IMG/VR virus record: IMGVR_UViG_3300027732_001882 | Coordinates: 1-39,345 of that record | Length of the DNA stretch: 39,345 nucleotides | Source: a virus | Taxonomy: Duplodnaviria; Caudoviricetes | Reading direction: 5' to 3' (one strand) | Part shown: positions 1 to 39,345 of the stretch, in pieces | Layout: every line of letters begins with the position of its first letter | Position numbering within the stretch: the stretch's first letter is position 1 | Position numbers and translations under genes: made by a program | The notes under the pieces: generated by a model | What the model was told of the DNA's origin: nothing | The model's input: the letters and a program-made list of their open reading frames with translations, nothing else | The model's database searches: none

Positions 1-479
1 GTCCAGGGCAATACTTCGCCTGAAAATCCGTGTGCTTTTAATTCGGCAACCATTGAATCTGTTGTGGTTAGAACCCGGCCACTATGCTTGTGAAACCAGC
101 GTACAAAGCGCCAAGTAATCCATTCAGGAACTCCAAATAGCTTTCTGAGCCCTTCAGGAAACTTAGTGTGATAAGCGGTATTGTGGCGAATATCAGCCAC
201 TGAAAGGTATGCTCGAGCCCACAGACCAAGAGGACCCTCTGTGGCGATATGGATATAATCCGGATTGATCTCCTCAATCTTCGCGCCCAGGTTGCGCGGA
301 TAGGCAATCTTGACTTCGTTGTAGCCAGGGCAATCAATGTAGCTGAACCACCCGGGATGAAGCACCACAAAGTTATAACCATCCAAAATCGCATGTGCCT
401 CAATATTTGTGTAGGTCGTAACCACGCCATTTATTTGCTCCGGTAAGTTGTCAGTAATGATTAGGATCTTTTTTCGCAT
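1..479 (-). CDS. GT4-family glycosyltransferase (Agt-like glycolipid synthase), runs off the window edge
   Basis: Not in the ORF track. Translated by hand from ATG 479: MRKKILIITDNLPEQINGVVTT...IHIATEGPLG...YHTKFPE...W. These are typical GT4/Agt-like motifs. Confidence 0.85.
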   Translation of the reverse strand, partial: MRKKILIITDNLPEQINGVVTTYTNIEAHAILDGYNFVVLHPGWFSYIDCPGYNEVKIAYPRNLGAKIEEINPDYIHIATEGPLGLWARAYLSVADIRHNTAYHTKFPEGLRKLFGVPEWITWRFVRWFHKHSGRVLTTTDSMVAELKAHGFSGEVLPW

Positions 480-634
480 TTTGCTTCTACTTTAAAGCTC
501 TTGAACTTTAACTGCCACTTGATTGTTGCCAGTGCTTGCTGACAACTTTTTTGATCTGGAAACTGTATCTCTACTCTTCCTGGTTGATCCATTGGATCTG
601 TCAGGTGAACTGCTATTAATATCATCAGCCACAT
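461..634 (-). CDS. 57-aa small protein with hydrophobic N-terminus, overlapping the plcP-like 3' tail
   Basis: AGGAG RBS, then ATG 634. MWLMILIAVHLTDPMDQPGRVEIQFPDQKSCQQALATIKWQLKFKSFKVEAKCEKRS*. Confidence 0.65.
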   Translation of the reverse strand: MWLMILIAVHLTDPMDQPGRVEIQFPDQKSCQQALATIKWQLKFKSFKVEAKCEKRS

Positions 635-1388
635 TGTCTTTCTCCTGTGTCCAAATTATGATTTCCCAGTGGCCATCATGGTGTTCAACTAGTGCTGTAC
701 AACTCTCAACCCAATCTCCATCATTCATATATATGATGCCATTGATGTCTTTGATTTCCGCATGGTGAATATGGCCGCAAATGACTCCGTCATATCCACG
801 CTTCTTACAGTATGCCGCTAGATTTCTTTCAAAGTGAAAGATAAAATCAACTGCTTTCTTTACTCTTGCTTTGAGATACTGACTAAGACTAAAGTACCCA
901 AAACCAAAACGATGACGTATCCAATTGTATTTGCTATTAAGCGATAAAATGATATCATATGCCTTGTCTCCTAAAAATGCTATCCACGGCGCCAATCTTG
1001 TGATACCGTCAAACAGGTCTCCATGAACAACAAGATAATGCTTGCCGTCAGCACCTATATGTTCTATTTGATTGTGTATTTCTACTAGACCAAAACTGAA
1101 TCCATATGGTATCATGGGTCTTAAAAACTCATCATGGTTGCCGGCTATGAACACTACTCGAGTACCACGCTTGGCATGCCCCAGCACTCTACGAACCACA
1201 TTGGTGTGGCTTTGTTGCCAGCGCCAGCGATTTTGTTGTATTTTCCATGCGTCGATAATATCTCCTACAAGATATAGTGTATTGCATGAGTTGTGTTTAA
1301 GGAAGTTGTTCAGCTGTCCAGCTTTACAATCTCTAGTGCCCAAGTGTACATCACTAATGAAAATTGAACGATAAGTTTTGGCTGTCAT
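492..1388 (-). CDS. plcP: LpxH/PlcP-like metallophosphoesterase (probable phospholipase C)
   Basis: SDVHLG, GDIID, GNHD, HGD and GHIH motifs plus NDGDWVES; adjacent to a GT4 gene. Confidence 0.8.
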   Translation of the reverse strand: MTAKTYRSIFISDVHLGTRDCKAGQLNNFLKHNSCNTLYLVGDIIDAWKIQQNRWRWQQSHTNVVRRVLGHAKRGTRVVFIAGNHDEFLRPMIPYGFSFGLVEIHNQIEHIGADGKHYLVVHGDLFDGITRLAPWIAFLGDKAYDIILSLNSKYNWIRHRFGFGYFSLSQYLKARVKKAVDFIFHFERNLAAYCKKRGYDGVICGHIHHAEIKDINGIIYMNDGDWVESCTALVEHHDGHWEIIIWTQEKDNVADDINSSSPDRSNGSTRKSRDTVSRSKKLSASTGNNQVAVKVQEL

Positions 1389-1462
1389 ACCATTACTTAT
1401 CGCCCAATTGTAGATTTTTGTGTTACTGTTTTGTTACACTAATTTATCTATATAAATAGATC

Positions 1463-2104
1463 ATGAAGCCCACTGTAGCACTATTTTTAGCTGATCCAAA
1501 GTGTTCAGTGCAAAGTGGAAATGGTATAATGAATGCACTTGGGCAGAATTACAATTTTAAAGTGTTTGGAAAAAATGCAGTAGAGGATGTATTTTTCAAC
1601 AATGTTGATATGATTGCAGTACCTGGTGGCATAGGTGATGCCAGCAGTTTTGAAAACCTATTCCAGCACAACGGTAAACGAGTTCAGCAATTTGTAAAAG
1701 ATGGCGGGCGGTATCTAGGAATTTGTATGGGTGCATACTGGGCTGGTAAGCACTATCTTAATATCTTAAAAGACATTGATGCAGTACAATACATGACTCG
1801 TCCAGACGCTGATACCCGTAGACCACACGCCAAGAACATTTCCGTTGAGTGGTTGGGGCAACCAATGACCATGTTCTGGTATGATGGCTGTGCCATAGTT
1901 GGTACAGGCTATCACAAAACCATTGCCCGGTATGCCAACGGTGATGCCATGGCAATAGTACAAAACCGTATTGGCCTAATTGGCGGTCATCCAGAAAGCG
2001 AACAGTTCTGGTATGACGGGTACAGTTGGATGAAGGGCAAGTACCACAGAGGTACTCACCATCAACTGCTGTTAGAGTTTGCCGATCAACTCATGCTCGC
2101 TTAG
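1463..2104 (+). CDS. BPL_N / class I glutamine amidotransferase-like protein
   Basis: [13 protein letters not shown] and GHPE motifs. Confidence 0.75.
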
Positions 2105-2681
2105 TCATAATACCGTCAGCAAGTCCATATGCAACTGCTTCCTGGGCACTTAGGAAAGTGTCACGATCCATGTCATGTTCAAACTGTGCATAGGTCTTGC
2201 CTGCTGTGTTATGATCAACATAAAGCTGTGTAAGCACACGCTTCATCTTGGTAATTTCTTTGTATTGAATTTCAATATCACTTACCATGCCACGAGCACC
2301 ACCACTTGGTTGGTGTATCATTGTGCGACTGTACGGCAGAACAAACCGCTTGCCTTTGGCCCCTGATTGTGCTAAGAATGAACCCATACTGCAAGCCTGA
2401 CCCATTACAATGGTGCTGACATCACTTTTGATATATTGCATGGTATCATAAATTGCCATACCACTGGTGATACTGCCGCCTGGGCTGTTTACAAAAAGTG
2501 TAATGTCTTTCTCCGGATTCTCTGCTTCAAGATAAAGCAACTGTGCCACAATTAGATTGGCCATCTGATCATGCACTTCGCCTTCCAGCAATACAATGCG
2601 CTCTTTGAGCAAGCGACTGTAGATGTCATATGCTCGCTCACCGTTGCCGGTCTTTTCAATGACCATTGGTACTAGACTCAT
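2091..2681 (-). CDS. clpP: ATP-dependent Clp protease proteolytic subunit
   Basis: [31 protein letters not shown] and DRD motifs. Confidence 0.97.
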
Positions 2682-2690
2682 AATTTTCCT

Positions 2691-3404
2691 TTATAGATAA
2701 CTTGTATTTTCTTTTAACTTACCGAGCATGTCGTCAATTGGATAAAGCTCTGGGTACAAGCCCCTCCATGGATTCAAATGCACACGCCACATTGTATTCA
2801 CTCTACAATTTGCTTTCAGCCAATGTTTCTGCACAAAGTTCCAATAGAAGTACATGGCCAGTCCTGGATTGATTGTGGGCCAATTTGTTACAGGATCAAC
2901 CCAGCGTCTAATTTCAAAACCTTCCTTGTACAGATTGTTTCTTAGAGTCTGCTGATTTGTTGATGTACGAACAACATTTTCTTTAATTTTTAATTCTGCG
3001 CCAGGAATCAAGTTGCTAAATGCTTGTGACAGTACTTCAGTACTGCGCCAACATTCCACATAGTCAATGCTGTCTGCAATTGGGTTATGTACTTTTACAC
3101 GCCAGATCATATTTCCATTGTCTCGGCTGGTGTTGATTAACTCATTATGCGGATCCCAATGTTCTTGCATATACGCTGTACGCTTACGCAAATTTAATCC
3201 GGCCTTGCCTTTTTCTTGATCAGATTTTGCGGCAAAGTAATTGCCAACAAAGTCTTTATTGTTTTCAGTATGCTTGCACCAAATATATCGTAAGGCCCAT
3301 GGTCCTGCTCCATCAGGTACAATCAACGGTGCCATTTTAACACCGTCATATCTAGTCCATTGTGGCTCTGCTGGAACTGATAGACTTCCATCATTAAAGT
3401 ACAT
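2691..3404 (-). CDS. hypothetical protein
   Basis: 237-aa ORF with an AGGAG RBS. Confidence 0.75.
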   Translation of the reverse strand: MYFNDGSLSVPAEPQWTRYDGVKMAPLIVPDGAGPWALRYIWCKHTENNKDFVGNYFAAKSDQEKGKAGLNLRKRTAYMQEHWDPHNELINTSRDNGNMIWRVKVHNPIADSIDYVECWRSTEVLSQAFSNLIPGAELKIKENVVRTSTNQQTLRNNLYKEGFEIRRWVDPVTNWPTINPGLAMYFYWNFVQKHWLKANCRVNTMWRVHLNPWRGLYPELYPIDDMLGKLKENTSYL

Positions 3405-3426
3405 GCATGATCTCCTGTTGTATTAA

Positions 3427-3684
3427 TTATGGATACTCTGGGCTGGTGTTTTCGCCAAAGTGCCAAATAAAACAGCCCTGTTCTTTGTCCCAGTCAACAT
3501 CAACTGTATACAGTGGAACTTCCCAATGTGTCAGTACCGCATTTGCCATTATGATCAAGGAGTTGGGATATTCTTTGAATGGATCTAGTCCATTGTACCA
3601 TGCAGTAGAAAAGTTATCCCAATCCGCAGGATCGAGATAACTTAAAAGGGTTTCACGGTCGGTAATTTCATTTAACTTTTGCAT
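3427..3684 (-). CDS. hypothetical protein
   Basis: 85-aa ORF in a minus-strand gene run. Confidence 0.65.
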   Translation of the reverse strand: MQKLNEITDRETLLSYLDPADWDNFSTAWYNGLDPFKEYPNSLIIMANAVLTHWEVPLYTVDVDWDKEQGCFIWHFGENTSPEYP

Positions 3685-3709
3685 TCAACTAGTATAGCTG
3701 AATTGTCAG

Positions 3710-4042
3710 TCAATTGCAACGAGTTTCTTCTCTTAATGTCTGCCCTTGTTCATTTTGAATGATGTAACGAACACAGTTGGATTGTACCATTGGCGTTGGT
3801 GGCGTGTAGTACACTGGAGGTGGTGGAGCAAAGTACACAGGAGGTGGTGCGTAATACGGCTCGTAATAATTGCGAGTAAATCCATAACCAATCACACCAC
3901 CAATGATTGCTGGGGCAATCCAATGTCCGCCATGTCCGCCATGTCCGCCATGTCCACGATGACGATTGCCATGACCATGATGTTGCGCCATGGCAGAGCC
4001 GGCAGTTAGTGTCAACAATAAAATTGCAATTAGCTTTTTCAT
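3710..4042 (-). CDS. secreted His/Gly- and Pro-rich protein
   Basis: Signal peptide (AMA), GHG repeats and YxxPPP repeats. Confidence 0.75.
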   Translation of the reverse strand: MKKLIAILLLTLTAGSAMAQHHGHGNRHRGHGGHGGHGGHWIAPAIIGGVIGYGFTRNYYEPYYAPPPVYFAPPPPVYYTPPTPMVQSNCVRYIIQNEQGQTLREETRCN

Positions 4043-4054
4043 AACAAGTGTCCT

Positions 4055-4375
4055 TTAGACTCTAAAACTCTCACCGCAACCACAGCGGTCTTTTTCATTG
4101 GGGTTGATGAATTCAAATCCTTCATTTAGCCCTTTGCGTACATAGTCCACAGTCAATCCGTTTAGATATACGCTACTCTTTGGATCCATAAAAATCATAC
4201 AGCCTTCACAGTCAAAACATTGATCCCCTGTGGCCTGACTGTCTACATATTCTAACACATAAGCAAGCCCAGAGCAACCGGTAGTTTTCACTCCAAGTCT
4301 AATACCTAGACCCCGGCCTCTGCGGCTCATCATACTTTGAACCTTAAGCTTTGCTGGCTCAGTTAGCTGGATCAC
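4055..4375 (-). CDS. iscA: A-type Fe-S cluster carrier IscA
   Basis: TGCSGLAY and C-terminal CGCGESF; GTGA overlap with iscU. Confidence 0.95.
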
Positions 4376-4755
4376 TTGTGGTTCTCTTTGTAGTTTGCTA
4401 CTGCGGCCTTGATAGCATCTTCTGCAAGAATGCTACAATGTATCTTAACGGGTGGAAGCGACAACTCTGTGGCGATTTCACTGTTTTTAATACTGCCTGC
4501 TTGGTCAATATGCATGCCTTTGACCCATTCTGTAACAAGACTACTCGATGCAATCGCAGATCCGCATCCATATGTTTTGAATTTTGCATCTTGAATAATT
4601 CCTGTAGCAGGATCAACTTTGATCTGCAATTTCATCACGTCACCGCAAGCAGGTGCGCCAACCATACCAGTACCAATACTAAGATCACTCTTATCAAAAG
4701 ATCCGACGTTCCGGGGATTTTCATAGTGGTCGATTACTTTCTCTGAATATGCCAT
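4372..4755 (-). CDS. iscU: Fe-S cluster scaffold IscU
   Basis: [35 protein letters not shown] and LPPVKIHCS; start reassigned to ATG 4755. Confidence 0.97.
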
Positions 4756-4756
4756 A

Positions 4757-4870
4757 TTATTTCCTAAACATGCCCAACACTTTTGCCTGCATTGCTTTGG
4801 CAAAATCAGGTTGTGGAAAATTCCACCCCACAAACGCACCTACTGCAAACCAAAATAAAGTTTCTAACAT
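4757..4870 (-). CDS. 37-aa small membrane protein
   Basis: AAGGAGG RBS. MLETLFWFAVGAFVGWNFPQPDFAKAMQAKVLGMFRK*. Confidence 0.7.
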   Translation of the reverse strand: MLETLFWFAVGAFVGWNFPQPDFAKAMQAKVLGMFRK

Positions 4871-5107
4871 AACACATCCTCCTTAGGGTATAGGCATATA
4901 TTTACCTACTTTTATAAGGAAAATGAGGCCTTTCAGCCCCATTTTTCTTTGTACTTTGCCATAGCTAGTTGACGTGCAAGCCATAATCTAAATTTTACAT
5001 AGTCTGATAAGTCATCTTCAACTAACTCACCAAACTTTGCACTTTGTCGATTACGACCATATGTGACCTCATAGTAGACGATGAGGTCACTGTCTTCTAG
5101 ATCAAGT

Positions 5108-5341
5108 TTACTTCGCTGGAGTAACGGCTGGCTTTGCGTCTGCTTTAGGTGCGTCTTTCTTAGCAGGTTCGCTTTTGACAGGCTTCTTTTCGTCCTTCTT
5201 AACTTCGGCTTTGGCTGGAGCAGGTGCTGAAGCTGTTGCGGCAGGTACAGCTGGCTTGGCTTCTTCTTTCTTGGCGGCAGGTGCTTGTGCAAATGCAGTA
5301 GCGGCAAACAAGGTTGCGATTAGGGCGGATACTAGTTTCAT
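5108..5341 (-). CDS. secreted Pro/Ala/Lys-rich low-complexity protein
   Basis: Signal peptide ending AFA, then PAK-rich repeats. Confidence 0.8.
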   Translation of the reverse strand: MKLVSALIATLFAATAFAQAPAAKKEEAKPAVPAATASAPAPAKAEVKKDEKKPVKSEPAKKDAPKADAKPAVTPAK

Positions 5342-5406
5342 AAAATACCTTTAAAGTTATATACAAACATTATTGTCTGTATACATATATAACGCTTTGA
5401 CTGACA

Positions 5407-5661
5407 CTATAGTTGACACAATCCGGACAATTTAAGTAAAATTTCTGTTTCTTCTTCAACTTCGGCCCAGACATCCACTGTGATACTGTGCGGTAGCATA
5501 GGTCCATTGGTCCAATGCATTTTATCTGTTGTGATACCAAACTGCTCGACTACCTGCCGACCGTCAGGCTTCTGCGTCCACTCCCATACAGCGGCCGCGG
5601 CGTATATTTCAACATCTTCTGGATCACCCAATGATAAGTTTTTTAATAACACCCGTTTCAA
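5407..5661 (-). CDS. hypothetical protein
   Basis: 84-aa ORF, TTG start. Confidence 0.6.
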   Translation of the reverse strand: MKRVLLKNLSLGDPEDVEIYAAAAVWEWTQKPDGRQVVEQFGITTDKMHWTNGPMLPHSITVDVWAEVEEETEILLKLSGLCQL

Positions 5662-5673
5662 AATAAATAATCC

Positions 5674-5853
5674 ATGTTAATCAAATCAGAAGAAACTGAA
5701 AAGCAAAGACGACTTGGTGTTTGCAATACCTGCGAACATCGTCATCCTGCCACTGATGTATGCAAACAATGTTGGTGCTACTTGCCCTGGAAGGCTGGAC
5801 TTAAACACAGTAGATGTCCACTGGGCAAGTGGAGTGTGGTCTACAATCCATAA
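5674..5853 (+). CDS. 59-aa Cys-rich protein (CxxC...CxxCxC...CPxGKW, DUF6171-like)
   Basis: MLIKSEETEKQRRLGVCNTCEHRHPATDVCKQCWCYLPWKAGLKHSRCPLGKWSVVYNP*; ATAAATA just upstream. Confidence 0.75.
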   Translation: MLIKSEETEKQRRLGVCNTCEHRHPATDVCKQCWCYLPWKAGLKHSRCPLGKWSVVYNP

Positions 5854-6164
5854 ACACTATCGCATTCAATCAACATCTTGGCCATGGCCAAGTCTTCTCT
5901 ATTCTTAAAAGCCACTGCAATGCCAATGGTATTGCCACCACGCATTGGATCTAGAAACTGTTGCTGTGCCACATTGATAATATCAATTTGATGTTCTTCT
6001 AACTGTTGCCGAACCTCGGCAACGGCCGCTCGTATATCCCGTTGGATGGTTGTGTATTCATTGCCTGTCACATCCTCATAGAAGTAAAACTTCTTGTACA
6101 CCATCCAATAGTGTGACTGTTCTTCAGTCCACTTTCTATCAAAATTGTTTATTGCTTTTGCCAT
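5841..6164 (-). CDS. hypothetical protein
   Basis: 107-aa ORF coupled to the upstream gene. Confidence 0.7.
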   Translation of the reverse strand: MAKAINNFDRKWTEEQSHYWMVYKKFYFYEDVTGNEYTTIQRDIRAAVAEVRQQLEEHQIDIINVAQQQFLDPMRGGNTIGIAVAFKNREDLAMAKMLIECDSVYGL

Positions 6165-7306
6165 CTTTGAAAGAGCCTGTAAATCTCATCCATGTAATCT
6201 TCGCGACTACTTGTAACTACAATGATTCGTTCGGTTACTGGATCAATGCCAACACGCTGGCCGCCGAAACCAACCCACCAATAACTGGCTTTTTGCCCCC
6301 ATTGTTCGGGCATGATCCATGTTTGGTATCCGTATCCCTTAAACGCCTTGCCGGCTTCGCCGTTTGAATTAGGCAATTGTTCCGTTGTGGCCTCTTTCAT
6401 AAAATTGCTGATACACTTGTCTTTGGACTTTAACTGTTTGATTGAAAACATGGCCAGGCGGCCCCAGTCTTTGCTTGTTGCACTAAACCCTGCCTGTGAC
6501 ACGGCTGTACGATCTTTATCAATTAGCCAATGGCCAGGACCCTGGCTACCAATCTGTGACCAAATATGCTTATTAAAATTATCAATAAATCCGCCATTGT
6601 GTTCAGCAATGTTTGATAGACTCAATGTATCAGTTCCATTGTAAGCGAACCTGGTGCCGCTGGGCACAGGCTTACCCCAAGCGGTATCTCTATCTGGATC
6701 ATGCTTAATTAAGTCGAGTCCCGACATAATACCGGCTCGTTGTAGTTGCCATCCATCGCAATCTCTGCCATGTTTACATGTACCTGGTTGTTTATAAATT
6801 AAATTTCCTGCGTATACGGCCTTACGAACACCACTGCTCATTGTCAGCAAATTTTTCACTGTTGCTTCGCCATATACTGTGCCTTTGAGGTCCGGCGAAT
6901 ATGTCTGTGCTGGCTTATTAAGATCCGGTATCTTTCCATCACATGTCATGGCGCCGATGGTATACGCAGTCAAACTCTTACTCATGGACCACGAAAAGTT
7001 CAGTGATTGTGGACTTGCTGGTGCCTTGTATTTTTCAAACACTAGCTGGCCCTTTTCTATCATCACAATAGACAAGGATGCATTACGATCAAACATAGAT
7101 TCTGCTTGATTAATAATATCTTTGTCTGATTCTGTCAATGCCTTGTTAACTAACAGATTAGGTTGATCCGATGCAGGTAAACGAAAGTTGGGAAATCGAA
7201 GTGCATTTCCGCCGGTTGCATTATGTGGATCTACTTCAGATGGAGCACATAAGACTATTTCAGCCGAAAGACACAGCGCCAGAGCAATCAGTGATTTCTT
7301 AAACAT
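6149..7306 (-). CDS. secreted serine hydrolase, class C beta-lactamase/transpeptidase-like family
   Basis: Signal peptide, SMSK (SxxK), LLTMSSG, FAYN and GFGGQ motifs. Confidence 0.85.
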   Translation of the reverse strand: MFKKSLIALALCLSAEIVLCAPSEVDPHNATGGNALRFPNFRLPASDQPNLLVNKALTESDKDIINQAESMFDRNASLSIVMIEKGQLVFEKYKAPASPQSLNFSWSMSKSLTAYTIGAMTCDGKIPDLNKPAQTYSPDLKGTVYGEATVKNLLTMSSGVRKAVYAGNLIYKQPGTCKHGRDCDGWQLQRAGIMSGLDLIKHDPDRDTAWGKPVPSGTRFAYNGTDTLSLSNIAEHNGGFIDNFNKHIWSQIGSQGPGHWLIDKDRTAVSQAGFSATSKDWGRLAMFSIKQLKSKDKCISNFMKEATTEQLPNSNGEAGKAFKGYGYQTWIMPEQWGQKASYWWVGFGGQRVGIDPVTERIIVVTSSREDYMDEIYRLFQRWQKQ

Positions 7307-7363
7307 GATCCACCTAACAATTAGTTACTAACAGGATTAGTGTAACACACTAAAGTCATTTGG

Positions 7364-7612
7364 TCAACCGTGTTTGCTGATTAAGCGGGCCAAGCCACTG
7401 ATTATAAATGAAACAACCACTGCCCAAGTGCCTTGCCAGATCCAAAACATAATTGGATCAACATTGTAGTACGACAGTACCAGCAGTTCAGTTCCAATGG
7501 CCAATGATATCAAGCCTGCAACCAAAGTCGCTCCAGCTAACATGAAGGCCCTCTCGATTATTTTTCGTTCTGCTTCCAGGTTACGCATTTTCTCGATCTC
7601 GGTACTGCACAA
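7364..7612 (-). CDS. small membrane protein (start uncertain)
   Basis: Two hydrophobic segments. Confidence 0.6.
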   Translation of the reverse strand: MCSTEIEKMRNLEAERKIIERAFMLAGATLVAGLISLAIGTELLVLSYYNVDPIMFWIWQGTWAVVVSFIISGLARLISKHG

Positions 7613-7790
7613 TATAACTGGCTTTTGGAAACGCCAGACGCAACGACTTGTCTAGCTTGCGTTCTAACTCTTCTCTGCGATTGGCTAAAATCTCGTGCTG
7701 AGAATCGGTGTTGTTGGATTGCTGAGTTTTCCATCGACCAATCCATTTGCCGTTTTCTTTGGCAACCCCAACATTAATGTGAACTATCAT
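7581..7790 (-). CDS. hypothetical protein
   Basis: Likely start at ATG 7790 after GGGAG. Confidence 0.55.
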   Translation of the reverse strand: MIVHINVGVAKENGKWIGRWKTQQSNNTDSQHEILANRREELERKLDKSLRLAFPKASYIVQYRDRENA

Positions 7791-7865
7791 AAAACTCCCA
7801 AGTGAATAATAAAGTATAACTATCTTCGCTGTGTATGTCAACCTATTTATAAACTAAATATCAAC

Positions 7866-8531
7866 ATGACTCCGTTCTTAACTGTACCGTTTGCACTGAA
7901 TCCTATAAATTTTGCCAGGCTGAAACAATTTCTTGCGCCAATTGTATTAGATTATCAATTGACAGCGCCACTCAATAACGGATTGTTGCATTTCGATGAT
8001 GTGCAATCAAACAGATTGATAACAAGTGAAGCATGGAAAGAGATTGTTAATACAATGAGCAGTTATGGAATTGGTGATCCGGCACCGCAATTGTTTGTTT
8101 ATAAACGATTGTCAAAACCCAAAGAAGTAATTTTAGGTAACCCACATATTGATACTACAGGGCCTGGTGGAGTTGCAAAAGAAACACCAATTCGATTCAA
8201 TATATTAATCACCGGAGAAGATGACACTGAAATGGTCTGGTGGGATATAGACTGGCGTGATCATCGAGTTGAAACTGTACAGTTTCCCAACCAACGCAAT
8301 GAATTGGTAGGAAGAATGCAAGCCTGCGGCAAAAGTTTGGAAGATCAATGGAACCTGCTTGGTGAGCCACTGGTTAGAGCAAATAATTTAACCAAGATAC
8401 AACAACATGCCAGCTTTGTTAGAACTGATAGACTTCATGCTTTAAACTGGACTGGCGTACGGCCCAGGGTAATTTTAAGTGTCAGGTCGTGCCAGCCGTG
8501 GAATTCAATTATTCCGACCAATCAATTTTAA
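7866..8531 (+). CDS. HxD...H cupin/Fe(II) oxygenase-like protein
   Basis: PHID...RFNI...LHAL...RVILS pattern shared with paralogues in this window. Confidence 0.6.
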   Translation: MTPFLTVPFALNPINFARLKQFLAPIVLDYQLTAPLNNGLLHFDDVQSNRLITSEAWKEIVNTMSSYGIGDPAPQLFVYKRLSKPKEVILGNPHIDTTGPGGVAKETPIRFNILITGEDDTEMVWWDIDWRDHRVETVQFPNQRNELVGRMQACGKSLEDQWNLLGEPLVRANNLTKIQQHASFVRTDRLHALNWTGVRPRVILSVRSCQPWNSIIPTNQF

Positions 8532-9813
8532 AATTGTTTAAATGGTGTTGAATGTAGTCCTTGACGTCTGGACTATCAATTGACAGCAATTCGTAATCGG
8601 TGGTGATACCAAATCTAGCCGATGGTCTACCATTTGGTAAATTCGCATCTACTTCCTGATGCAATGCTAAATTTGCCATACTTTCTAATTTCAATTTAAA
8701 ACTACGATACCATTCGTTTTTATCAAAGTCGTAAATGTAATCTCTGGCCGCTTGTTTATATGTTGCTGGACCACCCAAAATCTTTTGCCCATTGTTGTTG
8801 TTGTTCATTGACCAATGTTGGTACAATGCATCATTAAACCAGTTCTCTATGGTATGAATTGCCGTCCTTGGTTCCAGTACATCATTATAATACAATGCTC
8901 CCCGAACACCGCAGTTTAGCATTTTTACATTAAAGATTAACCACCAGAAGAAATCGTGTAGGCTGTTGACTGGCAGGCCAGCTGTTTTACAATTCAAATC
9001 AAACTTGTCATACAGCTTTCTTCCAAATGTCAAGTCAGGATTTTCTTGTGGTAAATTTGGATACCTGGTATCTGGTTGAAGATTAAGATAACCAATTAAC
9101 AAATCTTTAAACTTAGAGTAGTGCAAGTCTGGATCGCTGAACCTATGAATATTATTTGCTAGGAAAGTTGTAGACTCTTGGCTTAAATTATATTTCTTTG
9201 CCATACTATTCCAGTTATGGTATATGTTTAAACCAAATACAGTTCCAAATAAACAATCGCCATCATCTGCGGTAACTGGAGTGTAACCTGCTTCAATTAA
9301 ATTATTATACTTTGTTGAAATAGAATCAATAATTTCAAAATTGCCGTAAATGTGATTCTTCCAAAGTGTTGGATTTTCAACTAACGCAACTGCACTTGTA
9401 CATACACTGACATTTTTTAATTCTTCTTTGGTTAAATTTTTCATCAATGCAATTAGCACAACTGTACTGTCAATTCCACCTGAGTACATGATTGCAAATT
9501 TTTCATTCTTTTCTTGTATTCGTTTAGCAAAGCTGTTGGCCACTAAATCAGAAACATCTGAGAAGCTTAGTTTAAAAGTTGGATCATAATCTACCATTGC
9601 ATATTTTGGAATCATTGGCTGAGGCCACGGAGTAGTCCATATGCTTGCATTTCTAGAAACATGTCTATTTGGGTTTAGACGTCTGCCCATGTCAATTGCA
9701 AACTTGCCGCTCACACTTGTTTCATTGTATATTGTATTCCAGAAGTCGTTTGAATATCCATTAAAGTTGATTGAACTAAAATATAACTGATCAGTTGTCA
9801 GTAGCTTGCTCAT
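8509..9813 (-). CDS. PP-loop ATP pyrophosphatase (asparagine synthetase C-terminal-like)
   Basis: YSGGIDS PP-loop and TADDGDCLFG. Confidence 0.7.
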   Translation of the reverse strand: MSKLLTTDQLYFSSINFNGYSNDFWNTIYNETSVSGKFAIDMGRRLNPNRHVSRNASIWTTPWPQPMIPKYAMVDYDPTFKLSFSDVSDLVANSFAKRIQEKNEKFAIMYSGGIDSTVVLIALMKNLTKEELKNVSVCTSAVALVENPTLWKNHIYGNFEIIDSISTKYNNLIEAGYTPVTADDGDCLFGTVFGLNIYHNWNSMAKKYNLSQESTTFLANNIHRFSDPDLHYSKFKDLLIGYLNLQPDTRYPNLPQENPDLTFGRKLYDKFDLNCKTAGLPVNSLHDFFWWLIFNVKMLNCGVRGALYYNDVLEPRTAIHTIENWFNDALYQHWSMNNNNNGQKILGGPATYKQAARDYIYDFDKNEWYRSFKLKLESMANLALHQEVDANLPNGRPSARFGITTDYELLSIDSPDVKDYIQHHLNNFKIDWSE

Positions 9814-10601
9814 AATATGAATCCTGAATAATTATCAATGTTTGATCCTACTGCTTGTAGGTCGGTTGACATTTCAACTCCTAACAGTTTGAAGTACAGA
9901 TTCCGCCATTCCATTCCCATGTGTGTAGAATTATTTTGCCACATGGCTGTAATTAATGCAAGAGCCTCATCTGATGAATTACTATTGTATAATATTTTTT
10001 TAATTTCTTTTGTAATTCCAGTCTGCAACTCACCATTGACACTATCAACTGTTTTATCAAAGCCATCAGGCGTAGTGCCACTGAAGTAGTCATTGATATA
10101 CAATTCCATTGGAGACATATTAAAAAACATCTCGCATATTTTTGCCGAGTGCCAGGCTTGAATAACAAACTGTGCATATGACTTAAAAGCCATAAATGTA
10201 TTAAAATTATCTGACTGTGCTTTGTAGTCGGTTGGCATGTCAATGACATGCACCAAGGATTCGGCTGGTGCTTTCCTGATTACTGGAATTTGTCGGTTAT
10301 ACAACACATTGCCGCCAGCGGCTAAGAAAGATTTGTTTGCCAGTGTGTATTCGTGGCAATTGTTATTATCAATGAAAGTATCACTTATTGTTAAGATACA
10401 AACTGCAATGCCGGGCATTTTACCACTTAATATCTGTGCCACTTCGAAAGAAGTATACGGATCAAATGCATCTACTGCAAAAAATCTATCAACACCGGGA
10501 CTGTAATATGTATTTGCATTGGTCCGTTTTTTAAATCCATTCATGTGAATCCATGCTGTCAGTGAATCATATGTTTTATCCCACATTGTATTTTCCTTCA
10601 T
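9810..10601 (-). CDS. hypothetical protein
   Basis: Long ORF; start placed at ATG 10601 just after the ATAAGTA motif. Confidence 0.7.
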   Translation of the reverse strand: MKENTMWDKTYDSLTAWIHMNGFKKRTNANTYYSPGVDRFFAVDAFDPYTSFEVAQILSGKMPGIAVCILTISDTFIDNNNCHEYTLANKSFLAAGGNVLYNRQIPVIRKAPAESLVHVIDMPTDYKAQSDNFNTFMAFKSYAQFVIQAWHSAKICEMFFNMSPMELYINDYFSGTTPDGFDKTVDSVNGELQTGITKEIKKILYNSNSSDEALALITAMWQNNSTHMGMEWRNLYFKLLGVEMSTDLQAVGSNIDNYSGFIL

Positions 10602-10611
10602 TGTGCGGTAC

Positions 10612-11490
10612 TTATGGCCAATTAAATCCACTGGCTTCGTCAATATCTTCAATTTTAATCACAACAGATCGAGTTGTGATGGTATTCATATAATTTTTTA
10701 ATCGTTCGCTGACCAAATCATTTCGAACCTTCTTACTTGGACTGCCAAGTACTATGATATCAAAGTCTTGATTTTTATAACTTACCAACATGTCAATGCA
10801 CCATCCAGCAGGATTGGTAAATCCTGTTTTACCAATTTTGATATCGTATTGACCGGCAAATGCATTGGTGTTATTGACCACTAACTTTTGCCACATGCCT
10901 CGCTTGTTTTGTGCGTTCGAGCTTGATGTCTTGCTCATTGCAGTTTCTTTAAAAATTGCGTATTTGATCAGCGAACGATTTAACAAATGTAAATCCCATG
11001 CAGTACTTGTGTTTAACATGAGGCCGGTTGGTTCAATGAAAGATGTGTTCTTCATTTCCAGGCGTTGCGCCGTGGCATTCATTTCTGCGATGAATAGGTC
11101 ATAACCCATTGGGTGATGCACAGCCAGTAGTTTTGCCGCAAGATTATCACTAGAGACCAGTGCAAGGTGTAATAGTTCTCTACGGGTAATTATCATACCA
11201 AGTTTAAGAACTCTGCTACCTTCTATTCGCTGAGGTATAACTGGTAATCTTTCGTCAAGGTCTACTCGGCTTTCCAGCACAACAAACGCAGTCATTAATT
11301 TTGTTACACTGGCAATTGGCATCACCCGGTGGATGTTTAATTCATCAGCAATTGTGTTGGTTGTTTTATTGAAAACTAATATTGCTTGAGCGGGTTCAGC
11401 AGGTGGTTTATTTGTTTTCTTTTTTGCCTGGGCAGGCATTGAACACATTACAACAATAAGTGGCCCGGCCAGCAGGAATCGAACCCACAT
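10612..11490 (-). CDS. peptidase S11 (D-alanyl-D-alanine endo/carboxypeptidase, PBP7/PbpG-like)
   Basis: ASVTKLMT (SxxK), SDN and KTGFT motifs; signal-like N-terminus from ATG 11490. Confidence 0.88.
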   Translation of the reverse strand: MWVRFLLAGPLIVVMCSMPAQAKKKTNKPPAEPAQAILVFNKTTNTIADELNIHRVMPIASVTKLMTAFVVLESRVDLDERLPVIPQRIEGSRVLKLGMIITRRELLHLALVSSDNLAAKLLAVHHPMGYDLFIAEMNATAQRLEMKNTSFIEPTGLMLNTSTAWDLHLLNRSLIKYAIFKETAMSKTSSSNAQNKRGMWQKLVVNNTNAFAGQYDIKIGKTGFTNPAGWCIDMLVSYKNQDFDIIVLGSPSKKVRNDLVSERLKNYMNTITTRSVVIKIEDIDEASGFNWP

Positions 11491-11535
11491 TCTAGAGGTA
11501 GAAGCTCTATGTACTATCCATTGTACTATGGCCAG
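11461..11535 (-). tRNA. tRNA-Arg(TCT)
   Basis: Cloverleaf, anticodon arm TAGAG-CTTCTAC-CTCTA, GTTCGA T-loop, CCA. Confidence 0.85.
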
Positions 11536-11545
11536 ATGAATCAAT

Positions 11546-11761
11546 TTAAACGATCTTACCAAGGACTTGATAGATAAGTTGGTCCAACTCTTGCTGATAG
11601 TCTTTGCCGAATCTACGCTTTAAATAAATTGACTCAAGTATTTCTTTAGAATCGAGATCGCATTCGGGAGGCAAGTTACCTCTAGACTCCAATTCTTCAA
11701 TCAGGTCTTCAGTATCAAAATCACTTAGACTTACTTCAACTTCTGTATAGACTGTTGGCAT
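11546..11761 (-). CDS. hypothetical acidic protein
   Basis: 71-aa ORF with an AAGG RBS. Confidence 0.7.
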   Translation of the reverse strand: MPTVYTEVEVSLSDFDTEDLIEELESRGNLPPECDLDSKEILESIYLKRRFGKDYQQELDQLIYQVLGKIV

Positions 11762-11778
11762 GTTTGACCTTTAAATTG

Positions 11779-11862
11779 TGGTGCCCCAGGTCGGACTCGA
11801 ACCGACACGCCTTTCGGCACTGGCTTCTAAGACCAGCGTGGCTACCATTACACCACCGGGGC
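11779..11862 (-). tRNA. tRNA-Leu(TAG)
   Basis: Cloverleaf with long V-arm, loop CTTAGAA, CCA. Confidence 0.93.
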
Positions 11863-11872
11863 AAAAAAAACT

Positions 11873-12037
11873 TTACTTACGCTGTCCTTCTTTTGGCTCT
11901 CTCTTGACAACTACACCAGCGGCCAACTCTGCTTGAATCATTGCGGCCTTCCAAGCATTGCGCTTGGTTGTATCAACAATGCTACACAGCATACGCTTGG
12001 TTGTTTTACTTAATCGAAATGTTTTACCTGGCTTCAT
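11873..12037 (-). CDS. 54-aa basic protein
   Basis: MKPGKTFRLSKTTKRMLCSIVDTTKRNAWKAAMIQAELAAGVVVKREPKEGQRK*. Confidence 0.6.
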   Translation of the reverse strand: MKPGKTFRLSKTTKRMLCSIVDTTKRNAWKAAMIQAELAAGVVVKREPKEGQRK

Positions 12038-12059
12038 ACTATACTTTCGTTGTTGTGTT

Positions 12060-12149
12060 TGGCGGAACGACTCGGACTCGAACCGAGAACCCGGATTACG
12101 CCGAGCGACAGATTAGCAATCTGCTCTAATACCATTATAGGACCGTTCC
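12060..12149 (-). tRNA. tRNA-Ser(GCT)
   Basis: Long V-arm, loop TTGCTAA, G73, CCA. Confidence 0.93.
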
Positions 12150-12222
12150 AAATTTTTACTTTGTAAAATTTATTATAAGCTATTTAAGCCGCTGTTGTCA
12201 ATGATTTGTTGATAAATATTCC

Positions 12223-12780
12223 ATGGAATTGTATAAAAACTTTGACCTATCATATGGACCATTGTCTTCAACTGGGTTGCGATTATTAAAAAAAATTAGG
12301 TCCAGGAATGTATACAGTAGATATACCATTGACAGTGCCAGGCATGTTGATCACAATGTGATCGGTTTCTTTGCAGAAAGAGGTTTGCGGATTCGGGGTT
12401 GCGAACTTTTTTACTACCCAACCAATTTTACTTCGATGATTCATACTGACGGTGCTGATGTAGATTACATGATGCCAGGAAATATGGCCAAGATTAATTA
12501 TATTTCCAACTCCAGTAGCGGTGTTCTAAACTGGTACACTCCAAAAGTAACAAAAGTGTCGCGTAAAAATACCAACTCAAACAATTATGCTAGCTTTACA
12601 GCAGATCAGGTAAATTTGCTGTACAGCAAACATCTTGGTGGATACAACATTGTACAAACTGGAATCCCACACAATGTAACAACCACAGAAGAAACTCGAT
12701 ACACAGTCTCTTTTACAGTGACTGACGCAACAAACAAGTTGCTACCTTATGAATTACTAGCATCTAAGATTTTTAAATAA
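12223..12780 (+). CDS. HxD...H cupin/Fe(II) oxygenase-like protein, antisense within tRNA cluster 1
   Basis: IHTD...KINY...PHNV...RYTVS. Confidence 0.65.
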   Translation: MELYKNFDLSYGPLSSTGLRLLKKIRSRNVYSRYTIDSARHVDHNVIGFFAERGLRIRGCELFYYPTNFTSMIHTDGADVDYMMPGNMAKINYISNSSSGVLNWYTPKVTKVSRKNTNSNNYASFTADQVNLLYSKHLGGYNIVQTGIPHNVTTTEETRYTVSFTVTDATNKLLPYELLASKIFK

Positions 12781-12790
12781 CAAACTACAA

Positions 12791-12867
12791 TGGTACCCCG
12801 GGAGAGATTCGAACTCTCAACACCCTCCTTTTGAGAGAGGTGCGTCTACCAATTGCGCCACCGGGGT
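12791..12867 (-). tRNA. tRNA-Leu(CAA), short variable loop
   Basis: CCTCT-CTCAAAA-GGAGG arm, A73, CCA, 77 nt. Confidence 0.88.
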
Positions 12868-12875
12868 ATTGACTT

Positions 12876-12950
12876 TGGTCTCACCAACAGGAATCGAACC
12901 TGTATCCGAGTCTTAGGAGGACCCTATTCTATCCATTGAACTACAGTGAG
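12876..12950 (-). tRNA. tRNA-Arg(CCT)
   Basis: Loop CTCCTAA, CCA. Confidence 0.9.
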
Positions 12951-12953
12951 CAT

Positions 12954-13045
12954 TGGCGGAAACGGTGAGATTCGAACTCACGGGAGGTTTAACCCTCCGC
13001 TAGTTTTCAAGACTAGTGCCATAAACCGGACTCGGCCACATTTCC
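12954..13045 (-). tRNA. tRNA-Ser(TGA)
   Basis: Loop CTTGAAA, long V-arm, CCA. Confidence 0.93.
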
Positions 13046-13053
13046 TTTACACT

Positions 13054-13127
13054 TGGCGGGCTCTGAGAGACTCGAACTCCCACTAACGGTTTTGGAGACC
13101 GCAGTACTGCCATTATACTAAGAACCC
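13054..13127 (-). tRNA. tRNA-Trp(CCA)
   Basis: Loop CTCCAAA, G73, CCA. Confidence 0.92.
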
Positions 13128-13268
13128 TTAAAACTCTTTCTTAAAAATTGGAATCATTATTGCCGGTATTGTTGTGCAACCTTGTTCGTTGGGCACAGAG
13201 CAAGTTTTTGGTATTGCACCACATGCACCAACTGATACAAGTACACACATTGACAATAATTTTTTCAT
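13128..13268 (-). CDS. 46-aa putative lipoprotein
   Basis: MKKLLSMCVLVSVGA-C lipobox-like signal, with two further Cys. Confidence 0.65.
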   Translation of the reverse strand: MKKLLSMCVLVSVGACGAIPKTCSVPNEQGCTTIPAIMIPIFKKEF

Positions 13269-13275
13269 GATATCC

Positions 13276-13352
13276 TGGTAGCCTCACTCTGACTCGAACA
13301 GAGGACCTATGCGTTATCAACACATTGCTCTAACCAACTGAGCTATGAGGCT
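13276..13352 (-). tRNA. tRNA-Ile(GAT)
   Basis: Loop TTGATAA, CCA. Confidence 0.92.
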
Positions 13353-13372
13353 ATAAACTTACTTATAAATTT

Positions 13373-13446
13373 TGGCACGGGAACTAGGACTCGAACCTAG
13401 AACGACACAGTCAAAGTGTGTTGTGTTACCATTACACCATTCCCGA
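13373..13446 (-). tRNA. tRNA-Gln(TTG)
   Basis: Loop CTTTGAC, G73, CCA. Confidence 0.92.
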
Positions 13447-13454
13447 ACAGAAAC

Positions 13455-13530
13455 TGGTACCAAGAGTTGGACTCGAACCAACCACACCCTGTGCTTCAAA
13501 CAGGTGCTCTACCAGATGAGCTATCTTGGC
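13455..13530 (-). tRNA. tRNA-Phe(GAA)
   Basis: Loop TTGAAGC, CCA. Confidence 0.9.
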
Positions 13531-13544
13531 ATAAACTTATTAGG

Positions 13545-13615
13545 GGTGACCTACGGGGGTTGAACCCGTACTAACAGAATCACAATCTGTGGTGCTACCG
13601 CTACACTAAGGTCAC
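13545..13615 (-). tRNA. tRNA-His(GTG), no encoded G-1 or CCA
   Basis: Loop TTGTGAT, C73 followed by CCT. Confidence 0.88.
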
Positions 13616-13629
13616 ACCTAATAAGTCTT

Positions 13630-13703
13630 TGGTAGGGGTGCTCGGGAACGATCCGAGTTTTACTGGTTAAAAGCCAGTTACTTCACCTTAAAGTTTCACC
13701 CCC
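13630..13703 (-). tRNA. tRNA-Lys(TTT), atypical T-loop
   Basis: ACTGG-CTTTTAA-CCAGT arm, T-loop ATCGTTC, CCA. Confidence 0.85.
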
Positions 13704-13820
13704 ATTAATTTCTCTCTTTTGCGCTTGTCGTTCTGATTTCCAGAACACACGCTTCCATTCCTTAAGGTGTTTCCACCATTGTGGTGAACGAGTTAACGTC
13801 CCTTTCTTGACACTGGCCAT
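13683..13820 (-). CDS. 45-aa basic Trp-rich protein; 3' end overlaps tRNA-Lys
   Basis: AAGGAG RBS. MASVKKGTLTRSPQWWKHLKEWKRVFWKSERQAQKREINGGETLR*. Confidence 0.65.
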   Translation of the reverse strand: MASVKKGTLTRSPQWWKHLKEWKRVFWKSERQAQKREINGGETLR

Positions 13821-13840
13821 AACAGGCTCTCCTTTAAAAT

Positions 13841-13915
13841 TGGTGGTAATGGTAAGAATCGAACTTACACTGGACTGCGTATGAAGCAGGCGCACTACCG
13901 TTATGCTACATTACC
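13841..13915 (-). tRNA. tRNA-Met(CAT), elongator-like
   Basis: Loop TTCATAC, paired G1-C72, CCA. Confidence 0.82.
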
Positions 13916-13916
13916 T

Positions 13917-13994
13917 TGGAGTACGGAGTGAGATTTGAACTCACGACTTTACTGGTTTGCAATCAGTTCCCTTGGACCTCTCGGGCATCCGTAC
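13917..13994 (-). tRNA. tRNA-Cys(GCA)
   Basis: Loop TTGCAAA, U73, CCA. Confidence 0.92.
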
Positions 13995-14000
13995 ACAAAT

Positions 14001-14075
14001 TGGCGCCCTGTGATGGAATCGAACCACCATCCTGAGTTTCGAAGACTCTAATTCTATCCATTGAACTAACAGGGC
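14001..14075 (-). tRNA. tRNA-Arg(TCG)
   Basis: Loop CTTCGAA, CCA. Confidence 0.9.
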
Positions 14076-14080
14076 ATGAT

Positions 14081-14155
14081 TGGTGGGCCAGTCTGGAATT
14101 GAACCAGAACTCAACCGATTATGAGTCGGACGCTTTACCATTAAGCTACTGGCCC
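14081..14155 (-). tRNA. tRNA(CAT), probable Ile2 (lysidine-type)
   Basis: CCGA-CTCATAA-TCGG arm and GGGCC acceptor resemble bacterial ileX. Confidence 0.8.
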
Positions 14156-14163
14156 ATTGAAAT

Positions 14164-14248
14164 TGGTGGAGTATCCTGGGATCGAACCAGGCGTGCCCGA
14201 AGGCGGCGGATTTACAGTCCACTGCATCACCATTGATGCTTCTACTCC
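14164..14248 (-). tRNA. tRNA-Tyr(GTA)
   Basis: Loop CTGTAAA, long V-arm, CCA. Confidence 0.92.
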
Positions 14249-14256
14249 ATGTAGAA

Positions 14257-14285
14257 ATTATAACACACTGACACGCAAATGTCAA
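14257..14285 (-). promoter_or_regulatory. consensus sigma70 promoter directly upstream of tRNA-Tyr
   Basis: TTGACA-N17-TATAAT. Confidence 0.85.
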
Positions 14286-14290
14286 TGTGT

Positions 14291-14358
14291 GTATTAAAGC
14301 ATACTCGGCTTGTGGCCTTGTCCCCTAAACATTCTAGTTTTGGAATATGCTTTAATAC
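14291..14358 (-). ncRNA. candidate stem-closed small RNA A
   Basis: GTATTAAAGCATATT...AGTATGCTTTAATAC terminal stem. Confidence 0.5.
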
Positions 14359-14370
14359 GATCTAATTTTT

Positions 14371-14450
14371 CCTCCCACACAAGGGATTCCATCCTAGTCG
14401 CCGCCCATTTGCCCATGTTTAGAGTGCGGGCTAGGATCTCGTTTCCTACT
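14371..14450 (-). ncRNA. candidate structured RNA directly after terminator 1
   Basis: ATCCTAG/CTAGGAT stem enclosing a GCCCG/TGGGC hairpin; GC-rich and non-coding. Confidence 0.4.
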
Positions 14451-14455
14451 ACACT

Positions 14456-14493
14456 AAAAGAAAAACCCCTGGAGCCTTTCGAGTCCAGGGGTT
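14456..14493 (-). terminator. intrinsic terminator of attenuator 1
   Basis: AACCCCTGGA/TCCAGGGGTT stem followed by TTTCTTTT. Confidence 0.85.
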
Positions 14494-14513
14494 AAGTAAA
14501 CGGTCTGATTACT

Positions 14514-14633
14514 TTATCCTGGACATGCTCCTAGAATATGGCGAACACGATAGCTCATACTAAAGGAGTCACAGAATGACATGCTCTGTTTTGAGCACCA
14601 CTGCGATAGTCTTGATATGAATGTGTTCGTCAT
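14514..14633 (-). CDS. 39-aa leader peptide of tRNA cluster 1
   Basis: MTNTFISRLSQWCSKQSMSFCDSFSMSYRVRHILGACPG*; ATG 7 nt after the -10 box; 3' end overlaps the antiterminator. Confidence 0.75.
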   Translation of the reverse strand: MTNTFISRLSQWCSKQSMSFCDSFSMSYRVRHILGACPG

Positions 14634-14640
14634 AGTAATC

Positions 14641-14669
14641 ATTGTACACTTACTTAGCCTCGTTGTCAA
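14641..14669 (-). promoter_or_regulatory. sigma70 promoter for leader 1
   Basis: TTGACA-N17-TACAAT. Confidence 0.8.
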
Positions 14670-14719
14670 CCTCTGTTTGACTTATAGGCAAAAAACTTTG
14701 TTTTGTTTGACAAGTATCA

Positions 14720-14770
14720 AGTATAACACTCAATGCCGGCATTGTCAACCGGTGTTGTATTTTTACAACA
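14720..14770 (-). promoter_or_regulatory. upstream sigma70 promoter with palindromic operator
   Basis: TTGACA-N17-TATACT (14720-14748) and TGTTGTA-N4-TACAACA (14753-14770). Confidence 0.75.
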
Positions 14771-14879
14771 TTATGTGAAGTAGATCCACGGTATATTTTG
14801 AGGGGTGGCCAGTGGCAGACAGGCCCAGTTCTGTGTTGACTTCACTCAGACTGATTGCTCCGGATGTTGGTAATGCCAT
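14763..14879 (-). pseudogene. truncated N-terminal copy of the Gly-rich adhesin gene
   Basis: MALPTSGAISLSEVNTELGLSAT versus MTIRSSGALPASEINTELGLSST of 15532-16551, then an early stop. Confidence 0.65.
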
Positions 14880-14882
14880 AAT

Positions 14883-15170
14883 TTAATACTTGTCTTTTGT
14901 AAATAGGTTTATTAGCACAGTTCCATCTTCTAGAGCTTCAAACTCATGCCACTCATTTCCTTTAAGGTTAATAGGTGTACTATTTTTATCTATTACCTTT
15001 TCAATATTTTCTTTTCTTATAACTAAGAGACCTGCTTGACACAAGGTTAGATGTGCATAGTCATGTGTGTGTTTCATAACGCCCTCACCCTTATTAAGGT
15101 GGTATATTGTTAAGATTGAATTATCATAATGAACAATGTGTACGGGTCCTACATCTATTAGATTTGTCAT
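14883..15170 (-). CDS. cupin-domain protein
   Basis: HTHDYAH...WHEFEALED. Confidence 0.8.
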   Translation of the reverse strand: MTNLIDVGPVHIVHYDNSILTIYHLNKGEGVMKHTHDYAHLTLCQAGLLVIRKENIEKVIDKNSTPINLKGNEWHEFEALEDGTVLINLFTKDKY

Positions 15171-15532
15171 AAATTCTCTGCTCCACTAACAATGGGTTGA
15201 TATGCATCTTTTATATAGAACTCTAGTGAGTTTATATACTCTAGTTTAATTTCATTTTGTCTATCTAATGCAGTACTTAAAGAATTAAACATTTCATGAT
15301 GGCCAGTCAATGTATTAAACACATAAAATTTATTATGCTCTACATCATTTTCTAAATCTGCTTTAACCCATGTTTCATTATTTTCATCATCAACAATTGC
15401 TTTTACAATTGTAAATCTATCTGCTTGTTCTAGTAGTACTTGTTCTTTAAGCGGTATTATTTTTTCTTCTGCTTCTGTTAAAGTAACGAATTCAAAAATT
15501 TCTTCTGAAAGAGGTTTATATAATCTATACAT
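15167..15532 (-). CDS. hypothetical protein (possible fibre accessory)
   Basis: 121-aa ORF translationally coupled to the adhesin gene. Confidence 0.7.
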   Translation of the reverse strand: MYRLYKPLSEEIFEFVTLTEAEEKIIPLKEQVLLEQADRFTIVKAIVDDENNETWVKADLENDVEHNKFYVFNTLTGHHEMFNSLSTALDRQNEIKLEYINSLEFYIKDAYQPIVSGAENL

Positions 15533-16551
15533 TACGAGACTGCTCCATAAACTCTAGATGTGTCACCAGAGACCCAAGTAATTGTTTTACCATTGAGGTT
15601 GACCGCTTTACCACCTGCGCCACCACCACCACCCGAAGCACCCCAACCACCGCCGCCACCACCAGCATATGATGTACCAGCACTACCAGCACTACCACCC
15701 CCGCCGCCAGCACCGCCGTTCATTCTCATATATGGAGCAGATGCAACACCGCCAGCACCACCAGATCCTGGAAGTATTCGGCCACCACCTCCACCACCGC
15801 CTCTACCTGTTACTGTCATACTTGGGCAAAAACCACCAGCCGTGGTTGAGCCTCCACCACCACCAGCACCTCCACCTGCGCCACCGTCAGCGCCACCACG
15901 AGGAACAGCCCCGTTGCCACCAGCAGAACCAGCAGCGCCTGGCCCGCCACCACCACCACCTGCACCATTTGTATTCCCGCCTGAGCCAGCGCCACCATCA
16001 CCACCGCCTGCTCCACCACCACCGCCGCCGCCTGTCCCTGGATTGCTACCAGCACCTCCACCACCCGCAATATAGGCAGATCCATTGGTATTGTTAACAG
16101 TTGTATTAAAGCCAAGTTGAAGTGCTATACCTCCTGCACCACCATTACCATTACCACCTTTGCCTATAATAAATCCATTATTTACAAGTGTAACTGTATC
16201 ACCAGTGGAGCCACCTGTTAATGTTAGACCCGGAGTTCCTGTCCCGGTTGAATAAACATATATGCCGGAGTTGACTGTAATAGTCACATCTGTCGCACCG
16301 GCAACATACCCGCCCAAAGCGGCTATGTTCAACGAAGCATTTGTTGTGTTTGTTGAATATGCGTAACTCACGGCTGTTCTGGCGGGTATGTTGCTTTTGC
16401 CATAAAAGTTGCTGAATGCAATAGCACCAGATGCAACGCCAGCTAGGCCTCTAGGTACTGCTCCACCAATGGCAATTTGTGCAGTTGAAGATAGCCCAAG
16501 TTCTGTATTAATTTCTGACGCTGGTAGCGCACCTGACGATCTGATTGTCAT
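15532..16551 (-). CDS. glycine-rich receptor-binding adhesin, T-even gp38-like
   Basis: NNGFIIGKGGNG, IAGGGG, polyglycine tracts and C-terminal GAGGKAV...W...VYGA. Confidence 0.75.
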   Translation of the reverse strand: MTIRSSGALPASEINTELGLSSTAQIAIGGAVPRGLAGVASGAIAFSNFYGKSNIPARTAVSYAYSTNTTNASLNIAALGGYVAGATDVTITVNSGIYVYSTGTGTPGLTLTGGSTGDTVTLVNNGFIIGKGGNGNGGAGGIALQLGFNTTVNNTNGSAYIAGGGGAGSNPGTGGGGGGGAGGGDGGAGSGGNTNGAGGGGGGPGAAGSAGGNGAVPRGGADGGAGGGAGGGGGSTTAGGFCPSMTVTGRGGGGGGGRILPGSGGAGGVASAPYMRMNGGAGGGGGSAGSAGTSYAGGGGGGWGASGGGGGAGGKAVNLNGKTITWVSGDTSRVYGAVS

Positions 16552-16616
16552 ATAAATAACCCATGTTAACTTAAATTCAACTCTAAGTTATATGGACTAT
16601 TTATTTTGGACCGCTA

Positions 16617-17027
16617 TTATTTTGTCTTTTGACCCAGTTCTTGGTACCCCGACCAGCTGGGGTGTATGGCATCTGTTTGTAGTTTTTTAGTGCCAATGAT
16701 TGTGTCATTAAAGTTTCGAGCAATGATTTCAACTATTTCATTCACAGCTGGTTTGCAGAATTTGTCATTGCAGGGCGGCATGATCCAAAATACATGATCA
16801 GCATCCACACGCTGTCGCATGGCCATCAATTCCCGAAAGGTATTGACACCGGTATGATCGTTTGTGCCCAGGCTGATGATTACATTGCGGGCAGTTAGAT
16901 CTCGACCAGGATACATACGATTCCATTGTGCTGTGTTGATTCCACCTTTGCCTACCAGCGCACATTCTTGTCGGAATTGATGTGTGCCTACTGCAATACT
17001 GTCACCTAAGATCAAACATTCTAACAT
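16617..17027 (-). CDS. SGNH/GDSL hydrolase
   Basis: LGDSI, LGTND and DAIHP; start at ATG 17027 after GGAG. Confidence 0.85.
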   Translation of the reverse strand: MLECLILGDSIAVGTHQFRQECALVGKGGINTAQWNRMYPGRDLTARNVIISLGTNDHTGVNTFRELMAMRQRVDADHVFWIMPPCNDKFCKPAVNEIVEIIARNFNDTIIGTKKLQTDAIHPSWSGYQELGQKTK

Positions 17028-17090
17028 AATTTCTCCAAAAGAAAAGCGATTACTGTTAGTATACAGCAATCGCCATAGATTGTCAATGGG

Positions 17091-17732
17091 TTAGCAGTAG
17101 CCTAGGCGTTCTAGTCTGGCAACCAATTCAGTCCAGGGTATTTGATCTTTAACTTCTACTGTAATTTGAATTCTATTGACCGAGCAATCTGGTCCTTGTA
17201 CTCTATGTGCAAGTTCGGTCCGATTCCAGCATGGTCCAGGATCATCAATTGCAAATGCAGAATCTGTACCCCAATCATCTATTGTAGATTTATAACTGTA
17301 GGCAATGCGTGGTTGGCCATATCGAAGTTCGGTAAAAACTCTTTCTTTTATTTTATCACTATCAACTCCATCATTCCACCATTCTAATTTGACAGGACTA
17401 CGCCCAAAGTAAGGAATGTTAAAGCGAGCAACGCACGGGATGCCGCGCACAAATGCATCAAGATGGGCTGTTTTTGTATTTTGATTCTTATGTCCAATGA
17501 ATCCAGAAAAGCGTCTGACACTGAGTCCAAGGCTGTCAAAATGATCTACCACTGCTTGTCGTTGCGGCCAATCAGAAAAGGAATCTTGCAATAGGTCAAC
17601 TCGTTCAAATGCACCTTTAAAGGTATTCAAAGCCGGCATTAATTTTGGTACAATGTTATTTTTTACCCATTCTAAATCTGCTGATGTTGGCTCAAAAGAA
17701 GGCATTGGAATGTGATAGTTTTTATTTGACAT
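17091..17732 (-). CDS. HxD...H cupin/Fe(II) oxygenase-like protein
   Basis: AHLD...RFNIP...AHRV...RIQIT. Confidence 0.6.
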   Translation of the reverse strand: MSNKNYHIPMPSFEPTSADLEWVKNNIVPKLMPALNTFKGAFERVDLLQDSFSDWPQRQAVVDHFDSLGLSVRRFSGFIGHKNQNTKTAHLDAFVRGIPCVARFNIPYFGRSPVKLEWWNDGVDSDKIKERVFTELRYGQPRIAYSYKSTIDDWGTDSAFAIDDPGPCWNRTELAHRVQGPDCSVNRIQITVEVKDQIPWTELVARLERLGYC

Positions 17733-18930
17733 TCTGCCCAGCTTCTCCAATCAGCCATGTGTTGGCTGCCAATTTAATTGGTCCAAGATTGTAGGTATGT
17801 GCCACTGGTCGCAGTCCGTCGGCATGATTCATACCCGCGGTTGCCTTTAAAAATGGCTTTAAATTATTTTTAACATAGTCAATGCCAGCATGCCAATTGC
17901 GCCAGGCCGCTGTGTCTTTGTAATGATCAATGAACCAACGATCAAACTCGCTGTACCAATCACTGATGCTCTTGTCTGCTTGATACCATGAATCATTCCA
18001 AGTTGTGTACAACAGATTTCGCAGTATGCGTTCGTGCATCAATCGGGTTATGGTAGCGGTCACGCGATGCTCAATCCAAAATTCCTGTTTTTCCGGAAAC
18101 GCTTCGAGGTAGCGTCTAATAATATGTCCTTGCTTGGCCAGCATACGCACACTTTCTGGTGCCCAATAGAAATATTCTACAGTACAGTTTTCATATTCTT
18201 TAATATGCTCTGCCACTGTGTTGATATTGGCACTACGATCATTGAATCGCATTAATAAATTGTTTTCTCGAATAACAACTCTGGGCTTTTCGACACCTGT
18301 AATTAAACAAATATTTTTGCCCTTGTCAAAATCACGCTTTACCTCATCAAAACTTAGGTAATTAAAACGGGTAATACCAATGGGGTTGAGACCTTCCTTT
18401 TGATTTAATACCCAGCTTTCATCTGCGGCTCCGAGACTTTCAAACAATGTGTCGCTAAGGTCAAAAATACGAATCTTGGTGCGTGGCATTTCGTTTCCAA
18501 TGGTGCGTAGGCGTGGCAACAGATGCAGTTGATGTTCACTTTCTGGCCCATTGTAGGGATTTGTACTGTTGGCATCAACTTTAATAAACTTTTCGCTGGC
18601 CTTGGTCATTGTATTGACTACAATTTCATCAAGCAATAGACCTTGCCTACGAAAGCTTTCGTAAATGTTGTTGCTGTCTGCTCCACCGCTGTAGCTTAAT
18701 ATAACATAGTCATACTTTTCACGAAGCTGTCTTGCACGAGCATCGTACAATTGATCCAATGTTTCTTCAGGTTCTACAGTCCAATTGTAGGCACCAAATA
18801 CATCATTGTTGAATACCCAGCGCACGGGCTGTCCAACTTGAGTACCGTAGATACATGCTTGTATTTTAGAATGAAAGTCTATGCCATTGCTGGTATAGTA
18901 TCCTAATTTTTTATTAAATGTTTTTTGCAT
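17722..18930 (-). CDS. PP-loop ATP pyrophosphatase-like protein
   Basis: LSYSGGADS; start placed at ATG 18930. Confidence 0.7.
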   Translation of the reverse strand: MQKTFNKKLGYYTSNGIDFHSKIQACIYGTQVGQPVRWVFNNDVFGAYNWTVEPEETLDQLYDARARQLREKYDYVILSYSGGADSNNIYESFRRQGLLLDEIVVNTMTKASEKFIKVDANSTNPYNGPESEHQLHLLPRLRTIGNEMPRTKIRIFDLSDTLFESLGAADESWVLNQKEGLNPIGITRFNYLSFDEVKRDFDKGKNICLITGVEKPRVVIRENNLLMRFNDRSANINTVAEHIKEYENCTVEYFYWAPESVRMLAKQGHIIRRYLEAFPEKQEFWIEHRVTATITRLMHERILRNLLYTTWNDSWYQADKSISDWYSEFDRWFIDHYKDTAAWRNWHAGIDYVKNNLKPFLKATAGMNHADGLRPVAHTYNLGPIKLAANTWLIGEAGQNVK

Positions 18931-19846
18931 TTTGTATATATGTCTGCGTATGTTTAATGTTTCGGCCAGCGCCATAATCGCACATCAGCTCTAGGTGTTG
19001 GTCCAGATCAATGAAAAGAACTTGAGACAAATAGTCGTGTACTACCTTGGGGTTAAACACATATTCAATTTCTTTTTGCACAGCAAATTTTGGAAAATAT
19101 TCCAATTCGTTGCCCCAGTACTTGCCAAATTGTATGGGCTTGATATACAAGCCCCAGCCCCAGATGATCCATCTGGGTACCTTACCAGTCTTGGCGTCAA
19201 CTTGCCCGTTCTCTTTGATGTATGGAAATGCATGTCTATATGCCACTGCAATGTCGTCAATCAACATGCTGATAGCAAATTCCTGATGCTTACTTCTTCT
19301 ATCTAAATGCACTGTTGGATTTTTACGATTGGCATGGAACCAAGCAGATGTCATGTCAATTGCATTGTAGCTTTCCATCATTTGCCATGCTTGATCTTTT
19401 ACAAATAGGTCAGGATTTTCTGGACCTTCTAACACATGGCAACTTGAATCAAGCTGATCCAAAAATACAGTTTTGATATGGTGTTGTGGTGGTATCTTTG
19501 TTGCCGATGCCAGCTGTTCTATTTCGTCTTTTATTGCCATTGGGTCAATGTCAATGATGTTGCATTTAAAATTGTATTTTTTCTCCAGGATTTTGATGTT
19601 TTCAAATTCAGAATCGTTAAATCCAGGATGATACATAAATGCACATTCATGTGGCAAGCCCTGTTGCACAAAGCTGTGCAGTACAACTTGACTGTCCAAT
19701 CCACTGCTCAAACTGATAATTGTTTTTCTCTCGCCGGCAATACGCTGACAGGCCAAATCTAGTTCCTGCCGCATGTTTCCAATGGGTCTGGGTAAACTGG
19801 TGTATTCAATCCAATACTTGCTGTTTTCGTCTAGACCATATATCAT
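18914..19846 (-). CDS. PP-loop ATP pyrophosphatase-like protein
   Basis: ISLSSGLDS. Confidence 0.7.
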   Translation of the reverse strand: MIYGLDENSKYWIEYTSLPRPIGNMRQELDLACQRIAGERKTIISLSSGLDSQVVLHSFVQQGLPHECAFMYHPGFNDSEFENIKILEKKYNFKCNIIDIDPMAIKDEIEQLASATKIPPQHHIKTVFLDQLDSSCHVLEGPENPDLFVKDQAWQMMESYNAIDMTSAWFHANRKNPTVHLDRRSKHQEFAISMLIDDIAVAYRHAFPYIKENGQVDAKTGKVPRWIIWGWGLYIKPIQFGKYWGNELEYFPKFAVQKEIEYVFNPKVVHDYLSQVLFIDLDQHLELMCDYGAGRNIKHTQTYIQNAKNI

Positions 19847-19854
19847 GCACTTAC

Positions 19855-20034
19855 TTACCAGTCACCGTTGTCAACAACTAGCCTGACTGACAGCATGAGT
19901 ATTTGTACTACAACTTCTCGACGACTGGGGCACGGCCATTCAGACTTGGTTGGATCAACGCAGTACGAAATGCGCCAATGGAATGGGTTGAAAATTAGTG
20001 TTATCCATATGCCACTGTATCTGAACCAATCCAT
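19855..20034 (-). CDS. hypothetical protein
   Basis: MDWFRYSG..., TAATG coupling to the upstream gene. Confidence 0.6.
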   Translation of the reverse strand: MDWFRYSGIWITLIFNPFHWRISYCVDPTKSEWPCPSRREVVVQILMLSVRLVVDNGDW

Positions 20035-20552
20035 TAAATGTCCCCTTCTTGCCTGGGCATTATAAAGCCCCATTCATTGACAGTTCCGTGTACATCGTAG
20101 GACTTTTCTTCGCTGTCGTAAGTCCAGCCCAGCTTTCGCATCATTTTATGCTTGACCAATAAGTTAGGGATACGAAAACGCTCGCAATCTGCAAAGCCCA
20201 TCATGACACCAACTTCTGCTACTGCTCCACTACGGCAAACACCGGCATGGCAATGTACAACAACATTCATTCGATTTTCCCAGGCATGTTGCAACAAGCG
20301 CACAAGCTCTGCGGCCTGTTCATCCGTGATGGCAAACTCACTCATGTCAATGGTTCTACCATCACCTGTGTTGGTCATGCCATCTTCTTCAATGTCCAAA
20401 AATGTAAATTTATGTACTTCTTTGAACGCATGACGGGGCGCAGGAAACGCCATGTCATGGTCAGATATTTGAATCAACATGCTGTTGACGCCGCAATCAT
20501 GATGGCGGCCCGTTGCTACATTTTCTAAAGGTATGTTTTCAATCCAAGGCAT
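20034..20552 (-). CDS. tyrosine/dual-specificity phosphatase-like protein
   Basis: VHCHAGVCRS (CX5R). Confidence 0.85.
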   Translation of the reverse strand: MPWIENIPLENVATGRHHDCGVNSMLIQISDHDMAFPAPRHAFKEVHKFTFLDIEEDGMTNTGDGRTIDMSEFAITDEQAAELVRLLQHAWENRMNVVVHCHAGVCRSGAVAEVGVMMGFADCERFRIPNLLVKHKMMRKLGWTYDSEEKSYDVHGTVNEWGFIMPRQEGDI

Positions 20553-20576
20553 GTGTATATTATATACGATTTTAAG

Positions 20577-22085
20577 TTATAGAGCAAGCATTTTTTCTAC
20601 ATACGCTTTGACCCATAATTCTGCTTTCTGAATTAAATCTAAATCATCTACCATCTTTTTAGAATTTTCTTTGCTGGAAAAGCTTTGTTCGGTTACACCT
20701 TCATACTGTAAAAGTCCTAACAATGTCCAAGATCCATGCCGTGCGTTGCTTGGATCTGTCATTGGGCGCAACACCTGTGCTGTAAATGCTTCGGCCTCAG
20801 GCTCAGTCCAATAATCAGTTTTCCAATGGTAGCCACCAATGACAGCTTGCCCATTTGGGACAAATTTATATCCATATTTAGGTGCATCTTTTTCAAATTC
20901 GCTTGAATTTCGACCAGGTGTTCCATATCGAAGACCCAATGGATGCCAGGCTATGTTATAAAGATCATTGTCAATGAACCATTTTGCAGAATCTGTCAAT
21001 GATTCTCTTGTGTCCCCAGGTAACCCAACAATCATACTAATTGTTTGTTTTACTTGTTGTTTCCAGATATTATGATATAACTCTGGAATATAGGTCCGGG
21101 CTTGCTTGCCGCTCCAGCCTTTGCCAATGGTCATTGATGCCGATTCGCCCAGGCTTTCTATTCCGTGAAAACCAGTCAGCAGTCCTGATTCTTGTAGCAT
21201 GTATGGAACATCCGGGTATCTATCTAATAAATCTGCTCTGAGGTAACTGGTAAATTTAATCTTAAAGGGCAGGCTGACAACCATGTCGTGCCATGCTTTC
21301 ATTTTAAATTCAGTATCGTTAAATGTGTCACAAATGATGTAGTAGTTTGTTGTCTGCCACTTTTCATAATTGTGCATTAGTTCGTCTTTTATTAATTCAA
21401 AATCTCGCAGATAATCAAGTTTGCCTCGGCCTAACAGCAAGTGGTTACAAAATTTGCATTTAAAAATACAGCCTCGGCTGACCTCCAATGGCAATGTCTC
21501 ATGGGGCATAATTGCATCAGTGTCATCAAATTTAAACACATTGGTTTCAATGTTAAATCGTTCTATCTTGGGCTTTTTAAAACATAGAATGCCTTTTCCT
21601 GACCATATTTCGTGACTAAAAGGTGGCATTAATGCAATGTTAGATTCTTTTATTGAGCGTATGTAATCTACAAAGGTGTCTTCAGAATATTCTTCAAATA
21701 TTGCGTCAATCTCATTGAGAAAGTGACCTGGTACTGATTGTCTAAATTGTCGAGTGTACGATCCGCCTAGTACAATCTTTACCTTGGGATATTTCTTTGC
21801 AATTCTTTCAACTGTTAAAAGCAAATGTGAAGGGACCGGTGGAACTCCGGGTGTAGGATCTTTGTATAAAAATGTGGTACTGATTCCAAGACAAAGTGTT
21901 TCACTGGTTATAAACTTATCAAGTAGTTTTGTCAAAGCTTCATCGTCGATCCATCTGATATGATCAATTACCTGTGTAGATATACCAATTTCTCTGAGTG
22001 CATGTGCTAACTTATAAGGACCCAGCGTTCTATAAACTGTAAAGTCATTGATTCTTGGGCCTGTGTTTAATAATACTACTTGCAT
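20577..22085 (-). CDS. B12-binding-domain radical SAM protein
   Basis: SRGCIFKCKFC, DTFN, GIES and IVGLPGDT. Confidence 0.9.
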   Translation of the reverse strand: MQVVLLNTGPRINDFTVYRTLGPYKLAHALREIGISTQVIDHIRWIDDEALTKLLDKFITSETLCLGISTTFLYKDPTPGVPPVPSHLLLTVERIAKKYPKVKIVLGGSYTRQFRQSVPGHFLNEIDAIFEEYSEDTFVDYIRSIKESNIALMPPFSHEIWSGKGILCFKKPKIERFNIETNVFKFDDTDAIMPHETLPLEVSRGCIFKCKFCNHLLLGRGKLDYLRDFELIKDELMHNYEKWQTTNYYIICDTFNDTEFKMKAWHDMVVSLPFKIKFTSYLRADLLDRYPDVPYMLQESGLLTGFHGIESLGESASMTIGKGWSGKQARTYIPELYHNIWKQQVKQTISMIVGLPGDTRESLTDSAKWFIDNDLYNIAWHPLGLRYGTPGRNSSEFEKDAPKYGYKFVPNGQAVIGGYHWKTDYWTEPEAEAFTAQVLRPMTDPSNARHGSWTLLGLLQYEGVTEQSFSSKENSKKMVDDLDLIQKAELWVKAYVEKMLAL

Positions 22086-22094
22086 TGCAATCTC

Positions 22095-22991
22095 CTATTG
22101 GTCATACCATTTTTTCCTAGACTTGGCCAGCAATGCTTTCTCAGCATGTTCTCTCGAGTACCCTGCATCAAATTGATAGTCATCATCAATTGCCACCACA
22201 TTTGTTTTATCTATTAGATTCCATAATTCGTTGGTTGGAATTCCTGCCACTCGTACTTGTCGGCGTCGACTGGTACAGATACCAACACCGTGCATAAAAT
22301 AATCATTGGAAAGGTATGCGGCATCGTTTGCTTTATAACAATTGACTGCATCTTTTCCATCCAGTGACCAATACAACGGTGAGCCGCCGTCACTGATGTT
22401 TAGTACTAACACAATAAATCCCTTCTTAAATAGCCTACTGCCATCGCCGCTTGGGAATGAATTATATAAGCCTTTCATATCTCGGTGAATGATAGAAAAC
22501 CCGCCTGGTTCAATGCTTACACAATGTATGCTATTAATCTTTTTAAATGGAAGTGTTTGAATCCACTTCCATAGTTGCATGTCTCGAAATTGTTCTTTAC
22601 AATGAAAGTTTAGATCTAAAGTTTCATTTCTGAAACTTGGGCCACCGTGAATGCCAAACTTGACCAACAGTGGATCAACAACAGTTTCATTTGCTACTTC
22701 AGTGCAAGCCATCAACTGTACCATTGACCATCCTGGGTGATCTCTTTTGAAGTATTGCATAGATTCAGCATCACCTTGTTGCATGTATATGTCACCTCTA
22801 TTGTACAATTCCGGCGGTATCATCCCCCATACTTTGTTTAAGGCAGCGGTAGGCCCAACAGACGTTAAGTTATTGGTAATTTCAAGTCCGTGCGGTAATA
22901 TTAACTCGTCATACTCTTTGACAAAGAGTTCACGATCATATTCAAGGTTTAACCTGGCATACGCAATGTTTGAAAATTTATTTGTTGTCAT
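22095..22991 (-). CDS. HxD...H oxygenase-like protein, tandem paralogue B
   Basis: IHRD...LNIS...FMHGV...RRRQVRV. Confidence 0.65.
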   Translation of the reverse strand: MTTNKFSNIAYARLNLEYDRELFVKEYDELILPHGLEITNNLTSVGPTAALNKVWGMIPPELYNRGDIYMQQGDAESMQYFKRDHPGWSMVQLMACTEVANETVVDPLLVKFGIHGGPSFRNETLDLNFHCKEQFRDMQLWKWIQTLPFKKINSIHCVSIEPGGFSIIHRDMKGLYNSFPSGDGSRLFKKGFIVLVLNISDGGSPLYWSLDGKDAVNCYKANDAAYLSNDYFMHGVGICTSRRRQVRVAGIPTNELWNLIDKTNVVAIDDDYQFDAGYSREHAEKALLAKSRKKWYDQ

Positions 22992-23856
22992 TTTTTGGTA
23001 AAAACTCAATGCCAAAGCCACCGTTATATTGATAGTTGTCTGGCAGTGTAATCATGCCAGATGATTCTAGTAGATTCCATAGCTCTGGCTTTGGTTTACC
23101 CATGACTCGGACCTGGCGGCGTCGGCTGGTCATTAATGGAACTGCATGTAAAAAGTAATCGTTTGTCAAATAAACTTGATCGTCTGATTGTTGCGGATCT
23201 AATACTCCTGGGCCATCCAAGCACCACCACAATGGACCGCCACCATTGCTAATATTCAGAGTAATAATGACATATCCATTTTTATAGACGCGATTATCCT
23301 GGTTGCTTCCCAGGCCCTGGTTGCCACCACTGTATAACCCTTTTACATCTCGATGTATTGTTGCAAGACCACCTGGTTCGATACTGACACAATGTATACT
23401 TTTAATTTCCTGCAAAGGAATATTCTCAATAATCCATTTGTATATTTGCAAGTCAGCAAAGTATGGTTTGATTAAAAATTTATATTTTGGATCGAGTGTT
23501 TCATTGCGGAGACTGGGGCCTCCTTGCTTGGAAAATCGTAATAACAATGGGTCAGTTATTTCTGTTATATCCAATCCCATCAATTGTACCATCATCCACT
23601 GCGGGCGTTGTTGTTTTATGTATTTTAAGGTTGGTGCAGGGCCCGGTTGAACCCACACATCTGCTTTAATGTATTCGTCTGGAGGAACCATGCCCCAGTA
23701 ATTATTAAGTGTGGCAGTTGTCTTTAAAGTATTGGCACTATTGCAAATGGGAATTCCATGTGGCAGTATGTGCTGGTCGTATTCGGTGGCAAATAATTCA
23801 GAATCAAAGTTTAAATTGACTTTGGCATAGGCTAGATTGGTAAAGTCTCTATTCAT
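22978..23856 (-). CDS. HxD...H oxygenase-like protein, tandem paralogue A
   Basis: IHRD...LNIS...FLHAV...RRRQVRV; clearly alignable with paralogue B. Confidence 0.65.
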   Translation of the reverse strand: MNRDFTNLAYAKVNLNFDSELFATEYDQHILPHGIPICNSANTLKTTATLNNYWGMVPPDEYIKADVWVQPGPAPTLKYIKQQRPQWMMVQLMGLDITEITDPLLLRFSKQGGPSLRNETLDPKYKFLIKPYFADLQIYKWIIENIPLQEIKSIHCVSIEPGGLATIHRDVKGLYSGGNQGLGSNQDNRVYKNGYVIITLNISNGGGPLWWCLDGPGVLDPQQSDDQVYLTNDYFLHAVPLMTSRRRQVRVMGKPKPELWNLLESSGMITLPDNYQYNGGFGIEFLPKNDNK

Positions 23857-23878
23857 ACCAATACTTATGTTAAACTTT

Positions 23879-23952
23879 TGGAGCGGAATGTCAGAATCGA
23901 ACTGACGACAACAGATTGGAAATCTGTAGTTTTACCATTAAACTAATCCCGC
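23879..23952 (-). tRNA. tRNA-Gly(TCC)
   Basis: Loop TTTCCAA, U73, CCA. Confidence 0.93.
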
Positions 23953-24287
23953 ACTTTATAGAGGCCGTCTGTGACGCTTGAATTCGCGGTAGCCCTGCTC
24001 TTCATGGCCGGTCCTTCTATTGACTAGTATTGAGAAGTTTTTCGGTGTTCCACTGTAGCTACTCAAACGGCTTTTATAAAGTGTCCGGCTACTCACACCA
24101 CATGAGCCCCGGACTGAGCGGTTACTCTGTCCGTAACATTTATTCTTATGGGAAGGTGTTAAACCTCACCTAATGCGTCTCCGCCACTCCTCTACGGATG
24201 ACGGATGGCCAATGCACTACACGCCAAGCACTCTTTATGGTGACTGCCCCACCCCCTTTGTATAACGGGCAAGGGCGCCCGGGGTAC
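23952..24287 (-). ncRNA. candidate large structured RNA between tRNA-Pro and tRNA-Gly
   Basis: About 335 nt, non-coding and GC-rich; long stem closing 23952-24083; CCCCGG/CCGGGG long-range pair. Confidence 0.55.
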
Positions 24288-24288
24288 T

Positions 24289-24366
24289 TGGTCGGAGTAC
24301 TAGGATTCGAACCTAGGACCCCCGCGTCCCAAACGCGGTGCGCTAACCAGACTGCGCTACACTCCG
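24289..24366 (-). tRNA. tRNA-Pro(TGG)
   Basis: Loop TTTGGGA, CCA. Confidence 0.94.
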
Positions 24367-24371
24367 ATAAC

Positions 24372-24446
24372 TGGTTGCAGGGGATGGATTCGAACCACCG
24401 ATCTTCAGCTTATGAGACTGACGAGTTGCCACTTCTCTACCCCGCG
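24372..24446 (-). tRNA. tRNA-fMet-like (CAT)
   Basis: CGCGGGG start, C1:A72 mismatch, loop CTCATAA. Confidence 0.88.
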
Positions 24447-24465
24447 ATAACTTACTAACTTAAAT

Positions 24466-24541
24466 TGGTGCCCCCACCATGAATCGAACACGGGACAACC
24501 GCATTACAAGTGCGGTGCTCTACCAGCTGAGCTATAAGGGC
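24466..24541 (-). tRNA. tRNA-Thr(TGT)
   Basis: Loop CTTGTAA, CCA. Confidence 0.93.
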
Positions 24542-24562
24542 GTTGATCTTACTTACATTATT

Positions 24563-24638
24563 TGGTACATCGTGACGGGCTCGAACCGCCGACAGCCTGC
24601 GTGTAAAGCAGGAACTCTACCAACTGAGTTAACGATGC
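24563..24638 (-). tRNA. tRNA-Val(TAC)
   Basis: Loop TTTACAC, CCA. Confidence 0.93.
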
Positions 24639-25069
24639 AAATATTCGTAGTTTGTTGTTTCTTCATTCTCTCTAAAAATAATAGCACCGTTCTTGGTATG
24701 GAACCGCTTGGCCATTTCTGTTTTAGGACTCAGTGTAACAAACTTTGTTATACTTGGTTTATTCTCCTTGATGTAGTCAACTGCATCAAAGATTAACTGA
24801 CGGCCTGCGCCAGGTTTATAACTCCAAATTGTATAAAAAACTGCTGTGTCTGGTTCTTCACTTGAAGTAAACAAATCAGATTCTGATTCAGGAATACTGT
24901 TTTGATAACTTACACATGTGATTGCACGGACTGAGTCGTCATCATTTTTTAGTACAAAAATTTCTCTGTTGTCACCCACGCGGTCATTTGCAGGGATGTG
25001 TGGGCGTACTGGGTCTTGACTGATCAAGTCCAGTATATTTTCTCCAAGTGTTTGAATCAAGTGCAACAT
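24629..25069 (-). CDS. GNAT-fold-like conserved phage protein
   Basis: AVFYTIWSY..GAGR..FVTLSP..RFH..NGA. Confidence 0.7.
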   Translation of the reverse strand: MLHLIQTLGENILDLISQDPVRPHIPANDRVGDNREIFVLKNDDDSVRAITCVSYQNSIPESESDLFTSSEEPDTAVFYTIWSYKPGAGRQLIFDAVDYIKENKPSITKFVTLSPKTEMAKRFHTKNGAIIFRENEETTNYEYLHR

Positions 25070-25077
25070 AATCTTAC

Positions 25078-25248
25078 TTAGCCGCCTTGGTCACTGTCGG
25101 CAGGCAAATTGCCTGGAGGCTTGTCAATTTCTTTTTGGTCTTCGGCGTTGTTTGATTTTTTATCAAAAATTTTATCCCAATTGTCTGAGTAAGTTTTTGA
25201 ATCAACGCTGTAAGGCCTTGGGTTATCGCCCTTACCAGCTTCGTGCAT
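25078..25248 (-). CDS. 56-aa small protein (GKGxxPRP...NWDxIF type)
   Basis: AGGA RBS. MHEAGKGDNPRPYSVDSKTYSDNWDKIFDKK... Confidence 0.65.
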   Translation of the reverse strand: MHEAGKGDNPRPYSVDSKTYSDNWDKIFDKKSNNAEDQKEIDKPPGNLPADSDQGG

Positions 25249-25269
25249 ACTAACTTTCCTTTATAATAA

Positions 25270-25345
25270 TGGTGGAGGTGACAAGGATCGAACTTGCGAC
25301 ATCCAGCTTGCAAAGCTGGCGCTCTCCCAACTGAGCTACACCCCC
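25270..25345 (-). tRNA. tRNA-Ala(TGC)
   Basis: G3-U70, loop TTTGCAA, CCA. Confidence 0.95.
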
Positions 25346-25363
25346 AAAAATTTTATGATTTGC

Positions 25364-25451
25364 ACCATAGAAAAACACACTCAAGTCCGCGGCACGGAAG
25401 GCACTATACCCGCGATGGTCTATGACCAGGCCTAGTGTGTTTATCTATGGT
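25364..25451 (-). ncRNA. candidate stem-closed small RNA B
   Basis: 18-bp terminal stem (1 mismatch) enclosing two hairpins. Confidence 0.55.
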
Positions 25452-25452
25452 T

Positions 25453-25560
25453 AGCATATTGAAACACACTATACAACAGGTTTAGGTCTGCTTCTGTATC
25501 CTGTTACGGCCGAGTATGAAGTTATCTCTGGACCTATGCCGTAATGTGTTTTAATATGCT
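25453..25560 (-). ncRNA. candidate stem-closed small RNA C
   Basis: 18-bp terminal stem enclosing two hairpins with complementary loops. Confidence 0.55.
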
Positions 25561-25561
25561 C

Positions 25562-25755
25562 TGCGAACCTCGGTGGTAATTGTACCGTATCAAGCGCCAG
25601 GAACCCCCAACACCATCACACACGGCTTCCACCCACTTCCCGACAGGTTCCGTTAACGCATTGCCAGCGGCCTTTTGGTTCGAAGACTACCACCCGTACT
25701 TGTCACAGTACTTCTCATCGTGTGGGTCACACTATCCGACGACACTCGGAACGTC
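25562..25755 (-). ncRNA. candidate structured RNA E
   Basis: GC-rich and non-coding; CACACG/CGTGTG, GGTGGTAGT/ATTACCACC and GAACC/GGTTC pairings. Confidence 0.5.
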
Positions 25756-25831
25756 TGGTTGCGGGGGAAGGATTCGAACCTCCGTCTCCTAGGTTATGAG
25801 CCTAGTAGTCTGGCCACTGACGTACCCCGCG
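25756..25831 (-). tRNA. tRNA-fMet-like (CAT), second copy
   Basis: CGCGGGG start, C1:A72, loop CTCATAA. Confidence 0.88.
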
Positions 25832-25836
25832 ATATA

Positions 25837-26061
25837 CTATCGAACTTTTCGTATTCCTTCGTAACCTAACTTGCCATTTTGTACTTCAAGCAATGCAGTT
25901 ACTGGTGTATGAAGATGTTCTGTGCGAACACTTTCTCTATTGTTTTGACTAATTTCTCTTGCTCTGGCCGCGGCAATTAAAACCAAGTCAAATCGATTGC
26001 CTCCAACATTTTGTACACATTGATCTGTATCAATGTCAACTCCTCGACTGATGTATGTCAT
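25837..26061 (-). CDS. rpoZ: RNA polymerase omega subunit-like protein
   Basis: NRFDLVLIAAARAREI...PVTALLEV..G; start at ATG 26061. Confidence 0.85.
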   Translation of the reverse strand: MTYISRGVDIDTDQCVQNVGGNRFDLVLIAAARAREISQNNRESVRTEHLHTPVTALLEVQNGKLGYEGIRKVR

Positions 26062-26099
26062 AATTGCCTTTGTAAAAGTGAAAGAAACTAGCGTTTTCT

Positions 26100-26175
26100 T
26101 GGCTCCACCTCCTGGGCTCGAACCAGGGACCAAATGATTAACAGTCATCTACTCTACCAACTGAGCTAAGGCGGA
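26100..26175 (-). tRNA. tRNA-Asn(GTT)
   Basis: Loop CTGTTAA, G73, CCA. Confidence 0.95.
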
Positions 26176-26188
26176 AAATAATTGAATC

Positions 26189-26384
26189 TGTAAGTAGTTG
26201 CCCCATCATTATAGCAACCATTCACCCGTGTAATAAATCCGGACGGGATTCGGTAAGTTACTTGGGATACCGGTCCAGTTTAGTCGCCTCAATGGACCTA
26301 GTGGGTGTCGAACCCATGACCTTCTACTGTTTCGGTCCTTCGAAGAAACCTAGACAGCGTGACTTTCTCTTGCTAACACTTACA
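26189..26384 (-). ncRNA. candidate structured RNA F
   Basis: TGTAAGT/ACTTACA closing stem; internal T-arm-like TGGGTTCGACACCCA. Confidence 0.45.
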
Positions 26385-26389
26385 AAACT

Positions 26390-26464
26390 TGGCGGTCTGT
26401 GGGGGAATCGAACCCCCGTAAGTGGATAGACAATCCACAGTAATAACCTCTATACGAACAGACC
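26390..26464 (-). tRNA. tRNA-Asp(GTC)
   Basis: GTGGA-TTGTCTA-TCCAC, G73, CCA. Confidence 0.9.
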
Positions 26465-26471
26465 TAATTTC

Positions 26472-26556
26472 TGGTGCGACTGGCCGGAATCGAACCGGCA
26501 TGCTGTTAAGCGAGAGATTTTAAGTCTCTTGTGTCTACCGATTTCACCACAGTCGC
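26472..26556 (-). tRNA. tRNA-Leu(TAA)
   Basis: Loop CTTAAAA, long V-arm, CCA. Confidence 0.94.
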
Positions 26557-26559
26557 AAT

Positions 26560-26776
26560 ACCATATGTAAAATTACAAAGGAACTCCACTTACCTTGCAG
26601 GACCGTCTCCTGCTACTTCTGCTTCGTCATTACGCTCTAGTAAATCCTACCGTGCCATTTGGTGATGTTGCCATCCCTCAGCTTTCATGTACACTACATT
26701 GAGCCAGCCCGTCAGCTGGATATACTCAATACAGGTACCTAGCAGTACTAGTAACCTTTATAACTTTACATATGGT
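26560..26776 (-). ncRNA. candidate stem-closed RNA D
   Basis: 22-bp terminal stem ACCATATGTAAAGTTATAAAGG/CCTTTGTAATTTTACATATGGT, starting in the ACCA of tRNA-Glu. Confidence 0.55.
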
Positions 26777-26847
26777 ACTCGATAGCGGAGTCGAACCGCT
26801 CTTGCCTGGATGAAAACCAGATGTCCTAACCGATAGACGAATCGAGC
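26773..26847 (-). tRNA. tRNA-Glu(TTC)
   Basis: Loop TTTTCAT, CCA. Confidence 0.92.
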
Positions 26848-26863
26848 ACAAATGCCACCAAAT

Positions 26864-26894
26864 TTTTAAAGAACAATCACTTCAACTTTCGCTG
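26864..26894 (-). promoter_or_regulatory. rrn-like boxB-boxA antitermination signal
   Basis: CAGC-GAAA-GTTG hairpin, then TGTTCTTTAAAA (E. coli rrn boxA is TGCTCTTTAACA). Confidence 0.6.
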
Positions 26895-26906
26895 TAGTGT
26901 TTGGTT

Positions 26907-26972
26907 ATTATATACGGACAATGCCGTAATGTCAACCGTTTTCTAACTTTCTTTTGTTGTATTTCTACAACA
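26907..26972 (-). promoter_or_regulatory. consensus sigma70 promoter with palindromic operator
   Basis: TTGACA-N17-TATAAT (26907-26935); palindrome at 26955-26972. Confidence 0.8.
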
Positions 26973-27013
26973 ACTTTCAAACTGTTTCTACTGCATTGCT
27001 ACAGCATGCCACT

Positions 27014-27079
27014 AGTATATGCTATCTACTGATTCCTGTCAACAACTATCTGTCTTTATCTTGTTGTATTTCTACAACA
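27014..27079 (-). promoter_or_regulatory. sigma70 promoter with palindromic operator
   Basis: TTGACA-N17-TATACT (27014-27042); palindrome at 27062-27079. Confidence 0.8.
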
Positions 27080-27083
27080 AGCC

Positions 27084-27159
27084 TGGAGCGGGTGATCAGG
27101 TTCGAACTGACGACATCTTGCTTGGCAAGCAAGTGCTCTACCAACTGAGCTACACCCGC
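27084..27159 (-). tRNA. tRNA-Gly(GCC)
   Basis: Loop TTGCCAA, U73, CCA. Confidence 0.95.
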
Positions 27160-27161
27160 AC

Positions 27162-27195
27162 AATAAAAAAGCCCCGGAGTTTTTATTTCCAGGGC
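27162..27195 (-). terminator. intrinsic terminator of attenuator 2
   Basis: GCCCTGGA/TCCGGGGC stem plus TTTTTTATT, immediately 5' of tRNA-Gly(GCC). Confidence 0.8.
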
Positions 27196-27218
27196 CTGTA
27201 ATCTCACTATGCGTAGAG

Positions 27219-27284
27219 TTACGGCCTCGGAGTATCCTCTGTGGCTGGTCCTGTATTACCTGGTAACAATTTTGCGTTTAACAT
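27219..27284 (-). CDS. 21-aa leader peptide of tRNA cluster 2
   Basis: MLNAKLLPGNTGPATEDTPRP*; ATG 6 nt after TATAAT; stop lies inside the antiterminator. Confidence 0.75.
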   Translation of the reverse strand: MLNAKLLPGNTGPATEDTPRP

Positions 27285-27290
27285 AGTATT

Positions 27291-27319
27291 ATTATATATC
27301 CTTTTAACTTAGAAGTCTA
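27291..27319 (-). promoter_or_regulatory. sigma70 promoter for leader 2
   Basis: TAGACT-N17-TATAAT. Confidence 0.7.
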
Positions 27320-27323
27320 CCTC

Positions 27324-27860
27324 TTATGGCAAAATTTCTTTGAATTTTTCTCTGCACTCTTCAAAGGTGCCTGCCACTCCCCAGCTGGCAATGATCCTAA
27401 TATCAGTGGAGTCGAATCGTTTTACATCGTGAGCCACATCATTACGAATCAGTGCTGGACGCTTTAATGAAAATCTATAAACCTCTTTCATTTCACCTGT
27501 TATCCTGTAGTGCCTTTCGTCTGGCTTGTAGACTTTTTCAATCTCTCCGTCAACTGGTTCATAGTAAATTGTAGCGGATGTATCATCACATCCGCTGATT
27601 GGTATATTGAATGCCGCCAGTCGATGACCATCAATGTGCAAGGGAATGTATCCGTCTGGTGGTGTATGATATATGTTCAACCAACCACCCAAGAATACAA
27701 ACTTCTCTTGAACTGATTTTAAATAGTCGTCGGAACTGATGTCAATTCTTACATATCCTTTAAGGACAAACTCTGCCTCAAGCTTGTCCATAACTAGTTT
27801 TTGAATGTAAGGAAGATCTAAAAAGTCGGGTGTTTCGTATACATAGAAGTCATCAATCAT
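27324..27860 (-). CDS. HxD...H cupin/Fe(II) oxygenase-like protein
   Basis: LHID...FNIP...AHDV...RIIAS. Confidence 0.65.
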   Translation of the reverse strand: MIDDFYVYETPDFLDLPYIQKLVMDKLEAEFVLKGYVRIDISSDDYLKSVQEKFVFLGGWLNIYHTPPDGYIPLHIDGHRLAAFNIPISGCDDTSATIYYEPVDGEIEKVYKPDERHYRITGEMKEVYRFSLKRPALIRNDVAHDVKRFDSTDIRIIASWGVAGTFEECREKFKEILP

Positions 27861-27881
27861 ACAATATTTATCGGAGAAAAA

Positions 27882-28685
27882 GTGGATTATTCCTGGAAAA
27901 ATCTAAACAACATCTATCAACATGTCCTAAAGCTTGGAATGTTAAGTCCACCGGAGGATGTCATAGCATGTTGGCTGTTATTTGGTAGTTTACCCAAAAT
28001 TGATAAGTTCCTAGAACTTGGATCTTACATCGGCGGTGGACTCGCGATATTTAATGAGGCCTTATGCGAAACAGGTCATAATGATGTAAAATTCACTGGT
28101 GTTGATCATTTAAACTTTATCGGAGCAAAAGAAACCAATGCCAGTGGTGCTTGGTATACAGATCACTTTAATCGTTGTTTGAGCCAAGAAGAAATACAGA
28201 TGTTGGCAACATTGTCCACTGCCAAGGATATGCAAGAATGGATTGCCGCAAGATCTGAGCAATTGACCGGCAGGCCAATGTCCTTGACTTGCTACCTAAA
28301 TGAATCCGAAGCTGACGAACAGTATGATATTATACACCATGACTACGGGGACGGTGTTGCTGAAAATCTCAACACCATTAGAAAAGCTTTGCCAAAGCTA
28401 AAAGATCGTGGTATCTACATTGTAGATGACTGGTGCACAGGTGCACCATTACGCACATGGGCCACAGTTATTGCTCATCAAGAAAAATTACTGTATCCAA
28501 TCATGTGGGGTAAAAACAAAGTGTTTTTTGCAAAGTCAGCAGATGTAGCACAAGCAACTATAAAACTAATCACTGCCAATTCCAGTTACAATGGCCAGCT
28601 GTTTAAATTCATGCCAGGATCTGATTATTTTGGTGCTGACTATCGAACTATTAGAATGCACTGGCAGGCAATACAATGGGCATAA
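27882..28685 (+). CDS. class I SAM-dependent methyltransferase-like protein
   Basis: FLELGSYIGG, GVD and IVDDW. Confidence 0.7.
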   Translation: MDYSWKNLNNIYQHVLKLGMLSPPEDVIACWLLFGSLPKIDKFLELGSYIGGGLAIFNEALCETGHNDVKFTGVDHLNFIGAKETNASGAWYTDHFNRCLSQEEIQMLATLSTAKDMQEWIAARSEQLTGRPMSLTCYLNESEADEQYDIIHHDYGDGVAENLNTIRKALPKLKDRGIYIVDDWCTGAPLRTWATVIAHQEKLLYPIMWGKNKVFFAKSADVAQATIKLITANSSYNGQLFKFMPGSDYFGADYRTIRMHWQAIQWA

Positions 28686-29242
28686 ATTACAAGCAAATAG
28701 AATGCCCTTGGGTTGTAGATGATAACTGTCAATTTGACTACCTGTGGGAATCTGATAAGTCACAACATTTTGGTTTTCCTACTGCCAAATTGAGTCCTGT
28801 ATTCCTATCATGGGCAGACTCTAAAAATCTACACATAAGTTTTGCGGAAGTATTCTATCTACCTGCTGGCTGTGCAGTTAGACGTATACACACAGACTTG
28901 GATCATATTACAGAAGCATGCAGTAAGATAAACTTTATCCTTGGCGGCGATGATGCGCCAATGCAATGGTTTACTCTTAAAGAAAATGCCAAGAGCCACC
29001 GTGATGTAAATACTGCGCCTACTGTTATCAACACAAAACAAGTTTCGCCTTACCTTAGTTGGCCAAGAGAAGAATGTGAAGTCGTTGAAGAAGCTGTGCT
29101 AACTGGCATAAACATTATACACGCTGGCATACCTCATGTTGTGTTCACTAAAGAAAAATCTCGCATTGCAATCAGTGTAGTATTGCAATGCAAGATATCA
29201 AAAAAGAGACTCAGCGTTGAAGAAGCGTTACTTAGAATCTAA
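28676..29242 (+). CDS. HxD...H cupin/Fe(II) oxygenase-like protein
   Basis: IHTD...KINF...PHVV...RIAIS; closest to 12223-12780. Confidence 0.65.
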   Translation: MGINYKQIECPWVVDDNCQFDYLWESDKSQHFGFPTAKLSPVFLSWADSKNLHISFAEVFYLPAGCAVRRIHTDLDHITEACSKINFILGGDDAPMQWFTLKENAKSHRDVNTAPTVINTKQVSPYLSWPREECEVVEEAVLTGINIIHAGIPHVVFTKEKSRIAISVVLQCKISKKRLSVEEALLRI

Positions 29243-29689
29243 AACTAATTTACATGTTGCCATAAATTCATCGTACGCCGCTTGTACCATTGGATGCTCT
29301 AACAGCTTGACCGCTTCTGCTTCCATTGCTTTTAGGCCTGCCTCGGTAACTTCTCTGGCACTGGGGATTTCAATGTAGTACCGATCATCGCCAAACGCTC
29401 GGGCCAGAGCTTCCCAGGCTTTCTTTTGCTTTTCAGTGATGGGCTTATTGTGTGGGCGCATTTCGCTAGCCTTAACCATTGCAGAACTCATTGCATCTTC
29501 AGCATAGCGGCCAGCGGCAATCATTGGTGCCAAGGCTGGCTCAATGTTGAAGCGACGAGTTTGTCCACCAGGATACACATCCACTAGGTGGGTGCCCTTG
29601 GGAAAGCTATCGCAGAACTCACTGGAGTATGTGGTGTGAGGGATATACTTGCGGCCTTGCTTGATGTAAAAGATTGTTTCTTTTGTCAT
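29228..29689 (-). CDS. hypothetical protein
   Basis: 153-aa ORF. Confidence 0.75.
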   Translation of the reverse strand: MTKETIFYIKQGRKYIPHTTYSSEFCDSFPKGTHLVDVYPGGQTRRFNIEPALAPMIAAGRYAEDAMSSAMVKASEMRPHNKPITEKQKKAWEALARAFGDDRYYIEIPSAREVTEAGLKAMEAEAVKLLEHPMVQAAYDEFMATCKLVLDSK

Positions 29690-29690
29690 T

Positions 29691-29876
29691 TTATTTCTCT
29701 ATTCGCAGTTTACGGCAACCTTCTTTGACTTCTACAGGATAGTCAGGACTAATTTCTGCAATGCTACAGTTGTATACTTTTTCTCTTGGCCACGGGACAG
29801 TAAACAAAAGATACACACAAACACACATGGCAGTGATTGCTCCGCACAACTCCCAATTAATTGTCGACAGTTTCAT
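29691..29876 (-). CDS. small membrane-anchored protein
   Basis: From ATG 29876: TM segment, then YNCSIAEISPDYP..VKEGCR. Confidence 0.6.
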   Translation of the reverse strand: MKLSTINWELCGAITAMCVCVYLLFTVPWPREKVYNCSIAEISPDYPVEVKEGCRKLRIEK

Positions 29877-30441
29877 CCGTGTCCTGTTTGTATATGCCAC
29901 GAGCTTCTGCATGAGTTTGACACAAGGTTGTAATCCAACCACCGCCAACTTGCTTGCCAGGATTGCCGCACTCCTCACAGGTAACAGCACTCATCGATTC
30001 TGCCATGCTAACAAGTCCACTGATGTAATCATCACCACCCGAATAATAAAATCTCAGAGTGCCAAACTTCTCTTTGACTTGGTCTAAGGTAACTTGGCAT
30101 ACTGGCTGTTCTACTTCACGCAGAGGTTGATCAATAAGTTCTTGTTTGCGTTTTTCTTTATACTCCAGATTAATCAGATCTTTATATTCTTCGTCAAACA
30201 ACTCACTGTTACCAGCTTTGAGCTGAGTGGCTATCTTATTAATTTTAATGGCAACATCATGTTGTCTAATCTTCCAATCAATATGATGTTGGATATTGCC
30301 CATCAGCTGATCCAAGATATTAAACCAACCTTCACCACATTCAAAGCCCCAACACATACAAGTTTCTTTCATATCCTTGTTGCGGTTCACCATCATCTTT
30401 GGGTACCGCTCGCACAACAATTTGTCTAGCTCTTGTTTCAT
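29857..30441 (-). CDS. conserved phage protein with Zn-ribbon
   Basis: QVKEKFGTLRFY...CEECG...TLC..H. Confidence 0.75.
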   Translation of the reverse strand: MKQELDKLLCERYPKMMVNRNKDMKETCMCWGFECGEGWFNILDQLMGNIQHHIDWKIRQHDVAIKINKIATQLKAGNSELFDEEYKDLINLEYKEKRKQELIDQPLREVEQPVCQVTLDQVKEKFGTLRFYYSGGDDYISGLVSMAESMSAVTCEECGNPGKQVGGGWITTLCQTHAEARGIYKQDTDETVDN

Positions 30442-30442
30442 A

Positions 30443-30640
30443 TTAATCCTTGTCTATTGGCATACAATGCGTTGGAAATAGGCCCTTCTGGACCCACATG
30501 TCTCCACCTTTATCTGGTGTCATTACAATACCCCCAAGACACATGACTTGTGGAGGCTTGCTGATAAGCATCATAAAAATACTGACTACAACCATGAGCC
30601 ATAACAGTATCATGAAAATTCTATATACCCATTTATTCAT
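30443..30640 (-). CDS. small membrane protein
   Basis: MNKWVYR plus TM segment; ATGA overlap. Confidence 0.6.
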   Translation of the reverse strand: MNKWVYRIFMILLWLMVVVSIFMMLISKPPQVMCLGGIVMTPDKGGDMWVQKGLFPTHCMPIDKD

Positions 30641-30873
30641 AACTTCTCTCCACAATGTGGACACAGTTTAGTATTGGCATTACGCATTTCCTTCAGTGTC
30701 CGGTTTAGTTTCTTGGCATCAGCCAGTTGACTTTTAATTAATTTACGATTTCGCTCACCCTTGGCCTTGCTCAGTTCTTCTTTAAGGTGTAGCTTCATTT
30801 TGGTCAACCGACCTTCAAAGATTTCAATAAAGCCTGTTATACCCGGACTACTGCTGGCCGATGTAGCACTCAT
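30637..30873 (-). CDS. hypothetical protein with C-terminal CPHC knuckle
   Basis: 78-aa ORF. Confidence 0.7.
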   Translation of the reverse strand: MSATSASSSPGITGFIEIFEGRLTKMKLHLKEELSKAKGERNRKLIKSQLADAKKLNRTLKEMRNANTKLCPHCGEKL

Positions 30874-31124
30874 TTTATCTCATCCGGTGTTTCTACAAAG
30901 TCACTGATGATCAGATTGAGTGCTTCAATCCTACGCATGTTACCTGTTACATCTTCAGGATGCAACCAGTAGCCGTCTGGGTTTTCGTCGGTCTTGGGAT
31001 TCTTCTTCCACTTGGCCAATTCACTTTTGAGATTGGCTCGATAGTCTTTCAGAGTCATACTGGTAATACGATCTGCGGCATCACCATCGATCCATTGGTA
31101 CGGTTTATGTTTAGCCTTGCTCAT
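30870..31124 (-). CDS. hypothetical protein
   Basis: 84-aa ORF, coupled. Confidence 0.7.
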   Translation of the reverse strand: MSKAKHKPYQWIDGDAADRITSMTLKDYRANLKSELAKWKKNPKTDENPDGYWLHPEDVTGNMRRIEALNLIISDFVETPDEIK

Positions 31125-31314
31125 TTAATGATCCTTTTAATATGATATCTCGACCTTGTTCACCAATGGTGTCGTCGAGTATTTCTACTGTGCGTTGTAA
31201 CATTGCACATGCTAACATTATAAGCTCTTCTCTGTCGTCTGTCAACTGAATGGAGCTGTCTATGAGCTCCATAATTTCAGTCATTCGTTGCTGTACATTG
31301 TCACGATCCTTCAT
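31111..31314 (-). CDS. hypothetical protein
   Basis: 67-aa ORF with RBS. Confidence 0.7.
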   Translation of the reverse strand: MKDRDNVQQRMTEIMELIDSSIQLTDDREELIMLACAMLQRTVEILDDTIGEQGRDIILKGSLNEQG

Positions 31315-31323
31315 CTATTTTCC

Positions 31324-33393
31324 TTAAAATACGCTACGAGCCATTATTGAAAATCCTGTTGCTTGTACTCCTGCGGCACCGCCTGCATTGAACTGGCGTA
31401 CCACATCAAATCCAACACTTGTTTTGTTAGTGTGTTTAACAGTATAACCAAGTACTAGATTCATTTCACGCACTTCCGGTGCCAAGCTAGAGCGCATTGT
31501 TTGTGACTGTGGGTTTGCAGTACTTGTGCCGTCACCATTATCGCTGTATGTATAAGATGTAACTCCAGTCACTGTTGCGCTACCACTTCGTACCTGTACT
31601 GGCTGAGCAACAAATAATGTGATTGCATCATGTAATTTACCTTGGTCAATGAACACTCGTTGTTGTGATGCGCCCAACTTCCAACTATCACTTACAAGTG
31701 TAGAATCTAATTGGACCATGCTATCCTGTACATTAGAAGTTTTAGTAAAACCCACGGTGTACTTTCCAATCAATGCAGTATTCTCAGCCACCTTATAACT
31801 GCCGCCTGCTCCAAACCAAGTAGTATTGCTACCACCAAACGCCATTGCGCCACCACCTTGTGAACCAAGCACAGAGTTTGTTTCCTTCAATGCACCCGCT
31901 TCAAAGCTTAGTCGAGTACGCTCACTATGTTGCCACTCATATTGAGTTGCTGTACCTGTGTCACTGGTCATCAGTGTTATTACGCTATCTTTACCAAATG
32001 GTACTGCCATGTGTTTATAGTTTGAAGAAGCCATGGACATCCACGGCGTGGCATATTGGTAACTCATTGAGTTGGTAAATGCCACTGCCTTTGTTAGGTT
32101 TGCAGTATAATTACGCCCAATGCTGTCAACCACTTGTGCGTTTTGTAGCACTGAACTGGTGGCCAAACTAATTGCGCCAGATGTGGCTACTCCTGTGCCA
32201 GTGAGGCCAACTGTTTTGCCTTGTGGACCAGAGCCGTTGAGTTTGGTCATGTTGGCCAGTGTCACTGTGCCCATTGGCTGGGTGGCTTTATCAAAGTTGA
32301 CCATACCACGGCCAGTTACATTTGAGTCGCCCATTGGCGTGGCTGTATTTAGAATCAATGAAACAATTTGTTCTGACCTTAACTGTGGCCAAGCCTGTTT
32401 CATCAACGCCACACCACCTGACACATAGGCAGTGGCGCCACTGGATCCGGTAACTGCAATTGAACCACTGGAGTTTAACTTGCCATCAGCATCTTTCAAT
32501 CCATATTGATTGGCCACTGAGCCATACAACTGCATGCCTGGTGCAACAACATAGAAGTCCTTGACCAGGTAAGGATCATTACAGGTAGAGCCAGATATGT
32601 TATTGCAAATGGAGCCAGCCTTGTTTGATGAGGTGGCAATATTGCCGTTGGTGTCGGAATAGCCAACAATCAGCATTTTGCCGCCCAGTACCAAGTTACC
32701 TTTGCTATCAACCTGAGTAGCAAACATTCCTGGTACCTGTGAGTATGCCAGTCCTTGATTGCCTGCGGCCGCAACAATGATACTTCCTCTGTTGGTACCT
32801 ACTGCAAATGCTTGCACATCGGTCGTACTGTAACCATACAATGATCCATATGCGGCAGGCGCTTTATAAATTCCTGCAGACATTTTAGAGATGCCTTTGT
32901 TGAAATTTGGATCAAACATGGATCCTAGACTCAGGTTGATAACTGATGCGCCGTTGGCACTGGCCCAATCCACTGCTTGCTTGACTGCGGTAAAATTAAT
33001 GCCTGCTGAAGTACCACCAGCACCCACTTGGGCCAATAATAGAGTTGCGTCAGGTGCAACGCCAACTGTGCCTGAACCATTTTTATTTGCGGCCGCAATG
33101 CCTGCCATCAGTGTTCCATGATGACCCCAAGTTACCGCTGATGCTGGATTATAGAGATTTTTACTGCCAACAATTTTATTGGCAAAGTCTGCATGAGTCA
33201 AATCAAAGCCCTGATCAACAATGGCAATTGTTATACCTTGGCCAGTGAACCCTCTGGACCAGGCAATGGGTACACCTGTTTTTGCAAGTGCTGTTGAAAT
33301 TTGCCTGTCCTCATAATTTAATGCTTTGGTCTGAGCGTAGGCTGTACTTCCTAGGGCCAAGGCAATGGCTAATGTTAGTGCTTTGAGTTTCAT
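31324..33393 (-). CDS. secreted subtilisin-like (S8) protease with C-terminal beta-rich, autotransporter-like region
   Basis: Signal peptide, IVDQG, HGT, AAGN, GSSGAT and C-terminal Phe. Confidence 0.85.
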   Translation of the reverse strand: MKLKALTLAIALALGSTAYAQTKALNYEDRQISTALAKTGVPIAWSRGFTGQGITIAIVDQGFDLTHADFANKIVGSKNLYNPASAVTWGHHGTLMAGIAAANKNGSGTVGVAPDATLLLAQVGAGGTSAGINFTAVKQAVDWASANGASVINLSLGSMFDPNFNKGISKMSAGIYKAPAAYGSLYGYSTTDVQAFAVGTNRGSIIVAAAGNQGLAYSQVPGMFATQVDSKGNLVLGGKMLIVGYSDTNGNIATSSNKAGSICNNISGSTCNDPYLVKDFYVVAPGMQLYGSVANQYGLKDADGKLNSSGSIAVTGSSGATAYVSGGVALMKQAWPQLRSEQIVSLILNTATPMGDSNVTGRGMVNFDKATQPMGTVTLANMTKLNGSGPQGKTVGLTGTGVATSGAISLATSSVLQNAQVVDSIGRNYTANLTKAVAFTNSMSYQYATPWMSMASSNYKHMAVPFGKDSVITLMTSDTGTATQYEWQHSERTRLSFEAGALKETNSVLGSQGGGAMAFGGSNTTWFGAGGSYKVAENTALIGKYTVGFTKTSNVQDSMVQLDSTLVSDSWKLGASQQRVFIDQGKLHDAITLFVAQPVQVRSGSATVTGVTSYTYSDNGDGTSTANPQSQTMRSSLAPEVREMNLVLGYTVKHTNKTSVGFDVVRQFNAGGAAGVQATGFSIMARSVF

Positions 33394-33426
33394 TTCTGAC
33401 CTTTCATGAACTTGTATAGTATACTA

Positions 33427-33813
33427 TTAAACCGGCTTGTTGTCAACCAATCTACGGATACGGTGGGCCATATCTTCGGGTGTGTCGCCTTTGCCAGTAA
33501 GCATAAAGGCCACATGCTCCACCATGTCTGCACTTTTGAACTCCAGGTCAATGCCCAAGTTCTTGAACACCAGGTTCACTTGCTTGAGAGTCTCAACAAC
33601 GGTGTCGTGGACGATAGTGCAATGCTCGTTTTCAATTTCGTCCTCGTCGTAACCGATATCTTCTAATATAGTATTATAGGCACACTGGTCGTCCATTATA
33701 CAGAACTTACCAAAAGCCTTGTTAAGGTCAGGATCCATAAAGTCATCAATGCCATCACCTATGTCATTGGAATCGATGCTGTTAAGGTGTTCTTGTTTGG
33801 TAAATGTACGCAT
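33427..33813 (-). CDS. hypothetical acidic protein
   Basis: 128-aa ORF with AAGGA RBS and its own sigma70 promoter. Confidence 0.75.
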   Translation of the reverse strand: MRTFTKQEHLNSIDSNDIGDGIDDFMDPDLNKAFGKFCIMDDQCAYNTILEDIGYDEDEIENEHCTIVHDTVVETLKQVNLVFKNLGIDLEFKSADMVEHVAFMLTGKGDTPEDMAHRIRRLVDNKPV

Positions 33814-33839
33814 GGTAGTTCCTTTGTGTGTATGTGTTT

Positions 33840-33868
33840 ATTATACAGCCTTTTGGGCCTGTTGTCAA
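33840..33868 (-). promoter_or_regulatory. consensus sigma70 promoter
   Basis: TTGACA-N17-TATAAT. Confidence 0.8.
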
Positions 33869-33873
33869 CCGTT

Positions 33874-34047
33874 TTATGCAGGGGCAAACATCTTGGCGCC
33901 ATTGACCATAACAACTTTGTATGCTTCCATAGTTTTTTGGGTCTGGGCCAATGGAGATTCTTGGATAAACTGCATCATTTCCAGAAAGCCCAAGCCTAAA
34001 AACTCTGCGTCTTTTTGTATCTGGGAAATTGCTGTTGCGATTTTCAT
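33874..34047 (-). CDS. 57-aa hypothetical protein
   Basis: AGGA RBS. MKIATAISQIQKDAEFLGLGFLEMMQFIQESPLAQTQKTMEAYKVVMVNGAKMFAPA*. Confidence 0.7.
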   Translation of the reverse strand: MKIATAISQIQKDAEFLGLGFLEMMQFIQESPLAQTQKTMEAYKVVMVNGAKMFAPA

Positions 34048-34079
34048 TTTAAGTCCTATTTGTTGCTGTCTAAGTGTTA

Positions 34080-34108
34080 ATTATACTGGTTCTTGGGCCT
34101 GCTGTCAA
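34080..34108 (-). promoter_or_regulatory. consensus sigma70 promoter
   Basis: TTGACA-N17-TATAAT; near-duplicate of 33840-33868. Confidence 0.8.
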
Positions 34109-34140
34109 CCGTTTTTCTGTTGTTTTTATGCTACAGCCGC

Positions 34141-34163
34141 AAAAAAGCCCCAATTAAGGGGCT
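34141..34163 (-). terminator. intrinsic terminator
   Basis: AGCCCC-TTAATT-GGGGCT plus T-run. Confidence 0.8.
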
Positions 34164-34186
34164 AATTTGTCTAATTTTTAAGCAAA

Positions 34187-34465
34187 TTAGATTGTGATGC
34201 CCATGGCCTGTGCTTTGTATGCCAAAGCTACCATGCGACGGCTGGCTTCACCATGGCGATATTCAGTGACCTGAACGCCATTGCCTGCTTTACGGGGATT
34301 TGCATAAACTGCATAACCGCGTTGACGGATAACGCTGATTGTTGCTGTTGGGTTCTTGATACCAAAACGCTTTTCAATTGCGGCTTCTGTCAATGACTCG
34401 CCATTGATAACAAGGGCTTTGAACAGTTTATACTGTTTAGTGGTTTCATCAAATTTCTTTAACAT
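34187..34465 (-). CDS. winged-HTH-like DNA-binding protein
   Basis: LT...FGIKNPTATIS.IR..GYAVYAN. Confidence 0.65.
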   Translation of the reverse strand: MLKKFDETTKQYKLFKALVINGESLTEAAIEKRFGIKNPTATISVIRQRGYAVYANPRKAGNGVQVTEYRHGEASRRMVALAYKAQAMGITI

Positions 34466-34584
34466 TGTGTTTCCTTAAATTATTACATCACTAATTGTGA
34501 TGCTTTTAACATTGTAACATTACTTAAACAGAAAGTCTATGAGGTGTTAGCCACATAGACTTCTTTTGGCAAAACTACCGTTTA

Positions 34585-34851
34585 TTACTTCTGTGCAATG
34601 AACTCGTTTAGGACCTTGGCCTTCTTAATGATCTCTTCTTCTGTAGGAAAAGGTCGGAAGACGGGTTGTGCTGGAACTGCTTCAACTGGTTGATCAATTG
34701 AATGGGCTCGAATTTGGACCAAGTTAACTTCTTGTTCCCATTGAGACCGAAGCGATTCGCGATGTGCATGCCAGTCTTGCTCTAGCATTTCTTTTGACAT
34801 CTTGAGTAGTTCAAGACGAAGTTGGTAGCCATTAGGGGCAATTGTACTCAT
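34585..34851 (-). CDS. hypothetical protein
   Basis: 88-aa ORF, AGGAG RBS. Confidence 0.75.
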   Translation of the reverse strand: MSTIAPNGYQLRLELLKMSKEMLEQDWHAHRESLRSQWEQEVNLVQIRAHSIDQPVEAVPAQPVFRPFPTEEEIIKKAKVLNEFIAQK

Positions 34852-34922
34852 TGTAATTCTCCTGTGTTTGAGTGTGTTGTAAAACTGTTGTCTTACATAT
34901 TAATTATACACTACAAAAACAC

Positions 34923-34947
34923 AAAAGCCACCGTAGTGGTGGCTTTT
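34923..34947. terminator. intrinsic terminator (bidirectional form)
   Basis: AAAAGCCACC-GTAGT-GGTGGCTTTT. Confidence 0.75.
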
Positions 34948-34966
34948 GGTGAAACTAATTTTTAAA

Positions 34967-35527
34967 TTAGAAACTGCGAGTGTAGTTGACTGCTACAACA
35001 TTTTGCTTGGAATCGCCTGTTACTCTGTCGTAACGGACACCAACTGCATCTTGCTTAGTAAGAGCATATGATACACCAGCACGAACTGTTTGAGTTGTAT
35101 CTAAGTTAACGCTGGTGTTATCAAACGAACTGCGATAACGATAGCCAACCTTTGCAGTTAGCCCAGTGCCACCAATTGGAGCAGAGAGACCTGGCTCAAC
35201 TGAGTAGTAAGAAAAACTACCAGTGGAACTATATTTCTCTCCAACTGCCACTGTGGTGTAACCAGTTACTGGTCCAAATACTGCGACAGAACCGGTTAAG
35301 CCGGCTTCCAGACGAGTTGATACTGCATTGGTACCATCTGTCTGAGTTGTTGAAACTTGAATATGGCCTGCAAAAGTTTTATTAATATTTTCCCTTGCTG
35401 TCATGTTGAAGTTTTTCTGGTCTGCTCCACCGCTTTGGCCGTCAATGCTTTGACCTTCCACTGTGATAGAACCTGCAAATACTGAACCACTAATAGTTAG
35501 TGCTAAAATTGCTAAGACTTTTTTCAT
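34967..35527 (-). CDS. outer-membrane beta-barrel (porin-like) protein
   Basis: Signal peptide, alternating beta-strand pattern, C-terminal YTRSF. Confidence 0.8.
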   Translation of the reverse strand: MKKVLAILALTISGSVFAGSITVEGQSIDGQSGGADQKNFNMTARENINKTFAGHIQVSTTQTDGTNAVSTRLEAGLTGSVAVFGPVTGYTTVAVGEKYSSTGSFSYYSVEPGLSAPIGGTGLTAKVGYRYRSSFDNTSVNLDTTQTVRAGVSYALTKQDAVGVRYDRVTGDSKQNVVAVNYTRSF

Positions 35528-35616
35528 AAATTATATTTCCTTTTTGTTTACAGTAGAGTATCCGAAAACACTCTACTGTAATGATACTTATAGATTGTAA
35601 ACAATCTGTAATAACC

Positions 35617-36150
35617 TTAATCGTCGGATTTTGGCAAATGTTGATGTTTTGCTATGGCTTCTTCGAGTGCCTTTTCAACAAATTCGTTAAATGTCATATC
35701 ACGATCATGCGCCAGTTTCATGTATTGTAACAGCTCTTCATCCGAAAAGTCAACCGGAATCTGCACACGAGTGTCATACTCATCTCCGTCTTTGATGGCC
35801 AGTGCTTTTTGGAAAAAATCATCATCCACATCCAAATCAATATAGTTGACATCATCCCATGCTTGATTGGCCAGTTCGCTTTTGGATTCTGCTTCCTTGC
35901 GGTGCTTATCCTGCTTGTTCTCCACAATCATACGATAGGCACGGTCATTGGTATAGTCACATACACTGACTTCGTAGACCTTTTGTGTTTTAGTACTGAA
36001 TACAATGCTAAAACTATATCCACCTTTGCCGTGAACACCATTCCAACTGTCCAGGCTGTAGGAATTTGGGCCATAACAACTCCAACCATATTCACTACCT
36101 TCGGTAATTTTATAGTCAACCAATTCCATCCACTCTTTCATTGTGATCAT
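35617..36150 (-). CDS. hypothetical protein
   Basis: 177-aa ORF, AGGAG RBS. Confidence 0.75.
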   Translation of the reverse strand: MITMKEWMELVDYKITEGSEYGWSCYGPNSYSLDSWNGVHGKGGYSFSIVFSTKTQKVYEVSVCDYTNDRAYRMIVENKQDKHRKEAESKSELANQAWDDVNYIDLDVDDDFFQKALAIKDGDEYDTRVQIPVDFSDEELLQYMKLAHDRDMTFNEFVEKALEEAIAKHQHLPKSDD

Positions 36151-36214
36151 ATAAATCTCCTAAAATAATTATTACAAATTTTATTATAGCTGACGCTGTG
36201 GCAGTTGTCAATGA

Positions 36215-36751
36215 TTAATGGTGACTTCTGACAATTTTTTTCATGGCCAATTGAACTGCTTCATCCATACTGTAAGGAAAGCAATTGTTTCCATCCATGC
36301 TGACATCCAAGATCCTGCCAGGCACCGTGGTGGGCCTAGCATGGCAGTGACCATGAAAGTGTAACGCACCCCTATGCATCATATCCCATTCCCAAATTGG
36401 ATAATGAAACAATACAATCCGGAATTCTTTGTAGCCAAGTTCCAAGTATTCGTGTATCTCTGCAAAACAGTTTCTAAAAGTTTGATCTCTTAAAAGCTTG
36501 ACATCGTGATTGCCCTTGATCAGAATCTTTTTTCCATTCATTCGATTCAACAGCCTGGATGCTGAAATTGCATCAGTGAATGCAATGTCACCTAGTATGT
36601 AAACCAAATCATCATAACCAACTACACTGTTGTGATTGTTGATAATTGCAGTATTCATTTCCGTAATGTCGTGAAACGGTCTGCTGTCAGCACAGAATTT
36701 TAAAATGTTGGTGTGACTAAAATGTATGTCAGAAGTAACCCATGTTTTCAT
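36215..36751 (-). CDS. calcineurin-like metallophosphoesterase
   Basis: SDIHF, LGD, GNHD, HYP and HGHCH. Confidence 0.9.
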   Translation of the reverse strand: MKTWVTSDIHFSHTNILKFCADSRPFHDITEMNTAIINNHNSVVGYDDLVYILGDIAFTDAISASRLLNRMNGKKILIKGNHDVKLLRDQTFRNCFAEIHEYLELGYKEFRIVLFHYPIWEWDMMHRGALHFHGHCHARPTTVPGRILDVSMDGNNCFPYSMDEAVQLAMKKIVRSHH

Positions 36752-37221
36752 TACGATATATACCAGATCTCGTCAAAGCCTTCTTCTTCTTCTGGCTCAT
36801 CCCAATTAATAATCATATCATCTAGCACTCGATCTGGAATTACTTTGCCAGGTCTTGATGCCAAGCGGCGGTCCAGTTCTATATGGTCTGGTATTTTAAA
36901 CACCACAGCAATGTGATAATAGTCGGGCAACATGCGGAACTTTTTAGCACGACTTTTAATTGTAGTACTGGTCTGATCCCATATTATGGTATGGCCATGC
37001 TCCTGTGCAAACACAACTTGTTGAATCATTAGATCAATTGCTGTGGGCATGTATTCTTCAAACACTTCTGAATAAGTCTTGCCTTGTGCCCTGGCATGGT
37101 CTTCTACAAACACATCTGTACTGACCACAGTCAGCCCCAGGGCCCAGGGCTGATTTTTAATCCAGGTGCTTTTACCTGCACCGGGGATTCCGATCAACAT
37201 GTATAATCTAGGCTGGTTCAT
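36751..37221 (-). CDS. P-loop kinase (AAA_33 / polynucleotide kinase-like)
   Basis: GIPGAGKST, DQT and R..R lid; start placed at ATG 37221. Confidence 0.8.
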   Translation of the reverse strand: MNQPRLYMLIGIPGAGKSTWIKNQPWALGLTVVSTDVFVEDHARAQGKTYSEVFEEYMPTAIDLMIQQVVFAQEHGHTIIWDQTSTTIKSRAKKFRMLPDYYHIAVVFKIPDHIELDRRLASRPGKVIPDRVLDDMIINWDEPEEEEGFDEIWYIS

Positions 37222-37375
37222 TTTTTCTAAGTCTTTCGATTTCATCTGCGGCTTCTTCCAGCAGGTCGGCAATTCGATCCGGGGCTCCTTCTTGTACACT
37301 CTTTCGAGTCTGAATTTGCCTCCGGATCTCTGCTCTTTTTCTTAAACGAAACACAAGGTCTTGTTCGCTGATCAT
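37208..37375 (-). CDS. 55-aa hypothetical protein
   Basis: ATGA overlap. MISEQDLVFRLRKRAEIRRQIQTRKSVQEGAPDRIADLLEEAADEIERLRKNEPA*. Confidence 0.7.
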   Translation of the reverse strand: MISEQDLVFRLRKRAEIRRQIQTRKSVQEGAPDRIADLLEEAADEIERLRKNEPA

Positions 37376-37875
37376 TTAGACACACTTGTTCTGGCTTCCG
37401 CCATCAATGCGGCATCTCCGCGAGTCAGCACTTCCAACAATAACCGCTTTTCTTCCAAGTACACTTTGGCAAAAGCAACATCTTCTTTTACAATGCTACG
37501 GGTGTTGGAGATCAAATCGGCCAACTTTACAGTCTGTGCTTCAGCAGGTGCGGCGGCAGTATGTGCCCGGTCGATGGCCTTGCGGACAGCACGATTGCCT
37601 TGTTCGGGCCTGCTGACATCAGTCAACCAGCCAACCAACTCAGCAACTTCTGCACCAAACTCAGCACGGATTACTTCGTTGGTAACACCAGTGTCTTCAA
37701 CCACATCGTGCAACCAAGCGGCCGCTAACATTTCGGGTGTATGCGGAACTGAGGCAACAATGCTGGCTACTTCGGCAGGATGCACAATGTACGGCTCATT
37801 AGTGTACTTCCGTAATTGTGCCACAGCGGTATGGGCCGCTGTTGCAAAAATTCTGGCTCTTTCTACTAATTCCAT
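37372..37875 (-). CDS. HD-domain small alarmone ((p)ppGpp) hydrolase-like protein
   Basis: AH..Q.RK...EPYIVHP, LHDVVEDT and VKLADLISN; start at ATG 37875 after AGGAG. Confidence 0.85.
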   Translation of the reverse strand: MELVERARIFATAAHTAVAQLRKYTNEPYIVHPAEVASIVASVPHTPEMLAAAWLHDVVEDTGVTNEVIRAEFGAEVAELVGWLTDVSRPEQGNRAVRKAIDRAHTAAAPAEAQTVKLADLISNTRSIVKEDVAFAKVYLEEKRLLLEVLTRGDAALMAEARTSVSK

Positions 37876-37897
37876 TATAACTCCTAAGTTGAATGCT

Positions 37898-37945
37898 AGT
37901 ATAGCACAAAAGGAAACAATGGTCAAGTGTTGTATTTTTACAACA
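37898..37945 (-). promoter_or_regulatory. sigma70 promoter with palindromic operator
   Basis: TTGACC-N17-TATACT; palindrome at 37928-37945. Confidence 0.7.
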
Positions 37946-37948
37946 AAT

Positions 37949-38407
37949 CTACACTAATTTCTTTATCATTTTAAGTACAATTGGTTCTAGCCCAAGTGAC
38001 TTACAACTAGCAATACGGGCGGCATTATCTCTGTGAACAAAACTGTATAAGCTGACTGAGCCAGCTTTTTTAATAGTTTCTTCAAAGTAACGATGCATTA
38101 TTTTCAAAATGCCGCGCCGCCTATAATTCTTGTCAACGCAACTAAAAATTAGATATGTTACTTTTTTTGTTTCATCATCAAAGTCGTAAATGATATTGCC
38201 AACCACCTCACCATTTATGGTAGCGTATATTGCCTTAGTACGATTGGTTGATGCAATATGAGGGTATGCATGTCCATTTTCAATTAGCTCTACAAAGTTT
38301 TTTAAATAGAATGTATAAACAGGACTGCCAACCAAAGCAGTACAGTTAAAAATTTTAATTTCTTGTCCCTGTGTATCTGTTTCAGTTGCAATTACATGAT
38401 CTGGCAT
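37949..38407 (-). CDS. GNAT acetyltransferase
   Basis: VDKNYRRRGI, VHRDN and SLG. Confidence 0.8.
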   Translation of the reverse strand: MPDHVIATETDTQGQEIKIFNCTALVGSPVYTFYLKNFVELIENGHAYPHIASTNRTKAIYATINGEVVGNIIYDFDDETKKVTYLIFSCVDKNYRRRGILKIMHRYFEETIKKAGSVSLYSFVHRDNAARIASCKSLGLEPIVLKMIKKLV

Positions 38408-38466
38408 AGGTTCCTCTTTGATAAGTTAGGCTAATACTTATAGTATTTGACTATTCGCAATTTTCC

Positions 38467-38494
38467 AAAAAGAAAGCACCCGAAGGTGCTTTCT
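38467..38494 (-). terminator. tmRNA terminator
   Basis: AGAAAGCACC-TTCG-GGTGCTTTCT plus T-run. Confidence 0.85.
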
Positions 38495-38775
38495 GGTATT
38501 TTCTGTTACGAGGTATTTCCTACCCTAAGTGGCTGTTAGGCCGCTAATGCGAACTGTGAGTCGTTTGCGGTTACTTTTGTTTAGTTTTTACGACTATCGC
38601 TGTCGTGCTGTCCACTCTGTTACTTGTTGCCCTGTCGAATCTAGGTCAGGCCCATCAAAAACATACTCTGTTAAATTTCACCTCTCCGCGTGTGAGGTCG
38701 AATATGTTTGTGGTGGACCTGGGGGGATTCGCACCCCCGTCCAGAACACTTTTCTCTTTGCTTCATACAGCAATA
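38495..38775 (-). ncRNA. ssrA: circularly permuted (two-piece) tmRNA, tag ANDSQFALAA
   Basis: The piece ending in T-arm and CCA (about 38775-38711) precedes the piece starting GGGCCTGA...ATTCGAC (from 38653); G3-U70; tag ORF at 38536-38568. Confidence 0.92.
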
Positions 38776-38781
38776 ACTTGT

Positions 38782-38810
38782 ATTATAGCACTAGTCTATA
38801 ATTTTGTCAA
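38782..38810 (-). promoter_or_regulatory. consensus sigma70 promoter of tmRNA
   Basis: TTGACA-N17-TATAAT. Confidence 0.85.
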
Positions 38811-38811
38811 A

Positions 38812-39339
38812 TCAATTTGAACCTGTGTCGGTTCCTTTACGGCCATCGCGGCCCATGGCACCTACCATACCTTTGTCAGTACTAAAGAAGGTATCAGCAA
38901 ATATCAATAGAAACATGCCAACTGAACCTAGCCACCAACCAAGAATACCGCCGGGGCCGGCCCCTGCCATTGTGGCAATCCCAGCAGCTGGAATTACTGA
39001 ATATAACAGTTGAATCAGTTTGCCTTGCCAGTTACCTGCAAGTCCCCAGGCCTCTGCTAGTTGTCCTTGTGGTTCTTGTCCAACTTTGTTTTTTAGTATT
39101 TCTTCAAATCCCAATGCTTTAGCAACTTTGATTGCATTTTCTCTGCTGGGTGTAAAATCTCCACCAGTTGCTTGTTTAACTTGTTGTGCAATTTGAGCGA
39201 CAGTATCACCACCAAACAGCTTCATTGCTTTTGGTACCATGGACTTCAATGAGTCCATAATGCCCTCGTCGAGTTGGGTGTTTGCCTGACTATTTTCATT
39301 GATTATATCAATGTATTTGCGAAAATGTTGTGTGCTCAT
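38812..39339 (-). CDS. hypothetical protein with C-terminal hydrophobic segments
   Basis: 175-aa ORF. Confidence 0.7.
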   Translation of the reverse strand: MSTQHFRKYIDIINENSQANTQLDEGIMDSLKSMVPKAMKLFGGDTVAQIAQQVKQATGGDFTPSRENAIKVAKALGFEEILKNKVGQEPQGQLAEAWGLAGNWQGKLIQLLYSVIPAAGIATMAGAGPGGILGWWLGSVGMFLLIFADTFFSTDKGMVGAMGRDGRKGTDTGSN

Positions 39340-39345
39340 TGGCTA

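Follow-up and report, generated by a model that had tools for sequence, protein, structure and literature searches.

Results

Genes and features at the first tRNA cluster

The window (the whole stretch of 39,345 nucleotides that was analyzed) is a fragment of a freshwater phage and carries 29 tRNA genes in two clusters, both on the minus strand. The following features were found at the first cluster.

14720-14748 (-), upstream sigma-70-type promoter TTGACA-17-TATACT with extended -10; a consensus match only, which would also feed leader 1
14641-14669 (-), leader-1 promoter TTGACA-17-TACAAT; predicted start at or beside the ATG (leaderless)
14514-14633 (-), leader ORF 1, 39 codons, rich in cluster-1 amino acids (C, F, H, I, K, L, M, Q, R, S, W, Y)
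14483-14524 (-), predicted antiterminator 1, outer GUCCAGG:CCUGGAC around inner AAGUAA:UUACUU; duplex -15.6, z -2.4, p 0.025
14456-14491 (-), intrinsic terminator 1, CCCCUGGA..UCCAGGGG plus U-run; stem 14491-14466, T-run to 14456
14358-14455 (-), conserved structured RNA motif just past terminator 1; long-range pair kept in 77/77 (59 G-C, 18 A-U)
14291-14358 (-), RNA cassette closed by a long stem
14257-14285 (-), 12/12 consensus promoter (consensus match) within a palindrome, directly before tRNA-Tyr
11461-14248 (-), tRNA cluster 1, 17 tRNAs

The elements that the original prediction had named here were confirmed. The promoter consists of TTGACA (14669-14664), a 17-nt spacer and TACAAT (14646-14641); the ATG lies at 14633, 7 nt after the -10 hexamer, and opens a 39-codon ORF with a TAA stop at 14516-14514. 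The terminator (stem 14491-14466, T-run to 14456) follows, ahead of the tRNA cluster. Sixteen tRNAs were found in the first tRNA search and tRNA-Tyr (14248-14167) in further searches, which gives the 17 that had been claimed. Their order is Tyr, CAT (Ile2-like), Arg-TCG, Cys, CAT (Met), Lys, His, Phe, Gln, Ile, Trp, Ser-TGA, Arg-CCT, Leu-CAA, Ser-GCT, Leu-TAG and Arg-TCT. One CAT tRNA is presumably Ile2, judging by TilS determinants. The CAT-anticodon tRNA at 13915-13841 (-) has an unusual anticodon loop, with U32 and C38. Upstream, a 38-codon ORF at 14879-14763 (-) has a start resembling the N-terminus of a glycine-rich protein (16551-15532) and is probably a remnant duplicate.

All 12 amino acids of cluster 1 are present in leader ORF 1, as had been predicted. 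The ORF holds 19 of the 20 amino acids in total, Glu alone being absent, and its cluster-2 residues lie mostly at its two ends. The prediction that 28 of the 30 codons from 5 to 34 encode amino acids served by the cluster is correct as a count, but that stretch was picked post hoc. Over the 38 codons after Met1, 29 encode cluster-1 amino acids (binomial P = 0.0013 against phage codon usage; 664 of 20,000 nucleotide shuffles) and 26 are read by cluster-1 anticodons with wobble (323 of 20,000 shuffles). The match is thus better than in shuffled ORFs at the amino acid and wobble levels, but not at the level of exact anticodons (16/38; 1621 of 20,000 shuffles, not significant). Codons for Leu-CAA (TTG), Arg-CCT (AGG) and Arg-TCG (CGA/CGG) are absent from leader ORF 1. 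Taken alone, the leader-1 codon match is modest (P about 0.001-0.04) and at most suggestive. The leader-1 frame is preserved in the close relative L002, in which two codons differ.

A complementary unit precedes the second cluster

The second cluster is preceded by a unit of the same layout.

27291-27319 (-), leader-2 promoter TAGACT-17-TATAAT; ATG 6 nt downstream
27219-27284 (-), leader ORF 2, 21 codons (MLNAKLLPGNTGPATEDTPRP); 18/20 residues served by cluster 2
27188-27231 (-), predicted antiterminator 2, which runs across the stop codon and pairs with 7 nt of the terminator 5' arm; z -2.4, p 0.03
27165-27196 (-), intrinsic terminator 2, directly before tRNA-Gly-GCC
23879-27159 (-), tRNA cluster 2; internal promoters at 27042 and 26935

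Cluster 2 is ordered Gly-GCC, Glu, Leu-TAA, Asp, Asn, CAT, Ala, Val, Thr, CAT, Pro and Gly-TCC. Only 7 of 20,000 shuffles placed as many residues in the cluster-2 set as the 18 of 20 in leader 2. For amino acids exclusive to one cluster, cluster-1 and cluster-2 residues stand at 25:9 in leader 1 and 2:15 in leader 2 (Fisher P = 5e-5). Leu codons follow the anticodon split, with CTA, CTA before Leu-TAG and TTA, TTG, TTA before Leu-TAA. A variant of leader 2 in the relative L173 replaces Ala4 with Val, the cluster-2 residue absent from the window copy. In the window units the stop codon lies 22-23 nt from the terminator. A C1:A72 mismatch like that of initiators is present in both CAT tRNAs of cluster 2, and leader 2 contains no Met after its start codon. 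An ORF resembling the omega subunit of RNA polymerase (26061-25837 (-); PF01192, E 9e-10) lies inside cluster 2, and omega-like (RpoZ-like) ORFs also occur within the tRNA arrays of many relatives.

The phage and its relatives

Contigs related to the window extend to 345-364 kb. A T4-type Gp23 capsid gene was found in three of the five related contigs tested, and in 3/3 among near-complete records; the relatives carrying leader units appear to be dozens of T4-like jumbo phages. No cultured close relative was found when the leader region, the RNA motif and one large protein were compared by BLAST with 50,697 GenBank phages; the matches were confined to tRNAs, short chance similarities and distantly related proteases. 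The host is probably betaproteobacterial, because the window carries a tmRNA of that type.

38469-38824 (-), permuted two-piece tmRNA, betaproteobacterial type; consensus promoter at 38810; tag ANDSQFALAA

Elsewhere in the window are a QueC-like gene (19846-18914) and two genes that probably encode cell-wall enzymes, one with a serine beta-lactamase fold (PF00144; 7306-6149 (-)) and one for a D-Ala-D-Ala carboxypeptidase (PF00768; 11457-10612 (-)).

Leader composition in related phages

A neighboring ORF used as query yielded 47 loci. The RNA motif that follows the terminator, chosen as query blind to the leader, yielded 120 further loci, of which 77 have a tRNA within 1 kb and 40 are short. 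In loci with at least five tRNAs, 83 of 94 terminators ahead of tRNAs have an ORF of 20-62 codons ending 20-36 nt upstream, under a length and gap rule that was fixed after the first loci had been inspected. The L034 unit, which is cut by the locus edge, was left out of the statistics. The units are not fully independent, as all come from one related phage group.

All 20 amino acids are present in 20 of 45 leader clusters (60% peptide identity), where protein windows predict 0.8 and shuffles 1.3; clustering at 45% identity gives 15/36 against 0.6-0.9 expected. The commonest form in the group is a checklist of all 20 amino acids, with the cluster-specific mirror as a specialized form. The original prediction had proposed comparing the leaders of relatives, and in split arrays ORF composition does track the downstream tRNAs. 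When tRNA sets were permuted among 17 closed partial arrays, the tracking score was 0.171 versus 0.000 ± 0.025 (P = 1e-5), with seven of the 17 scoring below 0.1. In L044, one leader draws its first 20 residues exclusively from Y, I, W, R, C, Q, M, K, H and F, and the other leader lacks C, H, I, Q, W and Y (P = 9e-5). The sub-array that serves Ser is not the same one in L044 as in the window, and leader composition changes accordingly. A Ser/Leu-rich leader precedes Ser/Leu tRNAs in L094, although one of the three L094 pairs is not significant without trimming. Tracking between leader and sub-array is significant in L079 and L106 and not significant in L086 (P = 0.2-0.29). A sub-array leader of G004, a relative of L044, was fetched afterwards; of its 29 residues, 24 belong to the set of its own tRNAs, one is a Val whose tRNA is uncertain and four fall outside the set, and none is C, H, I, K, Q, W or Y.

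A held-out set consisted of 36 loci found through the RpoZ-like gene. Four of these repeat window unit 2 (one with the Ala-to-Val change) and one repeats L100. Six units are new and represent five distinct peptides, each of which contains all 20 amino acids. Most of the remaining held-out loci begin inside an array or have few tRNAs, and one locus (L179) has no unit. The leader mirror of the tRNA set is inexact, and in G006, a 98%-complete genome, a leader with all 20 amino acids is found yet no Lys, Val or Ile-GAT tRNA was called. Nor is the design universal, because neither the tRNA regions retrieved for Limnohabitans phage DC31 and phage XacN1 nor the sequence before a 3-tRNA cluster of G004 yielded a unit.

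Cys is present in every member of a 15-member leader family, at several different positions. Because the peptide is poorly conserved and Cys is constant but mobile, selection appears to act on composition. A conserved peptide function was rejected, as the synonymous bias in leaders is mild (67 synonymous and 122 non-synonymous changes, with about 46 synonymous expected). Profile searches gave no Pfam family for the leader peptides and no Rfam family for the leader region. The leaders cover 266 isoacceptor boxes, compared with 244 ± 5 after synonymous resampling, and their preference for codons of the unit's own tRNAs is weak (317/449 versus 298, P = 0.03). The 45 leader representatives are biased towards wobble-read codons (TAT 47/50, GAT 31/41, CAT 33/47, GAG 30/42), a bias that may raise sensitivity or report queuosine status. 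In L003 (8318-8435) and L005 (8315-8432), a leaderless 11-codon ORF overlaps, in another frame, a 31-codon ORF ending before the terminator; this split leader is possibly a frameshift or coupling variant.

A predicted antiterminator spans the stop codon

In the original prediction, the end of leader ORF 1 pairs with the terminator 5' arm and its flank through GTCCAGG (14524-14518) with CCTGGAC (14489-14483) and AAGTAA (14514-14509) with TTACTT (14499-14494), forming an antiterminator exclusive of the terminator. The coordinates of both pairings are right, but only GUCCAGG:CCUGGAC excludes the terminator; the AAGUAA:UUACUU helix is present in both folding states. When transcripts were cut at the terminator 5' arm, a hairpin spanning the stop codon took 2-10 nt of the arm in 45/45 representatives. 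The antiterminator duplex was stronger than in dinucleotide shuffles at p <= 0.05 in 38 of the 45, among them the two units of the window (p 0.025 and 0.03). On swapping partners, own partners averaged -20.0 kcal/mol versus -14.1 kcal/mol for others (P = 5e-5), and the own partner ranked first of 45 for leader 2 and sixth of 45 for leader 1. As a control we used 91 other terminators in the same loci, 23 of which have an ORF ending at the same distance. Three of these 23 passed; they belong to L055 (counted twice) and L096 and are themselves leaders, with the first tRNA more than 1.5 kb away. Once they are set aside, 0/20 ordinary terminators passed.

The ribosome was represented in truncated folds by a footprint of 12 nt past the A site. 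The terminator arm was sequestered in 2/45 units with a ribosome at the stop codon and in 45/45 without a ribosome, a statistic that shows polarity and not specificity, since arm sequestration averages 0.55 in shuffled regions; arm-pairing probability alone was dropped as a statistic for this reason. The leader-1 antiterminator persists as long as the A site is at least 6 codons from the stop and disappears at 4 codons. The two states that had been proposed are recovered in part: truncated, co-transcription-like folds switch, but equilibrium folding with a moving footprint gives no clean switch. Full-length equilibrium folds mostly favor the terminator whatever the ribosome position, so switching would have to be kinetic. 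The polarity originally proposed, in which a ribosome at the end favors termination and a lagging one favors readthrough, fits the computed folds. The stop codon lies 22-36 nt before the terminator arm in 45/45 representatives. No protector (1:2) hairpin is dominant, the one weak candidate appearing in full-length leader-1 folds only. Rfam covariance models, including T-box, gave no hit at gathering score; the best was His_leader (17 bits against a cut-off of 49, E 2.8).

Promoters, RNA elements and RNA-library coverage

The original prediction carried the caveat of a consensus promoter downstream of the terminator, and the 12/12 match at 14285-14257 is real as sequence; it is likely a bypass of attenuator 1. 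The close relative L002 has no promoter match at the equivalent site. Of 44 units, 10 have a strong promoter between the terminator and the first tRNA and 34 do not; a strong promoter lies inside the tRNA array in 29/44, and within 260 nt upstream of the leader in 33/44. The spacing from -10 to ATG is 5-7 nt in 15 cases among related units. Because promoters lie below terminators and inside arrays, gating is probably partial for many tRNAs. The promoters at 14748-14720 and 26935-26907 (-) share a near-identical palindromic spacer after TTGACA. A repeated palindrome (TTGTTGTAGAAATACAACAA type) lies beside promoters at about 27080, 26970 and 14770 (-), and also in L010 and the G004 region; it is a candidate operator for a phage regulator. 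Internal tRNA promoters are followed by words that we take to be boxA-like, as in rRNA antitermination, at about 26875 (-) in the window and in L023 and L044.

In the RNA motif past terminator 1, the short stem and the long-range pair covary in all 77 tRNA-linked instances. About 430 stretches in IMG/VR match the motif pattern, some by chance. The motif at 14455-14358 has no Rfam match, and RNAalifold on the motif alignment yielded little. An upstream GTG and a loop CAC may form a pseudoknot. Hammerhead and hairpin ribozymes were considered and dropped, as the pairing pattern does not fit their cores. Antitermination or processing is a possible role for the motif. Long A/U-rich stems close RNA cassettes at 14358-14291 and, between tRNAs, at 26770-26562 and 25551-25453 (-). 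The insides of the cassettes vary in relatives, and the stems are possibly processing stems.

Part of the region is present in 20 freshwater metatranscriptome runs, three of which contain half or more of its words, and runs X10-X20 contain small shares. Contigs of these RNA libraries carry no strand, ends or level and may include DNA. Leader 1 is covered in 4/4 runs examined, with a DNA origin possible. Terminator 1 is bridged by contigs of runs X1 and X4, and terminator 2 by contigs of X1 and X5. One X3 contig (14457-14667) ends at the T-run of terminator 1, and X2 and X3 contigs stop at 27158, the 5' end of tRNA-Gly. In an X2 variant the leader-1 -10 element becomes TATAAT, equal to the consensus, and no change is listed inside leader ORF 1 in the contigs of the four runs. 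Positions 14252-14282 are without RNA contig, a hole that proves nothing.

Discussion

We hypothesize, with a probability of roughly 0.8, that these units are multivalent, ribosome-coupled attenuators of phage tRNA arrays that raise tRNA supply when decoding slows. For unit 1, the attenuator reading of the original prediction gains support from the complementary unit 2, from 83 related units with array tracking, and from a predicted antiterminator that is absent from control terminators. The promoter, the ORF, the stop codon 22-23 nt before the terminator and the cluster-matched composition are seen in the sequence. Host ribosomes would initiate on the leaderless ORF, coupled to sigma-70 polymerase. 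A ribosome moving through the checklist without delay would cover the hairpin strand near the stop codon, and transcription would terminate. A ribosome stalled for want of a tRNA would instead free the predicted antiterminator, which joins the last codons to the terminator 5' arm and is computed to form with the A site at least 6 codons from the stop and to be lost within 4, and the tRNA genes would be transcribed. New tRNAs would then restore decoding of the checklist and close the switch, a negative feedback. With the antiterminator strand placed at the ORF end and no dominant protector, the switch would be opened by a stall at any earlier codon, which would allow one leader to sample many tRNAs. 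At cluster 1, the switch would add to the output of the promoter at 14285. The input is probably loss of functional tRNA, by cleavage or by depletion in infection, and not amino-acid shortage: with one or two codons for each tRNA, opening the switch would take long stalls, which suit tRNA loss better than partial uncharging, and starvation would not be cured by extra tRNA. A general translation block is also predicted to open the switch, because the untranslated leader folds to the antiterminator.

By analogy with phage tRNAs that counter host defenses, anticodon nucleases are a plausible trigger. An extension of this idea, which we advance tentatively and rate at somewhat less than an even chance, is that the unit is a pan-tRNA alarm. 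The checklist, with one codon for each tRNA and rewritten when the array splits or reshuffles, would detect loss of any host tRNA to anti-phage anticodon nucleases and release the matching tRNAs, with the RNA motif acting as a processive antitermination or processing element.

The leader could alternatively report general translation trouble or starvation (uncharged tRNA), with the array serving as a general stress response like that of the Anabaena trn operon, which the available text of its description reports to be induced by ribosome-targeting antibiotics (PMC8421152). Such a response would suit the untranslated leader, which folds to the antiterminator in 45/45 units, as well as the preference for wobble-read codons (TAT 47/50, GAT 31/41) and the finding that leaders with all 20 amino acids precede arrays missing several tRNA types. 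We consider it unlikely: a general sensor needs no particular composition, yet the leaders of split arrays match their own tRNAs, and amino-acid shortage would not be relieved by more tRNA.

Less probable still is that the ORF forms a separate gene for a small protein or small RNA, with its own constitutive terminator, the tRNAs being made from promoters below. The perfect promoter at 14285, the internal promoters at 27042 and 26935, the dominance of the terminator in equilibrium folds and the X3 contig 14457-14667, which ends at the T-run, would all fit such a gene. The peptides, however, have no Pfam match and diverge freely, while composition is kept and follows the neighboring tRNAs; the conserved antiterminator is not seen at ordinary terminators, and 34/44 units are without a strong promoter between terminator and first tRNA. 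An attenuator of opposite polarity can also be envisaged. In attenuation of the pyrBI type a closely coupled ribosome prevents termination, so that the tRNAs would be made when translation is good. The ORF does end near a terminator, but the stop codon lies 22-36 nt before the arm in 45/45, beyond the footprint of a terminating ribosome, which in the folds would cover the antiterminator strand instead; we regard this polarity as the least credible of the possibilities considered.

It has long been asked why phages carry tRNA genes, and the attenuator proposed here implies supply on demand. With a checklist ORF and a terminator with a predicted on/off fold before each cluster, the phage likely makes extra tRNAs when ribosomes run short. 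Attenuation would be extended to tRNA genes and a direct product-feedback loop closed. Ideas of tRNA depletion and anti-defense become testable with a 180-nt reporter insert, and the leader unit could serve as a compact biosensor for tRNA-cleaving defense systems. If the alarm reading is true, the checklist is a readable record of the tRNAs attacked by host defenses.

A full-text literature search found no attenuator of tRNA genes; subscription papers were mostly beyond its reach, and an earlier description is possible. Term look-ups in the available text of PMC11555353, PMC13015707, PMC8421152 and PMC10221431 found no such control described. The tRNA-Tyr of T5/SP15 counters retron-Eco7, with rescue depending on tRNA promoter strength (PMC11555353), and a phage tRNA counters PARIS (PMC11464382), as far as the accessible portions of these articles report. 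In these anti-defense systems tRNA supply likewise offsets tRNA loss; a strong promoter is described and no sensor, and the available text makes no mention of attenuation or a leader (PMC11555353). The nearest functional analogue appears to be the Anabaena trn operon, a long tRNA array that is on under translational stress (PMC8421152, whose available text makes no mention of attenuation or a leader peptide). Its control is described, in the part available, as lying at the promoter and exerted by a repressor (TrcR, PMC10272220). Mycobacterial leaderless poly-Cys short ORFs are reported as ribosome-stalling sensors in the accessible text (bioRxiv 10.1101/834739). The phage leaders resemble them as leaderless short ORFs with a putative stalling function, whereas the mycobacterial ORFs, as described there, carry a tract of one amino acid and control a ribosome-binding site, not a terminator, in host genes.

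Ribosome-mediated attenuators of amino-acid operons include trp, his, leu, thr, ilvGMEDA, ilvBN, as well as pheA, and a synchronizing polymerase pause is called a requirement for high attenuator sensitivity in the available text (PMC1183508). Like the trp/his class, the phage units have a short leader ORF whose start signal lies at the transcript's 5' end, control codons related to what the downstream operon produces, an intrinsic terminator before that operon, and a computed antiterminator that overlaps the end of the ORF and alternates with the terminator, with termination predicted when the ribosome keeps pace. Unlike amino-acid operon attenuators, they precede tRNA genes and not genes of biosynthetic enzymes. 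They sample 10-20 amino acids once or twice each, with scattered codons in place of a tandem run of one, they appear often to be leaderless, and they lack a dominant 1:2 protector hairpin, so that an untranslated phage leader is predicted to read through. We do not place them in the trp/his class, because tandem control codons and a protector hairpin are both missing. In the E. coli pheST attenuator with its pheM leader, decoding speed controls part of the translation machinery; there the sensed amino acid is one and the product a synthetase, and in the phage units the whole tRNA set would be under such control.

Follow-up and report, generated by a model that had tools for sequence, protein, structure and literature searches.

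Two tRNA clusters, each behind a short leader

The window analysed here is a whole virus record of 39,345 bases and carries 29 tRNA genes in two clusters on the minus strand. ARAGORN called 28 of them; the remaining one, a Tyr gene, was found with Rfam and also at relaxed score. Cluster 1 (11461..14248) contains 17 genes, for Tyr, Met, Arg, Cys, Met, Lys, His, Phe, Gln, Ile, Trp, Ser, Arg, Leu(CAA), Ser, Leu(UAG) and Arg. Cluster 2 (23879..27159) contains Gly(GCC), Glu, Leu(UAA), Asp, Asn, Met, Ala, Val, Thr, Met, Pro and Gly(UCC). Its first gene, tRNA-Gly(GCC) at 27084..27159, is the only member without another promoter ahead of it. Cluster 1 is headed by a short ORF with a terminator (leader 1, 14455..14633, minus strand), which served as the comparison partner for the element in front of cluster 2, called leader 2 here. 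Of the marks of an initiator tRNA (unpaired first base, three G-C anticodon pairs), both Met tRNAs of cluster 2 have the unpaired first base but lack the three pairs. Their initiator-like character is consistent with leader 2 having no internal Met.

Cluster 2 also encloses the gene for the RNA polymerase omega subunit (25837-26061, minus strand), and many relatives carry omega amid their tRNA arrays. Between tRNA-Glu and tRNA-Leu(UAA) lies a structured RNA of 213 nt (26560-26772, minus strand) with an 18-bp closing helix (z -4.4, 0/200 shuffles). It has no Rfam match and appears as a separate contig in two RNA runs. A tmRNA at 38445-38824 (minus strand) matches the betaproteobacterial and the permuted two-piece Rfam models. 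The record is of a lake phage; the sequencing runs containing it are labelled freshwater, and from these labels and the tmRNA family match we infer a large freshwater phage of a betaproteobacterium. A search for cultured relatives found no leader 1, leader 2 or close omega gene in cultured phages.

Structure of leader 2

Leader 2 starts with a sigma-70-type promoter (27291..27319, minus strand) composed of TAGACT (27319-27314), a 17-nt spacer and TATAAT (27296-27291). The ORF that follows (P0001; 27219..27284, minus strand) has 21 codons, with the ATG at 27284 and the stop at 27221-27219. The ATG comes 6 nt after the -10 box, beginning at the seventh base. This is too close for a ribosome-binding site to fit in between, and a leaderless mRNA is therefore predicted. 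Downstream is an intrinsic terminator with its U tract (27165..27195, minus strand), recognised from sequence and covariation, with an 8-bp hairpin and 9-nt loop (27195-27171) and six T (27170-27165). The standard terminator scan did not call this hairpin with its 9-nt loop. tRNA-Gly(GCC), starting at 27159, directly adjoins the terminator. An earlier note on this DNA had placed the promoter, ATG, ORF, terminator and tRNA-Gly(GCC), and all of its coordinates check.

No Rfam model, described riboswitches and T-box included, matched at gathering score over 27162-27319. Pfam gave no match for leader 1 or leader 2, and no leader family appeared at an E value of 5. Residues 1-8 of leader 2 (27284-27261) are the same as residues 5-12 of IvbL, the E. 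coli ilvBN leader peptide, with 19 of 24 nt alike. Common descent with IvbL was considered and rejected because the orthologues of leader 2 vary there, and the likeness is probably a coincidence. A degenerate scan with the same residues recovered 76 loci, only three of which, near-identical copies, had a tRNA cluster.

Codon content of leader 2

The earlier note counted 17 cluster-2 matches among codons 2-19. The count is right, but it omits Arg20, a cluster-1 codon; for the whole ORF after Met the match is 18/20, with Lys5 and Arg20 as mismatches. Val is indeed the one cluster-2 amino acid that leader 2 of the window does not sample, and the codons form no run longer than two. Against a background of 7991 codons from 32 window genes, 58 % of which stand for cluster-2 amino acids, the binomial p is 0.002 for 18/20 and 0.0007 for 17/18. 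Real protein windows reach 18/20 in 17 of 7383 cases, and random sets of nine out of 19 amino acids cover leader 2 equally well in 61 of 92378. In the two alternative frames 7 and 8 codons match, and when the bases of the leader are shuffled, 18/20 is reached in 0.05 % of trials. As a single ORF at p of about 0.002 is suggestive at most, the case rests on comparison among phages.

The two leaders had also been described as sequence-unrelated, with complementary codon sets. The first holds for the ORFs but not for the terminators, which have a common CCCTGGA...CTCCRGGG core. Regarding the second, the bias is strong, but the sets are not a partition, since leader 1 uses 19 of the 20 amino acids and lacks only Glu. 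Nine residues within leader 1 are of the cluster-2 type.

Conservation of leader 2 among phages

Orthologues were searched for with the omega protein, a terminator-plus-tRNA pattern and a core pattern. At least 12 loci were recovered, and the 12 examined in detail comprise 10 distinct leader sequences with 76 % mean column identity. In every orthologue tRNA-Gly(GCC) is the first tRNA behind the leader. The promoter layout, with its 17-nt spacer and 6 nt to the ATG, recurs in 10 of the 11 loci with upstream sequence; the eleventh has 18 and 5 nt. The ATG, the frame and the stop position are kept in all 10 distinct leaders, which are 20-22 codons long, with the stop placed 23-26 nt ahead of the hairpin.

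When codons are counted back from the stop, the stretch from -16 to -5 has five variable positions, and all residues seen there in the 10 leaders belong to the cluster-2 set. Residues outside the set are confined to the ends: those in the first five codons are Lys, Arg, Ile and His, those in the last four are Arg and Ser. For Ile, found in three orthologues, the known or likely tRNA belongs to cluster 1. Glycine is sampled as GGY and then GGA in 9/10 leaders, and two Gly codons are invariant. A core of Gly-x-Thr-Gly-x-Ala-x-Glu-Asp is conserved, and synonymous changes in it are few. The nearest variant (L004, L536) has Val (GTA) in place of Ala4, and two orthologues (L540, L546) have CTA codons together with Leu(UAG) in cluster 2. 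About 8-9 kb upstream of three orthologues, ARAGORN called a tRNA with a CUA anticodon, labelled Pyl (L545:1975, L546:1183 and L551:1183), a possible amber suppressor.

Sorting of codons in phages with two or three leaders

Seven phage records have two leaders and one has three. In all seven two-leader genomes, codons exclusive to one cluster sort with that cluster's own leader (whole ORFs, Fisher p 2e-7 to 0.015). The individual values are 3e-5 (G000), 2e-7 (G003), 2e-5 (G006), 4e-5 (G008), 0.009 (G011), 0.005 (G014, with the third Met taken as start and an unclear ARAGORN call counted as Trp) and 0.015 (G009, whose clusters are cut by the contig end). For the window the two-by-two table reads 15 to 2 against 9 to 25 (p 3e-5). 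G000, G003 and G006 are akin, as are G008, G011 and G014, so the genomes represent about five independent lineages. The second of these groups is partitioned differently, with Phe, Tyr, Ser, Trp, Cys and Leu apart from the rest.

The genome with three matched leaders (G012, 455 kb) has a leader rich in His, Tyr and Glu before His, Tyr and Glu tRNAs, and another rich in Leu, Asn and Pro before Leu, Pro and Asn tRNAs. In its third leader the first 27 codons after Met all match the own cluster. This comparison concerns the tRNAs behind the three leaders; the genome has further, scattered ones. A permutation test of leader codons against clusters, as proposed in the earlier note, was run on 10 leaders and ten clusters from one genome per lineage in five lineages, and 0/200000 permutations reached the observed sum. 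The own cluster ranks first for 8/10 leaders; it ranks third for the first leader of G009, and four Leu codons in leader B of G014 are a mismatch.

The leucine codons follow the position of one tRNA gene. Where Leu(UAG) lies in cluster 1 (G000, G006), it is leader 1 that carries CTN codons, and leader 2 uses only TTR within its sensing zone. Where it lies in cluster 2 (G003), CTA occurs twice in leader 2 and Leu is absent from leader 1. The relocation is a natural counterpart of the leader swap proposed in the earlier note, seen as one evolutionary event.

Antiterminator and terminator

The 5′ arm of the antiterminator consists of the final codons and the stop (27216..27231, minus strand), and its 3′ arm (27188..27205, minus strand) overlaps the 5′ arm of the terminator. 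This pairing, claimed in the earlier note, forms in folding and duplex calculations at -18.4 kcal/mol and includes the terminator arm; 0/300 shuffled left arms equalled it, and the next-best 18-mer of the leader reached -9.6. The duplex is found in 12/12 loci at -18.4 to -22.6 kcal/mol, with at most 2/300 shuffles equal. One base of the terminator arm covaries in both helices, as G-U/A-U/G-C in the antiterminator and U-G/U-A/C-G in the terminator, and the 7-bp terminator core is paired in 10/10 aligned leaders. Pairs were counted sequence by sequence because MAFFT alignments misplace the antiterminator 3′ arm. In all 12 loci, then, the antiterminator excludes the terminator, overlaps the ORF end and has compensatory changes.

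We modelled a ribosome on the leader by masking the A-site codon and 10 nt, which is an approximation. At equilibrium, 6/10 leaders flip: with the passage of the ribosome over the Glu-Asp codons, the terminator probability rises from about 0 to 1.0. For the leader of the window, L536 and L531 the terminator is favoured (0.6-0.9) for every ribosome position, and L521 is intermediate. A switch in the window would therefore need kinetic capture, that is, a particular folding order. For the short nascent transcript of the window, the antiterminator has a probability of 0.8-0.9 up to codon 14 and of 0-0.5 from codon 16. The predicted sensing zone thus comprises codons 2-15 (27240..27281, minus strand), of which 13/14 encode cluster-2 amino acids.

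Asp17 and Thr18 fall outside this zone. A ribosome stalled at Asp17 would block the antiterminator, which takes Asp off the list of sensed tRNAs, and by the folding model Asp probably cannot be sensed by leader 2. As the codons from Asp17 on lie beyond the zone, the omission of Arg20 from the earlier count was justified. In several orthologues folding gives a small hairpin over the Glu-Asp-Thr codons, a candidate 1:2 pause or protector hairpin, and a terminator fold of the ribosome-free RNA. These near-invariant codons may be held by the hairpin rather than by sensing, and in the model the last five or six codons appear structural.

The claim that leader 2 is a second leader-peptide attenuator mirroring its own cluster is thus supported by 10 distinct orthologous leaders, by covarying helices and by matches in phages partitioned otherwise.

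Leader 1 and a wider family of leaders

A conserved motif 3′ of the leader-1 terminator (about 14440-14330, minus strand) recurs in about 340 stored viral stretches; it has no Rfam match and is probably a structured RNA. A family set anchored on this motif, drawn from 121 of the roughly 340 stretches, gave 81 distinct leaders from 139 sites. Leader 1 belongs to this family of leaders with all 20 amino acids and keeps 19 of them. After grouping at 70 % likeness, all 20 amino acids occur in 36/55 leaders against 2.6 expected from protein windows of equal length, the 55 being relatives and not independent trials. Unsplit tRNA arrays are headed by a single leader of this all-20 kind. A consensus promoter at 14285 precedes the first tRNA of cluster 1, and such a promoter stands before the first tRNA behind 20/59 family leaders.

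We also surveyed 112 distinct hairpins of the leader terminator pattern, from 120 loci. An ORF with an antiterminator was present at 12/15 hairpins with a tRNA within 600 nt, at 5/54 without a tRNA and at 7/43 with too little 3′ sequence. Leaders of 27-34 codons with the common terminator and an antiterminator occur in L174, L121, L151, L172, L201, L216 and L228, most of them with no tRNA seen within 600 nt. Another type of short ORF, with 31-35 codons and a terminator just before tRNA-Gln, is found inside arrays (L120 at about 16082, minus strand; L291 at about 6143, plus strand) and by eye is not codon-matched.

Proposed mechanism and alternative readings

From sequence comparison and folding models, we think it probable that leader 2 is a leaderless, ribosome-coupled transcription attenuator that senses the supply of the cluster's own tRNAs and works by negative feedback. 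The transcript would start at the ATG and be translated leaderless by host ribosomes. A ribosome at codon 17 or beyond is predicted to cover the antiterminator arm, so that the terminator forms. A ribosome held at about codons 2-15 would leave the arm free to capture the terminator 5′ arm. Slowing would follow from shortage of charged Gly, Leu(UUR), Asn, Ala, Pro, Thr or perhaps Glu tRNA. Host RNA polymerase would then continue through tRNA-Gly(GCC) to the end of the cluster, adding to the basal output of the internal promoters, and the new tRNAs would speed decoding and shut the switch. Starvation for an amino acid would not be relieved by extra tRNA, so that loss or overload of tRNA would be the likelier trigger in nature. 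The pair of specialised leaders may have arisen from an ancestral leader with all 20 amino acids over one array, when that array was split.

Among the alternatives, the one that survives best, though we hold it to be unlikely, is that the attenuator in practice controls only tRNA-Gly(GCC), with internal promoters serving the rest and the mixed codon set as a relic. The two further promoters that the earlier note reported 3′ of tRNA-Gly(GCC) are real. They lie at 27014..27042 (TTGACA-17-TATACT) and 26907..26935 (consensus), both on the minus strand and each with a GTTGTA-N4-TACAAC palindrome ahead; the second is followed by a boxA-like motif at about 26880-26865. At least one consensus promoter stands between tRNA-Gly and the next tRNA in 12/12 loci and two in 9/12, usually with the palindrome ahead and often with the boxA-like motif after it. 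The motif near 26875 is a candidate boxA, and tandem promoters followed by such a motif resemble the layout of an rRNA operon leader. The palindrome occurs at 27078, 26971, 14769 and 37944 (minus strand), upstream of four promoters, is kept in most leader-2 orthologues and looks like an operator. As internal promoters are present in all 12 loci, in our main reading too the switch likely supplements basal transcription and does not gate it, and most of cluster 2 is independent of it. The constant first place of tRNA-Gly(GCC) and the two invariant Gly codons also fit control of this gene alone.

Several observations speak against so narrow a role. No second terminator was found inside cluster 2 of the window, from Gly(GCC) to Gly(UCC), and the Leu codon type tracks a tRNA that lies 3′ of the internal promoters. 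Classical leaders for a single amino acid have runs of one codon, and leader 2 has none. Moreover, RNA contigs cover the stretch between the 3′ end of tRNA-Gly and the first internal start. The expression data are contigs from six RNA-library runs and two DNA runs, and contigs cannot show RNA ends. In three RNA runs, from three studies, contigs start inside the leader (27275, 27253 and 27237) and cross the terminator, two of them continuing past tRNA-Glu. In two other RNA runs a contig starts at the 5′ end of tRNA-Gly (27158). Across the six RNA runs, a contig spans the promoter in one, the leader is covered little or not at all in two, and next to nothing covers the locus in one; the DNA contigs run on upstream through the locus. 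Where RNA contigs leave the sequence upstream of the leader uncovered, we did not count this by itself as evidence. Taken together, the RNA contigs hint weakly at a start near the ATG and at readthrough, and no termination or regulation is seen in them. From the layout of promoters, our main reading is that tRNA-Gly(GCC) is likely reached through the attenuator alone, which boosts the other genes of cluster 2.

Slightly less credible is a general sensor of translation speed or ribosome availability, with a codon match that is incidental, a by-product of base composition and RNA structure. The switch would open at any stall in the sensing zone, whatever its cause; the first codons, rich in A, depart from the cluster set, and the helices fix the codons at the 3′ end. 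However, the leader's own bases, when shuffled, seldom reproduce the match, and different partitions (FYSWCL, HYE, LNP) are each mirrored.

It is improbable that the product itself matters, either the peptide, for example as an arrest peptide, or the terminated 120-nt RNA, for example as a small RNA. The conserved core with its few synonymous changes and the IvbL-like first eight residues would suit a functional product, but chemically unlike residues replace each other within the cluster set (Pro/Leu, Pro/Asn/Thr, Thr/Ala/Leu), Pfam and Rfam give no match, and the IvbL-like start varies among orthologues.

A chance ORF before an ordinary terminator, which would shield the cluster from the gene upstream, is scarcely tenable, for although short ORFs end 18-36 nt before such hairpins in 10/54 cases without tRNAs, the composition statistics (18/20, p 0.002; permutations) oppose it and it is largely refuted by an own promoter, frame, stop position and antiterminator kept at 76 % mean column identity.

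Comparison with known systems and significance

Amino-acid operons have attenuators of the trpL and hisL kind besides pheL, as well as the multivalent thrL, ilvL and ivbL. In E. coli the pheM-pheST attenuator senses charged tRNA through its leader peptide and controls phenylalanyl-tRNA synthetase by feedback. Leader 2 would resemble it in the feedback on translation machinery, whereas pheM is cellular, serves one amino acid and targets a synthetase. In attenuators of the pheL type, a short ORF is translated, a 2:3 antiterminator competes with a 3:4 terminator, and a ribosome pause at low aminoacyl-tRNA leads to readthrough (PMC3082878). Leader 2 has the short ORF and the alternative antiterminator and terminator helices in common with the leaders of pheL, trpL and hisL. 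Leaders of the pheL and ivbL type are cellular, control biosynthetic enzymes and contain runs of one to three amino acids, whereas leader 2 is viral, has tRNA genes as targets and samples eight or nine tRNAs with about one or two codons apiece. The tRNA-gene targets and the lack of a codon run set it apart from biosynthetic leaders, from which it also differs in its predicted leaderless start and the conserved downstream promoters.

In Anabaena, the trn operon, an L-array of 26 tRNA genes, is induced 100-1000-fold when translation is impaired (PMC8421152) and is controlled by the repressor TrcR (PMC10272220). Like the leader-2 clusters it is a tRNA array, and its response to translational stress parallels the one proposed for them, but its control is by a repressor and not codon-specific; neither 'attenuat' nor 'leader' occurs in PMC8421152. 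Also close are the leaders with all 20 amino acids of unsplit phage arrays, which have the same terminator family, a stop 20-33 nt before the hairpin and the same place ahead of tRNA genes. Leader 2 has half their length, samples only the amino acids of its own sub-cluster and adjoins the first tRNA without an intervening structured RNA. In the literature on phage tRNA control and tRNA arrays, as covered by openly available main texts, we found no account of attenuation over phage tRNA genes, and PMC10264068 and PMC12482277 have no mention of attenuation or leader. Leader 2 would be a variant of a known attenuation mechanism with phage tRNA genes as its target, and that it is real and conserved is well supported by comparison.

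It has long been asked why phages carry tRNA genes, and the main proposals are codon compensation and the replacement of host tRNAs lost to defence nucleases (PMC10264068). If our reading is true, a feedback sensor that lists its own tRNAs would mean that the phage itself monitors decoding supply, and the question would become one that a reporter can assay. Split arrays supply paired leaders that differ in codon set, together with a natural swap; a leader with all 20 amino acids can offer neither. The 125-nt element with its sigma-70 promoter could also become a compact in vivo reporter of tRNA loss. On a broader view, towards which we lean neither for nor against, phages may possess modular, programmable sensors of tRNA supply, with one checklist ORF per sub-cluster that is edited down to the isoacceptor as tRNA genes move. 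A phage so equipped would detect destroyed or exhausted host tRNAs and make the matching replacements, an inducible counter to tRNA-cleaving defence.
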